From positions 1-59,297 of the forward strand of contig JAIPED010000002.1 in NCBI GenBank assembly GCA_021737325.1: a DNA stretch of 59,297 nucleotides. Direction: 5' to 3'. Within the stretch, counting starts at the first letter, position 1. Every line of letters begins with the position of its first letter. Under the pieces are notes generated by a model. The model worked only from the letters and a program-made list of their open reading frames with translations. It had not been told where the DNA came from and ran no database searches. The translations under genes were made by a program, and so were the position numbers. Shown in pieces: positions 1-59,297 of the stretch. This DNA comes from Deltaproteobacteria bacterium. Its GTDB lineage: Bacteria; Desulfobacterota; Syntrophia; Syntrophales; JAIPED01.

Positions 1-1274
1 GACAAACGGGTTTCTTCTCGGAAACGCTTGGAGTGATACGAAGTTAAATCAATGTTCTCATAATCGTCGCTCCGTTTGCCCTCGAAAACGATGATATATT
101 CTTTGGCGATATCCTCGGCAATTCCAATATCGCTCAAACTCGTGAACACATAGCCGATATTCAATTCGGGATTTTTGTAGTGGTGGTGTTCCGGCATACG
201 CATAATGCGTCCGATTGTCTGAATAGAAAACACCATGCTTTTCCATTCGCGGAACAAAACCAAAATTGCGGCGCGAGGACAATCCCAACCGACCGCTATA
301 GCTTGCTTGAAAATCATTACCTCAACTTCGTTTTCGTCTTTCTCTATATTTTCAAGATTGATCTTACTGTCTTTGTCAGAAAGATAAATCGCCAACCGTC
401 CGTTTTCCGTAGTAATGCCGTATTTGCCAAGCAACTGTACCACTGAATCTTTTTTATCAATCAGCCCTTTACGGCTGTCGGGAATTTGAATCAGCATAAG
501 CGGATTAACATTTGATCCTGCCGCATCGTATAATTTAGCAAGTTCGGCGCGCTTCTTTAGCCCAGCCTCAACGACAATCTCATCAGCCGTTTTGTCCGCA
601 AGTTTTTTGTCCAGCTTAAAATTTTCAAAGCCCGGATTGATAACAATTTCTTTCTTTATCATTCCCTCGTCTTTTACATCTTTAAGTTCCACTTCCACGC
701 CACGAAATATGTCTTTAAGTTGCGGCGTAGCTGATACTTCAATCGTTATTTTTGGGCCAATGTCTTCAATGAGCTCTTTTGATTTGTCCGTTTCCGCGTT
801 GCGGTGGCTTTCATCAATGACAAGGATAATAATCCGCCCTTCGTCTTTGGTGCGGGCGACTATGTTTGAAAGATTATTATTCCGTTCGTTCTCACGGACA
901 TAAATATTGCCTTTTTTGTTAATGCTCGCCCAGTTTAAAAACAAAATCTCGTTTTCGCCGATTTTCCTATCGTCTAAATCTTCAAAGTAGGAACATTTAA
1001 GGCCAATTCCGAGAGGGCCGTAATACTTTTTCAAGCTATTTCGGCTTTGGTCGTGCAGTTTATTGACGGCAATCCAGATAAAAGAAAACTTTTTACCGTC
1101 AATGCGCGAATCAATCAGTCGCTTTAGAAAATCAGCCATTATCAGCGTTTTGCCGGAGCCGGTCGGCGATTTGAAAATGCAGATTTTGTTTCCTTCCGCA
1201 TCCAAAAGATCGTTGACCTCTTGCTTCAACTTGACGATCGCCTTTTCTTGATAATTTTTGAATTCAATCCACAT
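1..1274 (-). CDS. res: Type III restriction enzyme Res subunit (SF2 helicase-nuclease), N-terminal ~424 aa; the 3' end lies beyond the left window edge
   Basis: An uninterrupted minus-strand frame runs from ATG 1274..1272 to position 1. It is absent from the ORF track because no stop falls in the window. The translation starts MWIEFKNYQEKAIVKLKQEV. It carries helicase motif I FKSPTGSGKT, motif II LVIDESHR, and later QTIGRIMRMP. It begins 5 nt after the reconstructed mod stop. Confidence 0.8.
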   Translation of the reverse strand, partial: MWIEFKNYQEKAIVKLKQEVNDLLDAEGNKICIFKSPTGSGKTLIMADFLKRLIDSRIDGKKFSFIWIAVNKLHDQSRNSLKKYYGPLGIGLKCSYFEDLDDRKIGENEILFLNWASINKKGNIYVRENERNNNLSNIVARTKDEGRIIILVIDESHRNAETDKSKELIEDIGPKITIEVSATPQLKDIFRGVEVELKDVKDEGMIKKEIVINPGFENFKLDKKLADKTADEIVVEAGLKKRAELAKLYDAAGSNVNPLMLIQIPDSRKGLIDKKDSVVQLLGKYGITTENGRLAIYLSDKDSKINLENIEKDENEVEVMIFKQAIAVGWDCPRAAILVLFREWKSMVFSIQTIGRIMRMPEHHHYKNPELNIGYVFTSLSDIGIAEDIAKEYIIVFEGKRSDDYENIDLTSYHSKRFREETRL

Positions 1275-1311
1275 AGTATTTATTTAAAAATCTCCCGATA
1301 TACTTTTAAGA

Positions 1312-2991
1312 TTACTTCGGGAATAGCGCAAAGTGTAACCTTGCTTTTGACATCGGCAAATTGTTTTTCGTGCGGGTCGTCGCCAAGCGAAAAAACATAA
1401 GTGTTAAAATGCCCCTTGATTTTTTAATCGCTTTTTTGAAATCATCTATCGCTTCCTCGTAAAAAACAATGCCGAGGTATTTATCGCTGTTTTTGAAAAT
1501 TTTAAAATCGCTTTCGTCCTGCACCAATTCAAAGGCGTTTTCACGAATACAAAGCATTTCCGTTGATTCATTAACAAGTTTCCGCTTGTTTCTGTCTGTC
1601 GGCTCGGCTTCCACAAAGTCGCAAGTGTAATACTTCAAATTGCCGCCAAGCCCAGCGACATTTTCGCCTTTTAGATTTTTATGTCCTTTTAAAACTTTCT
1701 TTATTCTAGGATAGCAAACTTCTGTACAAATATTATTCTCATTATTTGTGCAAAGAATGAACTGACGACTTCCCTTATCTTCTTGATTAAGGTCCAAAAC
1801 TGCATGTCCGGTTGTACCTGACCCTGCAAAAAAATCTAAAATAACAGCATTACTTTCTGCACCATATCTTAAAAAGAATTTTATTAACTCGGTTGGTTTT
1901 GGATTTTCAAAAATGTCTTTCTTGCCAAAAATTTCTGTCAATTCATTTGTCCCGTCTGCTGTCGTGGCTAAATCGTATAAAATGCTTCGTTCCTTAATTT
2001 TTTTTATAGTTTCTCCGTCAAAATAGATTTTTTCATAAGGAATCCAACGACCATTTTTTTCTTGCCAAAAGACTAGGTCTTTCTCAATCAACATATCCAT
2101 GCGCTTTTTGCCAACTCTCCAACGCCCATCTCCACCGTCTGGCGCAATAGGATAAATATTTTTACCGTTAGGAGCTTTGATTGGAAAATACATTTTGGGA
2201 CGGTCTTCTCTCCTTGCGGTATTGCCCCATTTTGCTAGTTTTACGGCAGTAAATTTTCCGCGTTCATCTTTTTTGTTAAATTCTGATTCACTAACTGGGA
2301 TTTCTTCATCTTTCCATGCAAAATTTTCTGATTTCGCATAAACAAGGATATATTCATGCTCTGTAACAAAGTATGAATCAGCTTGGCCGCCGCCTTCTTT
2401 TTTTCTCCATATCAACGCACCAACAAAATTTTTGTCTCCAAATATTTCATCGCACAAAAGTCTTAATGGTGCTTGTTCTATATTATCTATGCTTATAAAA
2501 ATGGCTCCTTCTGGTTTTAATAAATTTTTAGCAAGCTTTAACCTCTTTTCCATAACAGAGAGCCATTTACTGTGTCTAAATGGATCTTCGCTATCAACAA
2601 ATTTATCATTGTAGCGAAAATCATTTCCGCCTTTTACACCGCGGTTATACGGAGGATCAATGTAAATCAAATCAACAGCTTCTTGGTGCGTAAAATTCAA
2701 AACGGCAAGCGAATGATAATTGTCGCCTTCAATCAGCAGATTAACTGGCTTGCCTTTTTCGCCGTTTATTTCTTTGCCTTTAACTTCTTTCAAAATCGGA
2801 AACGGTTTGCCCGCCATTTCATTGGGGAACATTTCGCTCGGCGTTCGCGCGTCGGGATTGATGAGAATATCAATTTTTTCTTCCGGCAAGTTCCTATGCC
2901 AAACAAGGCCGTATTTCGTCTCTTTGATACGGCGAAGCTCTTTTATCAATTCCTCTTTTGACCAATTGTCGTAATTTATTTTTCTTGCCAT
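1312..2991 (-). CDS. mod: Type III (beta-class) DNA methyltransferase Mod subunit, with the C-terminus apparently frameshifted
   Basis: IYIDPPYN (motif IV) lies upstream of FFAGSGTTGHAV (motif I), which is the beta-class order typical of Type III Mod. The gene sits directly upstream of res on the same strand. The last 37 aa of the track ORF look out of frame (see finding). Confidence 0.85.
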   Translation of the reverse strand: MARKINYDNWSKEELIKELRRIKETKYGLVWHRNLPEEKIDILINPDARTPSEMFPNEMAGKPFPILKEVKGKEINGEKGKPVNLLIEGDNYHSLAVLNFTHQEAVDLIYIDPPYNRGVKGGNDFRYNDKFVDSEDPFRHSKWLSVMEKRLKLAKNLLKPEGAIFISIDNIEQAPLRLLCDEIFGDKNFVGALIWRKKEGGGQADSYFVTEHEYILVYAKSENFAWKDEEIPVSESEFNKKDERGKFTAVKLAKWGNTARREDRPKMYFPIKAPNGKNIYPIAPDGGDGRWRVGKKRMDMLIEKDLVFWQEKNGRWIPYEKIYFDGETIKKIKERSILYDLATTADGTNELTEIFGKKDIFENPKPTELIKFFLRYGAESNAVILDFFAGSGTTGHAVLDLNQEDKGSRQFILCTNNENNICTEVCYPRIKKVLKGHKNLKGENVAGLGGNLKYYTCDFVEAEPTDRNKRKLVNESTEMLCIRENAFELVQDESDFKIFKNSDKYLGIVFYEEAIDDFKKAIKKSRGILTLMFFRLATTRTKNNLPMSKARLHFALFPK

Positions 2992-2995
2992 AGGA

Positions 2996-3211
2996 TTATT
3001 TGATTAAATCATCAACGCCGACATTCAATGCTTTGGCGATTCTCGTTAGCGTTTCAATGGTTGGATTCGGGTTTGCGCCCGATTCGACCGTTACGACCGT
3101 GTTGAGCGACAAACCCGCCAGTTTGGACAGGAGGTCTTGCGAGATGCCTTTTTCTTGGCGCAATTTCTTTAGGTTTTTGCCGATCTTTGACTGGGGATTA
3201 TTGTTTGACAC
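2996..3211 (-). CDS. XRE-family helix-turn-helix regulator (controller-like protein of the R-M operon)
   Basis: 71 aa, with LKKLRQEKGISQDLLSKLAGLSLNTVVTVESG, a typical HTH_3/XRE pattern. It has a GTG start, and its stop lies 4 nt before the mod start. Confidence 0.75.
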   Translation of the reverse strand: MSNNNPQSKIGKNLKKLRQEKGISQDLLSKLAGLSLNTVVTVESGANPNPTIETLTRIAKALNVGVDDLIK

Positions 3212-3310
3212 AGCTCCTCACAATAGATGCCATTATAGCGGGCAGAAATTGTTTTTAGAATTCAAAAATCCCTTCAAAATCTTGGTTTCTGCCAATCCTG
3301 AGCGAAGCGA

Positions 3311-3330
3311 GGGCGAGGCAACCTCGCCCC
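3311..3330 (-). terminator. GC-rich hairpin (8-bp stem GGGCGAGG/CCTCGCCC, 4-nt loop) between tRNA-Ser(GGA) and the R-M island
   Basis: A perfect inverted repeat is visible in the sequence. No clear U-tract follows it on either strand, so terminator function is uncertain. Confidence 0.35.
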
Positions 3331-3350
3331 TAAACTCCAGTTTTGAAAAT

Positions 3351-3438
3351 TGGCGGAGAGAACAGGATTCGAACCTGCGTAGAGTTTCCCCTAACACGCT
3401 TTCCAAGCGTGCGCCTTCAGCCACTCGGCCATCTCTCC
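3351..3438 (-). tRNA. tRNA-Ser (anticodon GGA), 88 nt, CCA encoded
   Basis: The reverse complement folds as a class II tRNA. Acceptor stem is GGAGAGA/TCTCTCC and the T-arm is GCAGG-TTCGAAT-CCTGT. The anticodon stem-loop is CACGC-TTGGAAA-GCGTG. It has a long variable arm and ends GCCA. Confidence 0.93.
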
Positions 3439-3466
3439 GTTTTATGCGACACGGATATAAACCAAC

Positions 3467-3560
3467 TGGCGGAGAGAGGGGGATTCGAACCCCCGTGGGG
3501 GCTTTTGACCCCCAAACCGATTTCGAGTCGGTCCCGTTACGACCACTTCGGTACCTCTCC
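3467..3560 (-). tRNA. tRNA-Ser (anticodon CGA), 94 nt, CCA encoded
   Basis: Acceptor stem is GGAGAGG/TCTCTCC (one G-U pair) and the T-arm is GGGGG-TTCGAAT-CCCCC. The anticodon stem-loop is ACCGA-CTCGAAA-TCGGT. It has a long GC-rich variable arm. Confidence 0.93.
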
Positions 3561-3633
3561 GCATTGTGCAAGAACCAAACACCATAGGCTAGCTATCAAT
3601 AAAAAACCGCACAAAACCAAACGCATACAGAAG

Positions 3634-4134
3634 CTAGGCGCCGGGCGCGGGTATCCTTTTTTGTTGGAAAAATCCACTCAAAATTGCCGCACACTCTTCG
3701 CTGAGAACCCCGCCAGTTACGGCAATCTGGTGATTAAATAGCCCAGGGGTTAATAATTGCACCTTGGAGACCACACAACCGCCCTTGGGTTCAGTCGCGC
3801 CAAAGACCAAACGCTTGATGCGTGCGTGGAGCAAGGCACCAACGCACATGGCACAAGGCTCAATGGTTACATAGAGCGTTGTTGCGGTGAGGCGGTAGTT
3901 GCCCACAGCCTTGGCGGCTTTACGGAGGGCCAGGACCTCCGCATGTGCCGTGGGGTCGTTTTTGCTAATTGTTTGATTGTGGGCCTTGGCGGTGACTTTA
4001 CCGCCACAAACAGCAACCGCCCCAATGGGCACCTCATTTTTTTGCAATGCCCGCCGCGCTTCTTTTAGCGCCAGGCGAAGGTATTGCTCATCAATAGCAA
4101 CAACGCCGCCATCTTTACTTGTTTTTAACAACAT
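3634..4134 (-). CDS. tadA: tRNA-specific adenosine deaminase
   Basis: Zinc motifs HAEVLALRKA and PCAMCVGAL; about 166 aa. Confidence 0.9.
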   Translation of the reverse strand: MLLKTSKDGGVVAIDEQYLRLALKEARRALQKNEVPIGAVAVCGGKVTAKAHNQTISKNDPTAHAEVLALRKAAKAVGNYRLTATTLYVTIEPCAMCVGALLHARIKRLVFGATEPKGGCVVSKVQLLTPGLFNHQIAVTGGVLSEECAAILSGFFQQKRIPAPGA

Positions 4135-5482
4135 GTCGTAGTGGCGCGACCATTTCGGGAATGATCCTTTTTAAGAATTCCTTGCGGAAGAAGGGAATTT
4201 TCGTGAGCGCCATCATAATGACATTGCGGCGGCGAATTTTATGCTGTTTTTGGGGGAAATCATAATAGCCATGTTTTTTGTAATAGCGGTGATCCGCTTG
4301 AAAGACAAAGCGAAGCTTGCCATAAATTTCATCGCGAAAGACCTTTTTCCCCGCCACCGCCAAGAAGTTCGGTGGGGGAATGTAACCATGCGCTTGCGAT
4401 TGGGTAAGCAGGGTGCAGAGGTTATCCAACCGTTCATCAAGCGTGGCGCTATTAGCAACCTCGTCGCTAACAACATCCACCAAGTGAGCCTGCTGAAAGC
4501 CCGCATAGGCGGATAAAATGGTACGAATGTTGGATGTTTGTTGGAAGGGTCCCGTAACGATAAAAGCTAACTGTTTACCGATAAGCGTTGGGGTGTGCCC
4601 GTTAAAGAACGAACGGTCGATAAACTGCTTCCACCTTGCAGACAGGAAGCGATCTCGTACCCTCAGCGCCATAATAATGGTATCGGCGGTTTTGTAGGGA
4701 CCTTCATAAAACTCGCGGTACCCATCGCGATAGGAGCATTGGTTATCCAAACCACAAACGCAACAACCGATGCAGCCCCCGCGAATGTCCAGATCCTCCA
4801 GATAAAAAACTTCCGCCTTGCCGTTAAGGTTTGCCTGAACCCGTTCGATCATCTTCGCTAGATTACCTTCGTCCTTTTCCGCCAGGATAATGGTCCGTGA
4901 GGTTCCGTTATCTACCTGCCGTAAAAGTTTGCCAGGCTCATATGCCAAGGCAGGGGCAACAAGTGGTAAGAACGCAGGGGCGCAGGAAAAACCACTTGTT
5001 ACCGCGCCGAAGAAAAGGTTGGCGAAGGCTAACAATCGTTTTCGTTCCTTTCCCTGCATCAAATCAAACATCTCGGCAGAATAGTTGCCGATGTAACGCA
5101 TCTTCCAATCATCACAGATCGCCCGCAGATAATTATGGGCGGTGTCATCAAAAAAGTGAATAGAAGTGGAAATGGCAATGCAGGGCTTTCCTGCAAATGC
5201 GTTTTCCAAACCTTCTTCATTAATTAGCTCAATCCAGCGCTTGTATTGTGCAGGGACTAAAAGCACATACACGGGAAAAGACCAGATAACGGCATCGGCA
5301 TTCCTAATTTTTTCCACGCTAGCGTGGAGGGCTTCACGGTTTTTTTCTATCTTGGTGATTTCTACCGCGGCATTGATAACCTCAAAGTTGTGTTCGGGAA
5401 AATGCTTTTTGATGTAGTTGGTGTATTCCAGAGTAACTGAGTGCTTGGCCTTAGGGCTTCCGCTGATAACCGCGATATTCAT
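4115..5482 (-). CDS. Flavodoxin-like-fold NAD(P)H-dependent oxidoreductase with a central Cys cluster
   Basis: The N-terminus MNIAVISGSPKAKHSVT is typical of the FMN-reductase/flavodoxin_2 fold. A Cys-rich segment GGCIGCCVCGLDNQC is present. No precise family is recognised. Confidence 0.55.
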   Translation of the reverse strand: MNIAVISGSPKAKHSVTLEYTNYIKKHFPEHNFEVINAAVEITKIEKNREALHASVEKIRNADAVIWSFPVYVLLVPAQYKRWIELINEEGLENAFAGKPCIAISTSIHFFDDTAHNYLRAICDDWKMRYIGNYSAEMFDLMQGKERKRLLAFANLFFGAVTSGFSCAPAFLPLVAPALAYEPGKLLRQVDNGTSRTIILAEKDEGNLAKMIERVQANLNGKAEVFYLEDLDIRGGCIGCCVCGLDNQCSYRDGYREFYEGPYKTADTIIMALRVRDRFLSARWKQFIDRSFFNGHTPTLIGKQLAFIVTGPFQQTSNIRTILSAYAGFQQAHLVDVVSDEVANSATLDERLDNLCTLLTQSQAHGYIPPPNFLAVAGKKVFRDEIYGKLRFVFQADHRYYKKHGYYDFPQKQHKIRRRNVIMMALTKIPFFRKEFLKRIIPEMVAPLRHVVKNK

Positions 5483-5592
5483 AATCTCTCTCCTTGATCC
5501 GGCTGTATAGCTTGACAGCCAATGGGGCTTTTGTTAGCCCCGCATCCGCGATTAAGTCAACATCTTAAATGCTTTATGGGAGGAAAATAACG

Positions 5593-5877
5593 GTGATTTG
5601 TCAGACGATTAAAGAGGGGACGGAATGTTCTCTGATGTCCAAGGGTGGTTGTAAGTATATTGACGGAGCCTGCAAGCCGATTGTTGCCAATTGCGAAGGG
5701 TGCAACAAGGTTGTAACGGTCGCCGCGGGAAACTACTGCATGGTTTATCCCGAACCCGCAGGAAAGTGGGCCTACGGCATCTGCTCGTTGGCTTCCCATA
5801 TCAAGAAAGAAGTCAAAGAAACAGTTCAGAAGATCAATCCGCTCAAGGCTTCTAAGCGGGCCAACAAAAAGAAGTAG
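5593..5877 (+). CDS. Small cysteine-rich protein with a PxxKW motif
   Basis: Eight Cys residues, a PAGKW motif and a basic C-terminal tail. I prefer the GTG at 5593, 7 nt after GGAGGA, over the track start at 5569. Confidence 0.6.
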   Translation: MICQTIKEGTECSLMSKGGCKYIDGACKPIVANCEGCNKVVTVAAGNYCMVYPEPAGKWAYGICSLASHIKKEVKETVQKINPLKASKRANKKK

Positions 5878-5964
5878 TTCGTTAGCTCAAGAATCTGAGG
5901 GGCGGAATTGTGCGTTCCGCCCCTTTTTTATGGCACATGCGTTAAGCAAGGGAAACCAAGGGGT

Positions 5965-7461
5965 ATGGAAGTAATTCTCGCGGGGTATAACATTGACACC
6001 GAGCTTATGCCATCATTGGCGGAGGGGCAACGCGATGGCAGAACACTTCCGCAATTGACACCCGAAACGATCGCCGCGGCCTATGCCCGCATTAGCCGTT
6101 CGGAAAAACGGGTTGATGAGCTAAGGCAGGAAACAACAGTTCAGGTTGAGGCGGCAAGAAAGTCCAACTCGCGGATAGTATTTGATATGGGGCATAGCTC
6201 CATTGCGGAACACGCGGTTTTCAATATTGATGTTATTGGTGTTTCTCGTCTGTTGGTGGAAGATATTCAGCACTTTCGCCTCTGTTCTTTTACCGAAAAA
6301 TCGCAGCGCTATGTAACGCTTAATGGTGATTTTGTCGTACCGCAGGAAATCTTGGGTTCACCTTGGGAAAGCGAGTTTAGGGACATTGTCGCCGCCCAGA
6401 ATGATTTTTATTTTGCGGCAATAAAAATCCTCATTCCCCAAATGCTGGCGAAGCATTCTGCCATTGCCGCTACTCCTGCAGGGCGAACGAGCCTGGAAAT
6501 CAATGCGAAGGAAGATGCCCGCTATGTGTTGTCGTTAGCCACGCAATCTCAGATGGGCATGACCATCAACGCCCGTAACTTGGCATTGATGGTTCGCCGT
6601 CTCGGCGCGTTGCCAATGACGGAGGCGCAACAATTTTCCGCAAAACTGTTAGAGGTTGCCCAGGGTGTTGCGCCATCGTTGATCCGTTACACTGCCGTTA
6701 CCGAATACGATAAGGAAACTCGCAACTCGCTTGCGGAAGCCTTTGGGGCTGCGGATGTTGCTACATCCTCGCCAAGGAAGCGGTTGGTTAATTTACTCCT
6801 TGACCCGCGGAACGCTCCTACGGATGATGATTTATTGGCTACGCTCCTTTTTTCCTCTTCCTGCATGACGATGGAGGCTTGTCGTCGGGAGGTGGCCTCA
6901 ATGAGCGCCCTGCGAAAAAAACGGCTATTTGCCACCGCCTTTGCTAAAATGAATCCCTTTGATGCTCCCTTAAGAGAATTTGAAGCCTTGCCGCTGACAT
7001 TTGAGGTCATCGTCTCTGCGACTTGCTTTGCACAAATAAAAAGGCACCGCATGGCGAGTATCCACTGCCAGCCCTACGATACCTCGCTAGGGGTTACGGT
7101 ACCGCCCTCCATCAGGGAAGCGGGGTTAGAAAAGCAATTTATAGCCGTTATCAAGCGGACGGAAAATTTTTATCAGCGCTTACGCGAACAGCATCGTACA
7201 GTTGCTTCGTATATCCTCACCAACGCCCACCGCCGCCGCTTGTTGCTTGCCCTCAACGCCCGCGAACTTTATCATCTGAGCCGCTTACGCATGGATGAAC
7301 ACGCCCAGTGGGATATTCGTTTTATTACGACAGAGATGATTAAACAAGCGCGGCGCTTTTTGCCGCTAACGCTGATGATGGCGGGGGGCAAGGATGGTTT
7401 TGCCGCAATGAGGGAAAAGCTTCCCCCTGCTTATGAGCACGATTTAACTCGCCAGCGTTAG
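5965..7461 (+). CDS. thyX: FAD-dependent thymidylate synthase, tandem two-domain form
   Basis: There are two ThyX-like halves. The first has HFRLCSFTEKSQRY and the second has RHRMASIHCQPY. The start is taken at MEVILAGYN; the track ORF starts at 5908. Confidence 0.75.
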   Translation: MEVILAGYNIDTELMPSLAEGQRDGRTLPQLTPETIAAAYARISRSEKRVDELRQETTVQVEAARKSNSRIVFDMGHSSIAEHAVFNIDVIGVSRLLVEDIQHFRLCSFTEKSQRYVTLNGDFVVPQEILGSPWESEFRDIVAAQNDFYFAAIKILIPQMLAKHSAIAATPAGRTSLEINAKEDARYVLSLATQSQMGMTINARNLALMVRRLGALPMTEAQQFSAKLLEVAQGVAPSLIRYTAVTEYDKETRNSLAEAFGAADVATSSPRKRLVNLLLDPRNAPTDDDLLATLLFSSSCMTMEACRREVASMSALRKKRLFATAFAKMNPFDAPLREFEALPLTFEVIVSATCFAQIKRHRMASIHCQPYDTSLGVTVPPSIREAGLEKQFIAVIKRTENFYQRLREQHRTVASYILTNAHRRRLLLALNARELYHLSRLRMDEHAQWDIRFITTEMIKQARRFLPLTLMMAGGKDGFAAMREKLPPAYEHDLTRQR

Positions 7462-7499
7462 CCTCGGCATGAAGACGAGCCATGGCTATCTGTAATCGC

Positions 7500-8357
7500 T
7501 TAGCGGTTAGGTGTTCTGGCGAGCTGCATTCGGACATTCTCAATATCGGCGCTTTTCTTGAAAAGAACCCCTAAAAAAGGCGCCTTACCCGCCTTTAGGT
7601 CATCCGCATTAAAGCTTTTATCCGTCTGCAAAGCACGAATCCAATTAATCAACTCTCTGGTGGCGGGCTTTTTTTCCACGCCACCCAACTCGCGGAGGCG
7701 GTAGAATGTTTTGAGGCAAGAGGCGGCTATTTCGCTGCTCAATGACGGAAAATGGGTTGCGACAATCTCTCGCATCGTTGCGGGAGAAGGGAAGGCGATA
7801 TGATGAAAAATACACCTACCCAAAAAAGGATCGGAGAGGTCCTTTTTAGCGTTGGAGGTGATGATAATAACAGGGCGCTGTTGTGCCTTAATAGTGCGAT
7901 CAATCTCAATGATATCAAAAGACATTTGATCCAAAACATCAAGCATGTCGTCTTGAAAATCCGTATCCGCTTTGTCAATTTCATCAATGAGCAAAACCGT
8001 GCGTTCGGTGGCGGTAAAGGCCTGGCCAATCTTTCCCATCTTGATATAATTCTCAATGTTGCTGACATCCCGCTTGGAATCGCCAAAGCGGCTGTCATTT
8101 AATCTGGTAAGGGTGTCGTACTGATATAGCGCGTCAATGAGCTTCATGGATGATTTTACATTAAGAATGACCAATGGCATGCGCATACTCTTGGCGATAG
8201 CATAAGCGAGCATTGTTTTTCCCGTGCCCGGCTCTCCCTTAAGCAACAAGGGCATTTCCAGCGCCATGGCAATGTTCATAATGCCCGCAAGTTCTTCATC
8301 CAAGATGTAGCGGGATTCTTCCCGTATTTGTTCTCTGGTCTGCTCCATAATTGCCAT
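7500..8357 (-). CDS. MoxR/CbbQ-like AAA+ ATPase
   Basis: Walker A GEPGTGKT and Walker B LLIDEIDK; 285 aa. Confidence 0.8.
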   Translation of the reverse strand: MAIMEQTREQIREESRYILDEELAGIMNIAMALEMPLLLKGEPGTGKTMLAYAIAKSMRMPLVILNVKSSMKLIDALYQYDTLTRLNDSRFGDSKRDVSNIENYIKMGKIGQAFTATERTVLLIDEIDKADTDFQDDMLDVLDQMSFDIIEIDRTIKAQQRPVIIITSNAKKDLSDPFLGRCIFHHIAFPSPATMREIVATHFPSLSSEIAASCLKTFYRLRELGGVEKKPATRELINWIRALQTDKSFNADDLKAGKAPFLGVLFKKSADIENVRMQLARTPNR

Positions 8358-8385
8358 CGCCGTTCTTCTTCCTCACTATTCTTCA

Positions 8386-9969
8386 TTAAATAATTGTAAT
8401 ACTAGGGATATTTGCTTGCGTTTTTTGGTCGTGTTGTAGCGCGAGGGGGATACTATCTAAGAGATCGCTCGCAATCATTCCACTTTCGCCCTTGCTTTTG
8501 CTAGCAAGGTCCCCCGCCAATCCGTGGATATAAACGGCCTTGCGTAGCGCTTCCTCAAGGGAAAGCCCCGCACCATACATCCCCGCGATAATCCCCGTGA
8601 GAACATCGCCGGTTCCTGCCGTCGCCATTCCCGCATTTCCTGTAAGGTTGATGAATATGCGACCATCGGGAGAGGATATCAGAGAATGTGGGCCCTTCAG
8701 AACAATGTGTGCTCCCAACTCGCGGGATAACCTGCCAACCACGGCAACCCGATTAGCCTCCACCTCCGCAACGGTGATTCTGGCCAGACGGGCAATTTCT
8801 CCCGCATGGGGGGTGATTATTGTTGGTAGCGTTCTTTTAAGCGTGGGGGCGTTGGCAAGAGCGCTAATTGCATCGCCATCAATAACTAACGGGCATTTAA
8901 TTTTTGCGATCAGGGCCTGCGCCAACGCTTGTGCTTGCGGAGCCAATGACAGGCCAGGGCCAAGAATTACCATCCCTGCTCGTTCAGCAAGCGCCAGAAT
9001 GGTGGGGAGCTCTGTTAAACTTAAAGCGCCATCCTGCCCCTTGCAGGGGAAGACGACAATCTCGGGACACCGAAATGCCACTAGAGAAATGACATCAGGT
9101 ACGCTCGCCAAGGTGGCGTATCCCCCACCTGAGCGTAAAAAAGCAGCGCCCGCAAGATAGGCGGCACCGCGGTAATTGTTACTTCCGGCGACTATCAATG
9201 CGGTCCCGACGCTTTTTTTGTGTGCCTGTGGCAAACGGGGGGGGAGGGGAAGATATTCGTTGATGGAGATTTTTAACGCCTGGGGGTTTTGGTATGACAG
9301 CGGAAAAGAAATCCGCGAAAGATAAATTTTGCCACAGTGCTCAAAACCTGGGCTCAGCAGGAGCCCCAACTTGGGCAGCCCCAAGGTAACTGTAACATCG
9401 GCGCGAATCGCTTCCCCCATGATTGCTCCCGTGTTGCCGTTTATCCCCGACGGGATATCAACACTCACCACTAGGTTTTTTTTATAAGTTTTGGGAGGCG
9501 GAGTTTTGGCATCGTTTATCGCTCGGATGATTGCCGCAAAGATACCTTCCACGGGACGATCAATCCCCGTACCCAACAACGCATCCACAACAATATCGAC
9601 ATCCTTTAGCGATTCTTGGATATCGGCGGAGGAGAGGGCATGGAGCAGGGGGATTGCGACAATATTGGAGAGCGCTCTGAGGTTAGTTTTTGCGGCACCC
9701 GTGCATTTTGCGGGATTGCCAACAATTAAAACGCGCACCTTGACCCCCAGGCTGTGGAGTTGCCGCGCTATCACCAAGCCATCACCGCCATTGTTACCTG
9801 TTGAACAGACAACAAGTGTTTGGCTGGTGCGAAGATCGGGTTTAATGGCTAGGAGTAACCGTGCTACGGCTATTCCGGCATTTTCCATTAAAACTTCTTC
9901 GGGGATGCCAAGCTCGTTAATTGCGGCGTAATCCAGTGCCTGCATTTCCGCGACGCTAACAACCTTCAT
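8386..9969 (-). CDS. nnr: Bifunctional NAD(P)H-hydrate epimerase / ADP-dependent dehydratase
   Basis: YjeF_N motif TGNNGGDG and C-terminal kinase-fold motifs GPGLS and GTGDVLTG; 527 aa. Confidence 0.88.
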   Translation of the reverse strand: MKVVSVAEMQALDYAAINELGIPEEVLMENAGIAVARLLLAIKPDLRTSQTLVVCSTGNNGGDGLVIARQLHSLGVKVRVLIVGNPAKCTGAAKTNLRALSNIVAIPLLHALSSADIQESLKDVDIVVDALLGTGIDRPVEGIFAAIIRAINDAKTPPPKTYKKNLVVSVDIPSGINGNTGAIMGEAIRADVTVTLGLPKLGLLLSPGFEHCGKIYLSRISFPLSYQNPQALKISINEYLPLPPRLPQAHKKSVGTALIVAGSNNYRGAAYLAGAAFLRSGGGYATLASVPDVISLVAFRCPEIVVFPCKGQDGALSLTELPTILALAERAGMVILGPGLSLAPQAQALAQALIAKIKCPLVIDGDAISALANAPTLKRTLPTIITPHAGEIARLARITVAEVEANRVAVVGRLSRELGAHIVLKGPHSLISSPDGRIFINLTGNAGMATAGTGDVLTGIIAGMYGAGLSLEEALRKAVYIHGLAGDLASKSKGESGMIASDLLDSIPLALQHDQKTQANIPSITII

Positions 9970-9978
9970 GGGGGTTCC

Positions 9979-11343
9979 TTAACTCACCAGGATTTTATTC
10001 TTTCTGTTTTCCTTATAGTTTTTCCACAAAAAGACCACCAACAGCAGAAAAAGGCACAGTGCTAGCGTTACAAGATAAACTACATCAGGGTTGACAATTG
10101 CCAACGGTTTAAATGCGGGATTATAGGGAGAATCCACCAAAAAACGGGCGGTAACCTTGGGTAAACTATCAAAGAAAATAACGGAAACGATCGCGGCAAT
10201 AACGCTAACCCCCATCAGAAGACCGATAACCCATGTCATCTCCTCATGGAAGCAGTTCCTTAAGGCCATCGCAATGGTGATGCAGATAAAACCACCCCAA
10301 CAAAAACCTAACAGCAGGAGCATCACGGAAAAGGCATAGAAGTTGCCGACAAATAACAGAGAAAAGATCACGACTGTTGCCAGTGTCGCACAGATGACGA
10401 GCATCCTTGGCTTTTCCACATCATTTTCGGCGTTTTGCATGAACAGGCCCCAGGAGAGAGCCCCCAACGCCGGGCTGAGGGTGACTATCCAAAGGAGCAT
10501 TTCCCCTTCAGTAATTGCCCGCATGGCGATTTTTAACGGGATGATCCCGCCACCACCAAGGTCAGCGTCAGCCAGTCGGTGTCCTTGCCAAAGTGAAGAA
10601 GCATTTACCAGGATGGGCAAGATGGCAATGCCCGCGAGAAAAGTGATAAAGGTGATGGTAAGCAACATACGGGTGGTGCTGTCCGTACGCCTTTGCTTGG
10701 GGGAGAGCATGGAGAGAGCAAGGGCGAGGGGATTGGATGGGATATTTTCCCCTCTGTACCTTAAAGCTCTCTCCGTTGTTTCCGTGGGAGAGCGTTGCAA
10801 CCAAAAATAGGTAATAAAGAGGCATAGAGAATAAATGATGCCCAAAACGAACAATGCCTCATTGCCTAGGGCTATTTGTAAGAATTGCTGAAGGAAAGCA
10901 AAAAACGCTCCCGAAGAGAAAAAAATAAAGAGCACCACTCCAATGGCGGCAGGAAGGTGGTTGTGCGTCCAGCCGAAGCCTTTTGCACAGATAATAGGAA
11001 AGAGTAATCCAAAACCACAAAAGGAGGCGATAAGTAGCAACATGGGGATGATGGGCTGGTTAATAAAAGCGCCAACAAAGAAAGGGGAAACAACAAGCAA
11101 AGAGCCAGCAATGATAATTTGTTTTTCATCATGACTTTCGCAAAGTGTGGCGGAGGATAACAGCCCCAAGGCAAAGGACACCATAAAGCCGATAAGCAAC
11201 GAGTAGGGCAAAACTTCTCCTGACTCAAAGCAATGCCATACATCCCCGACAAGGATGTAGGCGCTTGTTGTGCCTATGACGAACACTCCCAGCGCTGTCG
11301 CAATAAGGGGTTTTATTCTTTCGGTTGTCGTCATTTGTGTCAT
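9979..11343 (-). CDS. Polytopic membrane protein (about 12 hydrophobic segments, MFS-like layout)
   Basis: The call rests on the hydrophobicity pattern only, with two halves separated by a charged loop (RALRYRGENIPSNP...QRRTDS). No family motif is recognised. Confidence 0.5.
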   Translation of the reverse strand: MTQMTTTERIKPLIATALGVFVIGTTSAYILVGDVWHCFESGEVLPYSLLIGFMVSFALGLLSSATLCESHDEKQIIIAGSLLVVSPFFVGAFINQPIIPMLLLIASFCGFGLLFPIICAKGFGWTHNHLPAAIGVVLFIFFSSGAFFAFLQQFLQIALGNEALFVLGIIYSLCLFITYFWLQRSPTETTERALRYRGENIPSNPLALALSMLSPKQRRTDSTTRMLLTITFITFLAGIAILPILVNASSLWQGHRLADADLGGGGIIPLKIAMRAITEGEMLLWIVTLSPALGALSWGLFMQNAENDVEKPRMLVICATLATVVIFSLLFVGNFYAFSVMLLLLGFCWGGFICITIAMALRNCFHEEMTWVIGLLMGVSVIAAIVSVIFFDSLPKVTARFLVDSPYNPAFKPLAIVNPDVVYLVTLALCLFLLLVVFLWKNYKENRKNKILVS

Positions 11344-11399
11344 CTGTATTCTTCCATCTATCTGTAGATTTTTACCGCGATGTTTATGATTGCCACAGA

Positions 11400-12608
11400 C
11401 TATGCGCCAAATTTCAGTAGTCGTCCGGCGTTCGCCAAAGCAAGCGCCATCAGCTTCTTCATGGGTATTTGTCCCATGCTACCCCCGAGGCAAGCTCTTT
11501 CACCAAAAGAAGCAACCATATCGGGGCGACAATTTTTTGCGTAAAGCAGAGCAGGGACTGGATGCCAAGAATGTCCCCCTAGTACTGCGGGGGTAGAATG
11601 ATCTCCCGTAACAACGAGCACATCGGGTTGTAAATCAAGTATTTGCGGTAAAAGGCGATCCACGCGTTCAATTGTCTCAACCTTGGCGGCAAAATTGCCG
11701 TCTTCTCCGCGGGAATCAGTTTCCTTGATGTGGAAAAAAAAGAAATCATAGTCGTTAAAATTGGCCACCAGCGCCTTCATCCCCTCATCCATGTTGGCAA
11801 CATTAGTGGCGACATCCATTCCTATAAGTTGTGCGATGCCGCGATACATTGGATAGTAGGCAATTGCCAAAGAACGCATCTTGTAGCGCTCTTGCATGGA
11901 GGGATAACGACGATACTTAGCATAGCCACGAAGTAGTGGGATGTGCACCTTCTGCTCATGGGAGAGCAACTTGCGTGCTTGCGCAATAATTTCTTCCATA
12001 ACCAGAGCGCAAGACTCCGCATCTGTGGTCAACGGGCTTGGCGGCAGAGGGGCTAGTCCAGTTTTTTGTGGGTCGGTTTCTGCTAGTTCCTCGCTGAGAT
12101 TCCCCCCCCTAAGCACCATTAGGGCACGGTGTTCTCGAACGGGTGCAAAAAAAACTTCAACAGCGGTATGGGGAATTTTGATGGAGCGCTGTAGCATTTC
12201 ACAGATGGATGCACTGGCGCTGGTTTCTATCCTTCCGGCTCGGCGATCGCTGATAGTTCCATCGGGAAATAGCGAAGCAAAGTTTACCCTCACGAGCAAA
12301 TCCCCCTCACGCATGGGGAAACCAATTCCCGCGCCTTCTAACAATCCCCTGCCAACATTATTTTCCTGCGGGTCGTAGCCAAAAAGCGCAAAATGGGCAG
12401 GGCCGCTTCCTGGTGTAATTCCCGCACCGATGGGATCCAACAAACCACAAATGCTTCTTAGCGCTAAGGCATCAAGATTGGGGGTTTGCGCCGCTTCCAA
12501 TTCCGTTTTACCCGCTTCGTTGGGTATCCCTCCGAGCCCATCCATGATGAGGAAAACTATCCTGCTCTTAGCCACAGTAGCCAGCCCGCTTACAATGTCT
12601 TTGCCCAT
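11400..12608 (-). CDS. apgM: Cofactor-independent phosphoglycerate mutase, archaeal-type (ApgM family)
   Basis: FLIMDGLGG near the N-terminus and VVTGDHSTP metal-site motif; about 400 aa. Confidence 0.8.
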   Translation of the reverse strand: MGKDIVSGLATVAKSRIVFLIMDGLGGIPNEAGKTELEAAQTPNLDALALRSICGLLDPIGAGITPGSGPAHFALFGYDPQENNVGRGLLEGAGIGFPMREGDLLVRVNFASLFPDGTISDRRAGRIETSASASICEMLQRSIKIPHTAVEVFFAPVREHRALMVLRGGNLSEELAETDPQKTGLAPLPPSPLTTDAESCALVMEEIIAQARKLLSHEQKVHIPLLRGYAKYRRYPSMQERYKMRSLAIAYYPMYRGIAQLIGMDVATNVANMDEGMKALVANFNDYDFFFFHIKETDSRGEDGNFAAKVETIERVDRLLPQILDLQPDVLVVTGDHSTPAVLGGHSWHPVPALLYAKNCRPDMVASFGERACLGGSMGQIPMKKLMALALANAGRLLKFGA

Positions 12609-12634
12609 GGGTATTCCTCTAAACGCTGCTTGTG

Positions 12635-14047
12635 TTATTCGTACTTGAGGTGGGTGAGTTCCTGTTGTCCTATGGGGAACACATTGAAGCCCAACTCAAA
12701 ACATTTTTTATGGTCTAGGATGTTTCTGCCGTCGAAGATGAAGGCAGGCTTGCGCATCTTTTGAAAAACCTGCGCATAATCTATTTTGCGGTAGATATCC
12801 CAATCGGTCATCACCACCAGAGCATCGGCATCCCTTGCCGCGTCCAGCGGATCAGCGATATATTGGATTGCTTCGCCATAGCCTGCGAGATCAATCTTGG
12901 CGTTGTCGTTCGCCTGCGGGTCGGAGATCGTTACCATCGCATTTTCCGCAAGGAGTTTGTGGGTGAGGTATTTAGCAGGGCTTTCACGGGTATCGCCGGT
13001 ATCGGCCTTAAACGCGAAGCCGTAGAGGCATATTCTTTTACCCGACATTGTGCCAAGCATTGCTTTTAACATCTTAGAAAAAAAGCGGCCCAACTGATAC
13101 TCGTTGATCTTCACCACACTTTCCCAGTAATTGGCCACTTCTTCCAAACCGTAGGAGCGGCAAAGATAAACGAGGTTAAGGATATCTTTTTTGAAGCATG
13201 ATCCCCCAAAACCTATTCCCGCATTGAGGAATTTTGCGCCGATACGGGAATCCGCACCGATTGCCCTGCTGATTTCACGGACATCGGCTTGGGTTTTTTC
13301 ACATAGAGCGGAAACAGCGTTAATGGAGGAAACCCGTTGGGCCAGAAAGGCGTTGGCTACGAGCTTAGAAAGCTCGCTACTCCAGATGTTGGAAGTGATG
13401 ATGCGCTCACGGGGAACCCACTGGGCATAGATATCCACCAATGTTTGTCTGGCGGTTATTCCCGTTGGCGTTTCCCTGGAGCCGATGAGGACTCTATCGG
13501 GGTTTTCTAAATCTCTAATCGCAGTTCCTTCCGCCAAAAATTCTGGGTTGGAGAGGACCTCAAAATGGACACCACTACGGGGTGACGAAAGAAAGATGTT
13601 CTCCATTGCCTGCGCTGTTTTTACGGGGATGGTACTCTTTTCAATGACAATTTTAGAGGAACGAGAATGCGCAAGAATATCACGTGCGGTGCGCTCTAAA
13701 TACTGTACATCAGAAGCCATGCCTGCGCCTTCGCCAAAGGTCTTGGTGGGGGTGTTGACGCTGACAAAAATTATTTCACTATCGCGGATCCCTTGAGGAA
13801 TATCCGTGCTAAAAAAAAGGTTTTTCCCCCGACACTGCTTGACGATGGCATCCAATCCCGGCTCGTAAATGGGCAGCTTATCGGAGTTCCATCCCCGTAT
13901 TCGGTCTTCGTTGATATCCACAACGGTTACCTTGCATTCGGGACACTTGGCGGCAATCACCGCCATTGTTGGGCCTCCTACATATCCTGCACCGATGCAC
14001 AGGATGCTCTTGGCGAATTTCATGTCGTATCGCTCCTTAAAAGACAT
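12635..14047 (-). CDS. ugd: UDP-glucose 6-dehydrogenase
   Basis: Rossmann motif CIGAGYVGG and catalytic motif [10 protein letters not shown]. An alternative start at 14023 (MKFAKSIL) would remove the overlap with the upstream gene. Confidence 0.9.
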
Positions 14048-14985
14048 ATTTCTTCAAAGTATTTGATGGTCTCCCTGAGACCTTGTTCCAGTTTTATCCG
14101 TGGCTCCCAACCCAACACAGTCTGCGCGCGGGAAATATCAGGACGGCGGCGTTGCGGATCATCAGCGGGGAGCGGCTTGAAGACAATTTTTGCTTGCGAC
14201 TGGGTAAGACGCAGAATGGTGCTGGCCAGGTCAAGCACACGCTCCTCGGCGGAGTTACCGATATTGACGGGCAGGCAACCAATTTGTTCGCTTTCCATTG
14301 CTATCAAAATGCCAGCAATAAGGTCAGAAACAAAGCAAAATGAGCGGGTCTGTTCGCCCGTTCCATAGATGGTGATGTCTTCTCCTGCCAACGCCTGCAC
14401 GATAAAATTGCTCACCACCCGACCATCATTTTTAGCCATCCTGGGGCCATAGGTGTTAAATATCCGCACGATACGAATATCCAAGCCTTTTTGCCTATGA
14501 TAATCCATCATCAAACATTCAGCGGCGCGTTTACCTTCATCGTAGCAACCACGAATTCCAATGGGATTTACATTTCCCCAATATTCTTCCCGCTGAGGAT
14601 GGCATAGTGGGTTGCCATAGACTTCGGATGTTGATGCCAGTAGCACCTTGGCGTTGATTTTTGTGGCCAGCTCTAAAACCTGTGCAGTGCCGATAAAATT
14701 CGTGCGGATAGTCTTAACAGGGTTGTGCTGGTAGTGTACGGGACTTGCCGGGCACGCAAGCGAATAAATCTCAGCAATATCAAATTGCCCCAGCCCAAGA
14801 GGTTCCGTTACATCGCGGCGGATAAACTCGAAAGAGGATTCCGGTGCGAGATGGGCAATGTTCTCCATCCTACCGGTGGAGAGATCGTCAAGGCAGAGTA
14901 CACTTTTACCCTGCCGGAGCAAAGCATCGCAAAGGTGTGAACCTAAAAACCCCGCTCCCCCCGTAACCAAGGCGGTTTTTTTCAT
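14020..14985 (-). CDS. UDP-glucuronate decarboxylase (UDP-xylose synthase-like SDR)
   Basis: [12 protein letters not shown] and the YDEGKR catalytic YxxxK. The start is taken at [10 protein letters not shown]; the track ORF extends to 15039. Confidence 0.85.
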
Positions 14986-15122
14986 CAATTTATTATCCTG
15001 AAAGAAAGATGATTTTCTGGGGCAAGTTAAACCGCCCAAGACGGCGAAGCTCGTGCCATAGAAGTCTTTTGCTTGTCAAACCCTAAAGGTATCGGTAAGC
15101 GCCCAGATGTCAGGAGGACAGG

Positions 15123-15974
15123 ATGAGCAAAAACGAAGAAGTGCGAGGAAAATTGTTCATTGTCGCTAGCCCGATAGGGAATCTCCGCGATATCACCCTG
15201 CGAGCGATAGAAGTTCTGGGTTCTGTGGCGCTTATTGCTGCCGAGGATACCCGCCATTCGCGAAAACTGCTCTCCGCCTATGGAATAAAAACAAGGTTGG
15301 TTTCGGTCAACGCCCACAGTGAGCGGGCAAAAAGCGCGTTACTGCTCAAGGAAGCCCTCCTGGGGAAAGATATCGCCTACCTTTCGGACGCGGGGACACC
15401 AGGAATATCCGACCCTGGTTATTTGCTCATCAATGGTGCGATAGCCAGCGGCATACAGGTTATTCCCATTCCTGGAGCTTCCGCTGGGGTTGCCGCTTTA
15501 AGCGTATCGGGATTACCCATGCACCGTTTTCTCTTTGTCGGTTTTCTCCCCCACAACGGCAACGCCAGGAAGAAAGCCTTGCAAGAGTTGCGAACCAACG
15601 GGGAAACACTCATTCTTTACGAAGCACCCACCCGATTGTTGGCGTTGTTGCGCGATGCTCTGATGGTTATGGGAGATCGAACGGCCTTTATTGCTCGCGA
15701 GATGACGAAGATCCACGAGGAATTGCGCAGAGGCCTGTTAAGCGAATTGCTATCCGTTTTTTCCGATAGAGAAGTCATCAAGGGGGAGGTTACTCTCATC
15801 ATTGCTGGTTGTCAGGAAAGAGAAGCCGACATTAGCGAACAAGGATTAAAAAAAATGGTGCGGCAGTTGATGGAGGAAGATTCGCTTTCGCATAGCCAAG
15901 CGACACGCACAATCAGCGAAAAGACGGGCATTTCACGAGGTGTGATCTATCGTCTGCTGCTGGATGATAAGTGA
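15123..15974 (+). CDS. rsmI: 16S rRNA (cytidine1402-2'-O)-methyltransferase
   Basis: Tetrapyrrole-methylase fold motifs SPIGNLRDITLRA and DAGTPGISDPG. Confidence 0.9.
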   Translation: MSKNEEVRGKLFIVASPIGNLRDITLRAIEVLGSVALIAAEDTRHSRKLLSAYGIKTRLVSVNAHSERAKSALLLKEALLGKDIAYLSDAGTPGISDPGYLLINGAIASGIQVIPIPGASAGVAALSVSGLPMHRFLFVGFLPHNGNARKKALQELRTNGETLILYEAPTRLLALLRDALMVMGDRTAFIAREMTKIHEELRRGLLSELLSVFSDREVIKGEVTLIIAGCQEREADISEQGLKKMVRQLMEEDSLSHSQATRTISEKTGISRGVIYRLLLDDK

Positions 15975-16095
15975 TGGCTGTGTTGAAGTTATTGTCCCAC
16001 CATGGAGCAATAACCCCAGAGCGGCAAAATTTACCTATTGGAAAAAACGGTTTTGTGTTACCCCGCCACGCAGATGACAAGGAGGTCTGAGCGCT

Positions 16096-16386
16096 ATGGA
16101 TGTTCTTGAATTAACGGATGTTGTTGATACCCCCCAAGGCATTAGCGAGGATCCTATGTTGGAGGTCATTCGTGAAGAAGTGCGGAACTTTGTGAAGCGT
16201 TCCTTTCCCGAAATTGCCTCCAGGATTGTTCGGGAAGAGGTTATATTTTATTTGAGGCGGTCGGCGAAGGAAGTTGTTGAGGAAGTTGTTCGTGCGGAAG
16301 TGCGTGAAATTGTCCGCCGTTCTTTTCCTGAAGTTGCTTCCGCGATTGTTCGTGAAGAAATAGAGAGGATAAAACAAGAAGGGTGA
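16096..16386 (+). CDS. Small acidic/basic repeat protein with an internal 27-aa duplication
   Basis: LEVIREEVRNFVKRSFPEIASRIVREEV (aa 22-49) is repeated as EEVVRAEVREIVRRSFPEVASAIVREEI (aa 62-89). A strong RBS AAGGAGG lies upstream. Confidence 0.6.
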   Translation: MDVLELTDVVDTPQGISEDPMLEVIREEVRNFVKRSFPEIASRIVREEVIFYLRRSAKEVVEEVVRAEVREIVRRSFPEVASAIVREEIERIKQEG

Positions 16387-17018
16387 TGCAGCGGTTTTTT
16401 AGTTGTTTATTTTGTTGTTGTCTTGCTCTTCTGTGTAGTGCCTGTGCGGCTACCTGGGGCGCTAAAGGGTTGGTTAAGGACTCGGAAACATCTTTGTTGC
16501 TAGTCTTGCCAGTGAGCGGCGGGGATCCTTGGGAAAAGGAGTCCTCTTTTATCCGCTCAGCATTTATCGCGGAATTAACGCTCGCAGGTTATCGGTGTTT
16601 GTCTCCCAGCCTGATTGACGGAGTTATCAGAAATGCCACCAAAGAGGCTGAGGTTAACAGTGATGATTCCGTGGCCATCGTCAAGATCAGCGAAAGGGGC
16701 ATCGCTGTTTCCCCGAGCATTCCTCTCAAGGTTATTGCGGATAAGCTCTCCGCCGATGCCATTTTTCACATTGAAATTGTAGAAGCGACAAGGACAACTT
16801 CTGTTTTTAGCGCTTATTACCGCCTGCACATTCGTTTTCAAAAGCGCAGTGCTCGCACTGGCGAAAAACTCTGGGCCAGAGAATATAACGAAAGCGACAG
16901 CGTTTGGGGTTTTAACAAGCTACGCATGAAGACGGAAAACACCATCGGTTATAGCAACGCTTTGAGCACAATCATCCGCCGCGCCGTCATCGATTCAAAA
17001 AAGGGAGAGATGGATTGA
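16383..17018 (+). CDS. Putative lipoprotein
   Basis: An N-terminal hydrophobic signal has a lipobox-like LLCSAC. The start overlaps the previous stop (GTGATG). Confidence 0.55.
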   Translation: MMQRFFSCLFCCCLALLCSACAATWGAKGLVKDSETSLLLVLPVSGGDPWEKESSFIRSAFIAELTLAGYRCLSPSLIDGVIRNATKEAEVNSDDSVAIVKISERGIAVSPSIPLKVIADKLSADAIFHIEIVEATRTTSVFSAYYRLHIRFQKRSARTGEKLWAREYNESDSVWGFNKLRMKTENTIGYSNALSTIIRRAVIDSKKGEMD

Positions 17019-17575
17019 TGTTTTCTCGCGCCAACATCTTTACCCTCCCGAATATACTGACGCTAATAAGGGCTCTTATCGCGCCGTTTGTCGCCATTGG
17101 TATCGCTACCGAGCATTTTGTGCAGGCTTTAGCGTTACTTGTTGTTGGAGGGCTTACCGATATTTTCGACGGTTGGCTGGCCCGTCTCACTAAAAGAGAT
17201 AACCAGCTCGGGGCGTATCTTGACCCGATAGCCGATAAACTACTTATCCTTGCCTGCTATGCAGGGTTGCCGTTTGTGGGCTTGATGCCTTTTTGGCTCT
17301 CATTTCTGATTATTGGAAGGGATGTACTGATCGTTGGCGGTTTTGCCTTGTTACAAATTTTACAAGCCCCCATTAGGGTGTTGCCTACTAAAATAAGCAA
17401 AATTACCACCGTGTTTCAAATAGCAACGGCTTTTTACCTGCTTTTGCCAATGGCGGTTACCCTTTCCCCCATACCACAGCTTGTCCATGCTCTTTTTATT
17501 ACAACGGTGTTATTGACCATCGCTTCGGCGGTTGTTTACATCATGATTGGCTGGCGCGCCTTTAGCAACAGATAA
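17015..17575 (+). CDS. pgsA: CDP-diacylglycerol--glycerol-3-phosphate 3-phosphatidyltransferase
   Basis: CDP-alcohol phosphatidyltransferase motif DGWLARLTKRDNQLGAYLDPIADK. Confidence 0.85.
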   Translation: MMFSRANIFTLPNILTLIRALIAPFVAIGIATEHFVQALALLVVGGLTDIFDGWLARLTKRDNQLGAYLDPIADKLLILACYAGLPFVGLMPFWLSFLIIGRDVLIVGGFALLQILQAPIRVLPTKISKITTVFQIATAFYLLLPMAVTLSPIPQLVHALFITTVLLTIASAVVYIMIGWRAFSNR

Positions 17576-17595
17576 AATTCCCACCAAAATTACCC

Positions 17596-18309
17596 TCAAT
17601 CTTTCGCTGTTTTTTCCAGCAAATCTTCAATGCGAGGAAACTGGGCGAGCGCCTTCAGCGTCATCAAGGTGGGATAAACGAGCGGGAACTCATTCCGGCT
17701 ATGGCGCAAAAGCATCTCTCGTGGCGGAAGCCAGATGTGGGCAACAAGCTCTCGTCCATCGTGAATGGCCAGTTGTTGGTCAGGCATGCGTGCGACGAAG
17801 AATTGAGCGTCGTAGCGAATAGGGAAAAAGGGTGGGGTTACCCAACGGGCAAAAGAGAAAAGCCCCGAAATTGATGGCGTTAGCTGTTGTTCGCTGAGCA
17901 TTTCAGAAAAAGCATTTCTTTCTCCCTGTAGAAGCCTTTGGCGATATGTGCCGAAGCGTTCTGGGATTGTTGTAGCAGAGGGAGAAATTTCTCTATGTGC
18001 CATCAGGATGCCCATTTCTTCAAAGGCTTCTCTGATGGCGGCTATTTTCAGCGCCAGTGCTTTTTTGTTACGCCCCTTGGCTAAGGGGAACAACGCATGG
18101 GCAATATCATTGTCTTCAACATCCAAAGCTCCTCCCGTAAAGACATAGGCGCCAGGGACGAACTCGCTATGCTCGCTACGCAAGCCCATCAACACTTCCC
18201 AACCATTTTCTCCTTCGCGGACAAAAATTATGGAACCGGCTAATTTGGCTTCGGGAAATGTGCGCATTTTACTCTCTCCGTGGTTAAAAGCTAACACAGC
18301 AAAGAACAA
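17596..18309 (-). CDS. NUDIX hydrolase
   Basis: Nudix-box core REAFEEMGI preceded by GGALDVED. The start is uncertain; an alternative is MRTFPEAK at 18267. Confidence 0.7.
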   Translation of the reverse strand: MFFAVLAFNHGESKMRTFPEAKLAGSIIFVREGENGWEVLMGLRSEHSEFVPGAYVFTGGALDVEDNDIAHALFPLAKGRNKKALALKIAAIREAFEEMGILMAHREISPSATTIPERFGTYRQRLLQGERNAFSEMLSEQQLTPSISGLFSFARWVTPPFFPIRYDAQFFVARMPDQQLAIHDGRELVAHIWLPPREMLLRHSRNEFPLVYPTLMTLKALAQFPRIEDLLEKTAKD

Positions 18310-18372
18310 AAACTTTACAACTATTTTTCACCATAGTAGCGGAAGGCGCAACGCCAAGGAGGTCATTAATTC

Positions 18373-19797
18373 GTGGGAAATAATGTTTCAGCAATTTTGC
18401 AGAGTCTTCCCAAGATGGATGATTTATTAGGCGGTGTTAAGGATGAGCTTGGTTCTTTGCTTTCCATCGCGGTTATTAAGCGCCTCTGTCAGCAGGTGGT
18501 TAGCAAAAAGCGTGAAGAGCTACTCGCGGAGATGACCGCAGCAGGTTCCCCCACCATCCTCAAATCTAAAGAAGAGCTCCGCGAAGCGATCATTGGGGAA
18601 GTCATGTTTCTTGCCACATCACTGATAAATCCTCGCCTCAAACGAGTTATTAACGCCACGGGGGTTGTGCTACATACCAACCTGGGACGCTCCCCCTTGA
18701 GCGCCCGTGCCCTTTGTGGGGTTGTGGCGAGTGCCATGGGATATTCCAATCTAGAGTTTTCTCTAGAAGATGGCAAACGGGGGTTGCGCTATGACAATCT
18801 CAGAGAATTGATTTGCTCCATAACGGGGGCCGAAGATGTAGTGGTTGTGAACAATAATGCCGCGGCAGTTATGCTCATTTTGGATACCATAGCGTTTGGC
18901 AGGGAAGTTATTGTGTCTCGTGGAGAGCTGGTGGAAATAGGCGGTGGTTTTCGCGTTCCTGATGTGATGAAAAAAAGCGGCGCCTTGCTCAAGGAAGTGG
19001 GCACCACCAACCGTACCCACATTGATGATTATGCACGGGCGCTAACATCCAGCACGGGGCTGTTGCTTAAGGTGCACGCCAGCAATTTTAAGATGGTGGG
19101 TTTTTGCAATGATACTCCGCTATCAGAATTGGTTGCTTTGGGCAGGGAGCATCGCATTCCTGTTGCCTACGATGTCGGTAGCGGGAGTCTTGTCGATCTA
19201 TCACGGTACGGGATAGAAGGGGAACCGATGCTGGCCGAGATATTGGCTTCGGGGGTGGATGTTATTTCCATCAGTGGTGATAAGCTTCTCGGCGGGCCAC
19301 AGGCTGGCATCATTTTGGGCAAGCGGGAAGTTATCCAAACGATCGCCCAAAACCCGCTCAACCGTGCTTTGCGGGTGGACAAGCTCACCCTTGCGGCGTT
19401 GGAAGGAACACTCATTGATTATCTCCAAGACGAAGAGGTTGTTTGTCAAAGTATCTATCCTTTGCGTTACATTTCTCGGACTCCTGCATTTCTCAAAAAA
19501 GAGGCACGCATTCTGACGAAGACGATAAAAAAAAGCTGCGGCAATAAATTTTCCTTGGAAGAGTTAGCGGGTAAATCCTTTGCCGGTGGTGGTGCTCTTC
19601 CTGGCTACGAGCTTGATTCCATCCTTGTTGCTCTAGAAAATGCAACATTAACTGCGGAGCAAATAGCCACAAAATTACGAATGGCGGAAGTTCCCGTTAT
19701 CGTTAGAGTGGCCAATGATAAGGTTCTTTTCGACCTCAGAACGCTGGAGCAGGATGACTACGCAGAAATCGCCTTGGCGTTATGCGAGTTGTTGTAG
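18373..19797 (+). CDS. selA: L-seryl-tRNA(Sec) selenium transferase
   Basis: HTNLGRS and the PLP-lysine motif ISGDKLLGGPQAGII; about 470 aa. Confidence 0.9.
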   Translation: MGNNVSAILQSLPKMDDLLGGVKDELGSLLSIAVIKRLCQQVVSKKREELLAEMTAAGSPTILKSKEELREAIIGEVMFLATSLINPRLKRVINATGVVLHTNLGRSPLSARALCGVVASAMGYSNLEFSLEDGKRGLRYDNLRELICSITGAEDVVVVNNNAAAVMLILDTIAFGREVIVSRGELVEIGGGFRVPDVMKKSGALLKEVGTTNRTHIDDYARALTSSTGLLLKVHASNFKMVGFCNDTPLSELVALGREHRIPVAYDVGSGSLVDLSRYGIEGEPMLAEILASGVDVISISGDKLLGGPQAGIILGKREVIQTIAQNPLNRALRVDKLTLAALEGTLIDYLQDEEVVCQSIYPLRYISRTPAFLKKEARILTKTIKKSCGNKFSLEELAGKSFAGGGALPGYELDSILVALENATLTAEQIATKLRMAEVPVIVRVANDKVLFDLRTLEQDDYAEIALALCELL

Positions 19798-20759
19798 CTG
19801 AAATGGATCGCGATTTTCGTATTGTTGCTACAGTTGGTGATGATGGGGAGCGGGTGGATGTCTTTTTGGCGAAACATCTCCCCCAATTCACCCGTTCCCG
19901 TATCAAAACGCTTAGCCTGACAGGTGCGTTGAAGGTCTCTGGCAAAACGGCAAGGGCCTCTTGCCGTTTGAGTGCGGGTGATGTTGTTGAGTTGAGCGCG
20001 CCAGAGCCTGTTGCCAGCAATATCAAGCCTGTAAAAATGCCGCTACGAATCATTTTTGAGGATGACGCGATAATCGTCATTGATAAACCTGTAGGTGTGG
20101 TAACCCATCCAGCCTGTGGGCACTACGACGATACGCTTATCAATGGGGTGTTGTTCCACAGTCCAACCCTTTCTGGCGTGGGAGGAGTGCTACGCCCAGG
20201 AGTTGTGCATCGCTTGGATAAAAACACTTCGGGAATCATCGTTTTTGCCAAAAGCGACCGGGCACATCAGATGTTGGCAATGCAGTTCAAGGAACGCCAG
20301 GTGGAAAAGCGCTACCTGTGTTTAGTCTTTGGAAATCCTTCGAACGATGTGGGCGAAATTGATTTTCCCATCGGTCGCCATCCCCGTGAACGACAGCGAA
20401 TGAGCGCCAGTGGCAAGAGGGCAAAAGGAGCACTCACCATCTGGAAGGTGCTGGAAAGGCTTCCTTTTTGTACGCTTTTGGAAGTGGAGATCAAAACGGG
20501 AAGAACCCATCAAATAAGGGTGCATTTGAGTGCAAGCGGTTATCCGGTTATCGGCGATGCCGTTTATGGAAAGCCCAATTTTAACGCTGTTGCCAATACA
20601 GCCATCCGTGAGGCCTTGCGAGCGTTTCCCCGTCAGGCGCTTCATTCACACAGCCTTTCGTTTGTGCATCCGATAAGTTGTGAGCGGGTGGCATTTTCTT
20701 CGCCGCTTCCCGCTGATATTGCCTCATTGAGAAAATTCCTCTGGGAGCAAAAAAGATGA
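19782..20759 (+). CDS. rluD: RluA-family 23S rRNA pseudouridine synthase (RluD-like)
   Basis: S4-like N-terminus, catalytic HRLDKNTSG, and RTHQIRVH. The start may be MDRDF at 19803. Confidence 0.85.
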   Translation: MRVVVAEMDRDFRIVATVGDDGERVDVFLAKHLPQFTRSRIKTLSLTGALKVSGKTARASCRLSAGDVVELSAPEPVASNIKPVKMPLRIIFEDDAIIVIDKPVGVVTHPACGHYDDTLINGVLFHSPTLSGVGGVLRPGVVHRLDKNTSGIIVFAKSDRAHQMLAMQFKERQVEKRYLCLVFGNPSNDVGEIDFPIGRHPRERQRMSASGKRAKGALTIWKVLERLPFCTLLEVEIKTGRTHQIRVHLSASGYPVIGDAVYGKPNFNAVANTAIREALRAFPRQALHSHSLSFVHPISCERVAFSSPLPADIASLRKFLWEQKR

Positions 20760-21565
20760 TTCGTTTTGTGGCTTCGCCGCTACTGAGTTCATTTAACGAT
20801 ACAATTACCCACGCTTTTTCCACCAGAGAAGGAGGTATTAACGGCAGTGCAAACGCCGACCTCTGCGTTGGTCATAACAAGGCAGATGCTGCCACCAATG
20901 ACGATGCGAACAAACAACTGCTAGCCCAAGACTTGTCCTTAGCGGAAGAACAGATTTTTTCGGTAACACAGGTACACGGAAACGATATTTTAGCCATCGC
21001 GGCTGGCGATGCTAACACTAATGATTTAGCAGGCGGTTCTTATGATGGAATTATTACCAACAGGCAGAAGATTGCCGTTTGCGTCAAGACTGCGGATTGT
21101 GTGCCAATCCTGATTTTTGCTCCCAAGCAAAATGTCATCGGTGCCATCCATGCAGGATGGCGCTCAACGGCGTTAAATATCGCGGGGAAAGCTATTGATG
21201 TGGCGGCTTGCCAGTTTGGGTGTAACCGGGAAGAAATTTTAGTGGCCATTGGCCCCGCAATAGGAGCTTGCTGTTACGAGGTGGATGATCTGGTGTTAGA
21301 AGCACTGGCGCAAGGCTATAAGGAGCTATCATCAGGCGGAGAGATAGAGGACTACTTGCAGGCTTGCTTCACACCATCGCCCCAAATTGGCCGCTGGTTT
21401 CTTGACCTTAAAGCAGCCAACCGCTGGCAACTATCCCGTGCGGGTGTGTTGGCTTGCAATGTGGATACCATTGAGCGCTGCACCTCCTGCGAAGCGGATA
21501 GCTTTTTTTCGCACCGTCGCGACCGAGAAAAGGGGAGGATGCTAAATCTGATAATGCTCCGCTAG
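20756..21565 (+). CDS. pgeF: Peptidoglycan editing factor PgeF / YfiH (DUF152 laccase-domain) family
   Basis: HAGWR and C-terminal CTSCEADSFFSHRRD pattern. Confidence 0.8.
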   Translation: MIRFVASPLLSSFNDTITHAFSTREGGINGSANADLCVGHNKADAATNDDANKQLLAQDLSLAEEQIFSVTQVHGNDILAIAAGDANTNDLAGGSYDGIITNRQKIAVCVKTADCVPILIFAPKQNVIGAIHAGWRSTALNIAGKAIDVAACQFGCNREEILVAIGPAIGACCYEVDDLVLEALAQGYKELSSGGEIEDYLQACFTPSPQIGRWFLDLKAANRWQLSRAGVLACNVDTIERCTSCEADSFFSHRRDREKGRMLNLIMLR

Positions 21566-21611
21566 TGTGCGAAGATGCCCCATGAAGAAGCAATCCCCAG
21601 CAGGTCCTTCG

Positions 21612-22043
21612 CTACTCTCCGTGTTCTGAAAATTGATGACAGCGGGGACAGCGCCCGTAGATGAAGACTTTTACGCTCTCGACATAAAAATCCCCCCCGA
21701 GCGTAAAAAGGGGAGCATCTGTATCAAGGGGGAGGTCGGTAACCTCCCCACATTGGATACAACAAAAATGTGCGTGTTCTGCCATATCTCCATCGTAGCG
21801 GCATTGCTTTTTTTGGATGTTAATTTCCTGAACCAACCCATGTTCCTTTAGGGTATTCAAGGTATTATACACTGTTGCGCGAGAAAGACTCTCATCCTCT
21901 CTTGCCAGTTGAGCATAAACTTTGTCTGCGGTAGGATGAGCGGTTGTTTCCCTAAGATACCTCAAGATCGCCACCCGCTGACAGGATGCTTTTAACCCGT
22001 GGGCTCTAAGAGTTTCCTCCACGCTGGTATTGCAATGCCTCAT
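21612..22043 (-). CDS. perR: Fur-family regulator, PerR-like
   Basis: Winged-helix N-terminus, HFCCIQCG and RCPRCH zinc motifs. It is co-oriented directly downstream of rubrerythrin. Confidence 0.8.
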   Translation of the reverse strand: MRHCNTSVEETLRAHGLKASCQRVAILRYLRETTAHPTADKVYAQLAREDESLSRATVYNTLNTLKEHGLVQEINIQKKQCRYDGDMAEHAHFCCIQCGEVTDLPLDTDAPLFTLGGDFYVESVKVFIYGRCPRCHQFSEHGE

Positions 22044-22054
22044 GGTTAATAGCT

Positions 22055-22603
22055 CTAATTCTTAAAAAATCTCTTCAAAAGCCCCTGAAAGGCAGCTCCG
22101 TGCCTTGCTTCATCCTTGCACATCTCATGAACAGTATCATGAATGGCGTCATAACCGAGCTGTTTTGCTTTGGCGGCGAGGTCTAACTTATGTTGACAGG
22201 CTCCGTGTTCCGCATCTACCCGTAATTCAAGATTCTTTTTGGAGCTAGGAAAGACCACTTCGCCCAAAAGCTCGGCAAATTTTGCCGCATGTTCCGCTTC
22301 TTCAAATGCTATTCGCTTGTATGCCTCGGCAATTTCTGGGTAACCTTCTCTATCCGCTTGTCGGCTCATCGCAAGGTACATGCCTACCTCGGTACACTCT
22401 CCCATGAAGTTATCGCGCAGATCCTGGACAACATGGGGATCCAGACCATTTGCCACGCCAATTTTATGTTCCGCAGCCCAAGCTTTGTCCCCTGCAACAA
22501 CCTCGGAAAACTTTTCTTGAGGCGCCTTGCACTGGGGGCAATTAACGGGGGCAACCTCACCAACATGTCCATAACCACAAAGACCGCACACAAATTTTTT
22601 CAT
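22055..22603 (-). CDS. rbr: Rubrerythrin with an N-terminal rubredoxin-like domain (reverse rubrerythrin arrangement)
   Basis: N-terminal CGLCGY...CPQCKAP, followed by ferritin-like ExxH motifs (EEAEHA, DEARH). Confidence 0.85.
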
Positions 22604-22715
22604 TTCTACTTCCTCCTATTTTTAATTTTTGGTTCTACTCAAAATTTCGCTTAGTTTGCGTGGTAATTTTATTTTCAGGAACATTCTTGAAGAATTTTAG
22701 TTTTGCCTCCTTCCC

Positions 22716-22736
22716 AATTTAGATTTATTCTAAATT
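22716..22736. promoter_or_regulatory. Inverted repeat AATTTAGA-TTTAT-TCTAAATT in the rbr/pdxS divergent intergenic region (candidate operator)
   Basis: Perfect 8+8 inverted repeat, 113 nt upstream of the rbr start. The regulator assignment is inference only. Confidence 0.3.
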
Positions 22737-22790
22737 AACGCAAGTGAAAATTATTGTCAAGTTGTAGATTATTATTCGGTGGGTCCGTTC

Positions 22791-22802
22791 TTATTGCAAT
22801 AA
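22791..22802. promoter_or_regulatory. 12-nt perfect palindrome TTATTGCAATAA (candidate operator)
   Basis: Read directly from the sequence, in the AT-rich 361-bp intergenic region. Confidence 0.25.
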
Positions 22803-22964
22803 AGTTATGTGAATAAGAAGTTAAGAGCTTGTAAAGCCCATCTTTAAAGTATTCTTTCTATTTTTTATTTTTCAAGTGTTTATGATTTCAAAAGCTTTTG
22901 CAAAAAGGCTGTTACAAGTGTATCACCACTAAAATACTTTTGCACAAACCACGGAGGGCAAGGA

Positions 22965-23852
22965 ATGCAAGTAGCGGAAGGCAGATACACCATTAATGTT
23001 CAGTTGGCGCAGATGTTAAAAGGCGGGGTTATTATGGATGTTACTAATGTGGAACAGGCAAAAATTGCCGAAGAGGCAGGAGCGGTCGCAGTGATGGCTC
23101 TAGAGCGGGTTCCTGCGGATATTCGTCGTGATGGTGGTGTGGCCAGGATGTCCGATCCCGCAATGATAGAAGCGATTAAGAACGCGGTTTCCATTCCCGT
23201 TATGGCGAAGGCGCGGATAGGCCACTTTGTTGAGGCCCAGGTTTTAGAAGCCCTACGAATAGATTATATTGATGAGAGTGAGGTGCTAACCCCCGCTGAT
23301 GAGGAGTGTCATATTGATAAGAGGCAGTTTGCCATTCCCTTTGTTTGTGGTGCCCGCAATCTAGGGGAGGCTCTGCGGCGCATTGCCGAGGGTGCTGCAA
23401 TGATTCGCACCAAGGGGGAGGCGGGAACGGGCAATGTTGTGGAAGCCGTTCGCCACATGAGGACGATGAACCGTGAGACTAGGCATCTGATCAATATGCC
23501 GTTGGAAGAAGTTACCGCGTTTACCAAGGTAAACGGTATTCCTTACGAGCTTGCGCTCAAGGTTAGAGATCTCGGACGGATACCCGTTGTTAATTTTGCT
23601 GCTGGAGGTATTGCTACCCCCGCCGATGCCGCTTTAATGATGCAGCTTGGTTGTGATGGTGTCTTTGTCGGTTCAGGTATTTTCAAATCTGCCAACCCTG
23701 CACTCCGCGCTCGGGCAATTGTCAAAGCCACTGCCCAATACAACGATCCGGGAGTTATTTTAGAAGCTTCCAAGGGTTTAGGAGAGGCGATGGCGGGCGT
23801 CGAAATAGCGACAATTCCCCCCAATGAGCTTTTGGCGGAGCGGGGCTGGTAA
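22965..23852 (+). CDS. pdxS: Pyridoxal 5'-phosphate synthase, lyase subunit
   Basis: [18 protein letters not shown]; 295 aa. Confidence 0.93.
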
Positions 23853-23854
23853 CG

Positions 23855-24499
23855 ATGATCGGAATCCTTGATCTGCAAGGAGGCGTTGCCGAGCATCGTG
23901 AACATCTTGAATATCTCGAAGTTGGTTGCGTTTCTGTAAAGAAAGCCGAACATTTAAAGGGTATATCGGGGCTGATAATCCCCGGTGGAGAAAGCACTTG
24001 CTTATCAAAACTTTTAGAAATTTTTTCTCTGAAAGAGCCCATTCTCGCCGCCCATAGGAATGGCATGAAAATCTGGGGGACATGTGCTGGGGCCATTCTT
24101 CTTGCCACCGAAATTGGCGGAGAATCCCCGTATTTTTCGGTGATGGAAATGGCTGTCCAGCGCAATTCTTTTGGTTCACAGATGGATAGCTTCACGACTG
24201 AAGCTTTGGTGGACGGAGTGGATACAGAGCCAATCCCGCTGGTGTTCATTCGTGCCCCCAAAATTATCCGCGTTGGTGGCAATGTTCGGATCTTGTTGAA
24301 GATGGGTGATTACATTGCCGCGGCGGAAAGCGCGGATGCTCTTGTTACCATTTTTCATCCTGAGCTCACCAACAATAGCGCTTTTCATCGGTATTTTGCC
24401 GCTAAGTGTGGTGAAGCTTTTGCAAAGGCCAAATTGCTTGCTGATCCTGGTTGGCGCGAAACTTCATGGATGGGAAGCGGCGAGCAATCCCCAAAGTGA
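23855..24499 (+). CDS. pdxT: Pyridoxal 5'-phosphate synthase, glutaminase subunit
   Basis: GGESTC, WGTCAG and FHPE triad context; immediately downstream of pdxS. Confidence 0.9.
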   Translation: MIGILDLQGGVAEHREHLEYLEVGCVSVKKAEHLKGISGLIIPGGESTCLSKLLEIFSLKEPILAAHRNGMKIWGTCAGAILLATEIGGESPYFSVMEMAVQRNSFGSQMDSFTTEALVDGVDTEPIPLVFIRAPKIIRVGGNVRILLKMGDYIAAAESADALVTIFHPELTNNSAFHRYFAAKCGEAFAKAKLLADPGWRETSWMGSGEQSPK

Positions 24500-24536
24500 C
24501 TACCCATCAAAAAGTGTACTACTGGAGCAGGTTGAA

Positions 24537-25469
24537 ATGTTTGACAAAGGAAGAGTAGGGCTTGCATTAGGTGGAGGTGGCGCGCGGGGTTTTGCCCACC
24601 TTGGTGTCATCAAGGTGTTAGAAAAAAACAAAATAGAATTCGATATTGTTGCTGGTACCAGCATGGGGGCTATAATTGGCGCCGCATATGCTGCGGGAGT
24701 TGGTGTGGAGGAATTAGAAAAGAAAACTAAAGAGTTTTTCAGTAGTGATCTTTTTGCCGATTCTCCCCTGATGGCGATTTCCCGTGCTTCCCAGAAAGGT
24801 GAGCAGAGATGGCTAAAGCGTATGAAAAATATTTTACGAGAGAAGCTTTTTTTTGCGCGAGCGCTATTCCACCCTGGAGCGATTCCTTCAGCAGAGCTCC
24901 TGCCGCTAGTTAGTTATTTCGTTCCCGATGTTTTAATAGAAAACTTGCCACGGGTGTTTCGGGTTATTGCCACAGATCTAGTTAGCGGCGAACGGGTGGT
25001 TTTTTCGCGGGGGTCGTTGCGTCAAGCGGTTTTGGCGAGTTGTGCCGTTCCTGGGGCGATAGAACCGATTAAACGGGGAAAAATGCTGCTCAGCGATGGT
25101 GGTATCGTAAGCATCGTTCCTGTTGATGCCGCCCGCGAAGCGGGGGCGGATTTTGTTATCGCGGTGTCGGTGGATATGGAAATTGGTCATTGGCAGGGAG
25201 TTACTTCTTCGTTAGGGGTGTTTATGCGAGCGGGGGATATTGCCGCCGAAAATTTGAAGCGGCAGGAATTAAAACGGGCGAATATTTTAATTCGCCCCAA
25301 TGTTGGCAACTCCCACTGGACGGATTTTTTGCGTGTTAGCGATTTCATCATTGCAGGAGAAGAGGCAACAACCCAGGCACTTGCTTTAATCGAAAAAGGA
25401 CTTCCGCAACAAAACAGATTGCGCAATTGGCTCTACAACAGAGCTCGTCAACTTGGTTTTAAGGATTGA
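24537..25469 (+). CDS. Patatin-like phospholipase
   Basis: GGGGARG oxyanion motif, GTSMG (GxSxG) and DGG. The start is taken at MFDKGRVG; the track start at 24306 overlaps pdxT. Confidence 0.85.
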   Translation: MFDKGRVGLALGGGGARGFAHLGVIKVLEKNKIEFDIVAGTSMGAIIGAAYAAGVGVEELEKKTKEFFSSDLFADSPLMAISRASQKGEQRWLKRMKNILREKLFFARALFHPGAIPSAELLPLVSYFVPDVLIENLPRVFRVIATDLVSGERVVFSRGSLRQAVLASCAVPGAIEPIKRGKMLLSDGGIVSIVPVDAAREAGADFVIAVSVDMEIGHWQGVTSSLGVFMRAGDIAAENLKRQELKRANILIRPNVGNSHWTDFLRVSDFIIAGEEATTQALALIEKGLPQQNRLRNWLYNRARQLGFKD

Positions 25470-25480
25470 CCTTAAAAGAG

Positions 25481-25505
25481 CTCATCGCCATGACGGGTGA
25501 TGAAG
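25481..25505 (-). terminator. Hairpin between the convergent patatin and HMA genes
   Basis: CTCATCGCC-ATGACG-GGTGATGAAG with one mismatch. On the minus strand it is followed by CTCTTTT. Confidence 0.45.
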
Positions 25506-25519
25506 CGTAGTCTTATTCC

Positions 25520-25831
25520 TCATTTCCTGACGGTTTGGTTAACAAACTGTGGCGGTTTTTCAACGGTCAATTGGGCTCGTTTCAACGCAGCGATGATCTT
25601 TTGGGGGCCAGTTTTAGCATCATCAAATTTCACCACAACCTTGCCAATATCAGGAAACTCCACTGAGTGAATACCTTTGTCTTCAGACAAGATAAAACTT
25701 ATCTTGCGTGCAACCCCTCAGGTCGTACACTCTGTAACGCGCAATTCCATGGTTTGTTCCTTCGCAAAAAGGAGAACGGGAAAAAGCAGAAGCAAAAACG
25801 CCACCACCAGTTTTTTATGAAGACCTCGCAT
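25520..25831 (-). CDS. Periplasmic HMA-domain (MerP/CopZ-like) metallochaperone with selenocysteine: C-T-T-U metal site
   Basis: ATG at 25831 lies 6 nt after GGGAGG. The signal peptide is MRGLHKKLVVAFLLLLFPVLLFA. ELRVTECTT is followed by an in-frame TGA (25720..25718), and the same frame continues GVARKISFILSEDKGIHSVEFPDIGKVVVKFDDAKTGPQKIIAALKRAQLTV to a stop at 25520. A SECIS-like hairpin lies 11 nt after the TGA. Confidence 0.8.
25688..25706 (-). promoter_or_regulatory. SECIS-like stem-loop for the HMA selenoprotein
   Basis: Minus strand CAAGATAA-GTT-TTATCTTG, a perfect 8-bp stem that starts exactly 11 nt 3' of the UGA. Confidence 0.65.
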
Positions 25832-25940
25832 TTCAAACCTCCCAGCGGAAAATAAAATAATAAATCTTCTGCGAACAAGCACTACCACGGAAGTCGTAAC
25901 ATTTCTCAATAAAAATGTGCAAGTCTTCGTAGGGTTATGG

Positions 25941-26918
25941 CTATCGAGCTATCCGAATTCGCGGATCTGCATAGGCGTAAGCAATATCGGCAAGAAGATT
26001 TCCTAGTAGCGTAAGCAATGAGCCGATGACGAGAATGCCCATAATTGTGGGGTAGTCGCGTGCCATTACCGCAATGTAGAAGAGTTGTCCCATTCCAGGG
26101 AGGGCAAATACCGTTTCTAAGATGACACTGCCGCCAATAAGACCCGGCACGGAGAGCCCCAGTATTGTAATAACGGGAAGAAGCGCATTGCGCAACGCAT
26201 GTTTGAAAATGATGGAATTTTCGCTAATCCCCTTTGACCTTGCTACGGTGATGTAATCTTGCCGAATAACTTCCAGCATATTGGAACGCATATATCTTGA
26301 TAATCCCGCCAAACCGCCGAAGACCGCAACGAAAAGGGGTAGAATCAGATGCTTGCCGAAGTCCAGAATGCTTGCCAGGGGTGAAAGGTACTCGTGGTTT
26401 AGCGAACGAAGTCCTGAAATTGGTAACCATCCCAATTCTACGCCAAAAAACCTCATTAAAATTAGCGCTAACCAGAATGAGGGGACCGCCAAACCGAGGA
26501 ATAAAAGCACGCTAACGGTATTATCAAAGATAGAGTTTTGCTTGATTGCGGCGGTAACGCCAAGGGGCACCGCGATAATGAAAATTACGACCATCGCGCC
26601 AAGATTAAGGGCGATGGTAACGGGAAGCCGCTCCGCAATTTTATCAATGACCGGTCTTCTGTCCGTTGAAAAAGATTTTCCAAAGTCCAGTGTAATAGCT
26701 CTTTGTAGCCAGAGCCAGTATTGTTCATAAAGTGGCTTATCAAGGCCATACATCACCGTCATCCTTGCTTGCGCTTCTGCCGATGATCTGGGGTTGAGCA
26801 TTGTTTCCATATCCGTTGGCTTTCCTGGTGCCAAATGCATGACACCAAAGCAGATAATGGATATTCCCAAAAGCAAGGGAAAGATCATTACCAGTCTCTT
26901 CAAGAGATATTTTTTCAT
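25941..26918 (-). CDS. ABC transporter permease, DppB/OppB (peptide/nickel) family, with no partner genes nearby
   Basis: N-terminus MKKYLLKRLVMIFPLLLGISIICFGVMHLAPG and EAA-loop region ARSKGISENSIIFKHALRNALLP; 325 aa. Confidence 0.85.
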   Translation of the reverse strand: MKKYLLKRLVMIFPLLLGISIICFGVMHLAPGKPTDMETMLNPRSSAEAQARMTVMYGLDKPLYEQYWLWLQRAITLDFGKSFSTDRRPVIDKIAERLPVTIALNLGAMVVIFIIAVPLGVTAAIKQNSIFDNTVSVLLFLGLAVPSFWLALILMRFFGVELGWLPISGLRSLNHEYLSPLASILDFGKHLILPLFVAVFGGLAGLSRYMRSNMLEVIRQDYITVARSKGISENSIIFKHALRNALLPVITILGLSVPGLIGGSVILETVFALPGMGQLFYIAVMARDYPTIMGILVIGSLLTLLGNLLADIAYAYADPRIRIAR

Positions 26919-26944
26919 AGGACCTCTACGCTTTAGGTAGTTAG

Positions 26945-29158
26945 TTAAAAGCGTTTATATCGTATCAGGAGCGAATTGGAAACAACGCTGAAAGAAGAGA
27001 AGCTCATCGCAATTGCCGCCAACATGGGGTTAAGCAAGAATCCAGTGAAGGGATAGAGTACCCCCGCTGCGATGGGTATTCCCAGTATATTATAACAAAA
27101 TGCCCAAAACAAATTTTGGCGAATTTTGCGGCGAATGTAAGCAGAAATATCTATTGCCACGGCTACATCTGTTATCTTGCTACGCATCAGAACAATGTCG
27201 CCAGTTTCAACGGCGATGTCCGTTCCCTCAGCCAGAGCGATGCCCAAATTCGCCTGCGCTAGTGCGGGCGCATCGTTAATCCCGTCACCAACGAATGCCA
27301 CTCTTAATCCCTTGGCTTGTAATTCCTTAACCAAAATAGCCTTGTTTGCGGGGAGCGTTTCGGCAAAGACTTCATCAATGCCAACCAAGCGAGCTATGCC
27401 TTGGGCGATTTCCTGCTTATCGCCGCTAACCATTGCTATCCGTTTACCCATTTGATGCAAATTGCCTATCGCTTCTTTTGCTTCTGCTCTGATTTCATCG
27501 CGTATTCCGAAGATGCCTAATAAAGCACCGTCGCATGCGAGATAAAGAGGGCTCTCTCCCGCACACAATAACGCTTCAACAGTGCCACGGGATTCGAGAG
27601 GAATGCTGCAGGAATTAGCCAGCAATAGCCGTTCGTTGCCCAGTAGCACCGTCTTTTCTTCACTATCCGTTCCGGTAATACCCATCCCTTCCCACTCGCG
27701 AAGCGTTGTAAGACTGGGCGAAACAAATCCCTTATCACCAGCGTAGGTAGCAATGGCCATCGCGAAGGGGTGTTTTGAGGTTGCGGCGAGGGAAAGAGCC
27801 TTCTCAGTAATATGCTTATCTGTAAGCCCGCCAAGGGGTAAAACTCGCGCCACGATTGGAATTCCCGTGGTTATCGTTCCTGTTTTATCAAACAAAACAA
27901 TGTCAATCTGCCGTGCGGTCTCCAAGACCGACACATTTTTTATTAAAATTCCCCGCTCGGAAGCCCTTCCCACCCCAACCATAATTGCTGTGGGCGTTGC
28001 CAGACCAAGAGAACAAGGGCAGGCAATGATTAAAACGGAGACCATTGTTGTAAGCGCAAACGGGAAATCGTATCCCGCAAACAGCCAGAAGGCAAAAACA
28101 CTCAGGGCGAGAGAGATGATGATGGGAACGAAGTAGAAGGAAACTTTGTCGGCCAAAACCTGTATGGGGGCCTTGGAGGCGAGGGCGTTATCGACAATTT
28201 TTATGATTCCTGCAAGCACGGTTTCCGCCCCTACCCGCCTTACGGCGAAGCGAAACGGACTTGTTTTATTGATCGTGCCGCCAACCACGGACTCTCCAAC
28301 GGCTTTGGCGATAGGAAGACTTTCTCCCGAAATCGCGCTCTCGTCAACCGTGGTTTGCCCTTCAATGACCACACCATCAATCGGAATTTTTTCCCCTGGA
28401 CGCACCAACAAGATATCTCCATAGCGGAGCTCCGCAACTGGTACCTCCACGAAGCCATCTCCCCGCAGGAGAGTGGCTGTTTTGGGTTGCAGCGCAAGAA
28501 GGTTCCTAATTGCTTCTCCCGCCCGACCTTTAGTTTTGGCTTCTAAAAATTTGCCCAAGGAAATGAAGACTAAAATGATACCCGCACTTTCAAAATATAC
28601 ATGCGCATTCTGATAGGCGGCGGGATGTACCCAGATAAAAATGCCCATAGTTAGACTATAAAGATAAGCGGCTACGGTGCCGATTTCCACGAGGCTATCC
28701 ATGTTGGGATTTCTGCTTAAGAGCTTTTTAAAGCCCGAAATATAGAGGTTCGCGTTAACCAACATGATGGCCGTGGTTAGCAATAGTTGCAGGATGATAT
28801 TGGTGCGTAAGGTAACGGAAGGCAAAGGCAGGTGGAGCATTTCGCCCATCGCCAGGTAAAATAACGGAGCTCCCAGGAGGAGGGAAAGGAGAAAGCGCTG
28901 TTTTAGATAGCCTATTTCATCTTCACTGTGCGTAGTGGCTGTATCTGTCGCATCGCCAACATCAAAGCCCTTTCCTCTGATAATTTTAGCGATTCCGTCA
29001 AAAGTAATTAAGTTACTGTCAAATTCAACGGTTGCCTTAGCGGATGCAAGGTTTATCCTCGCCGTTAGAACGCCCTGTGTTTGGTTTAGCGCCGCTTCCA
29101 AGCGTGCTGAACAGGAGGCTCAGGTCATTCCCCGTATGATTATTTCTCTCTTATCCAT
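26945..29158 (-). CDS. copA: Cu(I)/Ag(I)-type P1B heavy-metal ATPase with selenocysteine in the N-terminal HMA motif (GMT-U-ASC)
   Basis: [12 protein letters not shown] is followed by an in-frame TGA (29122..29120), then [17 protein letters not shown] continuing into the 718-aa track ORF. Motifs present: [22 protein letters not shown]-x4-P and MSFSS. An alternative start is ATG 29170. A SECIS-like hairpin lies 11 nt after the TGA. Confidence 0.85.
29088..29108 (-). promoter_or_regulatory. SECIS-like stem-loop for copA
   Basis: Minus strand AGCACGC-UUGGAA-GCGGCGCU gives a 5-bp stem with a bulged A. It begins 11 nt 3' of the UGA. Confidence 0.5.
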
Positions 29159-29211
29159 GCATCCTCCCATTGTAACTGCTATCCATAGAAATGGCGAAAA
29201 AGCAACAGCAG

Positions 29212-29237
29212 CTACGGAGAAGTTTCCTTCTCCGTAG
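29212..29237. terminator. Perfect 26-nt palindrome CTACGGAGAAG-TTTC-CTTCTCCGTAG between the hcp stop and the copA start
   Basis: 11-bp perfect stem with a 4-nt loop. On the minus strand it is followed by CTGCTGTTGCTTTTTC. It is either the hcp terminator or an operator for copA. Confidence 0.5.
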
Positions 29238-29252
29238 TACCTTAAGAGCAAG

Positions 29253-30887
29253 CTACTTGGTTGCCAGAATGTCGTTGAGATCTTTCTCGGCGCTGGTGAT
29301 AGGCTGTATCGCGAAGTTTTCCACCAACACATTCAGGATGTTGGGGGTAATAAAGGCCGGGAGGGAGGGTCCCAAACGGATGTTCTTTATTCCCAAATGA
29401 AGCAGGGTAAGCAACACGGCAACCGCCTTTTGTTCGTACCAAGAAATTATCAAGGATAGGGGGAGCTCATTTACTCCCACACCAAAGGCTTGCGAAAGAG
29501 CCAATGCGATGCGTATTGCCGAATATGAATCGTTGCATTGTCCAACATCCAGCAGACGGGGTATTTCGCCGATTTTCCCCAGATTTTTATCAAAGAACTT
29601 GAACTTACCACATCCCAGGGTGAGAATAATGGTGTCCGGCGGGGTTTTTTCAACAAACTCACTGAAGTAGTTACGCGAAGATTTTGCCCCATCGCAACCG
29701 CCAACCAGGAAGAAATGCTTTATCTGTCCCGATTTCACCATGTCGATAATGGTGCCTGCAATGGATAAAACCGTGTTGTGCCCAAAACCCGTTAGCACCG
29801 TGCCAGCATCTGTGTCCTCGCTAAATCCAGGGAGCTCATTGGCCCGCTTAATCACGGCGGAAAAATCGTTTTCTACGATATGGGGAATGTTGGGAAAACC
29901 CACACAACCGCAGGTAAAGATGTTATCTCTGTAAGATTCTTCAGGTTTTTGCAGACAGTTCGTCGTCATTAAAATGGCACCGGGAAAGTGGGCGAATTCT
30001 TTTTGCTGGTTTTGCCATGCGGTTCCGTAGTGGCCATAAAAATGCGAATACTTTTTTAGCTCAGGATACGCGTGGGTTGGCAACATCTCCCCATGGGTGT
30101 AGATGGTGATTCCCTTGCCTGCAGTTTGCTTTAGCAACTCCGCCAGGTCCTTAAGATCGTGCCCGGAAACCAAAATGGCCTTTCCTTTTTTCGCGCCCAG
30201 AGGAACAGAGGTGATAACGGGATTGCCGTAGGCGGATGTGTTTCCCGTATCCAACAATTCCATGGCCTTGAGGTTAATCTCTCCACAGCGCAAAACCAAG
30301 GTCAGAAGCTCGCCAACCCCAATATCTTTGCGTTCCGTTGCGCAAAGTGCCTCAAAAATGAAATTATAGATGCCTTCATCCTCTTTGCCCAAGATTCTTG
30401 CGTGGTTAGCATACGCGGCAACTCCCTTTAAACCGTAGATTAACAACTCCCGCAAGGATACTAAGTCAGGCTCTAACAAAGGATTATCCTTTATGCCAAA
30501 GCGAGAGCCTTCCGCGACAAGCTCGGAGAGTGTTGCCTTGGCGGTTATCGTAATGGTGCCATTGCCGTAGCTTTTGTCCCCCGCGCTTAAGATTGCTTTT
30601 TCCATTTCTTCGCGGAACTTCGCGGATCGTTTGTTGAAAGCAACAAAACGGTTAGCGTCAAAATTGACATTCGTCAGCGTGGAAAAAAGTGCTTCCAAGA
30701 CAAAGGCCTGCAATTCTGGGGAAGGCTTTATGTGCCATTGGCGGCCAGTAACGACGGCTTCCGACAGTGTTTTCAACGATTTGATTAACAGATCCTGTAG
30801 CGCCGCGATATCTGGCTCTTTACCGCACACTCCAATTTTTGTGCACCCTTGCCCTTTTGCTGTTTGCTCGCATTGATAACAAAACAT
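29253..30887 (-). CDS. hcp: Hydroxylamine reductase / hybrid-cluster protein
   Basis: N-terminal MFCYQCEQTAKGQGCTKIGVCGK; about 544 aa. The track ORF starts 8 codons earlier, at a GTG. Confidence 0.92.
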   Translation of the reverse strand: MFCYQCEQTAKGQGCTKIGVCGKEPDIAALQDLLIKSLKTLSEAVVTGRQWHIKPSPELQAFVLEALFSTLTNVNFDANRFVAFNKRSAKFREEMEKAILSAGDKSYGNGTITITAKATLSELVAEGSRFGIKDNPLLEPDLVSLRELLIYGLKGVAAYANHARILGKEDEGIYNFIFEALCATERKDIGVGELLTLVLRCGEINLKAMELLDTGNTSAYGNPVITSVPLGAKKGKAILVSGHDLKDLAELLKQTAGKGITIYTHGEMLPTHAYPELKKYSHFYGHYGTAWQNQQKEFAHFPGAILMTTNCLQKPEESYRDNIFTCGCVGFPNIPHIVENDFSAVIKRANELPGFSEDTDAGTVLTGFGHNTVLSIAGTIIDMVKSGQIKHFFLVGGCDGAKSSRNYFSEFVEKTPPDTIILTLGCGKFKFFDKNLGKIGEIPRLLDVGQCNDSYSAIRIALALSQAFGVGVNELPLSLIISWYEQKAVAVLLTLLHLGIKNIRLGPSLPAFITPNILNVLVENFAIQPITSAEKDLNDILATK

Positions 30888-30952
30888 CTTTTTCCATTCC
30901 TCCCTTTTCACTTTGATGACATGGGCTTTAATGCTTGCGGACCAAAGGTTCC

Positions 30953-30966
30953 TTGATTTATGTCAA
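30953..30966. promoter_or_regulatory. CRP/FNR-type box TTGAT-TTAT-GTCAA in the hcp/hcpR divergent region
   Basis: 9 of 10 match to TTGAT-N4-ATCAA, centred about 73 nt upstream of the hcp ATG. Confidence 0.55.
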
Positions 30967-31001
30967 ATGATACTCTTTTTAAAAAGTGGGAGGTCTTAAG
31001 C

Positions 31002-31670
31002 ATGGAAAACGAGCAGGCTCTTCGGGCACTAACGCTTTTTGAAGATTTATCTGATGAGATGTTGGTGGAGGTTGATTCCATCACCATCAGGAAAAAGGTG
31101 TGCAAGGGCGAGAGCATTTTTTTCGCAGGACAGGAGGGCGATCGTTTTTACGGCATTGCTAATGGTAGCGTAAAAATATTTAAACTCTCCGCCGAAGGCA
31201 ACGAACAGATCTTGCATATTTTTGGCGAAGGCGAGATTTTTGCGGAGGTTGCCGTTTTTGCGGGTAGCACCTTTCCCGCCAACGCTCGGGCTTTGGAGGC
31301 AAGCGAATTGCTCATCTTCAGGCGCGATCTGTTCATCGCTTTGCTATCAAAGAACGCGGATCTTGCACTAAAAATGCTTGGCATTCTTTCGGCACGACTG
31401 CGCATAATGGCGTTTCTTGTTGAGAGCATTTCCCTTAAAAGCGTCTCTGGGAGGGTGTCATCTTATTTGCTCGGTGTTGATCATAAAGAACGGAACTGGT
31501 TTCCTCTTACCGCTAGCAAGGGAGATTTGGCACGGATGTTGGGTACAATTCCTGAGACATTTTCGCGGAGCCTGCGACGCTTGCAAGAGCAGGGCATTAT
31601 TGAAGTTGCGGGGAAAAAAGTGCGGATAGTTGATTATAATGCCCTGGGGGAGATAGCGAAAATAGAATAA
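31002..31670 (+). CDS. hcpR: Crp/Fnr-family transcriptional regulator (HcpR-like)
   Basis: cNMP-binding-like N-domain and a C-terminal HTH (GDLARMLGTIPETFSRSLRRLQEQG). The start is taken at MENEQ, 8 nt after GGGAGG. Confidence 0.8.
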   Translation: MENEQALRALTLFEDLSDEMLVEVDSITIRKKVCKGESIFFAGQEGDRFYGIANGSVKIFKLSAEGNEQILHIFGEGEIFAEVAVFAGSTFPANARALEASELLIFRRDLFIALLSKNADLALKMLGILSARLRIMAFLVESISLKSVSGRVSSYLLGVDHKERNWFPLTASKGDLARMLGTIPETFSRSLRRLQEQGIIEVAGKKVRIVDYNALGEIAKIE

Positions 31671-31796
31671 TAGTTTGCGCGACATCTAGCGCACTGGCAA
31701 TGATGCCACTTCTACAGCGGTGGAAGATAAGTAAGTTTTAACTTTACAAGAAATAACCGTTCTTGCTTATAGGAAAAATTCAAGGAGGATTGCAAG

Positions 31797-32786
31797 ATGA
31801 AGAAAATATACGATGCTGTTGTGGTAGGTGCTGGTCCTGGGGGGTTAACGGCCGCCCTGTATACGGCCCGAGCAGGTATGGAAACACTTGTTATTGAGGG
31901 AGAATCTAGCACTTCACAAGTAACGATTACCGACATGATTGAAAACTACCCTGGTTTTCCCGAGGGGATAAGTGGGTATGATTTGTTGGATAGGTTCAAA
32001 AAGCAGGTGCTTGCCCTTGGTGTAAAAGTAGTTGTGCAAGATGTGCGAGCGCTAGTTCGTGCCAAGCAAGAGGGACAGGATATCTGGGAAATTGCTGTTG
32101 CCGAAGGTGAGCCGTTTTTAGCCCATACGGTGATAGCCGCGACGGGAACATCCTGGCGGCGTTTGAATGTGGCTGGCGAGGAAGAATTTATTGGTAGGGG
32201 GGTTTCTTTTTGTGCGACCTGCGATGGTCCTCTGTATCGTGCGAAGGAAGTGATTGTCGTTGGCGGCGGATCTGCCGCCGTCCAAGAGGCGCTCTTTCTG
32301 ACCAACTTCGCGAATAAAGTTACCCTGGTGCATCGTCGAGCGGAGCTTCGTGCCGACAAAATTCTGCAGCAAAGGGCATTCGATAACGGCAAGATAGATT
32401 TTGTGTGGAACGCGGTCATCGAAGAAATTCAAGGGGAAAAAACGGTAAGCGGTGTTATTGTTAAGGATGTTCATAGCGGTGAGTTACGCCGCATTGCCAC
32501 CAACGGTATTTTTGTTTTTATCGGCTCTGTTCCCAACACGGAAATGTTTAAGAATGTTCTCCAACGCTCCGCCAGTGGTGCTCTTGTTGTTGATCGCAAT
32601 ATGGCAACATCGGCGGCGGGAGTTTTTGCCTGCGGTGATTGTGTAGACAAAGATTTCCGCCAGGTTGTTAACGCTTGTGGCGAAGGTGCCGTCGCTGCAA
32701 ATGCGGCGTACCATTTTGCCGATGGTCTATCGCGCTCAATTCCTCAAAAGGCTAGGCACACATGTGTGCAAGGAAGGGGAAAATGA
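31797..32786 (+). CDS. trxB: Thioredoxin-disulfide reductase
   Basis: GAGPGG, redox-active CATCDG and a second Rossmann motif VVGGGSAAVQEA. Confidence 0.88.
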   Translation: MKKIYDAVVVGAGPGGLTAALYTARAGMETLVIEGESSTSQVTITDMIENYPGFPEGISGYDLLDRFKKQVLALGVKVVVQDVRALVRAKQEGQDIWEIAVAEGEPFLAHTVIAATGTSWRRLNVAGEEEFIGRGVSFCATCDGPLYRAKEVIVVGGGSAAVQEALFLTNFANKVTLVHRRAELRADKILQQRAFDNGKIDFVWNAVIEEIQGEKTVSGVIVKDVHSGELRRIATNGIFVFIGSVPNTEMFKNVLQRSASGALVVDRNMATSAAGVFACGDCVDKDFRQVVNACGEGAVAANAAYHFADGLSRSIPQKARHTCVQGRGK

Positions 32787-33592
32787 TGAATTTTTATAAG
32801 TTAAGCGGGAGCGGTAACGATTTTATCGTTATTGATAACATGGATGGCACACTGGATGGCAACGACTGGAGTTTTTGGGCGAAGCAACTTTGTCGGCGCA
32901 GGATAGCAGTTGGCGCTGATGGATTAATAGTGATTGTCCCCTCATCTGTTGCTGATTTCAAATGGCTTTTTTACAACGCTGATGGTTCAAGCGCGGATAT
33001 GTGTGGCAATGGTGGTAGATGTGCGGCGCTGTTTGCTCATACCCAAGGAATTGCTGGTAAAAAAATGTCGTTTGAAACTGGTGTGGGTATAATCACCGCG
33101 GAGGTAGTAGATGCGGAAGTTGTAAAAATTAAACTTACACCACCGCATTCTTTTAGAGAAGATATCCCCATTACCCTCGGGGGAAAAACCATCTTAGTCA
33201 ACTTTGTCAATACAGGTGTGCCCCACGCTGTTTGCTTTGAAGAAGCGCTTACCGAATGTGATGTTGTCGGGCTGGGCAGAGCTATTAGGACGCACGAAAC
33301 CTTTGCTCCAGCAGGGACCAACGCCAACTTCATCAGAGTGGAGAAGGGTTTTATTCATCTCCGAACCTACGAAAGAGGGGTGGAAGATGAAACCCTTGCT
33401 TGCGGAACAGGTGCTGTTGCGTCATCTGTCGTTGCCATCCGTAAAGGGCTTGCTATTTCTCCGGTAAGCGTAGGGGTGCGCAGTGGAGAGATTTTGCGGG
33501 TGCACTATGAAGAGAGCACTTCCGAAATATACCTTGAGGGAGGCGCTGTTTTCGTTTATAAAGGAGAGCCTTTTGAAGGTGCGTTGCGTTAA
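32783..33592 (+). CDS. dapF: Diaminopimelate epimerase
   Basis: SGSGNDFIVID, with catalytic Cys contexts MCGNGGRC and ACGTGAVAS. Confidence 0.9.
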   Translation: MMNFYKLSGSGNDFIVIDNMDGTLDGNDWSFWAKQLCRRRIAVGADGLIVIVPSSVADFKWLFYNADGSSADMCGNGGRCAALFAHTQGIAGKKMSFETGVGIITAEVVDAEVVKIKLTPPHSFREDIPITLGGKTILVNFVNTGVPHAVCFEEALTECDVVGLGRAIRTHETFAPAGTNANFIRVEKGFIHLRTYERGVEDETLACGTGAVASSVVAIRKGLAISPVSVGVRSGEILRVHYEESTSEIYLEGGAVFVYKGEPFEGALR

Positions 33593-33647
33593 TCAGCTAC
33601 GGTGCGAGCCGCTATTTAGCCTCAAATTTAAGGATGGATGATTACAA

Positions 33648-34814
33648 ATGCAGATTGCAGATCGTTTAAGCAAAATCCCGCCGTATCTGTTTATGGAGTT
33701 ACGAAAAAAAATCAACAAGGCCAAGGCGGATGGCATTGATGTTATTAGCCTCGCCATTGGGGATCCTGTGGAAGCGACGCCCACAAGAGTTGTTGAGGAG
33801 CTTGCCAAGGAGGCGAAGAAGGCGGAAAACCACCGCTATCCCACCGATGAAGAGAAAGGGATGCTGGCTTTTCGTACCGAGGTCGCCAGGTGGTATAAGC
33901 GGCGTTATGGGGTAACGGTTGATCCTCAAGGAGAAGTTCTCGGGCTTATCGGCTCCAAAGAGGGCTGTCATCACTTTGTTCTTGCTTGTATAAATCCCAT
34001 GGATACGGTCTTAATGACAGATCCTGGATATCCTGCCTATCGTTCCAGTATTTTACTAGGGGGGGCAGAGCCTTACAATGTGCCAATTCTATTGAAGAAT
34101 AACTTTTTACCCATTCTATCCGATATTCCCACGGAAATAGCCAAAAAGGCTACCGGGATTTTTTTGAACTACCCCAACAACCCGACGGGTGCCTGTGCGA
34201 CAAAAGAGTTTTTTGCTGATTTGGTGCGCTTCGCTAAGGATTTTGACATTACGGTTTGTTGCGATAATCCGTATTCTGAAATTGTTTTTGCCGACCAGGA
34301 ACGGCTGAGCTTCCTTTCCGCCGAAGGGGCAAAAGATGTGGGGGTGGAACTAAACTCTCTCTCTAAGCCTTTCAACATGACCGGCTGGCGCATCGGCATG
34401 GCGTTGGGCAACGCGGATATCATTGCGGCGATGAGCAAGGTTAAAGAAAACACGGATTCAGGCGTTTTTAATCCGATACAATTAGCGGCGATACACGCCC
34501 TCCAGCATGAGGAGGGTACAACCAAAGAGATGCTTTCCATTTATCAAAGGCGGCGCGAACTTGTTTTAGCAACACTGAAATCTATCGGAATAGATTTCAA
34601 CCCTCCTCAGGGGACTTTCTACCTCTGGGTGCCAACACCAAATGGTGTCAGTGCCATTGATTTTACCAATAGACTATTTGATAAGACAGCCGTTGTGGTG
34701 GCGGCTGGAACTGCCTACGGGCAATATGGAGAAGGTTACATCAGGATATCGTTAACCGTTTCCGATGATAGGCTAACGGAAGCGATGCAACGCATAAAAA
34801 AAGAATTTGCATAG
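33648..34814 (+). CDS. dapL: LL-diaminopimelate aminotransferase
   Basis: N-terminus IPPYLFMELRKK and PLP-lysine motif SLSKPFNMTGWRIG; adjacent to dapF. Confidence 0.8.
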   Translation: MQIADRLSKIPPYLFMELRKKINKAKADGIDVISLAIGDPVEATPTRVVEELAKEAKKAENHRYPTDEEKGMLAFRTEVARWYKRRYGVTVDPQGEVLGLIGSKEGCHHFVLACINPMDTVLMTDPGYPAYRSSILLGGAEPYNVPILLKNNFLPILSDIPTEIAKKATGIFLNYPNNPTGACATKEFFADLVRFAKDFDITVCCDNPYSEIVFADQERLSFLSAEGAKDVGVELNSLSKPFNMTGWRIGMALGNADIIAAMSKVKENTDSGVFNPIQLAAIHALQHEEGTTKEMLSIYQRRRELVLATLKSIGIDFNPPQGTFYLWVPTPNGVSAIDFTNRLFDKTAVVVAAGTAYGQYGEGYIRISLTVSDDRLTEAMQRIKKEFA

Positions 34815-34830
34815 AAGGAGGAGTTTTTCC

Positions 34831-36030
34831 TTGACTAAAATGAACACACCCAGCGCCAGATTATCGCCGTCCTCAAAAGGAACAAACCAGGGTAGGACAT
34901 CTCCACGATTAAAGATCCTTATCGCACTACTGATTGCCATATTAATGCTCACAAGTATCGCGCAATTCATTATTATCATTAAAGGCTATAATGACCGCAA
35001 AGAGATGCTGGCTTTATTGGCAAACACCAGTATGGAGATGGACAAGATCGCTACCGTCATTTCCTCGGGGAAGGGAGGTGCTAACGAAGCCCTCTTAAAG
35101 ATGAAGGCGGAACTTGATAGCTACATAGCCGTTAATAGGCAGGGTGAGGGAAAAACATCCGCTGTTGCTCTTCTTCCGCGGGAGGTTAATGTGCGTAAGA
35201 GCGTTGCTCCGATAGTCTGGGGGAACAAGGGAGAGCATGTTCTTTTGGTGGAAAAGGAAAAAAGCGAGCTTCACCTCTTCCGATTTGAGGAAAGCGGCAC
35301 CACTTTGCTCAAAACATATCCTTGTGTCGTGGGAGAGAATAAGCAGGATAAACAAAGAGAAGGCGATATGGCCACTCCTGTCGGTGTTTATTTCTTAGAT
35401 TCCCACATTCCTGATAAAGATTTGGCGGAATTGTACGGCGCGGGAGCCTATGTTATGAACTATCCGAGTCTGCTTGATCACAAAAAAGGCAAGCAGGGTT
35501 CAGGTATCTGGTTACATGGCCATCCCCGTGACCAAAAACTCGGGGAAGATAAAACTTCCACCAGGGGTTGTGTCGTTGTTCGTAACGAGGACCTGTTGGA
35601 CCTGAAAGACAAGATTCGGTTAGCGCACACACCGATTGTGATTACCGAGAAGATGCAGACCGTTGGGACACAGCAGAACGAACAGAATAGGGATGCGGTG
35701 CTGGCCTTTCTGCAAGAGTGGCGCTTGGCGTGGGAAAGCAAGGATGTGTCAAAGTTTGTCAGCTTGTATTCACCTGCTTTTATAAACAACCAGGGCATGG
35801 ATTTAAAAGCGTTCAAAGCGCAAAAAGAACAGGTTGCCAAAGGCAAGAAATATATCAAGGTAATGGCAAGCGATGTTTTTATCCTAACCACAGGACTTGG
35901 CGAAGGGGTTTTTGTTGTGAAGTTTTTGCAAGACTACCGCTCCGATAATTACGCCTCAAAATCCAATAAACTTTTATACATCAAGAAAACGGAGAGCGGC
36001 TTCGTTGTTGTTGGTGAGTCTTCTTATTAA
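34831..36030 (+). CDS. L,D-transpeptidase (YkuD) family protein with an N-terminal membrane anchor
   Basis: GIWLHGHP...STRGCVVV catalytic His/Cys motif. The start is uncertain: TTG 34831 (9 nt after GGAGG), ATG 34840, or the track start 34807. Confidence 0.75.
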   Translation: MTKMNTPSARLSPSSKGTNQGRTSPRLKILIALLIAILMLTSIAQFIIIIKGYNDRKEMLALLANTSMEMDKIATVISSGKGGANEALLKMKAELDSYIAVNRQGEGKTSAVALLPREVNVRKSVAPIVWGNKGEHVLLVEKEKSELHLFRFEESGTTLLKTYPCVVGENKQDKQREGDMATPVGVYFLDSHIPDKDLAELYGAGAYVMNYPSLLDHKKGKQGSGIWLHGHPRDQKLGEDKTSTRGCVVVRNEDLLDLKDKIRLAHTPIVITEKMQTVGTQQNEQNRDAVLAFLQEWRLAWESKDVSKFVSLYSPAFINNQGMDLKAFKAQKEQVAKGKKYIKVMASDVFILTTGLGEGVFVVKFLQDYRSDNYASKSNKLLYIKKTESGFVVVGESSY

Positions 36031-36041
36031 AATGGTACCGG

Positions 36042-36070
36042 CGGGGATAACGGCTAATGTTATCCCCGCG
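36042..36070 (+). terminator. Strong hairpin GCGGGGATAAC-GGCTAAT-GTTATCCCCGC
   Basis: 11-bp perfect stem, 12 nt after the ldt stop and 9 nt before the next ATG. The following T-run is weak and displaced. Confidence 0.45.
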
Positions 36071-36079
36071 TAAAATTTT

Positions 36080-37273
36080 ATGTTCACTGAGTTTTTTTAT
36101 TCTCTAAAAGAGCGGGGAGTCCCCGTTACTCCGACATCTTTCATCAGGCTACAAGAGGCTCTGGCGAAGGGTGTTATCAATTCTTTGGACGATTTTTATA
36201 TCGCCGCTCGCGCCATCCTCGTCAAATCAGAACGCTATTTTGATACCTATGATCAGGTTTTTTCCCATCATTTCCAGGGGGTTGAACTTCCAGTAGCAAC
36301 GGAGTTGGAAATATCTTCAGCCATAAGGTCAATGCTGGACGAGTGGTTACGGGATCCGGCAGAACTGGCGCGTGCACTCGGACTTTCAGCAAAACAGGCG
36401 CAGGACATGAGCGCCGAGGAACTACTCCAGTATTTTATGGATAGGTTAAAAGAGCAAAAAGAAGCGCATCACGGAGGTAATCGCTGGATTGGCACAAGAG
36501 GAACCTCCCCTGTAGGGCATTCAGGTTATAACCCTGGGGGAATGCGGGTAGGCGGTGCGAGCGGAGGGAAATCCGCCAGCAAGGTAGCCTTGGAGCGCCG
36601 TTATCGGGATTATGCCCAAATGGGGATACTTACTGAATCCCAGGTTGGCGAGGCGCTCAAACGGCTAAGAAATATGCAGCCTTTCGGTCCTCGCGATGTT
36701 GTTAATATCGGTGAAACCATTTATGAGACGATGCGCAAGGGTGGCGAGATAGAAATTGTTTTTGCTAGACGGCTTTCCGACAGGCTCAAAGTGATACTCC
36801 TCATTGACAATGGCGGTTGGTCGATGGATCCGTATATTCCCGTGGTGCAAACGCTTTTCGATCATGCCCGCTCACATTTTAAAGAGCTAACAAGCTACTA
36901 TTTCCACAACACGATATACTCTGAAGTTTGGCATGACCCTCAACGCTGGACTCAACCTAAGGCCGTTGAAGAATTTTCCCGCCTCGATCCAGAAACCAGA
37001 ATAATTTTTATTGGCGATGCGAGTATGGGGCCATATGAGTTGATGAATAAAGATGGTTCTATCTATGTAGGTGACAGACAAAGTAGGGCAAGCATTGATC
37101 GTCTGCAATTTATCGCCAGAACATTTCGTCATAGCGTTTGGTTGAATCCTCTTCCTGCCGAGGAATGGGGTTATGCTTGGACAGTGGGAGTAATAGGAAG
37201 CATCTTTCCGATGTTTGAACTATCGCTGGACGGTTTGGAAAAGGCTGTTACGAGGTTGAAGACAAAGGGCTAG
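36080..37273 (+). CDS. VWA-domain protein, CoxE-like
   Basis: N-terminus MFTEFFYSLKERGVPVTPTSF and a VWA segment VILLIDNGGWSMDP, typical of CoxE-like partners of MoxR ATPases. Confidence 0.75.
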   Translation: MFTEFFYSLKERGVPVTPTSFIRLQEALAKGVINSLDDFYIAARAILVKSERYFDTYDQVFSHHFQGVELPVATELEISSAIRSMLDEWLRDPAELARALGLSAKQAQDMSAEELLQYFMDRLKEQKEAHHGGNRWIGTRGTSPVGHSGYNPGGMRVGGASGGKSASKVALERRYRDYAQMGILTESQVGEALKRLRNMQPFGPRDVVNIGETIYETMRKGGEIEIVFARRLSDRLKVILLIDNGGWSMDPYIPVVQTLFDHARSHFKELTSYYFHNTIYSEVWHDPQRWTQPKAVEEFSRLDPETRIIFIGDASMGPYELMNKDGSIYVGDRQSRASIDRLQFIARTFRHSVWLNPLPAEEWGYAWTVGVIGSIFPMFELSLDGLEKAVTRLKTKG

Positions 37274-37417
37274 TGAAGTTTCTATCGCACAACAACAATG
37301 CCTCCTTGCTCTGCGCGAGAAATTTTTATGTTTGACAATGGCTAGTGGTTTTTGCTGTAAGCGAACGCCCAACGGTGGAGTCCACTTAGAATAGTTTGAT
37401 CTGCGGGGGAAAAGACG

Positions 37418-38677
37418 GTGAAAAAAAACGGTCGTATCGCATTATCCGTGCTGGCATTTTTTAGCTTTGCGGGGTTTATTTTTTTAGTAACAGATACTCT
37501 TGCCAATCAGACTAAGGATAGTAGTTGTGTTCGTTGCCACACCAATGCAGAAACTCTACAGCAACTACATATTGTTGATCCCAAGCTGTTGGAGCCCGCG
37601 GGGGAAGGGTGAGCGGGAGCGCCTCCGGCAGTTAAGCCGGAAGAAATGTATCGTGGCTTTCTAGTTGATGGGCGTTTGGTTGATTCCGATCCCCATTTTG
37701 CCAAAGGTTGCCAAGCATGTCATGGTGGTAATCATACCGCCGAAGCCAAAGAAAGCGCCCATGTCGGTTTGAATAAAAAGCCTTCCAGAAATCTGGCTAC
37801 ATGTGGCGAGTGCCATAAAGGTATAAGTGAAAAATTTTCCACCTCACTCCATTACACGAGCCATGGTCAAAAAATGGGGGTGAAGCCTCGCTTCAACGAG
37901 GGTGAATTCAAACACTTTGAGGAAAAGATTTTTGAACAGAGTTGTCGCAGTTGCCATGCTTCTTGTGGCGATTGCCATGTTAAAGGGGCACCTGTCAGTG
38001 GGATTAGCATTGGACTAATTGAGGGGCACAAGTTTATCCGTAAAAACGAAGAAAAAACCTGTGCCTTTTGCCATGGCGGTCGGGTTTATACCGAGTTTAC
38101 GGGAGAATATGGTGGTTCGCCTGATGTTCATTTCACGAAAGGAATGCAGTGTCTTGATTGTCATCAGCAGATGCACGGAGATGGCACCCTGTATAATAGC
38201 AAACAGGAAGTGAAGAGCCGCCCCAAATGTTCTAACTGCCATAACATGGCAGCTTCCGATTTGAGCGTTAGGCTCAGAACAATTCATGGGATTCATCAAG
38301 AAAAAGCGAGCTGTTATGCCTGCCATGCCGATGGCAACTACCGCAATTGCTACTCTTGCCATGGTGGACACTCAGAGGCCCAGCCAGGGTTTATTCTTGG
38401 GAAAAATCCCCGCAACACTGGACAGCTAACCACCCTGCGGGTTATTCCCACGCTTAACGATACCTTTACGAAGCAAGGATTGAATATGTCCAATTTCGAT
38501 GCCCTCCCCAACTATTGGGATAGCCCCGTGCACGCCATAAAAAAGAAGACGCGGCGCACCCGAGATTGTGATGCTTGTCATGTGGATAGAAGGAGCTTCC
38601 TTGAAGAAGGCGAATTAATCGAAGGTGGTGCGAAGGCCAACAAAGAGTTAATACCAAGCATAAAGCCGATAAAATAA
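37418..38677 (+). CDS. Undecahaem c-type cytochrome with an in-frame UGA (selenocysteine) after the first haem motif
   Basis: GTG start and an N-terminal signal/anchor ALSVLAFFSFAGFIFLV. There are 11 CxxCH motifs. TGA at 37610..37612 is in frame with the 343-aa track ORF, in the context EPAGEG-U-AGAPPAVKPEEMYRG. The downstream ORF alone has no signal peptide. A SECIS-like hairpin lies 11 nt after the TGA. Confidence 0.75.
37622..37643 (+). promoter_or_regulatory. SECIS-like stem-loop for the cytochrome
   Basis: TCCGGC-AGTTAA-GCCGGA (6 bp, extendable by one more pair across a mismatch). The core stem starts at 37624, 11 nt 3' of the TGA. Confidence 0.55.
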
Positions 38678-38723
38678 ACTGCTTGGATTAGCTATACAAG
38701 AAACAAAAAAGGAGAGTTTATCT

Positions 38724-39635
38724 ATGAAAGGTTTGGGTATGAGTAAAAAGGTGTTGTTGTTGGTGATGGTAGCCGTGCTGTTTTTGGCTTTGCCGTCAAT
38801 GCTCCTGGCAAAGAGGGAAGGAAATGTTGTTACGACTGAATGGTTGGGAAAGAACCTTTCCAAAAAGGATTTGGTTATTGTCGATGTGAGAAATTTTGCG
38901 GATTATAAAGCCGGGCATGTTCCCGGTAGCGTCAACATTCCTCTTAGCTCGCTGGCCATAGACAAGGGCGGGCTTAAAAATGAGGTTCCCGCAAATGAAG
39001 ATCTTATCGACATTATCTCAGAAAAGGGGATTGGTTCTTCCGCGCCGGTTGTTGTGGTAGGCTTGGCAGGAGAGAAGTTGCCCGATCGTGCGGGGCTGAC
39101 TCGTGCCGCTTGGACCTTGAAATACGCGGGCGTGCAGGATGTGTATGTTCTAGACGGAGGATTTGAGCAGTGGTTGGCGGAAAAGAAGCCTGTTGTTACC
39201 GAACTTCTTGATGTCAAAGAGAAGAAGTATCGCGGAAAAATAAAAGAGGGGCTTTTTGTTAATCTGTCAGGATTGCAAAGTGCTAAAGCCGCGGGTGCCG
39301 TAGTTGTGGATGTACGGGAGCTAGTGTTTTTCAACGGCGAACAGAAGTTGCCTTTTGTTGGGCAGTTTGGTCATGTTGAGGGCGCTCTTAATCTGCCCAC
39401 CGCGCAGGTATTTGAGGGTAAATCCTACAAGGGAAGAAAAGATCTATTAGCACTGGCAGAGACTGTTGTCGGCACGGACAAAGCCAAGCAAATAGTCGTT
39501 TATTGCGATTCGGGAAGAGTCGCGACGATTTGGGCTTTGTTGTTAGATGGACTTGGTTATAGCAATGTGGCCGTGTATGATGGTTCCGCGCAGGAATATG
39601 GTGCGGAAAATGCACCTCTCAAACTCGTGAAGTAA
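38724..39635 (+). CDS. Periplasmic tandem-rhodanese sulfurtransferase
   Basis: Signal peptide MKGLGMSKKVLLLVMVAVLFLALPSMLLA. The first domain has no active Cys. The second domain has the active loop VVYCDSGRVA. Confidence 0.8.
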   Translation: MKGLGMSKKVLLLVMVAVLFLALPSMLLAKREGNVVTTEWLGKNLSKKDLVIVDVRNFADYKAGHVPGSVNIPLSSLAIDKGGLKNEVPANEDLIDIISEKGIGSSAPVVVVGLAGEKLPDRAGLTRAAWTLKYAGVQDVYVLDGGFEQWLAEKKPVVTELLDVKEKKYRGKIKEGLFVNLSGLQSAKAAGAVVVDVRELVFFNGEQKLPFVGQFGHVEGALNLPTAQVFEGKSYKGRKDLLALAETVVGTDKAKQIVVYCDSGRVATIWALLLDGLGYSNVAVYDGSAQEYGAENAPLKLVK

Positions 39636-39645
39636 CAAGCTTACT

Positions 39646-39675
39646 GGCGGGGGCTTGCCAGCTCCCGCCTATTTT
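39646..39675 (+). terminator. Intrinsic terminator after the first rhodanese gene
   Basis: GGCGGGGGC-TTGCCA-GCTCCCGCC (9 bp including one G-U pair) followed by TATTTT. Confidence 0.6.
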
Positions 39676-39740
39676 CATCAGCGTCAACGGACATTTCGCT
39701 GTTCCATCTGGGCTTATGTAGTGGGAGGACCAATTTTAAT

Positions 39741-40463
39741 ATGAAATTTCTTGGGAAGCTATTAATTATAGTGGTTTTTGTGTGCCTGATGCTGTCTGGT
39801 GCCTTTACCGTATTCGGGGAAGAAATGAAGATTATTTCCCCCGCTGAACTTGCCCAAATTATTCCTAATAAAAAAATCGTTCTTATAAATACAATGAGTA
39901 AAATTGAATGCGATGACCACTCCATCGTGGGCTCTACCTGTATTCCTGTAGAAACAATGGAAGGTGCCGCAAGGAAGCTTCCCCAAGATAGGCTGGTAGT
40001 TTTTTATTGCGAATCAGAGAGTGGCACTAGATGCCGTCAGGCCGCAAGCATTGCCCGGGCGCAAGGTTTGCAGAATATAGCCATTCTCGGGGGCGGCTCT
40101 GTTGGTTGGCGTAAAGCGGGTTTTGACGAAGTTTCCTTAGAGAGAATTCGTCGCAGGGTGATTGTTAGCCTTGGTCCTGTAGCGTTACGAGATTTTATCA
40201 ACAAAAATAAATCTAACATATTCATCCTGGATATTCGCTCCGAAGAGGCGTTTCACAAGGGGCATATCAAGGGTGCAGAGAATATTCCCTTTTACCTCCT
40301 CCACGAACGATATTCCGCAATTCCTTCGGGTAAAAAGATAGTCGTTGTTGACGACAAAGGTCTTCGCTCCTTCCTTGCCGCTTCCTATCTGGTGGACAAG
40401 GGTTTTCGTGATGTTATTCGCCTAGCTCGCGGGATGGCTGGTTGGAATGAAGGTACTAATTGA
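39741..40463 (+). CDS. Periplasmic tandem-rhodanese protein (the second of two)
   Basis: Signal peptide MKFLGKLLIIVVFVCLMLSGAFTVFG. The first domain has the loop FYCESESGTRC. The second domain has Asp in place of Cys (VVVDDKGLRS). Confidence 0.75.
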   Translation: MKFLGKLLIIVVFVCLMLSGAFTVFGEEMKIISPAELAQIIPNKKIVLINTMSKIECDDHSIVGSTCIPVETMEGAARKLPQDRLVVFYCESESGTRCRQAASIARAQGLQNIAILGGGSVGWRKAGFDEVSLERIRRRVIVSLGPVALRDFINKNKSNIFILDIRSEEAFHKGHIKGAENIPFYLLHERYSAIPSGKKIVVVDDKGLRSFLAASYLVDKGFRDVIRLARGMAGWNEGTN

Positions 40464-40492
40464 GAGATAAGATTACTAACGGGGGCAGATGA

Positions 40493-42343
40493 ATGTTTAG
40501 ACGCTTTTTTTTGTTTATGGTTGGTCTTCTTTTTATTTTTGGTGGCGATTTATACGCCCGCGAGGACATCAGATGCTTGCGGTGCCATAGCACAATAGTA
40601 AACAAGGAAGCGTTTTTAAACTCTGTTCATGGTTACAACGATTGCGTTAGTTGCCATCGCGGCATCACCAACATTGAAGAACACATCGCGGGAGAGCAGA
40701 AACCGACCATGGCCGCTTGTGCGCAGTGTCATAAGGATATCGCGGAGAAGCATAAGCAAGGATTTCATTATCTACAACTGGATTTTAGATGCTGGGATTG
40801 TCATAACAATATCCACGCTATCAACAAAACGAAGAAAGAAAGTTTTAAAAAGCAGGTCGTCTTGCAGTGCACCAAATGTCATGCCAACGATGAGTATTCC
40901 GATTCTGGTCATGCCGAGGCGGTCATCAAAAGAGGCAACACCGATGCTGCAACCTGCTCTGATTGCCACGGGATTCATGACACAAAGGTTTTTCATACCT
41001 CGCTTGCGGAATATCCCCAGGAAGCGCGCAAATTCTATACGGATAAATGTGTTAAATGCCACTCAGATGAAGAAATAGCCAAAAGAAACAATCTGAACCC
41101 CAATTTAGTTAAGTTATACCACGAGACTTACCACGGCAAAATAGAGAATATTGGTTATTATTCGACGGTTGCGGGATGTGCCGATTGCCATCGCAGTCAT
41201 AATATTCTGCCCAAAAATGATACTCGCTCCAGCATTCATCCCGACAATTTGGTAAAGAATTGCGGTCGGTGCCATAGCGGTTTTGCTAAAGAGTTTGTTA
41301 GCTATAAAGCCCACCCTGATTATCGCGACCGAGAAAACTATCCTGCACTGTATTGGACATTCGTCTTTATGTCCGGATTGCTCATATTCACTTTCGGATT
41401 TTTCTGGATACACACAGGCCTGTGGTGGCGAAAGTCCTATTGGGAAAGCCATAAAGAGGAGAAGCGCGGGATTGTGCATCAAGCTCCTCCAGACACCAGG
41501 ATGTATGGGAAAAATGTTATGATGGTGCGCCGCTTTAAATTGCGCGACCGGATACTGCATTTCATCCTGATAATAGTGTTCTTCACCCTGGTAATAACGG
41601 GATTCCCGCAAAAATATCACACCTATGAATGGGCTAAGGCCGCTCTTGCACTTTTGGGAGGGGCGCATATGGCGGGATACCTCCATCGTGTTGCCGCCGG
41701 AATATTGCTGGCCGAGTTTGTCTTTGTTGCTGTTCTCTCGTTGCTCTTCTTGTTTAGAAAGCGCAAAAAGGGCGAGACGGTCATCACAAGGCTTTTAGGT
41801 CCCGATTCGCTGTTCCCCAATCGCAAGGATTGGGAGGATATGCGGGGGATGTTTTTGTGGTTCTTTGACAAAGGGGAAAGGCCTCGCTTTGAGCGCTGGA
41901 CCTACTGGGAAAAATTCGACTTTTGGGCGGTATTTTGGGGGATGTTTGCTATCGGAGGTTCAGGTTTACTCCTCTGGAAGGCGGAATTATCGTCGTACAT
42001 CGTTCCCGGCTGGGTTTTGAATGTGGCAACACTGATACATTCCGAAGAGGCGTTGTTGGCGACGCTGTTCATCTTTACAGTGCACTTTTTTAACACCCAT
42101 TTTATTCCCGATAAGTTCCCGATGGATAAGATGATCTTTACTGGAAGATACACCGTGGATGAATTTTACACTAACCGTCCGTTGGAATTTGAGCGGGTTG
42201 TACAGGAAGGCAGGCTTGAAGAGTTTCAAGCAAAGCATCCGAACATATATCTAAAAATTATTTCATTGGTGTTTGGTTTAGTTTGTCTGTTTACGGGAAT
42301 GGCGCTAACAGTTTTGATTCTGTGGTCATTTTGGCAACATTAA
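40493..42343 (+). CDS. Nine-haem c-type cytochrome fused to a membrane cytochrome-b (FdnI/HydC-like) domain; CbcL-like quinol oxidoreductase
   Basis: A signal peptide and 9 CxxCH motifs in the N-terminal half. The C-terminal half has multiple TM segments with conserved His (ILHFILIIVFF, YLHRVAAG, LIHSEEALLATLFIFTVHFFNTH). Confidence 0.75.
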   Translation: MFRRFFLFMVGLLFIFGGDLYAREDIRCLRCHSTIVNKEAFLNSVHGYNDCVSCHRGITNIEEHIAGEQKPTMAACAQCHKDIAEKHKQGFHYLQLDFRCWDCHNNIHAINKTKKESFKKQVVLQCTKCHANDEYSDSGHAEAVIKRGNTDAATCSDCHGIHDTKVFHTSLAEYPQEARKFYTDKCVKCHSDEEIAKRNNLNPNLVKLYHETYHGKIENIGYYSTVAGCADCHRSHNILPKNDTRSSIHPDNLVKNCGRCHSGFAKEFVSYKAHPDYRDRENYPALYWTFVFMSGLLIFTFGFFWIHTGLWWRKSYWESHKEEKRGIVHQAPPDTRMYGKNVMMVRRFKLRDRILHFILIIVFFTLVITGFPQKYHTYEWAKAALALLGGAHMAGYLHRVAAGILLAEFVFVAVLSLLFLFRKRKKGETVITRLLGPDSLFPNRKDWEDMRGMFLWFFDKGERPRFERWTYWEKFDFWAVFWGMFAIGGSGLLLWKAELSSYIVPGWVLNVATLIHSEEALLATLFIFTVHFFNTHFIPDKFPMDKMIFTGRYTVDEFYTNRPLEFERVVQEGRLEEFQAKHPNIYLKIISLVFGLVCLFTGMALTVLILWSFWQH

Positions 42344-42395
42344 TGATTATCTTAGCTTTATTTAGTTAGGGTCATTATTGGCAAGCATTTAAGGT

Positions 42396-43760
42396 GTGGT
42401 GATGGATAAAAAAAGGGTTGCTCTTCGTCAGGTGGATGTCCTTGTTAAGTTTTTTTCTTCGACATCGCTGGGCATTTTTCTTGTACTGATGCTGGCGGGG
42501 CTATCAATGGTGGGAACATTGGTGTCGCCCGTTGCTCTTCAAGCTCCGGAAGGTTTTTGGGGAAATCTCGCCTATGCGCTAAACCTTCACGATATCTATC
42601 ATTCATTCTTGTTTTTCGTTGTGGCTCTGTTGTTTTTGGTGAATCTGATTTTATGTTCCCTTAAGCGTCTGCCGCTGGCGATTGCCAACTATCGCAAGAA
42701 GATAGACACTGCGAACATGGGAATGCCTCCTATGGAAACGGTGTTTGTCGACGGTCTTAGCACCGAGATTGCGAACCAGCGTTTAGCCAAGGTTGCCAAG
42801 CGGTTTGAGCGTCAGGCAGGTCCATCACAGCAGCAAGCGCAGCTTTTTGCGTTTGATAAAGGGCGTATTTCCTATCTAGGTGTTTATATCGTTCACCTGG
42901 CCGTGGCCATTTTGACCATCGGTGCGGTTGTTAGTGCTCTTTGGGGAATTTCCGGGCAGGTAAAAATTGCGGAAGGACAAGAGGTATCGGAGGTAAGGTT
43001 AAGTAACGGTACAGTTCATGATCTGGGATTTTTTGTCCGTTGCGATAAGTTTACCGTTGATTTTTATGATGATCAACGCCCCAAAACATATCGTTCCGAT
43101 GTTGTTTTTACTAAAGGTAACGAAACGCTGGCGGCGGCAATCCGCGTTAACCATCCGGCCATTTTTGGAGATTACAGCTTTTATCAGGCAAGTTTTGGTG
43201 TGGAAGAAGGTAAGGCGATCTTTACGATAAAAGATGGCAAGGGTCTTAAAAAGCAACTGAAAATGCAGGAGGGCGATGTTGTCCGGTTTGATGATAATTT
43301 AAGCATCACCGTTGTTCGGGTCGAAGCCAACATGATGAATGCTGGACCTGCGGTAAACATGGTTCTTGAGCCCAAGGGAAAGCATCCACAAACACTTTGG
43401 CTATTCCAAAATATAAAAGAGATTGCCCGTGACAATCCAGGTATCATTGAGCGTTTCCCCGCATTCAATCCGCAGGTACTCGGTTTCTATTCATTTGATC
43501 TGCTGGGGTTGGAGGACAACTTTTACACCGTTTTGGAGATGCGTAATGATCCTGCCATAGCGATCGTTGCGATGGGCGGTCTGTTGCTAGTCGCAGGGTT
43601 GATATTGGTCTTTTACTATTCTCACCGTCGTGTTTGGATAACTATCGAGGCGGTTAATGCCGGCATTAGTTTTGCGATTGCGGCAAAGAGCAACAAGGAT
43701 ACGATAGGAATGACACGGGAAATTGAGTTGATCAAAGATATTATCCGGGGGAAACAATGA
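42396..43760 (+). CDS. resB: System II cytochrome c biogenesis protein ResB/Ccs1
   Basis: N-terminal TM segments, a large soluble domain and a C-terminal TM. It is translationally coupled to ccsA by a 4-nt overlap. Confidence 0.8.
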   Translation: MVMDKKRVALRQVDVLVKFFSSTSLGIFLVLMLAGLSMVGTLVSPVALQAPEGFWGNLAYALNLHDIYHSFLFFVVALLFLVNLILCSLKRLPLAIANYRKKIDTANMGMPPMETVFVDGLSTEIANQRLAKVAKRFERQAGPSQQQAQLFAFDKGRISYLGVYIVHLAVAILTIGAVVSALWGISGQVKIAEGQEVSEVRLSNGTVHDLGFFVRCDKFTVDFYDDQRPKTYRSDVVFTKGNETLAAAIRVNHPAIFGDYSFYQASFGVEEGKAIFTIKDGKGLKKQLKMQEGDVVRFDDNLSITVVRVEANMMNAGPAVNMVLEPKGKHPQTLWLFQNIKEIARDNPGIIERFPAFNPQVLGFYSFDLLGLEDNFYTVLEMRNDPAIAIVAMGGLLLVAGLILVFYYSHRRVWITIEAVNAGISFAIAAKSNKDTIGMTREIELIKDIIRGKQ

Positions 43761-44575
43761 ACACAAAAATATTTGCGTTGGTAACTTTTATTTATTTGTT
43801 TTCATTTGTTCTCTATCTAATCTCTGTGTCTTCCGAGAGGAAAAAGATTTCTTCCGTAGCTAACTATGTGACAGGGTTAGGTTTTTTGTTACATGCGGTT
43901 GGACTCATCACCCGCTGGGTGGAATCACATCAGCAGGGTTTTGGATATGCCCCTCTCTCCAATTTTTATGAATCGTTAGTGTTCTTCGCTTTTTCGCTAG
44001 TTGCCGTTTATTTCTACACAGCAAGAAGGGCAAAAAGCGATGCCATGGGTGTTTTTATCCTTCCCCTGGCATTTTTACTCATGGCCTTTGCCTCAATCAC
44101 TCCAGGGATGAGCTCGGCAATAGAGCCGTTAATTCCTGCCCTCCAAAGTAATTGGCTCATTAGCCATGTGATAACCTGTTTTCTCGGTTATGCAGGATTT
44201 ACCCTTGCGTTTGCCTTGGCGATTATCTATTCCCTTCGAGGAACGAAACTTGGTTTTCTCTGCCGTGGAATTTCCCCAGAACTCACCGAACAGCTCATGT
44301 ACACCACGGCGGCTTTTGGTTTTGTTCTCTTAACGATAGGCATTATTACCGGATCTATATGGGCACATTACGCTTGGGGTTCTTATTGGAGTTGGGATCC
44401 GAAAGAGGTTTGGTCGCTTATCACCTGGCTGGTCTATGTGGTTATGTTGCATTCTCGTTATGTTAGGGGTTGGGGTGGCAAAAAGATGGCGATTTTTGCG
44501 CTAATCGGTTTTGTTTGTGTCATTATTACCTATCTCGGTGTGAACTATCTCCCTGGCTTGCATAGCTATCTTTAA
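43757..44575 (+). CDS. ccsA: System II cytochrome c biogenesis protein CcsA/ResC (haem-handling W-rich motif)
   Basis: WAHYAWGSYWSWDPKEVWSL tryptophan-rich WWD motif; polytopic membrane protein. Confidence 0.88.
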   Translation: MNTKIFALVTFIYLFSFVLYLISVSSERKKISSVANYVTGLGFLLHAVGLITRWVESHQQGFGYAPLSNFYESLVFFAFSLVAVYFYTARRAKSDAMGVFILPLAFLLMAFASITPGMSSAIEPLIPALQSNWLISHVITCFLGYAGFTLAFALAIIYSLRGTKLGFLCRGISPELTEQLMYTTAAFGFVLLTIGIITGSIWAHYAWGSYWSWDPKEVWSLITWLVYVVMLHSRYVRGWGGKKMAIFALIGFVCVIITYLGVNYLPGLHSYL

Positions 44576-44597
44576 AATTATTGCGTGGTAAAAAAAT

Positions 44598-44624
44598 CGT
44601 TTCTGTGTCGCATGGCGAGAAACG
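44598..44624 (-). terminator. Orphan intrinsic terminator oriented for the minus strand
   Basis: The minus strand reads CGTTTCT-(13-nt loop)-AGAAACG followed by ATTTTTTT. No annotated minus-strand gene lies upstream of it. Confidence 0.4.
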
Positions 44625-44769
44625 CCGCAATCTTGATGAACGATTTATCGGGTGTTACTTTCTTCTCGTTGGAAAATTGACAAAGCCTTGACTACTTAAG
44701 AGAAAGCCTGTTAGCGGGCGCCCCTTACTACCACGGAGACAGCGATGCATAATGAGAGGATAAAAATCT

Positions 44770-46248
44770 TTGGAAGAGAATGAACTGCTGAGGAAGCGAC
44801 GGGAAAAAAACGCGCAACTCGGCTCCGATGGCATTGAGCTATATCCTAACGAGGTAAAGGTATCGCATACAAGTGTACAGCTTGTGGATGCCTTTTCCGC
44901 ATTAAGTGGCGAAGAACTTGCGCTTATCGGCGATGTTTTTTCGCTTGCGGGGCGGATTATGGCCGTGCGCAGCTTCGGCAAGGGTGCATTTATTAGTCTG
45001 CAGGATAGAACTGGCAGAATACAGGCTTTGCTCTCACAGGCTACCGTTGGAGAGCAAACTTTTGGTTTGTTTAAGCGGCTTGATGTTGGCGATATTATCA
45101 GCGTTGTTGGTAGGCTGATGAAAACTCGCACGGGCGAATTGACATTAGAGGCAAAGGAGTTTCGCCTGCTTTCTAAGTCTATACGGCAACTCCCGGAAAA
45201 ATGGCACGGCCTTTCTGATATTGAAACTCGTTACCGCCAGCGGCATCTTGATTTGATCGTAAACGAGAAGTCGCGGAATGTTTTTATCACTCGCTCGGAA
45301 ATAATTAAGCTCATGCGCCATTTTATGGATGATAAGGGTTTTCTGGAAGTCGAGACTCCCATGATGCATCCCATTTCTGGCGGTGCTACGGCACGCCCTT
45401 TTGTGACCCATCACAACGCACTAGACATGGAGTTATTTTTACGGATAGCCCCGGAGTTATACCTGAAAAGGCTGATCACGGGTGGTTTGGAAAGGGTTTA
45501 TGAGATAAACCGTAACTTCCGCAACGAAGGCATTTCGACGACGCATAACCCTGAATTCACGATGATGGAGTTCTATCAGGCTTATGCGACATTTACCGAT
45601 TTAATGAATATGACCGAAGAGATGTTCGCTTTTATCGCCACCGAAGTTTTGGGCTCTCCTGAATGCGTTTACCAAGGAGCGACGATCAGCCTCAAGCCTC
45701 CTTGGAAGCGTGTGCCGCTTCGTGACGCCCTTGCTGAGTATGCCGCAGTGCCCTCTGAGGTTCTCAATTCGCCGGAAAAAACCCGCGATTTGGCGCTGAA
45801 GGTTGGCTTAGAGGTAAAACCAAGCGATGCCCACGGCAAAATTATCATGAGCCTTTTTGAAGAGTTGGTTGAAGATAAACTTGTGCAACCGACATTTGTA
45901 ACACATTACCCGGTTGAAGTTTCCCCCTTGGCGCGGAAGAATGACGCTGACCCTTCCGTTGTCGATAGATTTGAACTCTACATTTGCGGTAAAGAGATTG
46001 CTAACGCCTTTTCTGAGCTTAACGACCCCGAAGATCAAAAAAATCGATTTCTTGCCCAGATGCGGGAGAGAGCGTTTGGTGATGATGAAGCCCATCAGAT
46101 GGATGATGACTATGTGGAAGTTTTAGAATACGCCATGCCTCCAACTGCAGGAGAAGGCATCGGGATTGATCGATTGGTGATGTTGCTTACGAATTCCCCC
46201 TCCATCCGCGATGTTATTCTTTTTCCCTTATTGAGGCGGAAGGACTAG
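44770..46248 (+). CDS. lysS: Lysine--tRNA ligase (class II)
   Basis: FRNEGIS (motif 2), ELNDP and GEGIGIDRLVMLL (motif 3). TTG start. Confidence 0.93.
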   Translation: MEENELLRKRREKNAQLGSDGIELYPNEVKVSHTSVQLVDAFSALSGEELALIGDVFSLAGRIMAVRSFGKGAFISLQDRTGRIQALLSQATVGEQTFGLFKRLDVGDIISVVGRLMKTRTGELTLEAKEFRLLSKSIRQLPEKWHGLSDIETRYRQRHLDLIVNEKSRNVFITRSEIIKLMRHFMDDKGFLEVETPMMHPISGGATARPFVTHHNALDMELFLRIAPELYLKRLITGGLERVYEINRNFRNEGISTTHNPEFTMMEFYQAYATFTDLMNMTEEMFAFIATEVLGSPECVYQGATISLKPPWKRVPLRDALAEYAAVPSEVLNSPEKTRDLALKVGLEVKPSDAHGKIIMSLFEELVEDKLVQPTFVTHYPVEVSPLARKNDADPSVVDRFELYICGKEIANAFSELNDPEDQKNRFLAQMRERAFGDDEAHQMDDDYVEVLEYAMPPTAGEGIGIDRLVMLLTNSPSIRDVILFPLLRRKD

Positions 46249-46249
46249 A

Positions 46250-47530
46250 ATGCTTTCCCGCTATGAAATTTTCATCGCGCTGAGATATTTGAGGGCAAAG
46301 CGTAAGCAGATGTTTGTCTCCGTCGTAACTTTTTTTTCTATCGCGGGGATAGCTATCGGCGTTGCGGCTCTTATTGTTGTACTGTCGGTGATGAACGGTT
46401 TTAGGGAGGAACTGACCGAAAAGGTTATCAATACCAATTCCCATGTTGTTTGTATGCGCTACGATGGAGGCATCAAAAATTATGCCGATGCAATGAAAAG
46501 GATCGGGACAATCGATGGTGTCATTGCCACCGCTCCGGTGGTTTATGGGCAAGCAATGATCCGTAATCGTTCGGGCATATCGGGGCTTATGGTTAGGGGT
46601 ATTGAGTTAAAGGAAGCGCTTAAGGTAATTAATGTTGGGAAGATAAAAAAAGGAACGCTTGCGGAATTAAAAATAACCGCAAGAAATTCACAATTTCCTG
46701 CCAAAAGCGCTAACCTTCCTGGGATTGCCATTGGGAAAGAGTTGGCGCGAAACGCTGGGGTAAGCCTTTATGATTCCGTAACATTGGTTTCTCCCGAGGG
46801 GATAAGTACACCATTTGGCACTGTGCCATCGGCAAAAAATTTCGTAGTTGTTGCCATTTTCGAATCAGGTTTTTACGAGTATGATACCGCTGTTGCCTAC
46901 CTTGATATTGAAGAGGCAAAGTCTTTTTTTGGATTAGGCAGTGCAGTTAGCGCTGTTGAGATAAGGGTCTCCGATATCTATCGAGCAATGACGGTGGCGC
47001 GGGAGATAGAAAAAATTTTGCCGCTTCCCTTTTTTACCCGGCATTGGATGGAGATGAATAAAAGCCTTTTTGCCGCATTAAACACAGAAAAAGCGGTCAT
47101 GTTTATCATTCTAAGTCTGATAATCATCGTCGCGGCGTTTAACATAATAACCTCGCTAATTATGGTTGTGATGGAAAAGAGCAGGGATATAGCGATATTG
47201 AAATCCATCGGGGCAACCGCCCAGTCAATTACTAGAATCTTTGTTTTGCAGGGTTTGATAATAGGTTCATCGGGATTGGCGCTTGGTTGTGGTCTGGGAC
47301 TTTTGGTGGCGGGAAACATCAACACCGCTGCAAAGCTTTTAGAAAAGCTTTTTGGAATTGAGGTTTTTCCCGGCGATATCTATTATTTCAGCCAGATACC
47401 CGCGAAGATAGCGCTTAATGATCTCTTGATTATCATTATAGGAACGATGGTTATCTGCCTTCTGGCAACGATATATCCTTCGCGGAGGGCGGCAAAGTTA
47501 GATCCGGTGGAGGCGTTACGCAACGAATGA
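46250..47530 (+). CDS. lolC: Lipoprotein-releasing ABC transporter permease LolC/E
   Basis: N-terminus YEIFIALRYLRAKRKQ, MacB-like periplasmic domain and FtsX-type C-terminal TMs. Confidence 0.85.
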   Translation: MLSRYEIFIALRYLRAKRKQMFVSVVTFFSIAGIAIGVAALIVVLSVMNGFREELTEKVINTNSHVVCMRYDGGIKNYADAMKRIGTIDGVIATAPVVYGQAMIRNRSGISGLMVRGIELKEALKVINVGKIKKGTLAELKITARNSQFPAKSANLPGIAIGKELARNAGVSLYDSVTLVSPEGISTPFGTVPSAKNFVVVAIFESGFYEYDTAVAYLDIEEAKSFFGLGSAVSAVEIRVSDIYRAMTVAREIEKILPLPFFTRHWMEMNKSLFAALNTEKAVMFIILSLIIIVAAFNIITSLIMVVMEKSRDIAILKSIGATAQSITRIFVLQGLIIGSSGLALGCGLGLLVAGNINTAAKLLEKLFGIEVFPGDIYYFSQIPAKIALNDLLIIIIGTMVICLLATIYPSRRAAKLDPVEALRNE

Positions 47531-48201
47531 GAATAGAACTATGTGGGATAAAAAAAGTATTTACCCACGAAAAACGCCAGATTACCGTGCTTAGCGATAT
47601 TGATATCACGATACCCGCTGGTTCTACACTCGCTGTCATCGGCGTTTCTGGGTCGGGAAAAAGTACATTGCTCAATATCATTGGCACTTTGATGCCCCCC
47701 AGCGCAGGTAGTGTGCTCTTTGATGGAGCCAATGTATTTGCGCAAAGCGAGCGGGAAATGGCTAACTTCCGCAACACAAAGATAGGTTTTGTTTTCCAAT
47801 CGTTTAACCTCTTGCCAGAATTCAGTTGTCTGGAAAATGTTGTGCTTCCTGCGCTTATTGGTGGAAAATCGCGGCGCGAAGCGGAGGAAGAAGCAAAGGC
47901 GGTTTTGGTTGAGGTGGGGATGGAAAAGAGATTCCAACACCGCCCTGGCGAAATATCCGGCGGCGAAGCTCAAAGGGTTGCAGTCGCAAGAGCGCTAATA
48001 ATGAATCCCTGCATTCTAATAGCCGATGAACCAACGGGGAATCTTGATAGGGAAAACGGGGCTAAGATAGCGGATATTCTGGTGTCCCTGAGTGTAAAGC
48101 GCAATGTTTCCGTGATTATCGCCACTCACAATGAGGAAATCGCCAATCGGGCATCGCGCAAGGTAGTGATTATTGATGGAAGGGTGAACAATGGCGATTA
48201 G
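47527..48201 (+). CDS. lolD: Lipoprotein-releasing ABC transporter ATP-binding protein
   Basis: Walker A GVSGSGKST, signature ISGGEAQRVAVARAL and Walker B ILIADEPTGNLD. Confidence 0.88.
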   Translation: MRIELCGIKKVFTHEKRQITVLSDIDITIPAGSTLAVIGVSGSGKSTLLNIIGTLMPPSAGSVLFDGANVFAQSEREMANFRNTKIGFVFQSFNLLPEFSCLENVVLPALIGGKSRREAEEEAKAVLVEVGMEKRFQHRPGEISGGEAQRVAVARALIMNPCILIADEPTGNLDRENGAKIADILVSLSVKRNVSVIIATHNEEIANRASRKVVIIDGRVNNGD

Positions 48202-50836
48202 GAACCAAATCGGTGTAATCCTTATTTTTGTTGCGTGTGTCTTTTTCCCTTCCGCGTCGCTGTACGCAGGGCAAAGAATTGCCGTCATGCCTTTATCATT
48301 ATTTTCCGCTGGGGAGAGTCAAACGGCTCTTGCCGTGCAAAGCACAATAGATGCTGTTTTAGCTAGCGATAACCGCTTTGAGGTTATTCCCAGCAAGGAA
48401 GTGTCCAAAGCTCTCGGGGGTTATGAGAAATATTCTGAAAGTGTTGCCCCAGCGATTGCCAGGGAGCTCAAAGCCGACATTGTGCTTTTTGGTACCGTGT
48501 TAGAATTTGGTAGTCAGATAAGTCTTAATCCTAAAGTGTGGCTGAAGAAGGAAAACAAGGTAGTACCGCTGAGGGCGATTACGGGAATGGATATGGAGCA
48601 TTTCCGTGCGGCGATAAATGATGATTTCAGCGATAGTCTGCTTTTATCCGTGGGTATAGGCAAGAGTGTTGGGGATGTTTTGGTGGTGGGCAACGCCAAG
48701 ATAGGAACTGCGGCAATAATGCAAAGGATTACCCAATCGAAGGGACAGCTATATAAAGAAGCGGATGTTGCCGAAAGCGTCAAGGCGGTTTTCCGCATGG
48801 GTTTTTTTGATGATGTTACCGTCAAGACAAGCGAGACAGGAGACGGGGTTATCGTAACCTATACGATAAAAGAAAAGCCCTCCATCCGCGAGATTAATAT
48901 CAGCGGAAACGACAAGATAGAGGAAAAACAGCTCCGTTCACTCATCTCGACAAAAAAAATGGGCGTGTTTAACCCTGAACAGGTTGCCAAGGATGCCGAA
49001 GGGATAAAGCAATTTTACCGTTCTAAGGGGTTTTTTAATGTGGAGGTTAACCACTATCTTGGCCCTGTTGATGAAACCACAGCAAGCGCTGATCTTCACT
49101 TTGAGATAAGCGAAAAGAAGAAACTTTACATAACCAGCATCGTTTTTCGTGGCAACACCATCATGTCCGACAAAGATATACTGGAGGCCATGCAAACAAA
49201 GAAGAGTAATTTTTTTTCGTTCATCACCGACAAGGGCATACTCAAGGAGGATATCCTTAAGCAGGATGTTATGCGGATAGAGGCGCTTTATATGAGCAGG
49301 GGCTTCATCAATGTCAAAATTTCCGCGCCGCAAATAAAGTACACAGAAAAGGGAATTGATATCATTGTTGAAGTACAAGAGGGGCGTCGTTATCGTATGG
49401 GTAATGTTACCATTGGAGGTGATACCCTAAAAGAAGGTTCCGCAAAAATTCTCGGAAAGCTATCACTCCCGAAGCGGGAATTTTTTGATCAATCCGCGCT
49501 GATTATGGATAGGGAGCTGCTGGTGCGTTTGGCTCAGGATGAGGGATACGCCTTTGCCAATGTAAAGGTGGCGAGTAACACCGATGATATTAACAATACG
49601 ATCGACATAGAATATGAGTTAGCGGCGGGGCGGCCGGTGCAGTTTGGGCGTATCCTTGTTTCCGGTAACACCGTTACCAGGGAAAAGGTGATTCTCCGTG
49701 CGCTTGCTTTTTCCGAAGGGGAGCTGTTTAGCCGTAGCAATCTAGAGGCAAGCCACCGTTCTTTGACCAGCTTAGGATTTTTTAGCGAAATCAATATTAA
49801 TCCGGAAAAAGGCGTTGCACAAAATGCTACCGACATACGAATACAGGTAAAGGAAAAACCTACGGGATCCATCTCGGCGGGGGTTGGTTATTCTGCTTCC
49901 GACAAGGCATCAATAACCGCGCAAATAGCAAAAGCGAACTTGTTAGGATACGGGCAACAGCTAAATCTGCAAGGAACATTATCGGGGACAACGCTTAAGT
50001 TTACATTTTCTTTTGTTGATCCCTATCTGTTTGATTATAATCTGTGGTCCCGTTTTGAAGCATGGGACATGACTACCAACTATGACGAGTATGATCTTGA
50101 TTCCCGTGGCGTGGCTGTTACTTTTTCCCGTGCGCTACTCTACAATATTGCGGGCAGTATCTCGTATAGATTGGCCAGGGATAATGTGTTTAATGTGAAG
50201 AGTTCCGCCGCCGAATCGATAAAAAGTCAGGCGGGACTCAGGACAAAAAGCTCAGCCACCCTGGGATTTAGCAAAGAGGAGATAGATAATTTTCTCTTTC
50301 CTACCAGAGGATACTCCCTTAGTACACAGATTACGCATGTTGGTCTTGGCGGCGATATCAAATTTGATAAAGTAACCGTGTCAGCGCGTTACTACGAGCC
50401 GATAAATGATAACCTCGTTCTTAGTTTGTATGGCACTGCCGGTGCCATCAACGAATTGGAAGGGGGAAACCTGCCCACCTATGAGAGGTTTACTTTAGGC
50501 GGCATTGGTACCCTTACAGGATTATCCGAAATCGGACCTCGTGATCCTGCAACAAATAGCCTTATCGGTGGCAAGGGAATGATGTGCTACGCTGCGGAAG
50601 TTGGTTTCCCTCTTGTGCGTGATGCGGGCTTGATGGCTGCGGTTTTTTACAACACCGGTAACGCTTGGGCAAGCGCAAGGGACTACAACTTTGAGGATAT
50701 GCGCCATACTATGGGATATGGCATACGCTGGAATTCCCCGATAGGGCCTATTAGGCTGGAATGGGGTTATCCGCTGGATCGTAAAGAAGGGGAGCCTGCT
50801 TATCGCATGGAGTTTTCGCTGGGGATGCGTTTTTAG
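48191..50836 (+). CDS. bamA: Outer membrane protein assembly factor BamA with an N-terminal extension
   Basis: POTRA repeats begin near aa 158 (VLVVGNAKIG...). The C-terminus is a beta-barrel ending RMEFSLGMRF; 881 aa. Confidence 0.9.
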   Translation: MAIRNQIGVILIFVACVFFPSASLYAGQRIAVMPLSLFSAGESQTALAVQSTIDAVLASDNRFEVIPSKEVSKALGGYEKYSESVAPAIARELKADIVLFGTVLEFGSQISLNPKVWLKKENKVVPLRAITGMDMEHFRAAINDDFSDSLLLSVGIGKSVGDVLVVGNAKIGTAAIMQRITQSKGQLYKEADVAESVKAVFRMGFFDDVTVKTSETGDGVIVTYTIKEKPSIREINISGNDKIEEKQLRSLISTKKMGVFNPEQVAKDAEGIKQFYRSKGFFNVEVNHYLGPVDETTASADLHFEISEKKKLYITSIVFRGNTIMSDKDILEAMQTKKSNFFSFITDKGILKEDILKQDVMRIEALYMSRGFINVKISAPQIKYTEKGIDIIVEVQEGRRYRMGNVTIGGDTLKEGSAKILGKLSLPKREFFDQSALIMDRELLVRLAQDEGYAFANVKVASNTDDINNTIDIEYELAAGRPVQFGRILVSGNTVTREKVILRALAFSEGELFSRSNLEASHRSLTSLGFFSEININPEKGVAQNATDIRIQVKEKPTGSISAGVGYSASDKASITAQIAKANLLGYGQQLNLQGTLSGTTLKFTFSFVDPYLFDYNLWSRFEAWDMTTNYDEYDLDSRGVAVTFSRALLYNIAGSISYRLARDNVFNVKSSAAESIKSQAGLRTKSSATLGFSKEEIDNFLFPTRGYSLSTQITHVGLGGDIKFDKVTVSARYYEPINDNLVLSLYGTAGAINELEGGNLPTYERFTLGGIGTLTGLSEIGPRDPATNSLIGGKGMMCYAAEVGFPLVRDAGLMAAVFYNTGNAWASARDYNFEDMRHTMGYGIRWNSPIGPIRLEWGYPLDRKEGEPAYRMEFSLGMRF

Positions 50837-50896
50837 TTTTTTGCCAGCAAGTATTCGTCACAAAATAAAATTTATACCAGTTGAAGGGAGAAACAG

Positions 50897-51427
50897 ATGG
50901 AAAAGTTTAGCAAAAAAATCGCAATGCTCCTAGGTTGCCTCTTCTTGGTTGCCGTTGCGTTTTCACCTGCTCTTGCGGAAACCAAAATAGGCTTTTTTAA
51001 TAGCCTAGATATTATTGGCAATTCCACAATGGGTAAACGAGTCATCGCGGAATTGAAAGATTTTCAAGAGAAAAAGTCGGAAGGGATAAAAAAGGAGGAG
51101 GAGGAAATAAAGCGACTATACGCGGACCTAAACAAACAAAAGGGAATGATCAGAAACGATGCATTTCAAGAGCGAGAGTTGGAAATTCAGAGGCGGTATA
51201 GGGATTGGCAAACAAAAGCGAGCGATATTGCCCATGAGCTTCAGCTCAAGCAGCAGGAGAAAATAAACGAGATTGGCAAAGCTATGACCGGGATAATTCA
51301 AGAAATTGGCCATGCGGAAAAGTACACCTTGATTTTGGATGCTTATTCCACCCAGCTTCCCTACTTTGAAAAGAAGAATGATATTACCGAAAAAATAATC
51401 GCCGGAATGGATAGGCGCTATAAATAG
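50897..51427 (+). CDS. skp: Periplasmic chaperone Skp/OmpH
   Basis: Signal peptide and a Lys/Glu/Gln-rich coiled-coil region, in the canonical position between bamA and lpxD. Confidence 0.85.
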
Positions 51428-51440
51428 TAGGAGACACTGC

Positions 51441-52517
51441 GTGGAGTTAAAACTCTTTCAGGTTGCGGAATTACTTGGCGGTGTTTGTCATGGTAACGGT
51501 GAAGCGATTATTCGTTCTGTTAGCGGTATTGATGAGGCGCTTCCTGGCGATATAACCTTTCTCGCCAACAAAAAATATCAAAAGTCATTGCATAAAACTC
51601 GCGCAACGGCGGTTTTGGTTGTCCAAAAATACGACATTGAAATAAACCAAGTTGTGGTTCCCGATGCCTATGTTGCCTTTGGTACTCTGCTGGGGGTATT
51701 TTATCCGCAGGAAGAACAATTCTGCGGTATCAGCGAGAAGGCGTTTATTGAGGAAGGAGCGAGTATTGCTTCAGGAGCTACCATTTTTCCCTTTGCCTGT
51801 GTCAGAAGAGGGGCAAGGATTGGCGGGGGTGCGATTATCTATCCGGGAGCTTACATCGGCACCAACAGTGGTGTTGGTGAAGAGAGCATTATCCATGCCA
51901 ATGTAGTTATTGCCCATGACTGTCAGGTGGGAAGGAATGTGATAATCCATGCTGGCAGTGTCATTGGTGCGGATGGTTTTGGGTTTGCCAATCCTGGGGG
52001 GACCAACTATAAAATACCGCAGGTTGGCCTTGTTCAAATTGACGATAATTGTGAAATTGGTGCCAATGTTACCATTGACCGGGGGACGATGGGGAAAACG
52101 CATCTTCAAGAAAATGTGAAGATTGACAACCTGGTGCAGATTGCCCACAATGTAGTCATTGGCAAGAATTCCGTCATAGTAGCCCAAACGGGGATAGCGG
52201 GAAGCACCAAAATTGGGGAGAGTAACATCATCGGTGGGCAATCCGCCATTGCGGGACACTTAAAGATAGGAAACCGTGTTATGCTTGCTGCTCGTTCGGG
52301 GGTGCATGGCGATGTGCAAGAAGGTAGCGTTGTTGCGGGTACTCCCCATCGGGAATACCAGCGATGGCTTCGCATTGAAGCGGTAATTTCCCGCCTTCCA
52401 GAAATGCGGGAAAAGGTCATACAGTTGCAGGAAAGAATAGAACAATTAGAAACAATTATAACAACGAAAGAAGGCGTGAAAAATGGGCATCCATCCAACG
52501 GCGATAATCTCCCCTGA
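51441..52517 (+). CDS. lpxD: UDP-3-O-acylglucosamine N-acyltransferase
   Basis: Left-handed beta-helix hexapeptide repeats and an LpxD N-terminal domain. GTG start. Confidence 0.9.
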
Positions 52518-53256
52518 TGCGAAAATTGATCCCAGCGCCAGCATTGGCGCTTATTCTGTGATTGGCGAAAGCGTAACTATTGGAGGGGGAACGACAATAG
52601 GGAGCCATGTGGTTGTTGAATCGCACACCGATATCGGGACAAACTGTCGCATTTCCCAGTTTGCCTCTCTTGGTGGTTTACCCCAGGACTTAAAATATGA
52701 GGGAGAAGAAACAAGGGTAATCATTGGCAATAACAATGTCATCCGTGAATTTGCGACGATCAACCGTGCCACCAAAGCCGATATCGGCATGACATTCATC
52801 GGAAATAACAATCTGATAATGGCCTATTGTCATATTGCCCATAACTGCAAATTGGGGAACAATATCGTTGTTTCCAATTCGGCGGCCTTGGCGGGGCATG
52901 TGCATGTTGATGACTATGCGATCATTGGGGGGCTTTCCGGTATTCACCAGTTTACCAAGATAGGGGCCTATAGTTTTATTGGAGGTGCCTCTGCTGTTAC
53001 CCGCGATGTTCCTCCGTTTGTTTTGGTGTCTGGCAATACGGCCAAGGCCTACGGACTAAATGTCGTGGGGCTACAGCGGCGAGGTTTTAGTGAAGAAACT
53101 ATAGGAATCCTCAAAAGTGCTTACCGCCTTGTTTATCGCTCCTCTCTTGCTGTTGCTGATGCAATCCGCGAGATAAACAGAGAGCTACCCGATATAGAAG
53201 AGGTACGCGTGTTTGTTGATTTCGTACGAAATTCGGAAAGAGGTATTTGTCGTTAG
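52483..53256 (+). CDS. lpxA: Acyl-ACP--UDP-N-acetylglucosamine O-acyltransferase
   Basis: [15 protein letters not shown], hexapeptide repeats and a C-terminal helical domain. Confidence 0.9.
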
Positions 53257-53366
53257 CCACAAGGGCTAACGACGCTCCAAAACCCATTCACGGGGAATAT
53301 CATCACGGGCAAGTTACGGATGTGGTGTTTCTCTTGCGTTTATCCTTGTTCCAACGGAAGTGTACA

Positions 53367-54506
53367 ATGCCAGAAAAGAGCAAAAGTATCCTCATCATCG
53401 CGGGAGAATCTTCGGGAGATTATCACGGGGCTAACCTCGTTAAAGCGATGAAGACGCTTGATCCGTCCCTCTCGTTTTGGGGTCTCGGTGGCGCGAAAAT
53501 GGAAATGGCAGGGGTAGAGCTGGTTAAAAATATCCAGGAGCTGTCCGTTCTTGGTGTTACCGATGTCCTGAAAAAAATCAAACCGATTATCAGCACCTTT
53601 CGTTTACTCAAAAAAGAGCTTTTAGCCCGTGGTGCCGACACTGTGCTTCTAGTTGACTACCCAGGTTTTAATCTGCGTTTCGCTCAGATGGCAAAAAAAC
53701 GGGGTTTTAAGGTTGTTTACTACATCACTCCCAAGGTTTGGGCCTGGGGGGGAAGAAGGATTAACAAACTCCGTAATAGCATTGATAAGGCATTAGTAAT
53801 TTTTTCTTTTGAAGAAGAAATTTTTCGCAGAGCGGGAATCCCCGTATCTTTTGTGGGCAACCCGTTACTTGATGGAATCAAGACAGCGGCAACAAAAAGT
53901 GAAGCGCGTCAGCTTCTAAGGCTCAATGGTGAAAAAGAAACAATTGTTTTGCTTCCTGGATCCCGTGAGGGGGAGATTAGAAGGATACTTCCAGCAATTA
54001 TGGAGGCGGCCCAAATTTTATCGCATAATCAACCTTCGCGGCAGTTTATTCTCCCCTTGGCAGATTCCATTGCCGAGGCGGACATTATGAGGTTAATTGC
54101 TGGCCAAGGGATAGCCGTTAAAGTCGTCAGCGGAGAGACCCATAACGCTATTAAGGCTGCCGACATGGCTATTGCCACTTCCGGCACAGTTACCTTAGAA
54201 ACGGCGATTATTGGTGTACCTATGGTCATCGTGTATAAGACTTCACTAACAACATACTTGATTGCGAAACTGCTGGCGCGTACTTCCTTTATTGGACTTC
54301 CCAACATCATTCTCGGCAAGGCTGTTGTGTGCGAGTTGCTGCAGGGATTGGCCACTGGCGAAAGAATAGCGACAGAGGTTGAATCCCTTGGCTCACGCAG
54401 GGAAGAATTTGCGCAGGCTTTTGCCTCTATAAGAGAAATGCTAGGTGCAGGAAACGCTGTTGAACGCGTTGCGCAGGAAATTTTTGCAATGCTAAGGAAC
54501 CGTTGA
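53367..54506 (+). CDS. lpxB: Lipid-A-disaccharide synthase
   Basis: ILIIAGESSGDYHGANL N-terminal signature. The start is at ATG 53367; the track ORF starts at 53247. Confidence 0.88.
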   Translation: MPEKSKSILIIAGESSGDYHGANLVKAMKTLDPSLSFWGLGGAKMEMAGVELVKNIQELSVLGVTDVLKKIKPIISTFRLLKKELLARGADTVLLVDYPGFNLRFAQMAKKRGFKVVYYITPKVWAWGGRRINKLRNSIDKALVIFSFEEEIFRRAGIPVSFVGNPLLDGIKTAATKSEARQLLRLNGEKETIVLLPGSREGEIRRILPAIMEAAQILSHNQPSRQFILPLADSIAEADIMRLIAGQGIAVKVVSGETHNAIKAADMAIATSGTVTLETAIIGVPMVIVYKTSLTTYLIAKLLARTSFIGLPNIILGKAVVCELLQGLATGERIATEVESLGSRREEFAQAFASIREMLGAGNAVERVAQEIFAMLRNR

Positions 54507-56230
54507 TGGCCATTTTCAAAAGGATGTTGACATTTTCGCGGATGTACTTCGACAAATTTTTAATATCCACTTTTTGTATGATTGTTGTTGGTTTACTCTC
54601 CCCCGTTATGGCTTACCTGATTAAGCCAACAATTGATGAAGTTTTTATTAACAAAGATATCAATGCATTACAGTGGATTTCGCTTTCCATCTTGGCGGTA
54701 TTCTTCTTCAAGAATGTGTGTACTTATATCCAGGCTGTTACCATGGGTTATATCGGGCAGAGGATCGTCGCTAATATTCGTAATTCTCTCTACGAGAGTA
54801 TCCAGAGGCAATCGTTGGGATTTTTCACCAAAAACCCCACCGGCATTCTGATGTCGCGCATAACCAACGATGTTGTTTTCATCCAAAGCGCCGTTTCCGA
54901 AACGGTTGCGGGGGTTTTTCGCGATTTCGTTGCTATTGTGGGCTATGTGGGAATGCTCTTTTACCTGGATTGGAAGTTCGCCATCGTGGGCATTATCATC
55001 TTTCCCATCGTGGTTTACCCCATCCGCCGGATAGGTAGCGCGATTCATAAAACTACAACAAGTACGCAGGTAGCCTTGGGCAGGATCTCAACGCTTCTTC
55101 AGGAAACAATCGTGGGAACGAGGATAGTAAAGGCTTTTGGGATGGAGGAACGGGAAAACCAACGCTTCGCGGTGGAAAACGAAAAACTGTTTCGTCTCTA
55201 TTTTAAGGCTCTTCGTACCAATTCAATATCTTCGCCGCTGATGGATTTTTTGGCGGGCATTGGTATTGCAACTATTATTAGTTACGGCGGCTATCAAGTA
55301 ATTGCGGGTAACTCTACTCCGGGAACATTTTTTGCCTTTTTAGCGACACTAATGCTCCTCTATGAACCGATTAAACGCTTAGCAAGTGCAAACAACACCG
55401 TTCAGCAGGGGTTATCCGCCGCCGAGAGGGTTTTTGAAATAATGGATCAAGAGCCAGAAATAACTAACCACCCGCAAGCAGTATCACTGACTGTAGCGCC
55501 AATGACGATAGAATTTCGCCATGTTTCCTTCCGCTATGAAGAAGACTATGTGCTCAACGACATTAATCTCACCATCAAAAGCGGGGAGATTATCGCTTTT
55601 GTTGGAATGAGTGGTAGCGGTAAGTCAACACTGCTGAATCTCATCCCCAGGTTTTACGAGGTAAGCGATGGGGAGTTGCTATTTGATGGTGTTGATATAA
55701 GGCTAATCAAGCTGGAATCGTTAAGAGCGCTTGTGGCTATGGTAACACAGCAGACATTTCTTTTTGACGATACCATTCGTAACAATATCGCCTATGGCAA
55801 TTTTGATAGGAGCGAAGACGAGATTACCAAATCCGCTATTGCGGCAAATGCCCATAAATTTATCATGGCACTTCCCGAGGGGTATAATTCGGTTGTGGGC
55901 GAATTGGGAACAAAGCTTTCCGGCGGCGAAAAACAACGACTTGCAATTGCCCGAGCGCTTCTTAAGGATGCGCCGATTCTTATCCTTGATGAAGCAACTT
56001 CGGCGCTGGATTCGGAATCGGAATTGGAAGTTCAAGATGCCTTAGAACGACTAATGGTGGGTAAAACGACGCTGGTCATTGCGCATCGCCTTTCGACGAT
56101 CAGGAAGGCGGATAAAATCGTGGTGCTTTCCAAGGGGAGAGTTGTGGAAGTTGGTTCCCATGAAGAGCTTTGGGCAAAAAATGGCGAGTATCGTCATCTG
56201 CATGATCTGCAATTCCTGCTACCAAAGTAG
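54503..56230 (+). CDS. msbA: Lipid A export ABC transporter (permease/ATPase fusion)
   Basis: Six-TM domain plus Walker A GMSGSGKST, LSGGEKQRLAIARAL and ILILDEATSALD. Confidence 0.88.
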   Translation: MMAIFKRMLTFSRMYFDKFLISTFCMIVVGLLSPVMAYLIKPTIDEVFINKDINALQWISLSILAVFFFKNVCTYIQAVTMGYIGQRIVANIRNSLYESIQRQSLGFFTKNPTGILMSRITNDVVFIQSAVSETVAGVFRDFVAIVGYVGMLFYLDWKFAIVGIIIFPIVVYPIRRIGSAIHKTTTSTQVALGRISTLLQETIVGTRIVKAFGMEERENQRFAVENEKLFRLYFKALRTNSISSPLMDFLAGIGIATIISYGGYQVIAGNSTPGTFFAFLATLMLLYEPIKRLASANNTVQQGLSAAERVFEIMDQEPEITNHPQAVSLTVAPMTIEFRHVSFRYEEDYVLNDINLTIKSGEIIAFVGMSGSGKSTLLNLIPRFYEVSDGELLFDGVDIRLIKLESLRALVAMVTQQTFLFDDTIRNNIAYGNFDRSEDEITKSAIAANAHKFIMALPEGYNSVVGELGTKLSGGEKQRLAIARALLKDAPILILDEATSALDSESELEVQDALERLMVGKTTLVIAHRLSTIRKADKIVVLSKGRVVEVGSHEELWAKNGEYRHLHDLQFLLPK

Positions 56231-56231
56231 T

Positions 56232-57317
56232 ATGAAGGTCGAATCACTCCTCAACGAAATTTGGTATGGAAAGAAGCCGATCCGCTTCTTAAGCATCCTG
56301 TTACTACCTTTCTCTTTGCTTTATGGATTTTTAAGTTATCTGCGCTCCTTGCTTTTTTCTTTAGGAATGAAAAAAACAGCAAAGTTGCCCGTTCCCGTCA
56401 TTAGTATTGGTAATATCAGCGTTGGAGGCACAGGAAAAACTCCCTTGGTCATTTATATTGCGGAATTTTTACAGAGCAGGGGCAAAAAAGTAGCCGTAGT
56501 TTCTCGGGGTTATAAAGGAAAACGGGACGGAACGAAGGTAAATGTTGTTTCTTCGGGAGAATGCCAAAAGCTTCTTCCCGTCGCGCTGGCGGGAGATGAG
56601 GCCACTCTTCTTGCGGAAAGACTGCCGGGTGTGGCGGTTTTGGTCGGCAACGATCGCGTTGCCTTGGGGGAATACGCTGTCAAAAAGCTCGCGGCGCAAG
56701 TAATCATCGTTGATGACGGTTTTCAGCACCTGCGACTTCATCGCGATCTTAATATTTGTCTTGTTGATGAGATTCGAGGATTGGGCAACTTGTTGCCTCT
56801 TCCTGCTGGTCCGCTTCGTGAGTTTCCCCCTGCTATCGGCAGGGCGGATATTATTGTTACTTCCCATTCTTCAGTTGCGGGGAAGTTACCGGAGAAAACG
56901 GCAAGGATATTAAAAAAAACGGGCAAATCTTTAGTGGTTGTCCGCTACTTACCACAACTGCTGTTGCAGGGTGGAGCTATCCTCCCGCTATCGCTACTGC
57001 AAGACAGGCGCGTCCTTGCCTTCTGCGGGCTGGGTAACCCACAAAGCTTCCGCAACACGCTATGTCAACTGGGGGTGAATTGCGTTGATTTACACTCGTT
57101 TGGGGATCACCACGAATTTAGCTTGAGCGATGTGGAGTTTTTAGAAAAACTCGCAAGGGAGCGAAGAACGGAAATGATCATTACAACGGAAAAAGATGCC
57201 GTGAAGCTCAAAAAATTCCCCCATTTTTTCAAGGGAATCTTTATTTTGCGCATTTCGTTATCCCCTCAAGAGGGAAACGAATATCTGCAAGCTATCATCA
57301 GAGCCGTAGGAATATAG
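56232..57317 (+). CDS. lpxK: Tetraacyldisaccharide 4'-kinase
   Basis: P-loop VISIGNISVGGTGKTP. The start is at MKVESLL, immediately after the msbA stop. Confidence 0.88.
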   Translation: MKVESLLNEIWYGKKPIRFLSILLLPFSLLYGFLSYLRSLLFSLGMKKTAKLPVPVISIGNISVGGTGKTPLVIYIAEFLQSRGKKVAVVSRGYKGKRDGTKVNVVSSGECQKLLPVALAGDEATLLAERLPGVAVLVGNDRVALGEYAVKKLAAQVIIVDDGFQHLRLHRDLNICLVDEIRGLGNLLPLPAGPLREFPPAIGRADIIVTSHSSVAGKLPEKTARILKKTGKSLVVVRYLPQLLLQGGAILPLSLLQDRRVLAFCGLGNPQSFRNTLCQLGVNCVDLHSFGDHHEFSLSDVEFLEKLARERRTEMIITTEKDAVKLKKFPHFFKGIFILRISLSPQEGNEYLQAIIRAVGI

Positions 57318-57399
57318 GAAAAACATCAAGGTGCAACTCAACACTGCCGCGGGTTATGGAACCCACACCGAAGAAATACTTCCACGAAAAGCAACCGAC

Positions 57400-57489
57400 C
57401 TACTTATTTTTATGACGATTGGCTTTGAGACGCTTGCGGTACTTATGCTTGCTAATCTTTTTTTTCCGTTTTTTAACTACACTGCCCAT
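57400..57489 (-). CDS. 29-aa highly basic peptide (bS22 / AURKAIP1-COX24-like small protein)
   Basis: Not in the ORF track because it is shorter than 60 aa. ATG 57489..57487 gives MGSVVKKRKKKISKHKYRKRLKANRHKNK followed by TAG. GAGAGAG lies upstream. Confidence 0.6.
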   Translation of the reverse strand: MGSVVKKRKKKISKHKYRKRLKANRHKNK

Positions 57490-57810
57490 TAATCTCTCTC
57501 ATTCCACCGAAAACTTTCGGCGCAGGTAACACCAAAAATTAGCAATGGCAATATGTTTTTGATATTTTAGGTGATTAATATCATCATCGTACTCTTGAAC
57601 ATTATTGCTACCGCATCAATTTTGGTTTTTCTCTCAAGGGGCTTTATTCTTCGTGCCCCCTTGCGTTCTCAGTTAACCCAACCCTTGGTCTGCAATTCCC
57701 ACAAAGCTTTTATTTGCGAGTTTTTGGTAAACAAATTCTTGTACACCCGGCGCACTGAAAGCTAAATTAGCGCCACTTTGTGGGGGGACACTTATTCAAG
57801 CATGATCTCC

Positions 57811-58263
57811 TCAAATCTTCTTTTTGATGTAGAGGGTTTTAATCCCCTTGGCAATCATAACTCCCGTTTTATCAACAACATCAACGCCCAAATCGTAAAG
57901 CACTCGCCTACCATCTTCCGCCAGGGCCTTTATCTCCGCCACTTGCTGGGGGCTAATCACAAAATTGGCAAAGACCCTATCCTTGCTCGCCTTAAGGAAT
58001 TCTATCTTGGCGGATTTATCCCAAACCGTATATTCCTTCCCCAAGAGCTTTATCAGCATCAGCATGTAAAACGGATCGGTCATTGCATAGAGAGAACCGC
58101 CAAAATGAGTCTTCACATAGTTACGGTTATACCAATGCATTCCCATCTCGACCCTAATGCGGGTAAAGTCCTGAGCAATTTCCTTTACGACAATTCCCGT
58201 TGCCCAGTAGGGAGGATAGCAATTAATCAGTAGTTTTAAATAGGTAGCAGGTGAAATCATCAT
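57811..58263 (-). CDS. Hotdog-fold thioesterase-like protein (DUF4442-like)
   Basis: 150 aa. Its start overlaps the hisD stop (ATGA coupling). The family assignment is from memory of the sequence pattern and is only moderately certain. Confidence 0.55.
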   Translation of the reverse strand: MMISPATYLKLLINCYPPYWATGIVVKEIAQDFTRIRVEMGMHWYNRNYVKTHFGGSLYAMTDPFYMLMLIKLLGKEYTVWDKSAKIEFLKASKDRVFANFVISPQQVAEIKALAEDGRRVLYDLGVDVVDKTGVMIAKGIKTLYIKKKI

Positions 58264-59297
58264 ACACTTTCCTTTCTTTTCTCACGGAGATGTTGCGTTC
58301 GTATGCGCACGGAGTTGGCATGGGCGGTAAGCCCTTCGGCTTGAGCGAGGGTGGCGGTAGCGGAAGCCAATTTGCGGAAAGCTTCTTGGGAAAAAGAAAG
58401 AAAGCTCATGCGTTTGGTGAAGCTATACACTCCCAATGGTGAAGCAAAACGGGCTGTTCCCGATGTTGGCAGGATGTGGTTCGCACCGGCAAGATAATCG
58501 CCCAGAGCTTCGGGAGAGTAATCACCCAAAAACACCGAGCCTGCGTTACGAATTTTGCCTAATAATCTACGGGGATTTTTTGCCATTATCTCCAGATGTT
58601 CGGGAGCAAAATCGTTGGCGATAGCAACTGCTTCCGCGATATCACGAACAATCACCACTAAACCATTTTTACTAAGCGCTTGCCGCGCAATTTGAGCGGT
58701 ATCCATGTTCGCCAATTGGAGCGCAATGGCCCCCGCAACATCCACCGCAAGCTCCTCGCTCGTGGTTACGATAATGGAACTCGCCCTTTCATCGTGTTCC
58801 GCCTGGGCGAGCATATCGCTGGCGATGTAAGCGGGAATGGCCAGATCATCGGCGATGATCATCACCTCACTGGGGCCTGCGACCATATCAATATCCACCT
58901 GGCCAAAAACCAGCTTCTTGGCGCAAGCCACATAAGCGTTGCCCGGACCTACTATTTTATCAACCTGCGGAATTGTTTCCGTGCCGTAGGAGAGCGCTGC
59001 AATTGCCTGCGCTCCTCCCACCCGAAAAAACTTATCTATTGTGCAAAGCTTGGTCGCGTAAGCGATGAGGGGGTTAATTTCTCCGCTACGCTGGGGTGAG
59101 CAAAGGATTATTTCGTCCACCCCCGCAATTCTTGCGGGTATCGCTGCCATCAGTATTGTTGAAGGATAAGAAGCAAGTCCTCCTGGGGCGTAGATTCCCA
59201 CCCGCTCTAGGGGAAGGACTTTCTGTCCTAACAGCACTCCTGGTTCTTTTTCACAGGTGTAGCCCGTAGTAACCTGTTTTTGATGGTATTCCTTTAT
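58260..59297 (-). CDS. hisD: Histidinol dehydrogenase; the 5' end lies beyond the right window edge
   Basis: The frame is open to position 59297 (IKEYHQKQVTTGYTCEKEPGVLLGQKVLPLERVGIYAPGG). Motifs GPGNAYVA and QAEHDE are present. Confidence 0.9.
   Translation of the reverse strand: MKEYHQKQVTTGYTCEKEPGVLLGQKVLPLERVGIYAPGGLASYPSTILMAAIPARIAGVDEIILCSPQRSGEINPLIAYATKLCTIDKFFRVGGAQAIAALSYGTETIPQVDKIVGPGNAYVACAKKLVFGQVDIDMVAGPSEVMIIADDLAIPAYIASDMLAQAEHDERASSIIVTTSEELAVDVAGAIALQLANMDTAQIARQALSKNGLVVIVRDIAEAVAIANDFAPEHLEIMAKNPRRLLGKIRNAGSVFLGDYSPEALGDYLAGANHILPTSGTARFASPLGVYSFTKRMSFLSFSQEAFRKLASATATLAQAEGLTAHANSVRIRTQHLREKRKESV

Follow-up and report, generated by a model that had tools for sequence, protein, structure and literature searches.

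A minus-strand reading frame at 25831..25520 of the window (the whole stretch of DNA analysed, 59,297 nucleotides) raises the question of whether an in-frame TGA separates two short ORFs, breaks a decayed gene, or is decoded within a single protein and, if so, as which residue and for what purpose. Before the first TGA, the frame reads MRGLHKKLVVAFLLLLFPVLLFAKEQTMELRVTECTT; this TGA, at 25720..25718, comes after ELRVTE-C-T-T and is followed in frame by 65 sense codons, and a second TGA at 25522..25520 ends what we call the MerP-like gene (Table 1). This is most likely a single gene, encoding a 103-residue precursor and a mature protein of about 80 residues; its downstream half has neither a start codon nor a ribosome-binding site of its own. 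The initial annotation had credited the ATG at 25831 with a good ribosome-binding site, and GGGAGG (25843..25838) does sit 6 nt before it, while translation confirmed that the frame stays open for 65 codons past the TGA (25717..25523). The same annotation held that ORF calling had missed the gene, and in the public protein set it is indeed represented solely by a 47-amino-acid C-terminal fragment, P0001; an exact look-up of P0001 and of the neighboring permease returned no record.

The gene is real: its TGA is read through under selection, a downstream hairpin is conserved with covariation, the product is homologous to MerP and other HMA proteins, and SelA is encoded in the window. The best reading, to which we assign a probability of about three in four, is that the product is an exported MerP-like selenoprotein that uses a C-x-x-U motif, with selenocysteine (Sec) in second position, to bind soft metals in the periplasm. 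Soft-metal binding, like the choice of metal, is a prediction from sequence.

Table 1. Features of the MerP-like gene and of the nearby genes discussed in the text (window positions).
Feature	Position	Strand	Remarks
Shine-Dalgarno GGGAGG	25838..25843	minus	6 nt 5' of ATG; read from sequence
Start codon (ATG 25831..25829) and predicted Sec-type signal peptide, residues 1-23 (MRGLHKKLVVAFLLLLFPVLLFA)	25763..25831	minus	
Mature N-terminal part (KEQTMELRVTECTT)	25721..25762	minus	strand beta1 and metal-binding loop
Cys35 codon	25729..25727	minus	
In-frame TGA, probably read as Sec	25718..25720	minus	residue 38, second position of C-x-x-U
SECIS-like hairpin	25688..25706	minus	stem CAAGAUAA/UUAUCUUG, 8 bp, apical loop GUU
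C-terminal 65 codons (GVARKISFILSEDKGIHSVEFPDIGKVVVKFDDAKTGPQKIIAALKRAQLTVEKPPQFVNQTVRK)	25523..25717	minus	alpha1-beta2-beta3-alpha2-beta4 of HMA fold
True stop codon	25520..25522	minus	likewise TGA
ABC permease (BPD_transp_1, DppB/OppB type)	25941..26918	minus	between copA and the MerP-like gene
CopA, P1B-type ATPase	26945..29158	minus	N-terminal HMA GMT-U-ASC; Sec TGA 29122..29120; two genes upstream
selA (L-seryl-tRNA(Sec) selenium transferase)	18373..19797	plus	PF03841, E 2.1e-144; about 6 kb away

The downstream hairpin and the reading of the TGA

An 8-bp hairpin had been noted 11 nt after the TGA, and its coordinates proved exact (25706..25688): CAAGAUAA (25706..25699) pairs perfectly over 8 bp with UUAUCUUG (25695..25688) across a GUU loop, the first base of the stem lies exactly 11 nt after the TGA, and the UGA-to-loop distance is 19 nt. 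Folding of 48 nt gave a minimum free energy (MFE) of -10.6 kcal/mol. The published bSECIS model describes an apical loop of 3-9 nt with a G in its first two positions, an upper stem of 4-16 bp, a UGA-to-loop distance of 16-37 nt, and an MFE of at most -7.5 kcal/mol (PMC13188914). By its loop (GUU), stem (8 bp), distance (19 nt), and energy (-10.6 kcal/mol), the hairpin falls within every one of these limits; Rfam gave no match at the hairpin. Perfect hairpins of at least 8 bp with SECIS geometry follow just 4 of the 1,652 TGA trinucleotides on both window strands, and because this is only 0.24%, the hairpin is beyond chance expectation.

An early doubt was that the hairpin might not be conserved in relatives carrying the TGA. 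It is present in every one of them, as GAGGAUAG-GUK-CUAUCCUC at the same 11-nt spacing, with compensatory changes. Across 11 aligned sequences, pairing is kept in 97.5% of the pair cells; shifting the 3' partner by 1-3 columns lowers this to 38-56%. Three of the eight stem pairs differ on both sides when the window is compared with the other clade; since all three separate the window lineage from the rest, these double changes count as one phylogenetic contrast and not as three events. In one of the compensations, a Leu codon switches from TTG to CTC without altering the residue and offsets changes in the 5' arm, which suggests that selection here acts on the RNA, not on the protein.

When in-frame TGAs lying between long open stretches were sought throughout the window, two plausible Sec codons emerged, the one at 25720..25718 and one in copA (29122..29120). 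TGA is also the normal stop of 14 of the 48 large ORFs in the window, the MerP-like gene included, so it does not serve generally as a sense codon in this DNA. Judging from selA and the second predicted selenoprotein, CopA, in the window, the organism probably possesses the Sec trait; selB, selC, and selD were absent from the window, and its tRNA genes are two tRNA-Ser. The residue inserted at UGA 25720..25718 is thus probably Sec, decoded, as we picture it, by SelB and tRNA-Sec under the direction of the in-ORF hairpin that starts 11 nt downstream.

Relatives and fold of the protein

A full-length query with U replaced by C found nothing in the word-indexed protein search or in genome contigs, because members of the family are mis-called and too divergent to share 5-mers; a plasmid collection likewise held no similar DNA. 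When the C-terminal 65 residues served as the query of an exhaustive phmmer search, three useful matches came back, namely, the gene's own fragment P0001, a multi-HMA protein (E 4e-5), and an 87-amino-acid protein, P0004. The last aligns over the whole mature protein and places a W opposite the window TGA, and the DNA behind it reads TGA, not TGG, at that column. About 10 distinct relatives, 33-36% identical to the window protein, were collected from independent metagenome contigs and one NCBI MAG contig (L081, L085-L097, L103). All full-length relatives (L081, L085-L091, L093-L097, L103) have TGA at the same alignment column and share one layout: a signal peptide, the stretch (E)xxVQLN(I/V)PGC-x-x-TGA-G-x-x-x-RI(G/S)(S/A)IL, and the rest of the domain in frame. 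The TGA column is common to about 10 distinct sequences in at least four divergent lineages, and dN/dS between members is 0.1-0.4 on the 3' side of the TGA, a sign of purifying selection. Homologues that terminate at the same point would have told against the initial annotation; instead, their frames continue past the shared TGA under this selection.

Public data systematically mis-annotate the family, either truncating its members or giving them Trp at the Sec position: P0004, P0007, P0008, and P0012 have W written for TGA (as in genetic codes 4/25), and for P0001, P0009, and P0010, the C-terminal fragment alone was called. All intact members collected carry the presumed Sec codon rather than a Cys codon, and the searches turned up no Cys-form orthologue within the family. 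One candidate for such an orthologue, P0011 (L082-L084, L101), was rejected: the homology of its DNA begins no earlier than the 3' arm of the hairpin, and the part upstream is unrelated and broken by two TGAs, so that P0011 is a remnant truncated at its 5' end and now without the TGA, first Cys, signal peptide, and 5' hairpin arm.

Profile comparisons placed the protein near MerP, in each case below the formal thresholds. With U replaced by C, the window protein scored 16.1 bits against Pfam HMA (PF00403; gathering threshold 24.8; E 0.015) and 20.7 bits against the MerP equivalog TIGR02052 (cut-off 92.55; E 4e-4). Four of six family members matched PF00403 at E <= 1 (best 0.0017), all six aligned members matched TIGR02052 (best E 4.7e-10, each under the cut-off), and CopZ models gave weak matches (E 0.024-0.09). 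Against solved structures, the family profile found MerP 1osd (E 1.3e-6) and 1afi (3e-6), with CopZ and CopA domains weaker, and hhalign against canonical MerPs from the same metagenome scan reached 97.9% (E 5e-13) over 75 columns, with the signal peptides aligned too. In both hmmsearch and hhalign, the Sec column of C-x-x-U fell on the second Cys of the MerP C-x-x-C, which bears out the Cys/Sec correspondence expected at the start.

An AF2 model of a relative, P0007 (with Trp at the Sec position), has a pLDDT of >90 in the mature domain and the order beta-alpha-beta-beta-alpha-beta, to which the upstream half contributes beta1; the Cys is part of the loop between beta1 and alpha1, and the Sec position is where alpha1 starts. 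Foldseek against the PDB returned MerP as the top match of this model (target TM 0.79), followed by HMA domains, with top matches at 0.7-0.84. That the part beyond the TGA is HMA-like, as first claimed, is consequently borne out by phmmer, by the match to MerP 1osd, by hhalign, and by the P0007 fold.

MerP (TIGR02052; 1afi, 1osd) is the best match to the MerP-like selenoprotein by sequence, profile, and structure alike. As in MerP, one HMA domain, some 72-80 residues long, comes after a signal peptide, which here is predicted to be cleavable, and the two share a pair of ligand positions at the beta1/alpha1 junction and a V-x-V-T-F-D-D-x-K-T motif in beta3. They differ in the second ligand, which is Cys in MerP and would be Sec here, and in the loop, which reads G-M-T-C-x-x-C in MerP and P-G-C-x-x-U-G here; the G-M-T before the first Cys is absent (TE-C in the window, PG-C in relatives), and helix alpha1 of the family is two residues longer than in MerP and HMA proteins. 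No merR, merT, or merA lies near the gene in the window or in the relatives with informative flanks. CopZ/Atx1 shares the fold and the ligand geometry, and the copA neighbor suggests a link to copper, but CopZ is cytoplasmic, has no signal peptide, and gave weaker matches than MerP. Because it fails the MerP and HMA cut-offs, lacks the GMT, and has no mer operon, the MerP-like selenoprotein is a divergent MerP-like branch of the HMA proteins and not MerP proper. The initial interpretation is largely supported, with a qualification to its label "MerP/CopZ-like": of the two, MerP is the closer, but the protein stays below the MerP equivalog cut-off and stands outside any mer operon.

Predicted export, neighborhood, and proposed role

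The N terminus reads MRGLHKKLVVAFLLLLFPVLLFA, with KEQ after the predicted cleavage site. Three K/R residues precede a 12-residue hydrophobic core (mean Kyte-Doolittle 3.1), and cleavage is likely after Ala23, which in the alignment stands opposite the AxA-like "VYA|AE" site in relatives; the signal peptide of the MerP-like protein contains neither a twin-arginine motif nor a lipobox. In the family alignment, M1 is invariant, and the n-, h-, and c-region features, together with Ala at -1, are found in all members, in keeping with the earlier description of a cleavable-looking signal peptide. The host is a diderm, as the window encodes BamA, Skp, LpxA/B/D/K, and MsbA, and the MerP-like protein is thus probably exported to the periplasm of a diderm, Syntrophales-like bacterium.

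On the minus strand, the gene order is hcp, copA (with Sec), the ABC permease, and the MerP-like gene. The N-terminal HMA domain of CopA was recognized at E 1.2e-13 with U replaced by C, a small UGGA-loop hairpin lies about 19 nt after its Sec TGA, and the protein matches the known selenoprotein family "Cation-transporting ATPase E1-E2, UxxC." Its translation contains a CPC motif and TM7/TM8 signatures, which we take to mark Cu(I)/Ag(I) P1B-1 pumps. The initial annotation had remarked that copA replaces the first Cys and the MerP-like gene the second, and the two translations read just so (GMT-U-ASC in CopA, C-x-x-U in the MerP-like protein). Gaps of 26 and 109 nt separate the permease from the copA stop and from the MerP-like start, respectively, and copA, the permease, and the MerP-like gene may be co-transcribed. 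A simple promoter scan of the minus strand found no sigma-70-like site between the permease and the MerP-like gene. No partner subunits lie close to the permease, apparently an orphan, whereas its homologue in a Syntrophales relative (L005) has a second permease directly downstream. Upstream of this run, hcp ends in an 11-bp terminator-like hairpin (29237..29212). Hcp, rubrerythrin, a Fur-family regulator, and a thioredoxin-reductase-like protein are all encoded near the MerP-like gene.

No mer or hgc genes were present among the annotated window ORFs. The flanks of L092, L094, and L096/97 contain housekeeping or toxin-antitoxin-type genes, with no metal genes and no mer; because these three relatives with informative flanks have no metal-gene neighbors, the link to copA is not a feature of the family. 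Among 80 mostly Syntrophales loci with relatives of the permease, there were no HMA-like ORFs, and none of the loci has copA, hcp, or patatin in common with the window.

We propose that the signal peptide (residues 1-23) would send the precursor to the periplasm, where the Cys35-x-x-Sec38 pair, at the beta1/alpha1 junction that holds the metal-binding cysteines of MerP and CopZ, would hold a soft metal ion tightly, bridged between sulfur and selenium (S-metal-Se). Cu(I)/Ag(I) is one candidate for this ion, since a CopA with Sec is encoded two genes upstream within one run of minus-strand genes; Hg(II) is another, in view of the MerP ancestry. The protein could act as a metal sink or as a chaperone that receives metal from an exporter or passes metal to it. 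A stronger version holds that the family is wholly Sec-dependent and binding rather than catalytic, and that here it forms a metal relay with the Sec-containing CopA for Cu(I)/Ag(I) or for Hg(II)/methylmercury; we advance this version tentatively and consider it rather doubtful. Counting against metal binding in general, Sec is typically met with at redox sites more than at sites that simply bind a metal. If the relay were true, Cu(I)/Ag(I) would be exported and then sequestered in the periplasm, or Hg(II)/methylmercury captured there, and selenium status would be tied directly to soft-metal tolerance in anaerobic Syntrophales-type bacteria.

The principal competitor of the metal-binding reading also accepts a genuine, exported selenoprotein built on the HMA fold but takes C-x-x-U to be a redox centre with a reversible selenylsulfide, which would make the protein a periplasmic thiol/selenol oxidoreductase or a peroxide/disulfide reductant. 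Most bacterial CxxU/UxxC selenoproteins are thought to be redox proteins (PMC13188914). MerP itself can form a Cys-Cys disulfide (PDB 1osd, "oxidized MerP"), the Sec position of the P0007 model sits at the N terminus of alpha1 like redox CxxC sites, the relatives have no conserved metal-gene context, and genes for oxidative or nitrosative stress (Hcp, rubrerythrin, the Fur-family regulator, and the thioredoxin-reductase-like protein) are close by. Yet all detectable homology is to metal-binding HMA proteins, MerP best of all, and in the window the gene comes after a Sec-containing Cu-type ATPase on the same strand. We also know of no redox enzyme on the HMA fold, which counts against a redox centre, and on this balance we judge it unlikely.

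The remaining explanations dispute the Sec itself. Decoding of the TGA as Trp or Gly (genetic codes 4/25), or leaky near-cognate read-through, would suit the four relatives stored with W at the TGA column, but that W is a translation of TGA and not of TGG; the MerP-like gene's own stop is TGA, as are 14 of the 48 large-ORF stops in the window, the position is the metal-ligand Cys column of MerP (a classical Cys/Sec pairing), the SECIS-type hairpin is conserved, and selA is present, all of which leaves a residue other than Sec very improbable. Even harder to credit is a pseudogene, in which TGT or TGC for Cys in an HMA gene became TGA, or a pair of unrelated short ORFs that are in frame by chance. 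It is true that gene finders split the locus, that the first U-to-C searches returned no relatives, and that a 5'-truncated family remnant exists elsewhere (L082-L084). Against this, the TGA column is shared by about 10 distinct sequences that represent four or more divergent lineages; conservation extends over both halves, which stay in one frame, with dN/dS of <0.4 downstream; and the downstream half has no start codon or ribosome-binding site, while the upstream half supplies the beta1 that the fold needs.

Relation to known Sec-containing metal sites

Sec in HMA-type metal sites is already known in three forms: the UxxC of CopA, the UxxU of NF041115, and the MerT/CopZ fusion. CopA, with an example two genes upstream, resembles the exported MerP-like selenoprotein in placing Sec within the CxxC motif of an HMA domain. 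In CopA, however, the first Cys is the one replaced, the domain is cytoplasmic and fused to a pump, and Cys forms are common, whereas in the MerP-like protein it is the second; this protein is also stand-alone and predicted to be exported, and the searches gave no orthologue with Cys. Two NCBIfam models, NF041115 ("UxxU metal-binding (seleno)protein") and NF045683 ("MerT/CopZ fusion-like heavy metal transport selenoprotein"), likewise describe predicted selenoproteins that are related to HMA proteins and have been linked to the handling of heavy metals, as we propose for this family, but they differ in motif (UxxU; MerT fusion), and their matches to family members were weak (E 0.0016 and 0.12, respectively), far under the cut-offs.

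NCBIfam release 20 has no dedicated model for an exported MerP-like C-x-x-U family, and our literature search found no description of one. To our knowledge, Sec is used almost only in redox catalysis, and there are few clear examples of small binding proteins, outside the cytoplasm, that use it to ligate a metal. With Sec apparently fixed, the MerP-like family would offer a compact model of about 80 residues for the effect of a selenolate on Cu(I)/Hg(II) binding. It also exposes an annotation problem, its members being truncated or Trp-translated at Sec in public data. The table of a 2026 review lists UxxC CopA, MerT-like, and UxxU HMA-like families and no exported CxxU MerP-like family, and the Haft catalogue of prokaryotic selenoproteins reports none in mercury-resistance families (bioRxiv 10.1101/2022.07.06.499078). 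The "MerP" selenoprotein of GOS 2008, which we considered as a possible member of the same family, is an unrelated 33-residue fragment (GTUCQSG).

copA and putative transcription signals nearby

Like the MerP-like gene, copA is a predicted selenoprotein gene: its N-terminal HMA domain reads GMT-U-ASC, and the in-frame TGA in this domain leads ORF callers to begin copA at TTG 29101, so that the first 19 residues are lost. Approximately 19 nt 3' of this TGA is a small hairpin whose loop reads UGGA, and the protein agrees with a known selenoprotein family, "cation-transporting ATPase, UxxC." The hcp stop codon is directly followed by a hairpin with a perfect 11-bp stem (CTACGGAGAAG-GAAA-CTTCTCCGTAG) and then by a stretch rich in T, an arrangement which suggests that copA, the permease gene, and the MerP-like gene form a transcription unit apart from hcp.

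The lone permease encoded between the two selenoprotein genes has neither a further permease nor an ATPase or binding protein near it in the window. Its Syntrophales relatives (65 to 70% identity) have a second permease directly 3' (8985..9824 in L005, a Syntrophales locus) and share none of the neighboring genes of the window.

The plus strand carries a hairpin resembling a terminator, with a T-run after it, approximately 60 nt past the stop of the convergent patatin gene (25469); on the opposite strand, this hairpin lies within the final codons of the MerP-like ORF. The C-terminus of the MerP-like protein exceeds those of its relatives by a few residues.

Features of the window discussed in this part
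Feature	Coordinates	Strand	Remark
selA (L-seryl-tRNA(Sec) selenium transferase)	18373..19797	+	
Pseudouridine-synthase ORF	19782..20759		mechanically called
Hairpin 3' of selA	19950..19985	+	10 bp, G+C rich, then TTTG
Oxidative-/nitrosative-stress genes	21612..22603	-	
	29253..31670		
	31797..32786		
Hairpin past patatin gene	25530..25559	+	
DppB/OppB-type ABC permease	25941..26918	-	between copA and MerP-like gene
copA	29158..26945	-	TGA at 29122..29120
Hairpin 3' of hcp	29237..29212	-	

selA and the stress genes

The distance from selA to the two selenoprotein genes is approximately 6 kb, and none of selB, selC, and selD was found within the window. Shortly 3' of the selA stop is a further hairpin; it falls within the 5' end of the called pseudouridine-synthase ORF, whose true start is probably further downstream. 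Stress genes are abundant in this neighborhood and encode a Fur-family (PerR-like) regulator, rubrerythrin, hybrid-cluster protein, a Crp/Fnr regulator, and a thioredoxin-reductase-like flavoprotein, surroundings that could be relevant to a redox role of the MerP-like selenoprotein.

Mistranslated and possibly damaged family copies

In four public proteins of the MerP-like family (P0004, P0007, P0008, and P0012, from loci L081, L085, L086, and L103), gene callers rendered the Sec TGA as Trp, the behavior of genetic code 4/25; the contigs involved are short. It is this artifact that made the family findable, and exploiting it could uncover other hidden selenoproteins.

The 5'-truncated family copy (L082 5266..5481, L083, and L084/L101) is identical in three different data sources and sits 3' of a gene for a 1423-aa glycogen synthase/phosphorylase fusion. 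Homology to the family begins with the hairpin's 3' arm. The copy has lost the signal peptide together with the first Cys and the TGA and probably represents a remnant undergoing decay. Another copy (L092 1893..2174), with no recognizable signal peptide 5' of it, retains the TGA and the hairpin, and its first Cys is replaced by Gly (PGGAS-TGA); it may be a damaged copy.

Follow-up and report, generated by a model that had tools for sequence, protein, structure and literature searches.

A copper-type P1B ATPase gene with an in-frame TGA, very probably a selenocysteine codon, at the first cysteine of its HMA metal site

Does the TGA codon that interrupts a heavy-metal ATPase gene of a deltaproteobacterial contig end translation, or does it encode selenocysteine (Sec) at a position where related pumps carry a metal-binding cysteine? 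The window, by which we mean the whole stretch of 59,297 nucleotides that was analysed, contains this gene on its minus strand. The first-pass annotation had placed Sec at the first Cys of the universal GMTCxxC motif, and our analysis agrees with that placement, as all of the 30 closest homologues have Cys opposite the TGA. Judged from sequence comparison, the gene very probably encodes a 737-aa CopA-type Cu(I)/Ag(I) ATPase with Sec as the first metal-binding residue of its HMA domain (GMT-U-ASC).

Reading frame and predicted product

Translation of the minus strand from the ATG at 29158..29156 gives 12 codons before the TGA at 29122..29120, and the upstream in-frame ORF does end there, as had been proposed. 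The codons after the TGA are GCC TCC TGT (A-S-C), followed by SARLEAAL..., and the frame then stays open to a TAA at 26947..26945. The read-through coding sequence of the P1B-1 Cu(I)-type ATPase (26945..29158, minus strand) comprises 737 codons including the one TGA, plus the stop, and the TGA is the proposed Sec codon for residue 13. Upstream of the ATG lies a Shine-Dalgarno sequence, GGGAGGA (29162..29168, minus strand), with its core GGAGG 4 nt before 29158; GGAGG-like sites are also found before other genes of the window. Inspection of the sequence upstream of the TTG that ORF callers use as a start (29099..29101, minus strand) revealed no Shine-Dalgarno sequence. This TTG corresponds to Leu-20 of the read-through protein and lies in the apex of a hairpin discussed below, while the next in-frame ATG is codon 104, well beyond the HMA domain.

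The homologues are 725-760 aa long and start at a position matching the ATG at 29158. A longer start at ATG 29332, with which a 70-aa in-frame ORF begins, was rejected because that ORF overlaps the end of hcp and is not HMA-like, and because of the position at which the homologues start. A promoter candidate just upstream (TCGCCA-17-TACAAT) was also discarded, the count of such sites being below chance expectation. A foreign origin of the ATPase gene was considered and dropped, as the base composition around the gene is without anomaly.

With the TGA read through, residues 1-67 form an N-terminal HMA domain that contains GMT-U-ASC (28958..29158, minus strand) and is matched by PF00403 and by CopZ-like NCBIfam models. 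The PF00403 match spans profile positions 2-62 of 62 (E = 1.2e-13). In the called ORF the same profile is matched at positions 17-62 only, and a complete HMA domain requires read-through. The 718-aa ORF thus starts inside the HMA fold and lacks the metal motif, which is what the first-pass annotation had described. It had also anticipated that automated annotation would truncate the gene, and this is the case for the public protein entry P0001, a 718-aa product with no PF00403 (HMA) match.

According to NCBIfam the read-through protein scores 599.3 bits with TIGR01525 (heavy-metal P-type ATPase; cut-off 346.25) and 570.3 bits with TIGR01511 (copper-translocating; cut-off 397). The signatures of Cu(I)/Ag(I) exporters that had been noted before, namely CPC, YN-x4-P and M-x2-SS, were all located on the minus strand, together with the DKTGT phosphorylation motif. 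The transmembrane metal-site motif CPC consists of Cys-380, Pro-381 and Cys-382 in the context ACPCS (28013..28021) and is invariant in an alignment with 30 homologues. Also invariant among homologues are FDKTGT with Asp-424 (motif at 27875..27889), YNILGIP from Tyr-689 to Pro-695 (27074..27094) and MSFSS from Met-718 to Ser-722 (26993..27007). On the basis of these profiles and motifs the read-through protein is assigned to the P1B-1 (CopA-type) ATPases, with export of Cu(I)/Ag(I) as its predicted function. It shares with CopA-type P1B-1 proteins (TIGR01511) these four motifs and a single N-terminal ferredoxin-like HMA domain, but differs from them in having TGA (Sec) for the first metal-binding Cys. 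With the E. coli CopA model NF007952 it reaches 586 bits, below the equivalog cut-off of 1316, as expected of a distant single-HMA relative.

The TGA codon and its counterparts in other HMA domains

The window protein was aligned with its 30 closest homologues, which are 49-58% identical to it. In all 30, the residue opposite the TGA is the first Cys of GMxCxxC, so that the correspondence between Cys and TGA, for which an alignment with CopA homologues had been suggested as a check, is found throughout. The nearest homologue, P0002 (58% identical), has TGC at the aligned codon and an N-terminus of equal length, MADERTDLNIVGMN-C-ASCAAHLEAAL, in which the codon falls in ...NIVGMN-C(TGC)-ASCAAHLEAAL. 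The opposing scenario, in which orthologues are HMA-less pumps that start at the internal Leu, does not apply, because P0002 carries TGC in a Cys-type HMA domain and has the same N-terminal length. A 71%-identical LysRS match suggests that the organism of P0002 is also the closest relative by this marker; its contig shows no synteny with the window. The protein database and a metagenome scan yielded no TGA-bearing ATPase orthologue from this lineage, the best homologues (at most 58% identity) all being of the Cys type; the best metagenome relative is 47% identical.

How common is the exchange of Cys for Sec at this site? A search for the pattern G-M-T-TGA-x-x-C-x3-[hydrophobic]-E in one genome per species returned at least 120 loci, at least 76 of which are genuine HMA domains with GMT-U-xxC and at least 47 of which are such Sec-type sites with a P1B ATPase of 500 aa or more downstream. 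UASC is the commonest tetrapeptide among the matches listed (30 of 76 Sec-type HMA sites). The sources, again among the matches listed, include the cultured Paraclostridium, Caloranaerobacter, Tissierella, Clostridium tanneri, Thermohalobacter and Fusibacter, and MAGs of Dehalococcoidales, Chloroflexota and Ca. Aquicultor. The Sec form is seen in a single one of 80 metagenome relatives of the window protein (GMN-U-ASC, locus L125). Sec-type HMA ATPases thus make up about 1% of the sampled relatives, a share that should be higher among organisms that use Sec.

The window protein shares about 45% identity with the recovered Sec-type ATPases, compared to 50-58% with Cys-type ones, and because of this difference its Sec probably arose by an independent switch from Cys to Sec. 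That this switch was, in addition, a recent one, within a CopA clade whose other known members all have Cys (the nearest being P0002), we consider an evenly balanced proposition.

Decoding of the UGA: hairpin, host and rival explanations

A bulged stem-loop had been reported to begin 11 nt after the TGA, and a SECIS-like hairpin is indeed present there (29088..29108, minus strand). It reads AGC-A-CGCU[UGGA]AGCG-GC-GCU from 29108 to 29088 and has a folding energy of about -7 kcal/mol. Counted from the U of the UGA, its apical loop (UGGA, 29100..29097) is 23-26 nt away. Both the position of the hairpin and its G-containing loop (GG) are as in other Sec-type HMA genes. We compared the hairpins centred around this distance in 75 Sec forms and 155 Cys forms, the Cys controls coming from the same loci and from metagenomes. 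For hairpins with their centre 24-26 nt beyond the first base of the UGA, the mean energy is -12.1 kcal/mol in Sec forms versus -8.9 kcal/mol in Cys forms (p = 6e-6). For the ATPase gene of the window this centred energy is -13.2 kcal/mol, with a sharp minimum at 23-26, which is better than 61% of the Sec forms; only 21% of the Cys forms reach such an energy, and the Cys-type P0002, at -13.0, comes close to it. The best hairpin is centred at columns 21-28 in 72% of Sec forms versus 48% of Cys forms, and column 24 holds a G, as it does in the window, in 47% versus 17%.

Modelling of the SECIS, which had been proposed as a check, gave a divided outcome: position and G loop fit the Sec-type genes, while the energy is not significant. 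Compared to dinucleotide shuffles the hairpin is not more stable than chance (z = 0.13), and compared to synonymous recoding p is about 0.21-0.25. This non-significance is uninformative and reflects the low power of the test, because the hairpin of the cytochrome gene described below, which is conserved with a compensatory change, fails the same recoding test (p = 0.19). RNAalifold found no consensus structure across 76 Sec-type HMA sites because the hairpins occupy different registers. Rfam models, applied to the whole window at gathering thresholds and around the site at E values up to 10, gave no match to the hairpin. The only Rfam matches are two tRNA-Ser genes. Taken by themselves, the RNA features around the site tilt the balance modestly towards the Sec type; the hairpin is consistent with Sec insertion without proving it independently.

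Could the host decode UGA as Sec? The same contig carries, 9 kb from the ATPase gene, selA for L-seryl-tRNA(Sec) selenium transferase (18373..19797, plus strand), matched by PF03841 and by the TIGR00474 equivalog at 550.7 bits versus a cut-off of 267.9. Within the 59-kb window selB, selD and tRNA-Sec were not found. TGA terminates 13 of the 48 genes of the window and the other long genes are uninterrupted; we therefore take the genetic code to be standard, with Sec recoding, and reject a variant genetic code on the same grounds. The gene content (BamA, Lpx genes, cytochrome c maturation, Hcp and rubrerythrin) and the relatives of LysRS (Syntrophales, Smithellaceae and Deltaproteobacteria, 64-71% identity) together place the host among Syntrophales-like anaerobes.

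A second gene of the window, for an 11-haem cytochrome c (37418..38677, plus strand), is also interrupted by a TGA (37610..37612). From the GTG at 37418 it encodes a signal anchor and a CVRCH haem motif and ends in ...EPAGEG before the TGA, past which AGAPPAVKPEE leads straight into the called 343-aa multihaem ORF, which has no signal peptide of its own. Of the 120 homologues listed among 432 matches (E <= 1e-10), most have been annotated with a truncation at this very position. At the DNA level, TGA, upstream frame and downstream hairpin are conserved in two homologues (73% and 61% identical), represented by four loci from independent assemblies, and the stem shows a compensatory change (CCGGC/GCCGG versus CCGCC/GGCGG). 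A comparison of the cytochrome with ExtKL gave no NCBIfam match. The cytochrome gene supports the decoding of UGA as Sec by this host, and its conserved TGA would imply a working system.

The reading of the ATPase TGA as Sec is favoured by selA, the second selenoprotein gene, the Shine-Dalgarno sequence at the ATG, the intact motifs and an identical second assembly. Because no close orthologue with TGA was found and the nearest has TGC, a recent nonsense mutation (TGC/TGT to TGA) in a Cys-type copA has to be weighed against it, as a minority alternative that we rate as unlikely. Such a mutation would have left either a pseudogene or a truncated, internally started pump without a working metal-binding domain. 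From the Cys codon of the nearest homologues TGA is a single step away, and in strength the hairpin exceeds neither chance nor its counterpart in the Cys-type P0002. N-terminal metal-binding domains of CopA proteins are often dispensable for transport, so that a mutation that removes the HMA domain could be tolerated. However, of 220 single-nucleotide routes to a stop in the gene only one lies at this Cys codon, so that about 0.5% of random nonsense mutations would fall on it, in contrast to the share of about 1% that Sec-type HMA ATPases have among the sampled relatives. As to an internally started pump, the TTG at 29101 has no Shine-Dalgarno sequence and the next in-frame ATG is codon 104. 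Also against such a mutation, the remainder of the gene is without decay and all catalytic motifs are intact. Moreover, the mutation would have struck in a host with selA and another conserved TGA-containing gene, at a site where the same exchange of C for U occurs in at least 76 HMA domains elsewhere.

An error of sequencing or assembly, with TGC or TGT as the true codon, is very unlikely. The sequence does come from a metagenome assembly and from a single contig lineage, but the Logan assembly of SRR12088349, which may share the same reads, agrees with it throughout 22,157 nt, the TGA among them, and an error would have had to strike this very base, at a site where the family often has TGA. 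We give hardly any weight to a decoding of the UGA as Trp, Gly or Cys, by a variant code or by near-cognate read-through, instead of as Sec. Many of the top ATPase homologues are labelled as Patescibacteria or candidate phyla, and some lineages of these groups recode UGA. The host, on the other hand, is a cytochrome-rich Gram-negative organism with BamA and Lpx genes and a LysRS nearest to Syntrophales/Deltaproteobacteria, in which TGA ends genes in the usual way and no other long gene is interrupted, and the base composition around the ATPase gene is unremarkable.

Proposed function and place among Sec-containing metal-binding proteins

With Sec as residue 13, we propose that translation would start at the ATG at 29158 behind GGGAGGA, and that the hairpin 11 nt downstream of the UGA (29122..29120) would recruit SelB and Sec-tRNA(Sec), so that Sec-13 would be inserted and translation would go on. 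Sec-13 and Cys-16, both in the β1-α1 loop, would then coordinate Cu(I) through a selenolate and a thiolate, with a roughly linear Se-Cu-S geometry. The HMA domain may act as a receiver or sensor of cytosolic Cu(I) that adjusts the turnover of the pump, as in other CopA proteins, and transport would proceed via the CPC, YN and MxxSS sites and a phosphoenzyme cycle at Asp-424. Sec insertion, binding of the hairpin by SelB, metal specificity and an advantage of Se over S are what we infer from what is established about bacterial Sec decoding and about CopA proteins. Compared to a thiolate, a selenolate is the softer ligand, and it is in the deprotonated state at physiological pH. We speculate that metal could be captured faster by it if the cytoplasm is sulfidic and reduced.

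The first-pass annotation mentioned that Sec-containing E1-E2 cation ATPases had been listed in selenoproteome surveys, and this is correct: "cation-transporting ATPase E1-E2, UxxC" is a predicted selenoprotein family (PMC1976440, PMC2398784, PMC9312934, PMC13188914) that has been in surveys since 2007, and selenoproteins of this type are widespread. The GOS study gives the motif UxxC and pfam00122, with one Sec sequence and 882 Cys homologues (PMC2398784), and reviews of 2022 and 2026 give TIGR01525, UxxC and ABB15669.1 (PMC9312934, PMC13188914). The 2026 review places the family under high-confidence predictions, not under experimentally verified ones, and in the literature searched we found no biochemical characterisation of any Sec-containing HMA domain. 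Because the predicted family was already known, the novelty first assigned to the gene was too high.

Like the members of this family, the window protein is a heavy-metal P1B ATPase (TIGR01525) with U first in the CxxC of its HMA domain, and Cys homologues dominate. It is a new, unannotated member of this family from a Syntrophales-like lineage and does not constitute a new category. Most of the recovered Sec-type ATPases belong to Clostridia, Dehalococcoidia, Chloroflexota and Ca. Aquicultor, whereas the host of the window is Syntrophales-like and deltaproteobacterial; the gene adds a Gram-negative example to the family, probably of independent Sec origin. Since P0001 is truncated and has no metal motif, metal-resistance inventories of such anaerobes will miss or misdescribe the ATPase, and the same truncation error is likely in dozens of species. 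The practical value of the gene lies in the correction of its annotation and in a natural Sec/Cys pair, and it will not surprise a selenoproteome specialist.

Sec in an HMA domain is among the few cases of selenium as a metal ligand of a transporter, as opposed to selenium in a redox enzyme. If the switch was recent, the Sec/Cys pair would offer a natural test of selenium in a non-redox metal-binding site, and its possible effects include tighter or faster capture of Cu(I)/Ag(I)/Hg(II), or an ability to work where the surroundings are sulfidic and anoxic. Sec-bearing metal loops also occur outside of pumps, and stand-alone GMT-U-xxC HMA proteins were present in the genome scan as well. Small HMA-type selenoproteins, namely the "UxxU metal-binding (seleno)protein" of NF041115 and CopZ/MerP-like proteins with U, have the same fold and the same Sec-bearing metal loop as the window protein, although the match to NF041115 is weak (36.9 bits, below the cut-off of 95). 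Unlike in these small proteins, the HMA domain of the window protein is fused to a pump, and only its first Cys is replaced (UxxC, not UxxU).

A second probable selenoprotein gene

The window gene at 37418..38677 (+), which encodes a cytochrome c with 11 haems, is probably a second selenoprotein gene. Its N-terminus is a signal anchor of 64 codons with the last residues ...GEG, and this segment and the called 343-aa ORF form one frame only if the TGA at 37610..37612 is read through, which gives the motif GEG-U-AGAPPxVK. For two homologues, 73% and 61% identical, the DNA itself was read: both keep the TGA and the reading frame, as well as a hairpin downstream of the TGA, with a compensatory change. 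Loci related to this gene are L202 2390..3637, L204/L205 (about 1790..3038), L208 and L209. Among the matches listed (120 of 432 at E <= 1e-10), the called homologues are mostly truncated at the same place as the window ORF, and in the few full-length ones the residue in the TGA column is W, S, R, A or Y, not Cys. Two full-length homologues read as DNA have the codons CGA and TCA there, each one step from TGA.

We ruled out that the window cytochrome is MccSep/ExtKL, since the latter has 5 haems and its Sec lies close to the C-terminus (PMC13510729), whereas the window protein has 11 haems and its TGA follows after 64 codons. An NCBIfam search with the window cytochrome matched no model for a Sec-containing cytochrome, and no other model except ExtM/ExtN/ExtO, weakly and far below cut-off. 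Next come genes for rhodanese and for a fusion of cytochromes c and b, in conserved synteny. The TGA-containing cytochrome may represent a selenoprotein family so far undescribed.

Surroundings of the ATPase gene

The ATPase gene is flanked by hcp (29253..30911) and, on the opposite side, by an isolated gene for an ABC-type permease (BPD_transp_1, 25941..26918, -), the region from permease to ATPase being 25941..29158 (-). Between hcp and the ATPase start, positions 29212..29237 (-) form an inverted repeat, CTACGGAGAAG-GAAA-CTTCTCCGTAG, whose 11-bp arms match perfectly around a GAAA loop. A T-run occurs 9 nt past this repeat. The repeat, at which the terminator scan made no call, is probably the hcp terminator and possibly, as the alternative, an operator.

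Many of the nearest ATPase homologues bear Patescibacteria or candidate-phyla labels, while the host itself is Syntrophales-like and Gram-negative. In the nearest relative (L206 10001..14256) the orthologue adjoins a TonB-dependent receptor instead, and its surroundings share no synteny with the window. Together, these labels and the different neighbours suggest that the ATPase gene may be mobile; its base composition is not unusual. Two adjacent tRNA-Ser genes (anticodons GGA and CGA; 3351..3560, -) are the sole tRNA genes within the 59,297-nt window, and no tRNA-Sec was found there.

Sec-type HMA domains in other proteins

Among the matches listed, the genome scan also found Sec-type HMA domains away from ATPases. 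The listed sites comprise GMT-U-DGC (L033, L034, L055, L101 and L119) and GMT-U-GGC/EGC (L023, L075, L042 and L053); L032 7025..7264 is listed as well. One conserved non-ATPase group among these matches, mostly from Acidobacteria-labelled MAGs, has EEKTITFSVEGMT-U-DGCARSVEQALKE followed by about 200 aa, and short, secreted-looking Sec-type HMA proteins were listed from Planctomycetes (Mariniblastus) and Pyrinomonadaceae. Two Sec-type HMA sites lie 200 nt apart at one listed Tissierellia locus, the first in a CopZ-like ORF and the second in the ATPase that follows it.

Follow-up and report, generated by a model that had tools for sequence, protein, structure and literature searches.

In Wolinella succinogenes, a periplasmic rhodanese-type polysulfide-sulfur transferase, Sud, works with the polysulfide reductase Psr. 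A multihaem cytochrome c selenoprotein, MccSep (ExtKL, GSU2937-2936), was described in 2026 from Geobacter sulfurreducens as a polysulfide reductase that is most active on polysulfide and less so on selenite (PMC13510729). The His/Cys-ligated haem enzymes TsdA and SoxAX also belong to sulfur metabolism (PMC13510729), and a 2026 review of the selenoproteome lists selenocysteine (Sec)-containing members of the octahaem tetrathionate reductase family (TIGR04315) together with the GSU2204 family of CXXCH-containing selenoproteins, NF041027 (PMC13188914). Here, a 59,297-nt stretch of genomic DNA from a Syntrophales bacterium, referred to below as the window, was analyzed around a gene for an exported eleven-haem cytochrome that contains an in-frame UGA; from sequence comparison, this is almost certainly one gene in which the UGA encodes Sec. 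The eleven-haem cytochrome had no match to NF040886, the model for MccSep/ExtKL, at E ≤ 10, neither TIGR04315 nor NF041027 was among its matches at the same threshold, and no sequence similarity to TsdA or SoxAX was found.

Gene architecture

Two open reading frames of the window, 37418..37612 and 37646..38677, share one frame and are split by a lone TGA (37610-37612). The upstream ORF begins with GTG and encodes 64 aa, running from MKKNGR through a hydrophobic stretch and a CVRCH motif to PAGEG; past the TGA, eleven sense codons (37613-37645, AGAPPAVKPEE) lead to the ATG of the downstream ORF, whose 343 codons include 10 haem motifs. The fused protein is 419 residues long; its 11 CxxCH motifs begin at residues 37, 98, 129, 176, 183, 215, 245, 271, 299, 311, and 384, and it contains exactly 22 Cys, each within one of these motifs. 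The features of the gene, and the selA gene of the same window, are as follows.

37418..38677, plus strand: predicted recoded gene for an exported undecahaem cytochrome c pre-protein with Sec at residue 65, Sec65 (single TGA, one frame, tblastn matches through the stop)
37418..37504, plus strand: signal peptide, ∼residues 1-29, with MKKNGR, hydrophobic core, and TLA/NQ cleavage (translation, by inspection)
37526..37540, plus strand: haem-binding motif 1, C37-V-R-C-H41, 5′ of the UGA (alignment)
37610..37612, plus strand: UGA codon 65, read as Sec, GEG-U-AGAPP (comparative evidence)
37613..37623, plus strand: 11-nt spacer from UGA to hairpin, coding for Ala-Gly-Ala-(Pro) (codon-position variation)
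37624..37641, plus strand: SECIS-like hairpin, stem 37624-37629 / 37636-37641, loop 37630-37635 (covariation, spacing)
18373..19797, plus strand: selA, L-seryl-tRNA(Sec) selenium transferase (TIGR00474, 550.7 bits; cut-off, 267.9)

The signal peptide is the sole export signal of the fused protein, and the Sec65 position lies in a glycine-rich loop (G-E-G-U-A-G-A-P-P) in the interval from haem 1 to haem 2. In keeping with a multihaem cytochrome of the c type, the protein combines 11 invariant CxxCH motifs and an export signal, recognized by inspection, with conserved distal ligands, namely nine invariant His outside the motifs and a Met243 that is 98% conserved; the CxxCH(T) of haem motif 1 is invariant in 83/83 aligned read-through proteins. 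Pfam matches above the cut-offs were Cytochrome_C7, Cytochrom_c3_2, Paired_CXXCH_1, and MtrC-domain. The initial annotation of this DNA had joined the two ORFs across the TGA and 11 sense codons, had placed the signal or anchor sequence and the first CxxCH only upstream and the other 10 downstream, had assigned all 22 Cys to CxxCH motifs, and had pointed to a stem-loop exactly 11 nt after the TGA and to selA 18 kb away; re-derivation of the coordinates, translation, and counts bore out each of these points. The presence of selA points to an organism that makes selenocysteine, and within the 59-kb window it is the one documented part of the Sec machinery. There, selB, selD, and tRNA-Sec were not found, and a scan of the whole window for further in-frame TGA read-through candidates yielded no other credible selenoprotein gene.

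Conservation of the UGA codon

In 80 related genome loci, tblastn matches run on through the stop, and 79 of them have TGA at the aligned codon, the sole exception being CGA. The TGA-bearing loci are from Syntrophales MAGs and represent 79 independent genome assemblies; the same TGA was found by separate look-up in the cultured isolate Syntrophus gentianae (GCA_900109885.1, contig FOBS01000015.1), and TGA is also present in two distant subfamilies with <50% identity (loci L089 and L090). The window is a single sequence, and a sequencing or assembly error, or a pseudogene, might be suspected on that account; however, this is refuted by the recurrence of the codon in the independent assemblies and in the isolate genome, as well as by strong purifying selection on both halves of the gene, leaving it a negligible probability.

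An N-terminal hydrophobic leader and a CxxCHT motif occur upstream and in frame in all related loci. In the spacer, codon positions 1 and 2 are invariant and third positions take all four bases, and 37613..37623 is therefore translated in this frame; the codon periodicity of substitutions persists downstream of the UGA. Orthologues accordingly share an in-frame UGA at one codon with coding conservation on both sides of it.

These observations bear on the possibility that the locus holds two real genes, one for a 64-aa monohaem lipoprotein or peptide ending at the UGA and the other for a 10-haem cytochrome starting at the ATG at 37646, possibly by translational coupling. Gene callers and the NCBI annotation treat relatives in this way, as ∼345-aa proteins, and the ATG is kept in 52/77 orthologues, where it follows a purine-rich GGAAGA. 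However, the remaining 25 of the 77 have TAT, TAC, TTC, CTG, or CAG instead of the ATG, and selection acts at the amino-acid level on the 11 codons that lie from the TGA to the ATG; moreover, in the rare variants without TGA a sense codon keeps the ORF open across the site, distant homologues are single polypeptides with Cys there, and a separate downstream protein would lack a signal peptide, although attachment of c-type haem requires export. Two separate genes are thus very improbable. The initial annotation had named as a contrary outcome a pair of genes of which the second was exported independently; instead, an in-frame signal peptide and haem 1 precede the UGA in every case, the linker codons show the substitution pattern of translated sequence, and roughly one orthologue in three lacks an ATG from which a second gene could start. 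It had also proposed comparing orthologues for TGA or Cys at this position, and its reading of the UGA as Sec in a multihaem cytochrome is supported by the TGA conservation, by the hairpin, and by Cys forms in distant homologues, the last two of which are described below.

A SECIS-like hairpin downstream of the UGA

The hairpin, TCCGGC (37624-37629), AGTTAA (37630-37635), and GCCGGA (37636-37641), has a stem of 6 bp that begins 11 nt past the UGA and a loop that begins 17 nt past it. In Escherichia coli, the spacing of the minimal SECIS is 11 nt after the UGA, and criteria of the bSECISearch type place the apical loop ∼16-37 nt from the UGA, with a G among the first loop positions. The hairpin agrees with these in being a stem-loop just 3′ of the UGA, in the distance of its loop, and in its early loop G. 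Across orthologues, the G-U at 37631-37632 of the AGUUAA loop is invariant (loop pattern A/G-G-U-...), matching the G-U loop signature of SelB-binding elements.

By itself, the hairpin of the window folds at -11.4 kcal/mol, and the hairpins of orthologues average -10.9 kcal/mol. An explicit pair count found pairing in 94.6% of cells and both-side (compensatory) changes in 3/6 pairs, compared with at most 61.5% pairing in slid-control stems, and synonymous third positions within the stem are nearly frozen. The two distant subfamilies have unrelated stems, GGCUC-AGUUA-GAGCC in L089 and GCCUCC-GUU-GGAGGC in L090, at the same 11-nt spacing. Some of the hairpin conservation could be at the protein level, because the stem-loop overlaps a conserved Pro-Pro-Pro-Val peptide. 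Single-sequence folding of the 51 nt at 37610-37660 gave z = -0.75, not significant by itself, and the significance of the TGA with its hairpin comes from the comparison across loci, not from the thermodynamics of the window. RNAalifold recovered the stem only in part from the 77-sequence alignment, for which the explicit pair count is more informative. A search of Rfam gave no SECIS match, either for the whole window at the gathering threshold or for 37550-37720 at E ≤ 10, the only match being to a miRNA by chance; this null carries no weight because Rfam has no general bacterial SECIS model. In its spacing, loop G-U, and covariation, the putative element behaves like a bacterial SECIS.

Residues at the predicted selenocysteine position

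Cys forms are known from distant homologues, all single polypeptides: Cys aligned at the U column in 10 of 44 (P0132, P0136, P0143, P0149, P0170, P0173, P0175, P0178, P0185, and P0236, in the context G-C-G-G) and was adjacent in 3 more. An earlier view that Cys homologues were absent was rejected once these distant representatives were found. Among close orthologues (≥∼50% identity), no Cys occurs at the site, and the non-TGA members have Arg, Ser, Ala, or Tyr in place of Sec, encoded by a sense codon in a continuous ORF; those proteins can therefore at least fold without Sec. Trp as the usual replacement was rejected, as the “W” in P0003 and P0050 is TGA under genetic code 4; P0157 has a genuine Trp codon (TGG). 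G221, R222, P225, and Y239 are invariant in the Sec forms and altered in every non-Sec variant, and the loss of Sec together with these changes and with a missing adjacent rhodanese gene (see below) argues that the residue has a function. In one genome with a non-Sec variant (L086), a hydrogenase considered as a possible [NiFeSe] enzyme, and hence as a sign of Sec use, proved to be of the Cys type; its contig contains frameshifts, and it is uninformative on this point.

The tolerance of Arg, Ser, Ala, and Tyr in close orthologues and the TGG codon of P0157 would fit read-through other than by Sec, whether hairpin-stimulated near-cognate decoding as Trp, Cys, or Arg or a UGA that acts mainly as a regulatory brake, fixing how much short product is made relative to the long one or coupling expression to selenium supply, with a residue that has no chemical role. 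However, the hairpin spacing is kept with different stems in distant subfamilies and the loop has the G-U signature, selA is encoded in the genome, Cys at the site in many distant homologues is the classic Sec/Cys pattern, and the loss of Sec is accompanied by the changes just described, so that this kind of read-through is improbable, if less so than two separate genes. Insertion of Sec at codon 65 is the preferred reading, and comparison among loci shows that the UGA is read through, that an RNA element accompanies it, that Sec and Cys correspond at the site, and how far the predicted family extends.

Family extent and annotation

A genome scan found relatives in 372 species-level genomes, and a profile search returned 134 cluster representatives at E < 1e-30 and >1,000 at E < 1e-3; the family is concentrated in syntrophic Syntrophales. 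In the NCBI annotation, relatives appear as N-terminally truncated “cytochrome c3 family protein” entries of ∼345 aa, a product that could never be exported or matured. The fused protein matched no NCBIfam selenoprotein model, and its nearest NCBIfam matches, far below cut-off, were ExtM, ExtN, and ExtO (“selenite/tellurite reduction operon”). The family is also absent from the May 2026 catalogue of prokaryotic selenoproteins, consistent with the suggestion in the initial annotation that it had not been described as one. Judged from these comparisons, the cytochrome founds a widespread, uncatalogued family of predicted selenoproteins that databases present in truncated form and that current annotation pipelines miss. 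Searches for selenoproteins that depend on close Cys homologues would likewise miss it, as its Cys forms are confined to distant relatives. As S. gentianae is a cultured carrier, the prediction is directly testable.

Genomic neighbourhood and proposed function

Downstream of the cytochrome gene, the window encodes two rhodaneses, a further haem protein, and cytochrome c maturation proteins.

38724..39635, plus strand: exported two-domain rhodanese with signal peptide and a single Cys, C261, in the active-site loop CDSGRV (PF00581, 114.5 bits)
39741..40463, plus strand: second exported two-domain rhodanese (PF00581, 92.4 bits)
40493..42343, plus strand: membrane protein with nine N-terminal CxxCH motifs fused to a cytochrome b-type domain (motifs, hydrophobic segments)
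42396-43760, plus strand: ResB-like protein (PF05140 ResB, 234 bits)
43757-44575, plus strand: CcsB (TIGR03144, 251 bits; cut-off, 187.6)

The gene directly 3′ of the cytochrome gene encodes a rhodanese in 61/81 TGA loci, compared with 0/5 non-TGA loci (Fisher p = 0.0015), and a homologue of the second rhodanese is downstream in 37/86 loci. In one distant homologue (P0151), the cytochrome is fused to two rhodanese domains. The nine-haem/cytochrome b protein, syntenic in 34/86 loci, has 4-5 hydrophobic segments, a weak Ni_hydr_CYTB match (27.2 bits, below the cut-off of 30.1), and weak FdnI-type matches. The genes for the ResB-like protein and CcsB (42396..44575), which directly follow it and are syntenic, are those of System II cytochrome c maturation. 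Many loci also contain a further cytochrome of ∼670 aa.

As a whole, the locus is best explained, with good probability, by a single gene at 37418..38677 that has Sec at the UGA and gives a periplasmic eleven-haem protein. A ribosome meeting the UGA at codon 65 would be supplied by SelB, bound with Sec-tRNA(Sec) to the hairpin 11 nt downstream, and Sec would be inserted; the 419-residue pre-protein would then be exported through its N-terminal signal peptide, and its eleven c-type haems would be attached, plausibly by the ResB-like protein and CcsB encoded just downstream.

The function was assigned from the gene neighbourhood, one fusion, and analogy. On this basis, the cytochrome may serve as the catalytic, or terminal, subunit in a periplasmic module that reduces sulfane sulfur, a reading to which we give an even chance at best, with substrates presumably of the polysulfide, persulfide, or thiosulfate type and possibly selenite. 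In such a module, the nine-haem/cytochrome b membrane protein (40493-42343) is proposed as the quinol-side electron donor, drawing electrons from the quinol pool, and the rhodanese at 38724..39635 as the sulfane-sulfur carrier for the cytochrome. The exported rhodaneses (38724-39635 and 39741-40463) would offer sulfane sulfur bound as a Cys-persulfide; attack on this persulfide by the selenolate would give an Se-S adduct, which the haem chain would reduce with release of sulfide. The same logic has been demonstrated by experiment for MccSep, an unrelated protein. If such a module operates, Smithella, Syntrophus, and other syntrophic Syntrophales, which matter in methanogenic digesters and sediments, would have an unrecognized electron sink linked to sulfur (or selenium).

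The cytochrome could instead be a selenoprotein of an electron-transfer module, extracellular or interspecies, or directed to metal or to selenite/tellurite, in which Sec would tune or shield a haem and the rhodaneses would have another role. The Syntrophales that hold most of the family are not known as sulfur respirers, the nearest NCBIfam models are Ext proteins, and the ∼670-aa cytochrome is found in many loci, all of which would suit such a module; against it stand the tight linkage to rhodaneses, which carry sulfane sulfur or selenium, in the TGA loci and in the fusion, and the preference for polysulfide over selenite of the only characterized multihaem selenoprotein. We regard an electron-transfer module as somewhat unlikely, and sulfane-sulfur reduction as the better working proposal.

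A more specific and still less likely suggestion is that Sec65 is the distal axial ligand of one haem, forming a natural His/selenolate haem c; this haem would be the catalytic site, binding sulfane sulfur from the rhodanese as an Se-S adduct and reducing it. The initial annotation had already raised a haem ligand and a catalytic selenol as possible roles of the Sec. There is room for such a ligand because 10 conserved candidate distal ligands (nine His and Met243) face 11 haems, and also because the protein has no other free Cys and the U column is enriched across the superfamily in haem-ligating residues (Cys, Sec, His, Met, and Tyr). Against ligation, that column holds a gap or a residue unable to bind haem iron in many members of the superfamily. 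An AlphaFold2 model of the orthologue P0003 was mediocre (pLDDT 67) and uninformative at the Sec loop (<50), and a Foldseek search of the PDB with this model gave no match; a sequence search of the PDB likewise found no multihaem selenoprotein, giving only weak nitrite-reductase motif matches. A Sec65-ligated haem would correspond, with selenium in place of sulfur, to the His/Cys haems known from TsdA, SoxAX, and MccSep.

Comparison with known systems

MccSep resembles the eleven-haem cytochrome in being a periplasmic multihaem c-type cytochrome of Desulfobacterota; in both cases, annotation divides the gene at an in-frame UGA that has a SECIS-like hairpin after it, and Sec/Cys variants are found across the family. 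Both are also linked to rhodaneses, as NCBIfam assigns the rhodanese ExtH, like the Ext cytochromes, to its selenite/tellurite reduction operon, the counterpart here being the rhodanese at 38724-39635. They differ in haem number, MccSep having five (five CxxCH) rather than 11, and in the place of the Sec: that of MccSep, U325 (D-G-U-P), belongs to an Ig-like domain at the C-terminus, whereas residue 65 lies in the Gly-rich loop after haem 1. In addition, MccSep needs a conserved haem-ligating C239 beside its Sec, whereas the present cytochrome has no Cys outside CxxCH, and Cys forms arise within the MccSep family, whereas close orthologues here never use Cys.

The TIGR04315 and NF041027 proteins are likewise haem-motif proteins of anaerobes with a UGA annotated or predicted as Sec, but they differ in haem number and Sec position. 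TsdA and SoxAX share with the eleven-haem cytochrome a single chalcogen residue outside the haem motifs (here Sec, with Cys in distant homologues), which in those enzymes, next to or on a haem iron, carries out S-S bond chemistry. The Sud/Psr system offers a parallel in the pairing of an exported rhodanese with a quinol-linked periplasmic sulfur reductase; however, Psr is a molybdopterin enzyme rather than a cytochrome and has no selenocysteine.

Because MccSep, a multihaem selenoenzyme of another family, has since been characterized, the present finding is somewhat less surprising than it would have been. By analogy, the two probably share a chemical logic, with attack of a selenolate on a chalcogen-chalcogen bond and electrons supplied by haems. 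Coming shortly after MccSep, the eleven-haem cytochrome would add a second instance, of independent origin, of selenium on a multihaem scaffold, which suggests that the reduction of chalcogen bonds by selenium together with haem is a recurrent solution.

One gene spanning an in-frame UGA

The cytochrome gene is split into two called open reading frames (ORFs) sharing a frame, and the statements of the initial annotation on the ORFs, frame, CxxCH and Cys counts, hairpin and selA were all correct when rechecked on the window. The features are as follows:

37418..37612, + strand: upstream ORF, GTG start, 64 residues, TGA stop at 37610-37612
37646..38677, + strand: downstream ORF, ATG start, in frame with 37418..37612
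37624-37641: hairpin TCCGGC-AGTTAA-GCCGGA, starting 11 nt after the TGA
18373-19797: selA, a selenocysteine (Sec) machinery gene
3351-3560, - strand: tRNA-Ser genes side by side, one with anticodon GGA and one with CGA

The upstream product begins with a basic stretch, followed by a hydrophobic leader with a TLA/NQ end and by C37VRCH41, and terminates in ...LLEPAGEG; 11 sense codons (AGAPPAVKPEE), in the same frame throughout, separate the TGA from the ATG at 37646. Reading through the TGA gives a fused protein of 419 residues and 11 CxxCH motifs, which hold all 22 of its 22 Cys. No tRNA-Sec was found within the 59-kb window, nor were further read-through candidates. By LysS, whose best matches are 64-71% identical and carry the names Syntrophaceae, Smithellaceae or Syntrophales, the organism is a divergent relative of Syntrophales.

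With the fused sequence as query, a protein search recovered 442 relatives, the majority annotated at ∼345 aa with the N-terminus exactly at the window's second-ORF start. Additionally, one genome per GTDB species was scanned, yielding 372 loci with relatives; the best 80 were retained, and MAGs of Syntrophales, Smithella, Syntrophus, and Syntrophorhabdaceae account for nearly all of them. Among these best 80, the codon aligned to 37610-37612 was TGA in 79 and CGA in one (L070). The arrangement was identical in the isolate genome of Syntrophus gentianae, which excludes a metagenome-assembly artefact, and sequencing error as the source of the TGA was refuted by its presence in both the 79 loci and this isolate. 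In every locus examined, the upstream frame encoded a signal peptide and CxxCHT...GEG, and the downstream frame went on as AGAPPPV(K/R). The 11-nt spacer after the TGA was invariant at codon positions 1 and 2 and held all four bases at third positions, and variation at third positions alone is the signature of translated sequence. Two separate genes split at a genuine UGA stop would give a 10-haem protein that has no export signal, and the presumed second start lacks an ATG in 25 of 77 orthologues; we regard this reading as extremely improbable. Comparison of the orthologues shows 37418..38677 to be, in all likelihood, one gene with UGA read-through.

A conserved SECIS-like hairpin

Covariation was analyzed in an ungapped alignment of 77 sequences. 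Across the six proposed stem pairs, 94.6% of cells were paired, three pairs showed two-sided changes (G-C to U-A, C-G to G-C, and C-G to U-A), and the observed covariation score was reached by no shuffle; when the 3′ arm was slid as a control, pairing was ≤61.5%. Third codon positions within the stem were near-frozen (CCU in 74/77 and CCG in 72/77; in the 3′ arm, G in 75/77 and 77/77), unlike the free third positions of the spacer, which argues for constraint on the RNA beyond the Pro-Pro-Pro-Val peptide. A loop G-U at +21/+22, counted from the U of the UGA, was present in all 77 sequences. The window hairpin by itself has a folding energy of -11.4 kcal/mol; the z-score for folding of this one sequence fell short of significance, and no Rfam model matched the hairpin.

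The strongest evidence for bacterial-SECIS behaviour comes from L089 and L090, loci representing two subfamilies with protein identity <50%. L089 reads GEG-(UGA)-AKAMAQLEPYEKVF with the hairpin GGCUC-AGUUA-GAGCC, and L090 reads GMG-(UGA)-AGGLPPLEAF with GCCUCC-GUU-GGAGGC; the stems are unrelated, yet both begin exactly 11 nt past the UGA and keep the loop G-U. The minimal fdhF SECIS of E. coli shares this spacing and loop G-U, as does the Moorella hairpin bound by SelB. The comparison shows a conserved SECIS-like element that probably behaves like a bacterial SECIS.

Residues at the predicted Sec site

Public full-length proteins initially appeared to have W, S, R, A, or Y at the site. Trp was rejected in loci L081 (protein P0003) and L082 (P0050), where the DNA reads TGA and genetic code 4 had been used for translation. 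The public gene calls for both (JGI, Logan) lie on short contigs and give full-length proteins with the spurious Trp; such calls can conceal Sec codons and imitate Trp homologues. The non-TGA orthologues were L070, L083, L084, L085, and L086. Among their codons, TCA (Ser) and GCA (Ala) were true sense variants with an intact hairpin, the hairpin was weakened with CGA (Arg), and the flanks had diverged with TAC (Tyr) and CGT (Arg); these orthologues look like secondary Sec losses. Each of the five non-Sec variants departs from at least one of G221, R222, P225, and Y239, residues located after haem motif 6 and ≥99% conserved in Sec forms, which hints that segment 221-239 and the Sec loop may form one functional site.

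Searched with a profile, 1.84 billion cluster representatives gave 1084 relatives, 134 of them with E < 1e-30. The Cys comparison set comprised 44 distant homologues that are not truncated at the Sec position; each has the 11-haem core together with the nine invariant distal His. Cys fell exactly at the U column (the alignment position of Sec65) in 10 of the 44 and one position off in three, usually in the context G-C-G-G (e.g., GEG-C-GG in P0185). The comparison at this position suggested by the initial annotation, with TGA in nearly all loci and Cys in distant homologues only, shows the classic Sec/Cys pair at the superfamily level, not among close orthologues. This absence may be why homology-based selenoprotein searches (method in PMC12013277) have not reported the family. 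Read-through of the UGA other than as Sec, or a purely regulatory UGA, is very unlikely; the proposal of a Sec-encoding UGA in a multihaem cytochrome holds, given the conserved TGA, the SECIS-like element, and Sec/Cys exchange.

Gene neighbourhood

The cytochrome gene is flanked by the following:

34807-36030: YkuD L,D-transpeptidase with a Cds6_C domain, upstream neighbour
36080-37273: protein with a weak VWA/CoxE-like match, upstream neighbour
38724-39635: exported two-domain rhodanese with a single Cys, directly 3′ of the cytochrome gene
39741-40463: second exported rhodanese, next after the first
40493-42343: one protein with nine CxxCH motifs and a cytochrome b-like membrane domain, after the second rhodanese
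42396-44575: ResB-like and CcsB (System II cytochrome c maturation), directly after the cytochrome cluster

The first rhodanese directly followed the cytochrome gene in 61 of 81 TGA-type loci versus none of five non-TGA loci (Fisher p = 0.0015), and P0151, a distant homologue of 715 aa, fuses the cytochrome to two C-terminal rhodanese domains (PF00581, 129 bits). The N-terminal stretch of P0157 resembles a rhodanese-domain end by eye; Pfam did not confirm it. In other loci, the cytochrome gene lacks synteny with either upstream neighbour.

Most related loci (e.g., L003, L005, and L014) have an additional ∼2-3 kb gene between the two rhodanese genes; the window has none, these genes being ∼100 nt apart (39636-39740). 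The second rhodanese has a sub-threshold match to NF041203, "rhodanese-related (seleno)protein" (54.8 bits vs. a cut-off of 115). In L084 and L085, without the first rhodanese, a multihaem cytochrome of 665-683 aa lies directly 3′ of the undecahaem gene. ResB/CcsB, which could be a dedicated or a general haem lyase, also adjoin the cluster in L038, L063, and L085. In L086, a [NiFe] hydrogenase large subunit of the Cys type (DPCMACAVH; 1276-3222) is split into three overlapping ORFs, which suggests frameshift errors in that assembly.

Proposed function

From established knowledge, Sec would be inserted at the UGA by SelB, the pre-protein exported by the Sec pathway, and haem attached by System II. 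Context and analogy tentatively suggest, at somewhat less than even likelihood, a quinol-linked periplasmic reductase acting on sulfane sulfur supplied by the rhodanese, in which the selenolate would be the attacking nucleophile; a selenoprotein with a different, non-sulfur role is a distinctly weaker candidate. Ligation of haem iron by Sec itself seems unlikely: the 10 conserved candidate distal ligands for 11 haems, the lack of free Cys, and the enrichment of the U column in Cys, Sec, His, Met, and Tyr count toward it, and a non-ligating residue or gap at that column in many relatives counts against it. The AlphaFold2 model of the orthologue P0003 had a pLDDT of 67 (<50 in the Sec loop), and Foldseek found no match to it in the PDB; no close solved structure was found for the fused protein.

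Comparison with known selenoproteins

The closest precedent is MccSep (ExtKL, GSU2937-2936), predicted as a selenoprotein in 2007 (PMC1914089) and characterized in 2026 (PMC13510729): this five-haem cytochrome c reduces polysulfide, places Sec325 next to a haem with His/Cys ligation, and is indispensable for sulfur respiration. In the table of all known prokaryotic selenoprotein families given by a May 2026 review (PMC13188914), three entries are haem-related: ExtKL (NF040886), the GSU2204 family (NF041027), and octahaem tetrathionate reductase family members (TIGR04315) that contain Sec. The fused protein matched none of these three models at E ≤ 10, in line with the initial annotation, which had not recognized a described selenoprotein family; matches to ExtM, ExtN, and ExtO were sub-threshold and at motif level only. 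The window cytochrome also differs from MccSep in haem number (11 vs. five), in Sec position and context, and in being without any non-motif Cys, which together with the lack of model matches sets it outside the MccSep family and all other listed families. It is therefore filed as a putative selenoprotein, presumably working like MccSep, outside any listed family. The finding is real and its novelty is tempered by the MccSep precedent; even so, the selenoprotein family is independent and widespread, has been mis-annotated, shows a distinct architecture, and has a carrier in culture.

Follow-up and report, generated by a model that had tools for sequence, protein, structure and literature searches.

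In Wolinella succinogenes the periplasmic rhodanese-like protein Sud brings polysulfide sulfur to a membrane molybdoenzyme, PsrABC. Another polysulfide reductase, MccSep (ExtKL, GSU2937-2936) of Geobacter sulfurreducens, was published in 2026 and is a five-heme cytochrome containing selenocysteine (Sec); it reduces polysulfide, also turns over selenite and is required for S0 respiration (PMC13510729). Its genes belong to the extHIJKLMNOPQS cluster, which also encodes the rhodanese-like protein ExtH (PMC13510729; PMC5877670). Other catalogued Sec cytochromes include an octaheme cytochrome of the tetrathionate reductase family (TIGR04315) and the GSU2204 family (table in PMC13188914). TsdA and SoxAX, in the work cited in PMC13510729, are thiosulfate-oxidising cytochromes with a His/Cys-ligated heme, while CbcL (GSU0274) is an inner-membrane quinol oxidoreductase of Geobacter for which Syntrophus homologues have been reported (PMC6295460).

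The window analysed here is a stretch of 59,297 nucleotides from a Deltaproteobacteria bacterium (contig JAIPED010000002.1). As the initial annotation had described, six co-oriented genes occupy positions 37418-44575 of its + strand. They encode an 11-heme Sec cytochrome (37418..38677), two tandem rhodaneses, Rhd1 (38724..39635) and Rhd2 (39741..40463), a CbcL-like inner-membrane protein (40493..42343) and the System II proteins ResB/CcsB (42396..43760) and CcsA (43757..44575). Spacers of 46, 105, 29 and 52 nt separate the first five genes, and the ResB and CcsA frames share 4 nt. Topology analysis finds an N-terminal hydrophobic signal-like segment in the cytochrome, Rhd1, Rhd2 and the CbcL-like protein; both rhodaneses carry signal peptides. 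The identical gene order is found again in dozens of species-level genomes and the arrangement is beyond chance. Genes for the cytochrome, Rhd1, Rhd2 and the CbcL-like protein occur together across many genomes, in keeping with the cluster described in the initial annotation.

The cytochrome gene is one frame broken by a single TGA (37610..37612). Its 419-residue product comprises a signal peptide (hydrophobic residues 7-25), heme 1, Sec65 in the motif GEG-U-AGAPP and hemes 2-11, so that one of the 11 CxxCH motifs precedes the TGA and 10 follow it. Most of the 442 homologues are annotated at ~345 aa, a length cut short by the TGA. Of 81 readable loci, mostly Syntrophales MAGs, 79 keep the TGA at the equivalent codon, and all 11 heme motifs together with nine further His are invariant across 80 full-length reconstructions, in which no extra Cys is conserved. 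The Sec codon is flanked upstream by the signal peptide and the invariant heme 1 motif and downstream by a SECIS-like hairpin. At least 372 species-level genomes, from syntrophs of anaerobic digesters, sediment and groundwater, carry the family, which a selenoprotein family catalogue of 2026 does not list. TGA is the ordinary stop of 13 of the 44 long ORFs in the window, so this codon is not globally reassigned, and a second candidate selenoprotein in the window, a CopA-type ATPase with the motif GMT-U-ASC, shows that the host probably decodes Sec. Judged from these sequences, the in-frame TGA is genuine recoding and a conserved Sec codon, in agreement with the Sec-containing cytochrome originally annotated. 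Automatic annotation breaks this locus in two, both in the window and in almost every homologue, as expected if the TGA were a true stop that leaves a pseudogene or two genes (a 64-aa monoheme peptide and a 343-aa cytochrome). We regard that as hardly credible and as contradicted by the comparative data: the codon in those 79 loci is an in-frame TGA and never TAA or TAG, the coding sequence is conserved on both sides, readable homologues with a sense codon at the Sec65 position are single ORFs, and the downstream part carries 10 heme motifs and lacks a separate signal peptide, which rules out its export and maturation.

The SECIS-like hairpin (37624..37641) begins 12 nt past the UGA and has a 6-bp stem and a 6-nt loop, AGUUAA, that holds an invariant GU. 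Over 76 distinct sequences 94.5% of the hairpin cells are paired, compared with 34-61% in slid controls, and compensatory changes occur at three pairs. The hairpin is still present in two non-Sec homologues, so peptide constraints may account for part of its conservation. In an AlphaFold model of the cytochrome, for which no structural neighbour was found, confidence is low around the Sec loop.

Rhd1 contains two Pfam Rhodanese stretches (E = 3.6e-33), an inactive N-domain and a catalytic C-domain with the conserved loop C261-DSGRV, the Cys of which is invariant in 79/79 orthologous hits. It adjoins the cytochrome in 66 of 77 loci and is missing from this position at ten Sec-type loci; at locus L067 the two genes form a minimal unit set among ribosomal genes. 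One Sec-type protein, P0421, joins the cytochrome to a tandem rhodanese at its C terminus, with the TGA verified in locus L083. Rhd1 is absent from all of the readable non-Sec homologues (6/6), which keep the remaining cluster genes (Fisher p = 2e-5). The residue at the Sec position of the close non-Sec homologues is W, S, R, A or Y and not Cys, for which the joint loss of Rhd1 is a possible explanation. Among 40 distant full-length relatives, 13 have Cys there, and many distant relatives have neither Sec nor Cys. After the Cys-type cytochrome gene of the distant relative L091 comes one for a tandem rhodanese lipoprotein, and the next gene in a second such relative, L089, starts like one. On the evidence of these comparisons the conserved functional core consists of the cytochrome and Rhd1 only. 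Directly upstream of the cytochrome in at least six relatives is a CsoR-family repressor that has two Cys and, four residues ahead of the second one, a residue other than His, a pattern that we take to be closer to the persulfide sensor CstR than to the Cu-sensing CsoR.

Rhd2 also contains two Pfam Rhodanese stretches. Its N-domain has a Cys (YCESESG, in the loop CESESGTR) and its C-domain an Asp-substituted loop, VVVDDKGLRS, that is conserved in orthologues; these loops and the CDSGRV of Rhd1 all appear in the translations as initially reported. Asp is found at the catalytic position in 32/32 orthologous hits and the N-domain Cys in ~21 of 30. The CbcL-like protein has nine CxxCH motifs at residues 28-261, predicted to bind periplasmic c-hemes, with transmembrane segments after them, and gives multiheme matches and weak matches to Ni_hydr_CYTB and formate dehydrogenase gamma. 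None of the nine motifs, nine distal His or membrane-domain His (307/356/398/516/531/536) varies across 116 homologues. As in GSU0274, the N-terminal half carries nine CxxCH motifs and the C-terminal half some six transmembrane helices with HydC/FdnI-like b-heme ligands (PMC6295460), a match by architecture that agrees with the CbcL-type fusion first recognised and leads us to propose the protein as a putative quinol oxidase. Unlike GSU0274, it is encoded within a Sec cytochrome and rhodanese cluster, with the Rhd2 gene always before it. The Rhd2 and CbcL-like genes are present together in 26 of 27 loci and lie downstream in 26 of 47; they are a separable module, retained even where Sec and Rhd1 are lost. 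Most relatives have an extra multiheme cytochrome gene (~535-680 aa) between Rhd1 and Rhd2, which the window is without. The initial interpretation is partly borne out: the gene order recurs, but the core is the cytochrome with Rhd1, the Rhd2/CbcL-like pair is separable and the usual extra cytochrome is absent.

The ext cluster, named in the initial annotation, proves an apt comparison since ExtKL is itself a Sec cytochrome, MccSep, that reduces polysulfide and turns over selenite as well (PMC13510729). MccSep and the window cytochrome are both periplasmic multiheme c-type cytochromes with one Sec, an in-frame UGA and a hairpin downstream, both are split into two ORFs by annotation pipelines, and both families occur mainly in Desulfobacterota. 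Both clusters also encode a rhodanese-like protein, more multiheme cytochromes and a membrane cytochrome b module. However, neither phmmer nor profile searching gave the window cytochrome a match at E <= 10 among PDB sequences, which include MccSep, and it does not match the ExtKL model NF040886. It has 11 hemes rather than five, and its Sec lies at residue 65 just after heme 1 (GEG-U-AG), whereas that of MccSep is residue 325, within an Ig-like domain at the C terminus (DG-U-P); the window cytochrome has no conserved extra Cys corresponding to the heme-ligating Cys239 of MccSep. Its partner is a directly adjacent, sometimes fused tandem rhodanese of ~300 aa, the ExtI porin and ExtJ are absent, and electron input is by a CbcL-type fusion instead of the Rieske/cytochrome b pair ExtOP. 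With the TIGR04315 and GSU2204 families the window cytochrome shares a multiheme c-type character and Sec in some members, but it matches neither model and differs in heme number and motif. The cluster resembles Sud-Psr in its layout, in which a rhodanese-type protein of the periplasm carries sulfur for a terminal reductase linked to quinol; here the reductase would be a heme/Sec protein rather than a molybdopterin enzyme, and the rhodanese has tandem domains whereas Sud has a single one.

We give an about even chance to the cluster being a periplasmic, quinol-fed reductase of sulfane sulfur, as polysulfide or protein persulfide, and infer the substrate, the reductive direction, quinol as donor and the Se-S chemistry. 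The CbcL-like nine-heme/diheme b protein would oxidise menaquinol and pass electrons to the 11-heme selenoprotein, in most relatives via the extra multiheme cytochrome. Rhd1 would take up sulfane sulfur as a persulfide on Cys261 and hand it to the cytochrome, where Sec65 would attack the Rhd1-borne sulfur to form a Se-S intermediate that heme electrons would cleave, setting sulfide free. The rhodanese would supply the thiol partner of Sec in trans, compared with in cis by the heme-ligating Cys in MccSep. ResB and CcsA would be the System II machinery attaching the 20 hemes of the cluster. This reading is supported by the conserved recoding, the partnership with Rhd1, the CbcL-type electron input, the precedent of MccSep and the CsoR-family regulators of relatives, and the cytochrome is most likely a second, independent type of Se-dependent sulfur/polysulfide reductase. 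Against it count the absence of Cys among the close non-Sec homologues, which is unusual for a catalytic Sec, and another cytochrome-rhodanese fusion, P0391, with Tyr at the Sec position. So do the ten Sec-type loci without a neighbouring Rhd1, the hairpin kept by two non-Sec forms, the poorly modelled Sec loop and the selenite turnover of MccSep, by which selenite or tellurite is a conceivable substrate. It also counts against it that cultured Syntrophales are not known to respire sulfur, and a literature search on this gave nothing specific.

We consider it unlikely that the cluster serves to reduce or detoxify selenite/tellurite (chalcogen oxyanions), with Sec attacking the oxyanion and the rhodaneses carrying Se as perselenide. 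The ext cluster was originally tied to selenite/tellurite reduction and rhodaneses are able to carry selenium according to work cited in PMC5877670. MccSep also oxidises methyl viologen with selenite (Vmax 59 vs 83 µmol per min per mg with polysulfide), but it favours polysulfide sevenfold and serves physiologically in S0 respiration. The cytochrome and Rhd1 give weak NCBIfam matches to the ExtM/N/O and ExtH “selenite/tellurite reduction operon” models, all far under the cut-offs (38-52 bits vs 200-800); furthermore, occurrence in at least 372 syntroph genomes is more easily reconciled with an abundant sulfur substrate than with trace Se, and a quinol module of the CbcL type points to respiration and not to detoxification. 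A little less probable still is generic periplasmic or extracellular electron transfer from CbcL through multiheme cytochromes to an external acceptor or partner, with Sec structural or a heme ligand and the rhodaneses accessory or coincidental. Geobacter CbcL does work in extracellular electron transfer, many distant relatives are without Sec or Cys at the Sec65 position, just nine invariant distal His for 11 hemes mean that Sec could be a heme ligand, and the non-Sec homologues, which keep the extra cytochrome-Rhd2-CbcL-ResB-CcsA context, presumably still act as electron carriers. Such a role would leave unexplained the near-universal and costly Sec codon (79/81), the adjacency of Rhd1, the fusions and the co-loss of Sec and Rhd1, and no outer-membrane conduit genes were seen beside the cluster in the window or inspected loci.

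The least probable of these three alternatives is the oxidative direction, in which the Sec cytochrome and rhodanese would oxidise thiosulfate, sulfide or persulfide in the manner of TsdA/SoxAX and pass electrons via the CbcL-like protein to the quinone pool, for example in sulfur disproportionation. The chemistry of MccSep may be the reverse of that of TsdA/SoxAX (Mihara et al.), CbcL/CymA-type proteins are able to run both ways (PMC6295460) and sulfur disproportionators possess MccSep homologues. A chalcogen nucleophile beside a c-type heme and S-S chemistry would be common to TsdA/SoxAX and the window cytochrome; however, no sequence relation was found, the window cytochrome has no conserved Cys for a His/Cys-ligated heme as in TsdA or SoxA, and the direction is likely reductive. 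Sox, Dsr and Apr genes were not found in the window or inspected flanks, and a strictly anaerobic, syntroph-like host group would, partly on general grounds, need electron sinks rather than donors.

The last two genes are assigned by profile matches: ResB matches PF05140 (234 bits, E = 3.5e-69), and CcsA, named CcsB in TIGRFAM, scores 251 bits against a cut-off of 187.6 for TIGR03144, also matches PF01578 and has a WWD motif that reads WGSYWSWDPKE. Of 25 loci, 17 have them straight after the CbcL-like gene; at L045, on a complete chromosome, they are not found within ~3.5 kb downstream. Their linkage to the cluster is facultative and they are probably the general maturation system, which justifies the caution first attached to them. 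The terminator-like hairpin between Rhd1 and Rhd2 (39646..39679), first suggested as a possible split of the cluster into two transcription units, is the strongest such site in the region, with a 10-bp stem including eight G-C pairs (39646-39669) and a weak T tract (TATTTTC), but its conservation does not extend to the closest relative, L081. It sits where most relatives hold the extra cytochrome gene.

The six-gene cluster described in the initial annotation was confirmed. Its ORFs all lie on the + strand and span 37418–44575, with spacers of 46, 105, 29 and 52 nt and a 4-nt overlap between the last two genes. The first gene encodes a multihaem cytochrome of 419 codons in one frame, the sole interruption being a TGA at 37610–37612, which is preceded by one CxxCH motif and followed by 10. 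In domain searches genes 2 and 3 (Rhd1, 38724–39635, and Rhd2, 39741–40463) encode two rhodanese domains apiece, and gene 4 (CbcL-like, 40493–42343) gave a multihaem match and a weak cytochrome-b561/FdnI signal. Gene 5 is resB (PF05140, 234 bits) and gene 6 is ccsA (TIGR03144, 251 bits against a cut-off of 187.6; PF01578), the translation of which contains the WWD motif WGSYWSWDPKE. A hydrophobic, signal-like N-terminal segment is present in the cytochrome, Rhd1, Rhd2 and the CbcL-like protein. The flanking genes are unrelated housekeeping genes, an aminotransferase, a YkuD transpeptidase and a VWA protein upstream and LysS and Lol-type ORFs downstream; the LysS is 64–67% identical to Syntrophaceae/Smithellaceae proteins, and its best database identity is at most 71%, so the window derives from a divergent, Syntrophales-like lineage within the Desulfobacterota. 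From about 16000 to 56000 nearly all long ORFs of the window are on the + strand and the cumulative GC skew climbs steadily, consistent with a leading-strand segment.

The in-frame TGA of the cytochrome gene is predicted to encode selenocysteine (Sec), at residue 65 of the product. A protein search returned 442 homologues, nearly all of which are approximately 345 amino acids long and lack everything up to the TGA, and which have therefore been truncated by gene callers; one homologue, P0038, is that of Syntrophus gentianae, a cultured carrier. We scanned the GTDB species representatives and found relatives in at least 372 stretches, from which 80 loci were taken for analysis. An in-frame stop at GEG-stop-AG is present in 78 of the 80, and each extracted codon is TGA; with the window included, TGA is found at GEG-U-AGAPP in 79 of 81 readable loci, and the coding sequence that flanks it is conserved on both sides. 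The part upstream of the TGA always contains a signal peptide and an invariant CxxCH, while the 10-haem part that follows it lacks an export signal. Both the conservation of the TGA and the missing signal peptide of the downstream part contradict a reading as a pseudogene or as two separate genes. Global reassignment of TGA was also ruled out: the genetic code is standard, with TGA as the ordinary stop of 13 of the window's 44 long ORFs. Cysteine occupies the Sec position in 13 of 40 distant full-length cluster representatives, in the motif G-C-[GA]-G..P, and in close homologues without Sec the position is filled by W, S, R, A or Y. The Sec-bearing tryptic peptide of the cytochrome would read ...LEPAGEG-U-AGAPPAVKPEEMYR. 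Annotation pipelines systematically cut this cytochrome family short at the UGA.

A candidate SECIS-like element begins 12 nt past the UGA and consists of a 6-bp stem and a 6-nt loop with an invariant GU. Among 76 distinct sequences 94.5% of the stem cells are paired, against 34–61% in slid controls, and compensatory double changes occur at three pairs; one example is G-C to C-G, which changes the peptide from PAVKP to PPVKA. The fold z-score of the hairpin region in the window, taken as a single sequence, is unremarkable. When the same region was folded in non-Sec homologues as a control, the hairpin was kept in two, and the peptide may therefore explain part of its conservation. The hairpin is consistent with SECIS function without being decisive and, because it can persist without Sec, the assignment of Sec is not rested on it.

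A second gene of the window also bears on Sec decoding. A CopA-type P1B ATPase on the − strand (26945–29158) has an in-frame TGA at 29120–29122 that replaces the first Cys of its N-terminal HMA motif GMTCxxC (GMT-U-ASC). The HMA domain was confirmed once Cys was substituted, and the protein matches the “cation-transporting ATPase UxxC”, a selenoprotein type already catalogued (PMC13188914). The ATPase is likely to be a second selenoprotein of the window, and its TGA lends indirect support to Sec decoding in this organism, as does the use of TGA as an ordinary stop elsewhere in the window. No tRNA-Sec lies in the 59-kb window; an Rfam search over it returned two tRNAs and no other match, these being adjacent tRNA-Ser genes with anticodons GGA and CGA (3351–3438 and 3467–3560, − strand).

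To what extent does the rest of the cytochrome resemble known multihaem proteins? Across 80 full-length reconstructions the 11 CxxCH motifs are all invariant, as are nine further His residues, and no Cys outside the CxxCH motifs is invariant in them. With 11 haems and nine such His residues, two haems are therefore without a conserved distal His. Candidate ligands for these are Sec65, Met243 or Lys376, or the haems may be five-coordinate; one of the two might have Sec65 as its distal ligand. In Pfam and NCBIfam the cytochrome matched nothing but generic multihaem models, none over an equivalog cut-off, and single-sequence and profile searches of PDB sequences gave only short matches centred on CxxCH motifs (NrfA, NrfB, UndA, c552). 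An AlphaFold2 model of the Trp-form homologue P0003 has a pLDDT of 70.6, with the loop at the Sec position below 50 and disordered, and a Foldseek search of this model against the PDB (to April 2026) gave no meaningful match and no fold could be assigned. The family is large, occurring in hundreds of Syntrophales species, and is concentrated in syntrophic members of that order from digesters, sediments and aquifers.

Sec is associated with Rhd1. In 66 of 77 loci with enough flanking sequence Rhd1 immediately adjoins the cytochrome gene, 61 times downstream and five times upstream, and in one locus (L067) the cytochrome and Rhd1 stand alone amid ribosomal-protein genes as a minimal unit. Six readable close homologues (L070 and L084–L088) have a sense codon in place of the TGA, encoding Arg twice, Ala twice, Ser and Tyr. 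Rhd1 is missing from all six, most of which retain xcyt (an additional multihaem cytochrome), Rhd2 and the CbcL-like gene, with or without ResB-CcsA. Rhd1 is therefore present in none of six non-Sec forms against 66 of 76 Sec forms (Fisher p = 2e-5, with loci treated as independent of phylogeny). As the replacement residues differ, the combined losses of Sec and Rhd1 are suggested to have been independent of one another. Sec and Rhd1 belong together.

Natural fusions point the same way. In P0421 (L083, 1–2047) a Sec-type cytochrome is fused to a C-terminal tandem rhodanese, and the DNA confirms GKG-TGA-GGS; P0391 is a further cytochrome–tandem rhodanese fusion, with Tyr at the Sec position. 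A whole-library profile search gave 134 clusters at 50% identity with E <= 1e-30. Approximately 29 of the best 150 matches begin exactly past the Sec position, and are therefore Sec-type and truncated. Among more distant loci, the gene that follows a Cys form in L091 encodes a tandem rhodanese lipoprotein; its counterpart in L089 starts like a rhodanese lipoprotein gene, and L090 has no rhodanese as a neighbour. An apparent N-terminal rhodanese-like segment was also seen in P0397, with no confirmation by Pfam. The co-losses and natural fusions provide ready constructs and predictions for experiments.

Both Rhd1 and Rhd2 are tandem rhodaneses of the TST/MST type, with two domains and the catalytic Cys in one of them. 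The N-terminal domain of Rhd1 has no Cys and its C-terminal domain has the loop CDSGRV, the catalytic Cys of which is invariant in 79 of 79 matches, while Rhd2 combines one Cys domain with a second that is always Asp-substituted. Neither could be assigned to a named-enzyme equivalog among SseA, GlpE, PspE and ExtH: the best score was 95.8 bits for SseA against a cut-off of 250, and the ExtH model fell far short at 52 against 200.

The remaining genes of the cluster were counted by tblastn of the window proteins against the fetched loci. The CbcL-like gene is found within 8 kb in 27 of 47 loci with at least 7 kb downstream, and 26 of these 27 contain Rhd2 and 26 contain xcyt. The xcyt gene lies between Rhd1 and Rhd2 and encodes a multihaem cytochrome of approximately 535–680 amino acids (for example L004, 12157–13764). 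The window has no xcyt in the corresponding interval (39636–39740), and neither has its closest relative L081, with a cytochrome 73% identical, so the window cluster is a reduced variant. A strong GC hairpin (39646–39669) occupies the Rhd1–Rhd2 junction, the exact site of xcyt in relatives; this terminator-like hairpin is not conserved in L081. ResB-CcsA lies directly 3′ of the CbcL-like gene in 17 of 25 loci and is absent from the other eight, and the window holds no second resB/ccsA copy. It most likely serves as the cell's general System II machinery, which often happens to be linked to the cluster. The initial annotation had proposed a quinol-linked periplasmic chain ending in a selenoprotein cytochrome, with both rhodaneses in the same unit. 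Co-occurrence of these genes holds across relatives and that interpretation is largely borne out; as a unit, however, the cytochrome–Rhd1 core stands, whereas Rhd2 and the CbcL-like gene form a separable module.

The CbcL-like protein has nine CxxCH motifs at residues 28–261, followed by transmembrane segments; hydrophobic stretches lie at 286–304, 354–372, 403–421 and 592–610, with some weaker ones. The Ni_hydr_CYTB match (E = 4e-6) and the FdnI-type matches are all under curated cut-offs. Six membrane His residues are invariant, and the c-haem and b-haem ligands are invariant over 116 homologues. CbcL itself is described as having nine CxxCH motifs within the N-terminal half, plus approximately six transmembrane helices, the C-terminal half being of the HydC/FdnI-like dihaem b type (PMC6295460). 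The product of gene 4 has this architecture, on which basis we call it CbcL-like. Homologues from Syntrophus are reported to group with Geobacter CbcL (GSU0274) at >= 57.6% identity (PMC6295460), and the window protein shares 58% identity with P0126, from a Syntrophus sp.

No haem-dependent sulfur-reducing selenoenzyme was known before August 2026, and the sole characterised one is ExtKL/MccSep of G. sulfurreducens, a five-haem Sec cytochrome (Mihara et al., Sci Adv, August 2026; PMC13510729). S0 respiration depends on it, and its Sec325 acts beside a Cys239-ligated haem (PMC13510729); its gene and that of the rhodanese-like ExtH both lie in the ext cluster (PMC5877670). The MccSep chains 9wt8/9wt9 were included in the PDB sequence library, and the window cytochrome did not match them at E <= 10 as a single sequence or as a 66-sequence profile, the homology criterion of the MccSep study being DIAMOND E <= 0.01 (PMC13510729); nor did it match the ExtKL model NCBIfam NF040886. 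MccSep has five haems, Sec in its C-terminal domain and a haem-ligating Cys that provides a partner in cis, whereas the window cytochrome, of 419 residues, has 11 haems, its Sec at residue 65 and no partner Cys in cis. The two share a concept, a Sec multihaem cytochrome with a rhodanese, but are separate families. The May 2026 catalogue of prokaryotic selenoproteins lists ExtKL, the GSU2204 family and OTR-type octahaem cytochromes and no family like this one (PMC13188914), and targeted literature searches on Sec undecahaem cytochromes, or on Syntrophus together with rhodanese and multihaem cytochrome, found nothing. The window cytochrome thus belongs to an uncatalogued selenoprotein family, and the locus suggests a second family, one that differs in fold signature, haem count and Sec position, yet again with a periplasmic rhodanese. 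This looks like convergent use of selenium beside haems for S-S chemistry.

The most economical model, by analogy with MccSep/ExtH and Sud/Psr, is that the cluster constitutes a periplasmic sulfane-sulfur reductase. The CbcL-like protein would oxidise quinol and electrons would pass to the Sec cytochrome, via xcyt where present; Rhd1 would hand over the substrate as a Cys-persulfide, on which Sec would make a nucleophilic attack. The gene content, the recoding, the synteny, the fusions and the co-loss were observed directly, and the substrate, the direction and the chemistry are inferred from that analogy. There are rival readings. The substrate could instead be selenite or tellurite, and MccSep does reduce selenite, although less well than polysulfide (PMC13510729). 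The direction could be oxidative, as in TsdA, or the cytochrome could have a plain electron-transfer role. We regard it as possible rather than probable that the GEG-U-AG cytochromes are a second, independently evolved class of selenium-dependent multihaem sulfur reductase, in which Sec65 and the Cys persulfide of an adjacent or fused rhodanese would together form the active site. If this reading holds, classical syntrophs that transfer H2 or formate could put electrons onto polysulfide or S0. Reduction of polysulfide by the cytochrome would represent an unrecognised electron sink for syntrophs and a role in cryptic sulfur cycling.

Some relatives carry further genes at the locus. A CsoR/RcnR-family repressor gene lies directly upstream of the Sec cytochrome in L081 (within the region 296–2393), L006, L009, L012, L025, L028 and L052. 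These repressors have two conserved Cys residues, and the position four residues before the second of them is not a His, a pattern that we take to be CstR-like. A TAT-exported HybA/HmcB-like Fe-S protein with a cytochrome b is found in some relatives, including L081; the window has neither the repressor nor this pair. Among distant Sec-type proteins, P0394, P0401, P0440 and P0392 have long extensions at the C-terminus, which contain many further CxxCH motifs and a C-terminal membrane anchor. This suggests that they may be larger, modular cytochromes based on the same N-terminal unit.
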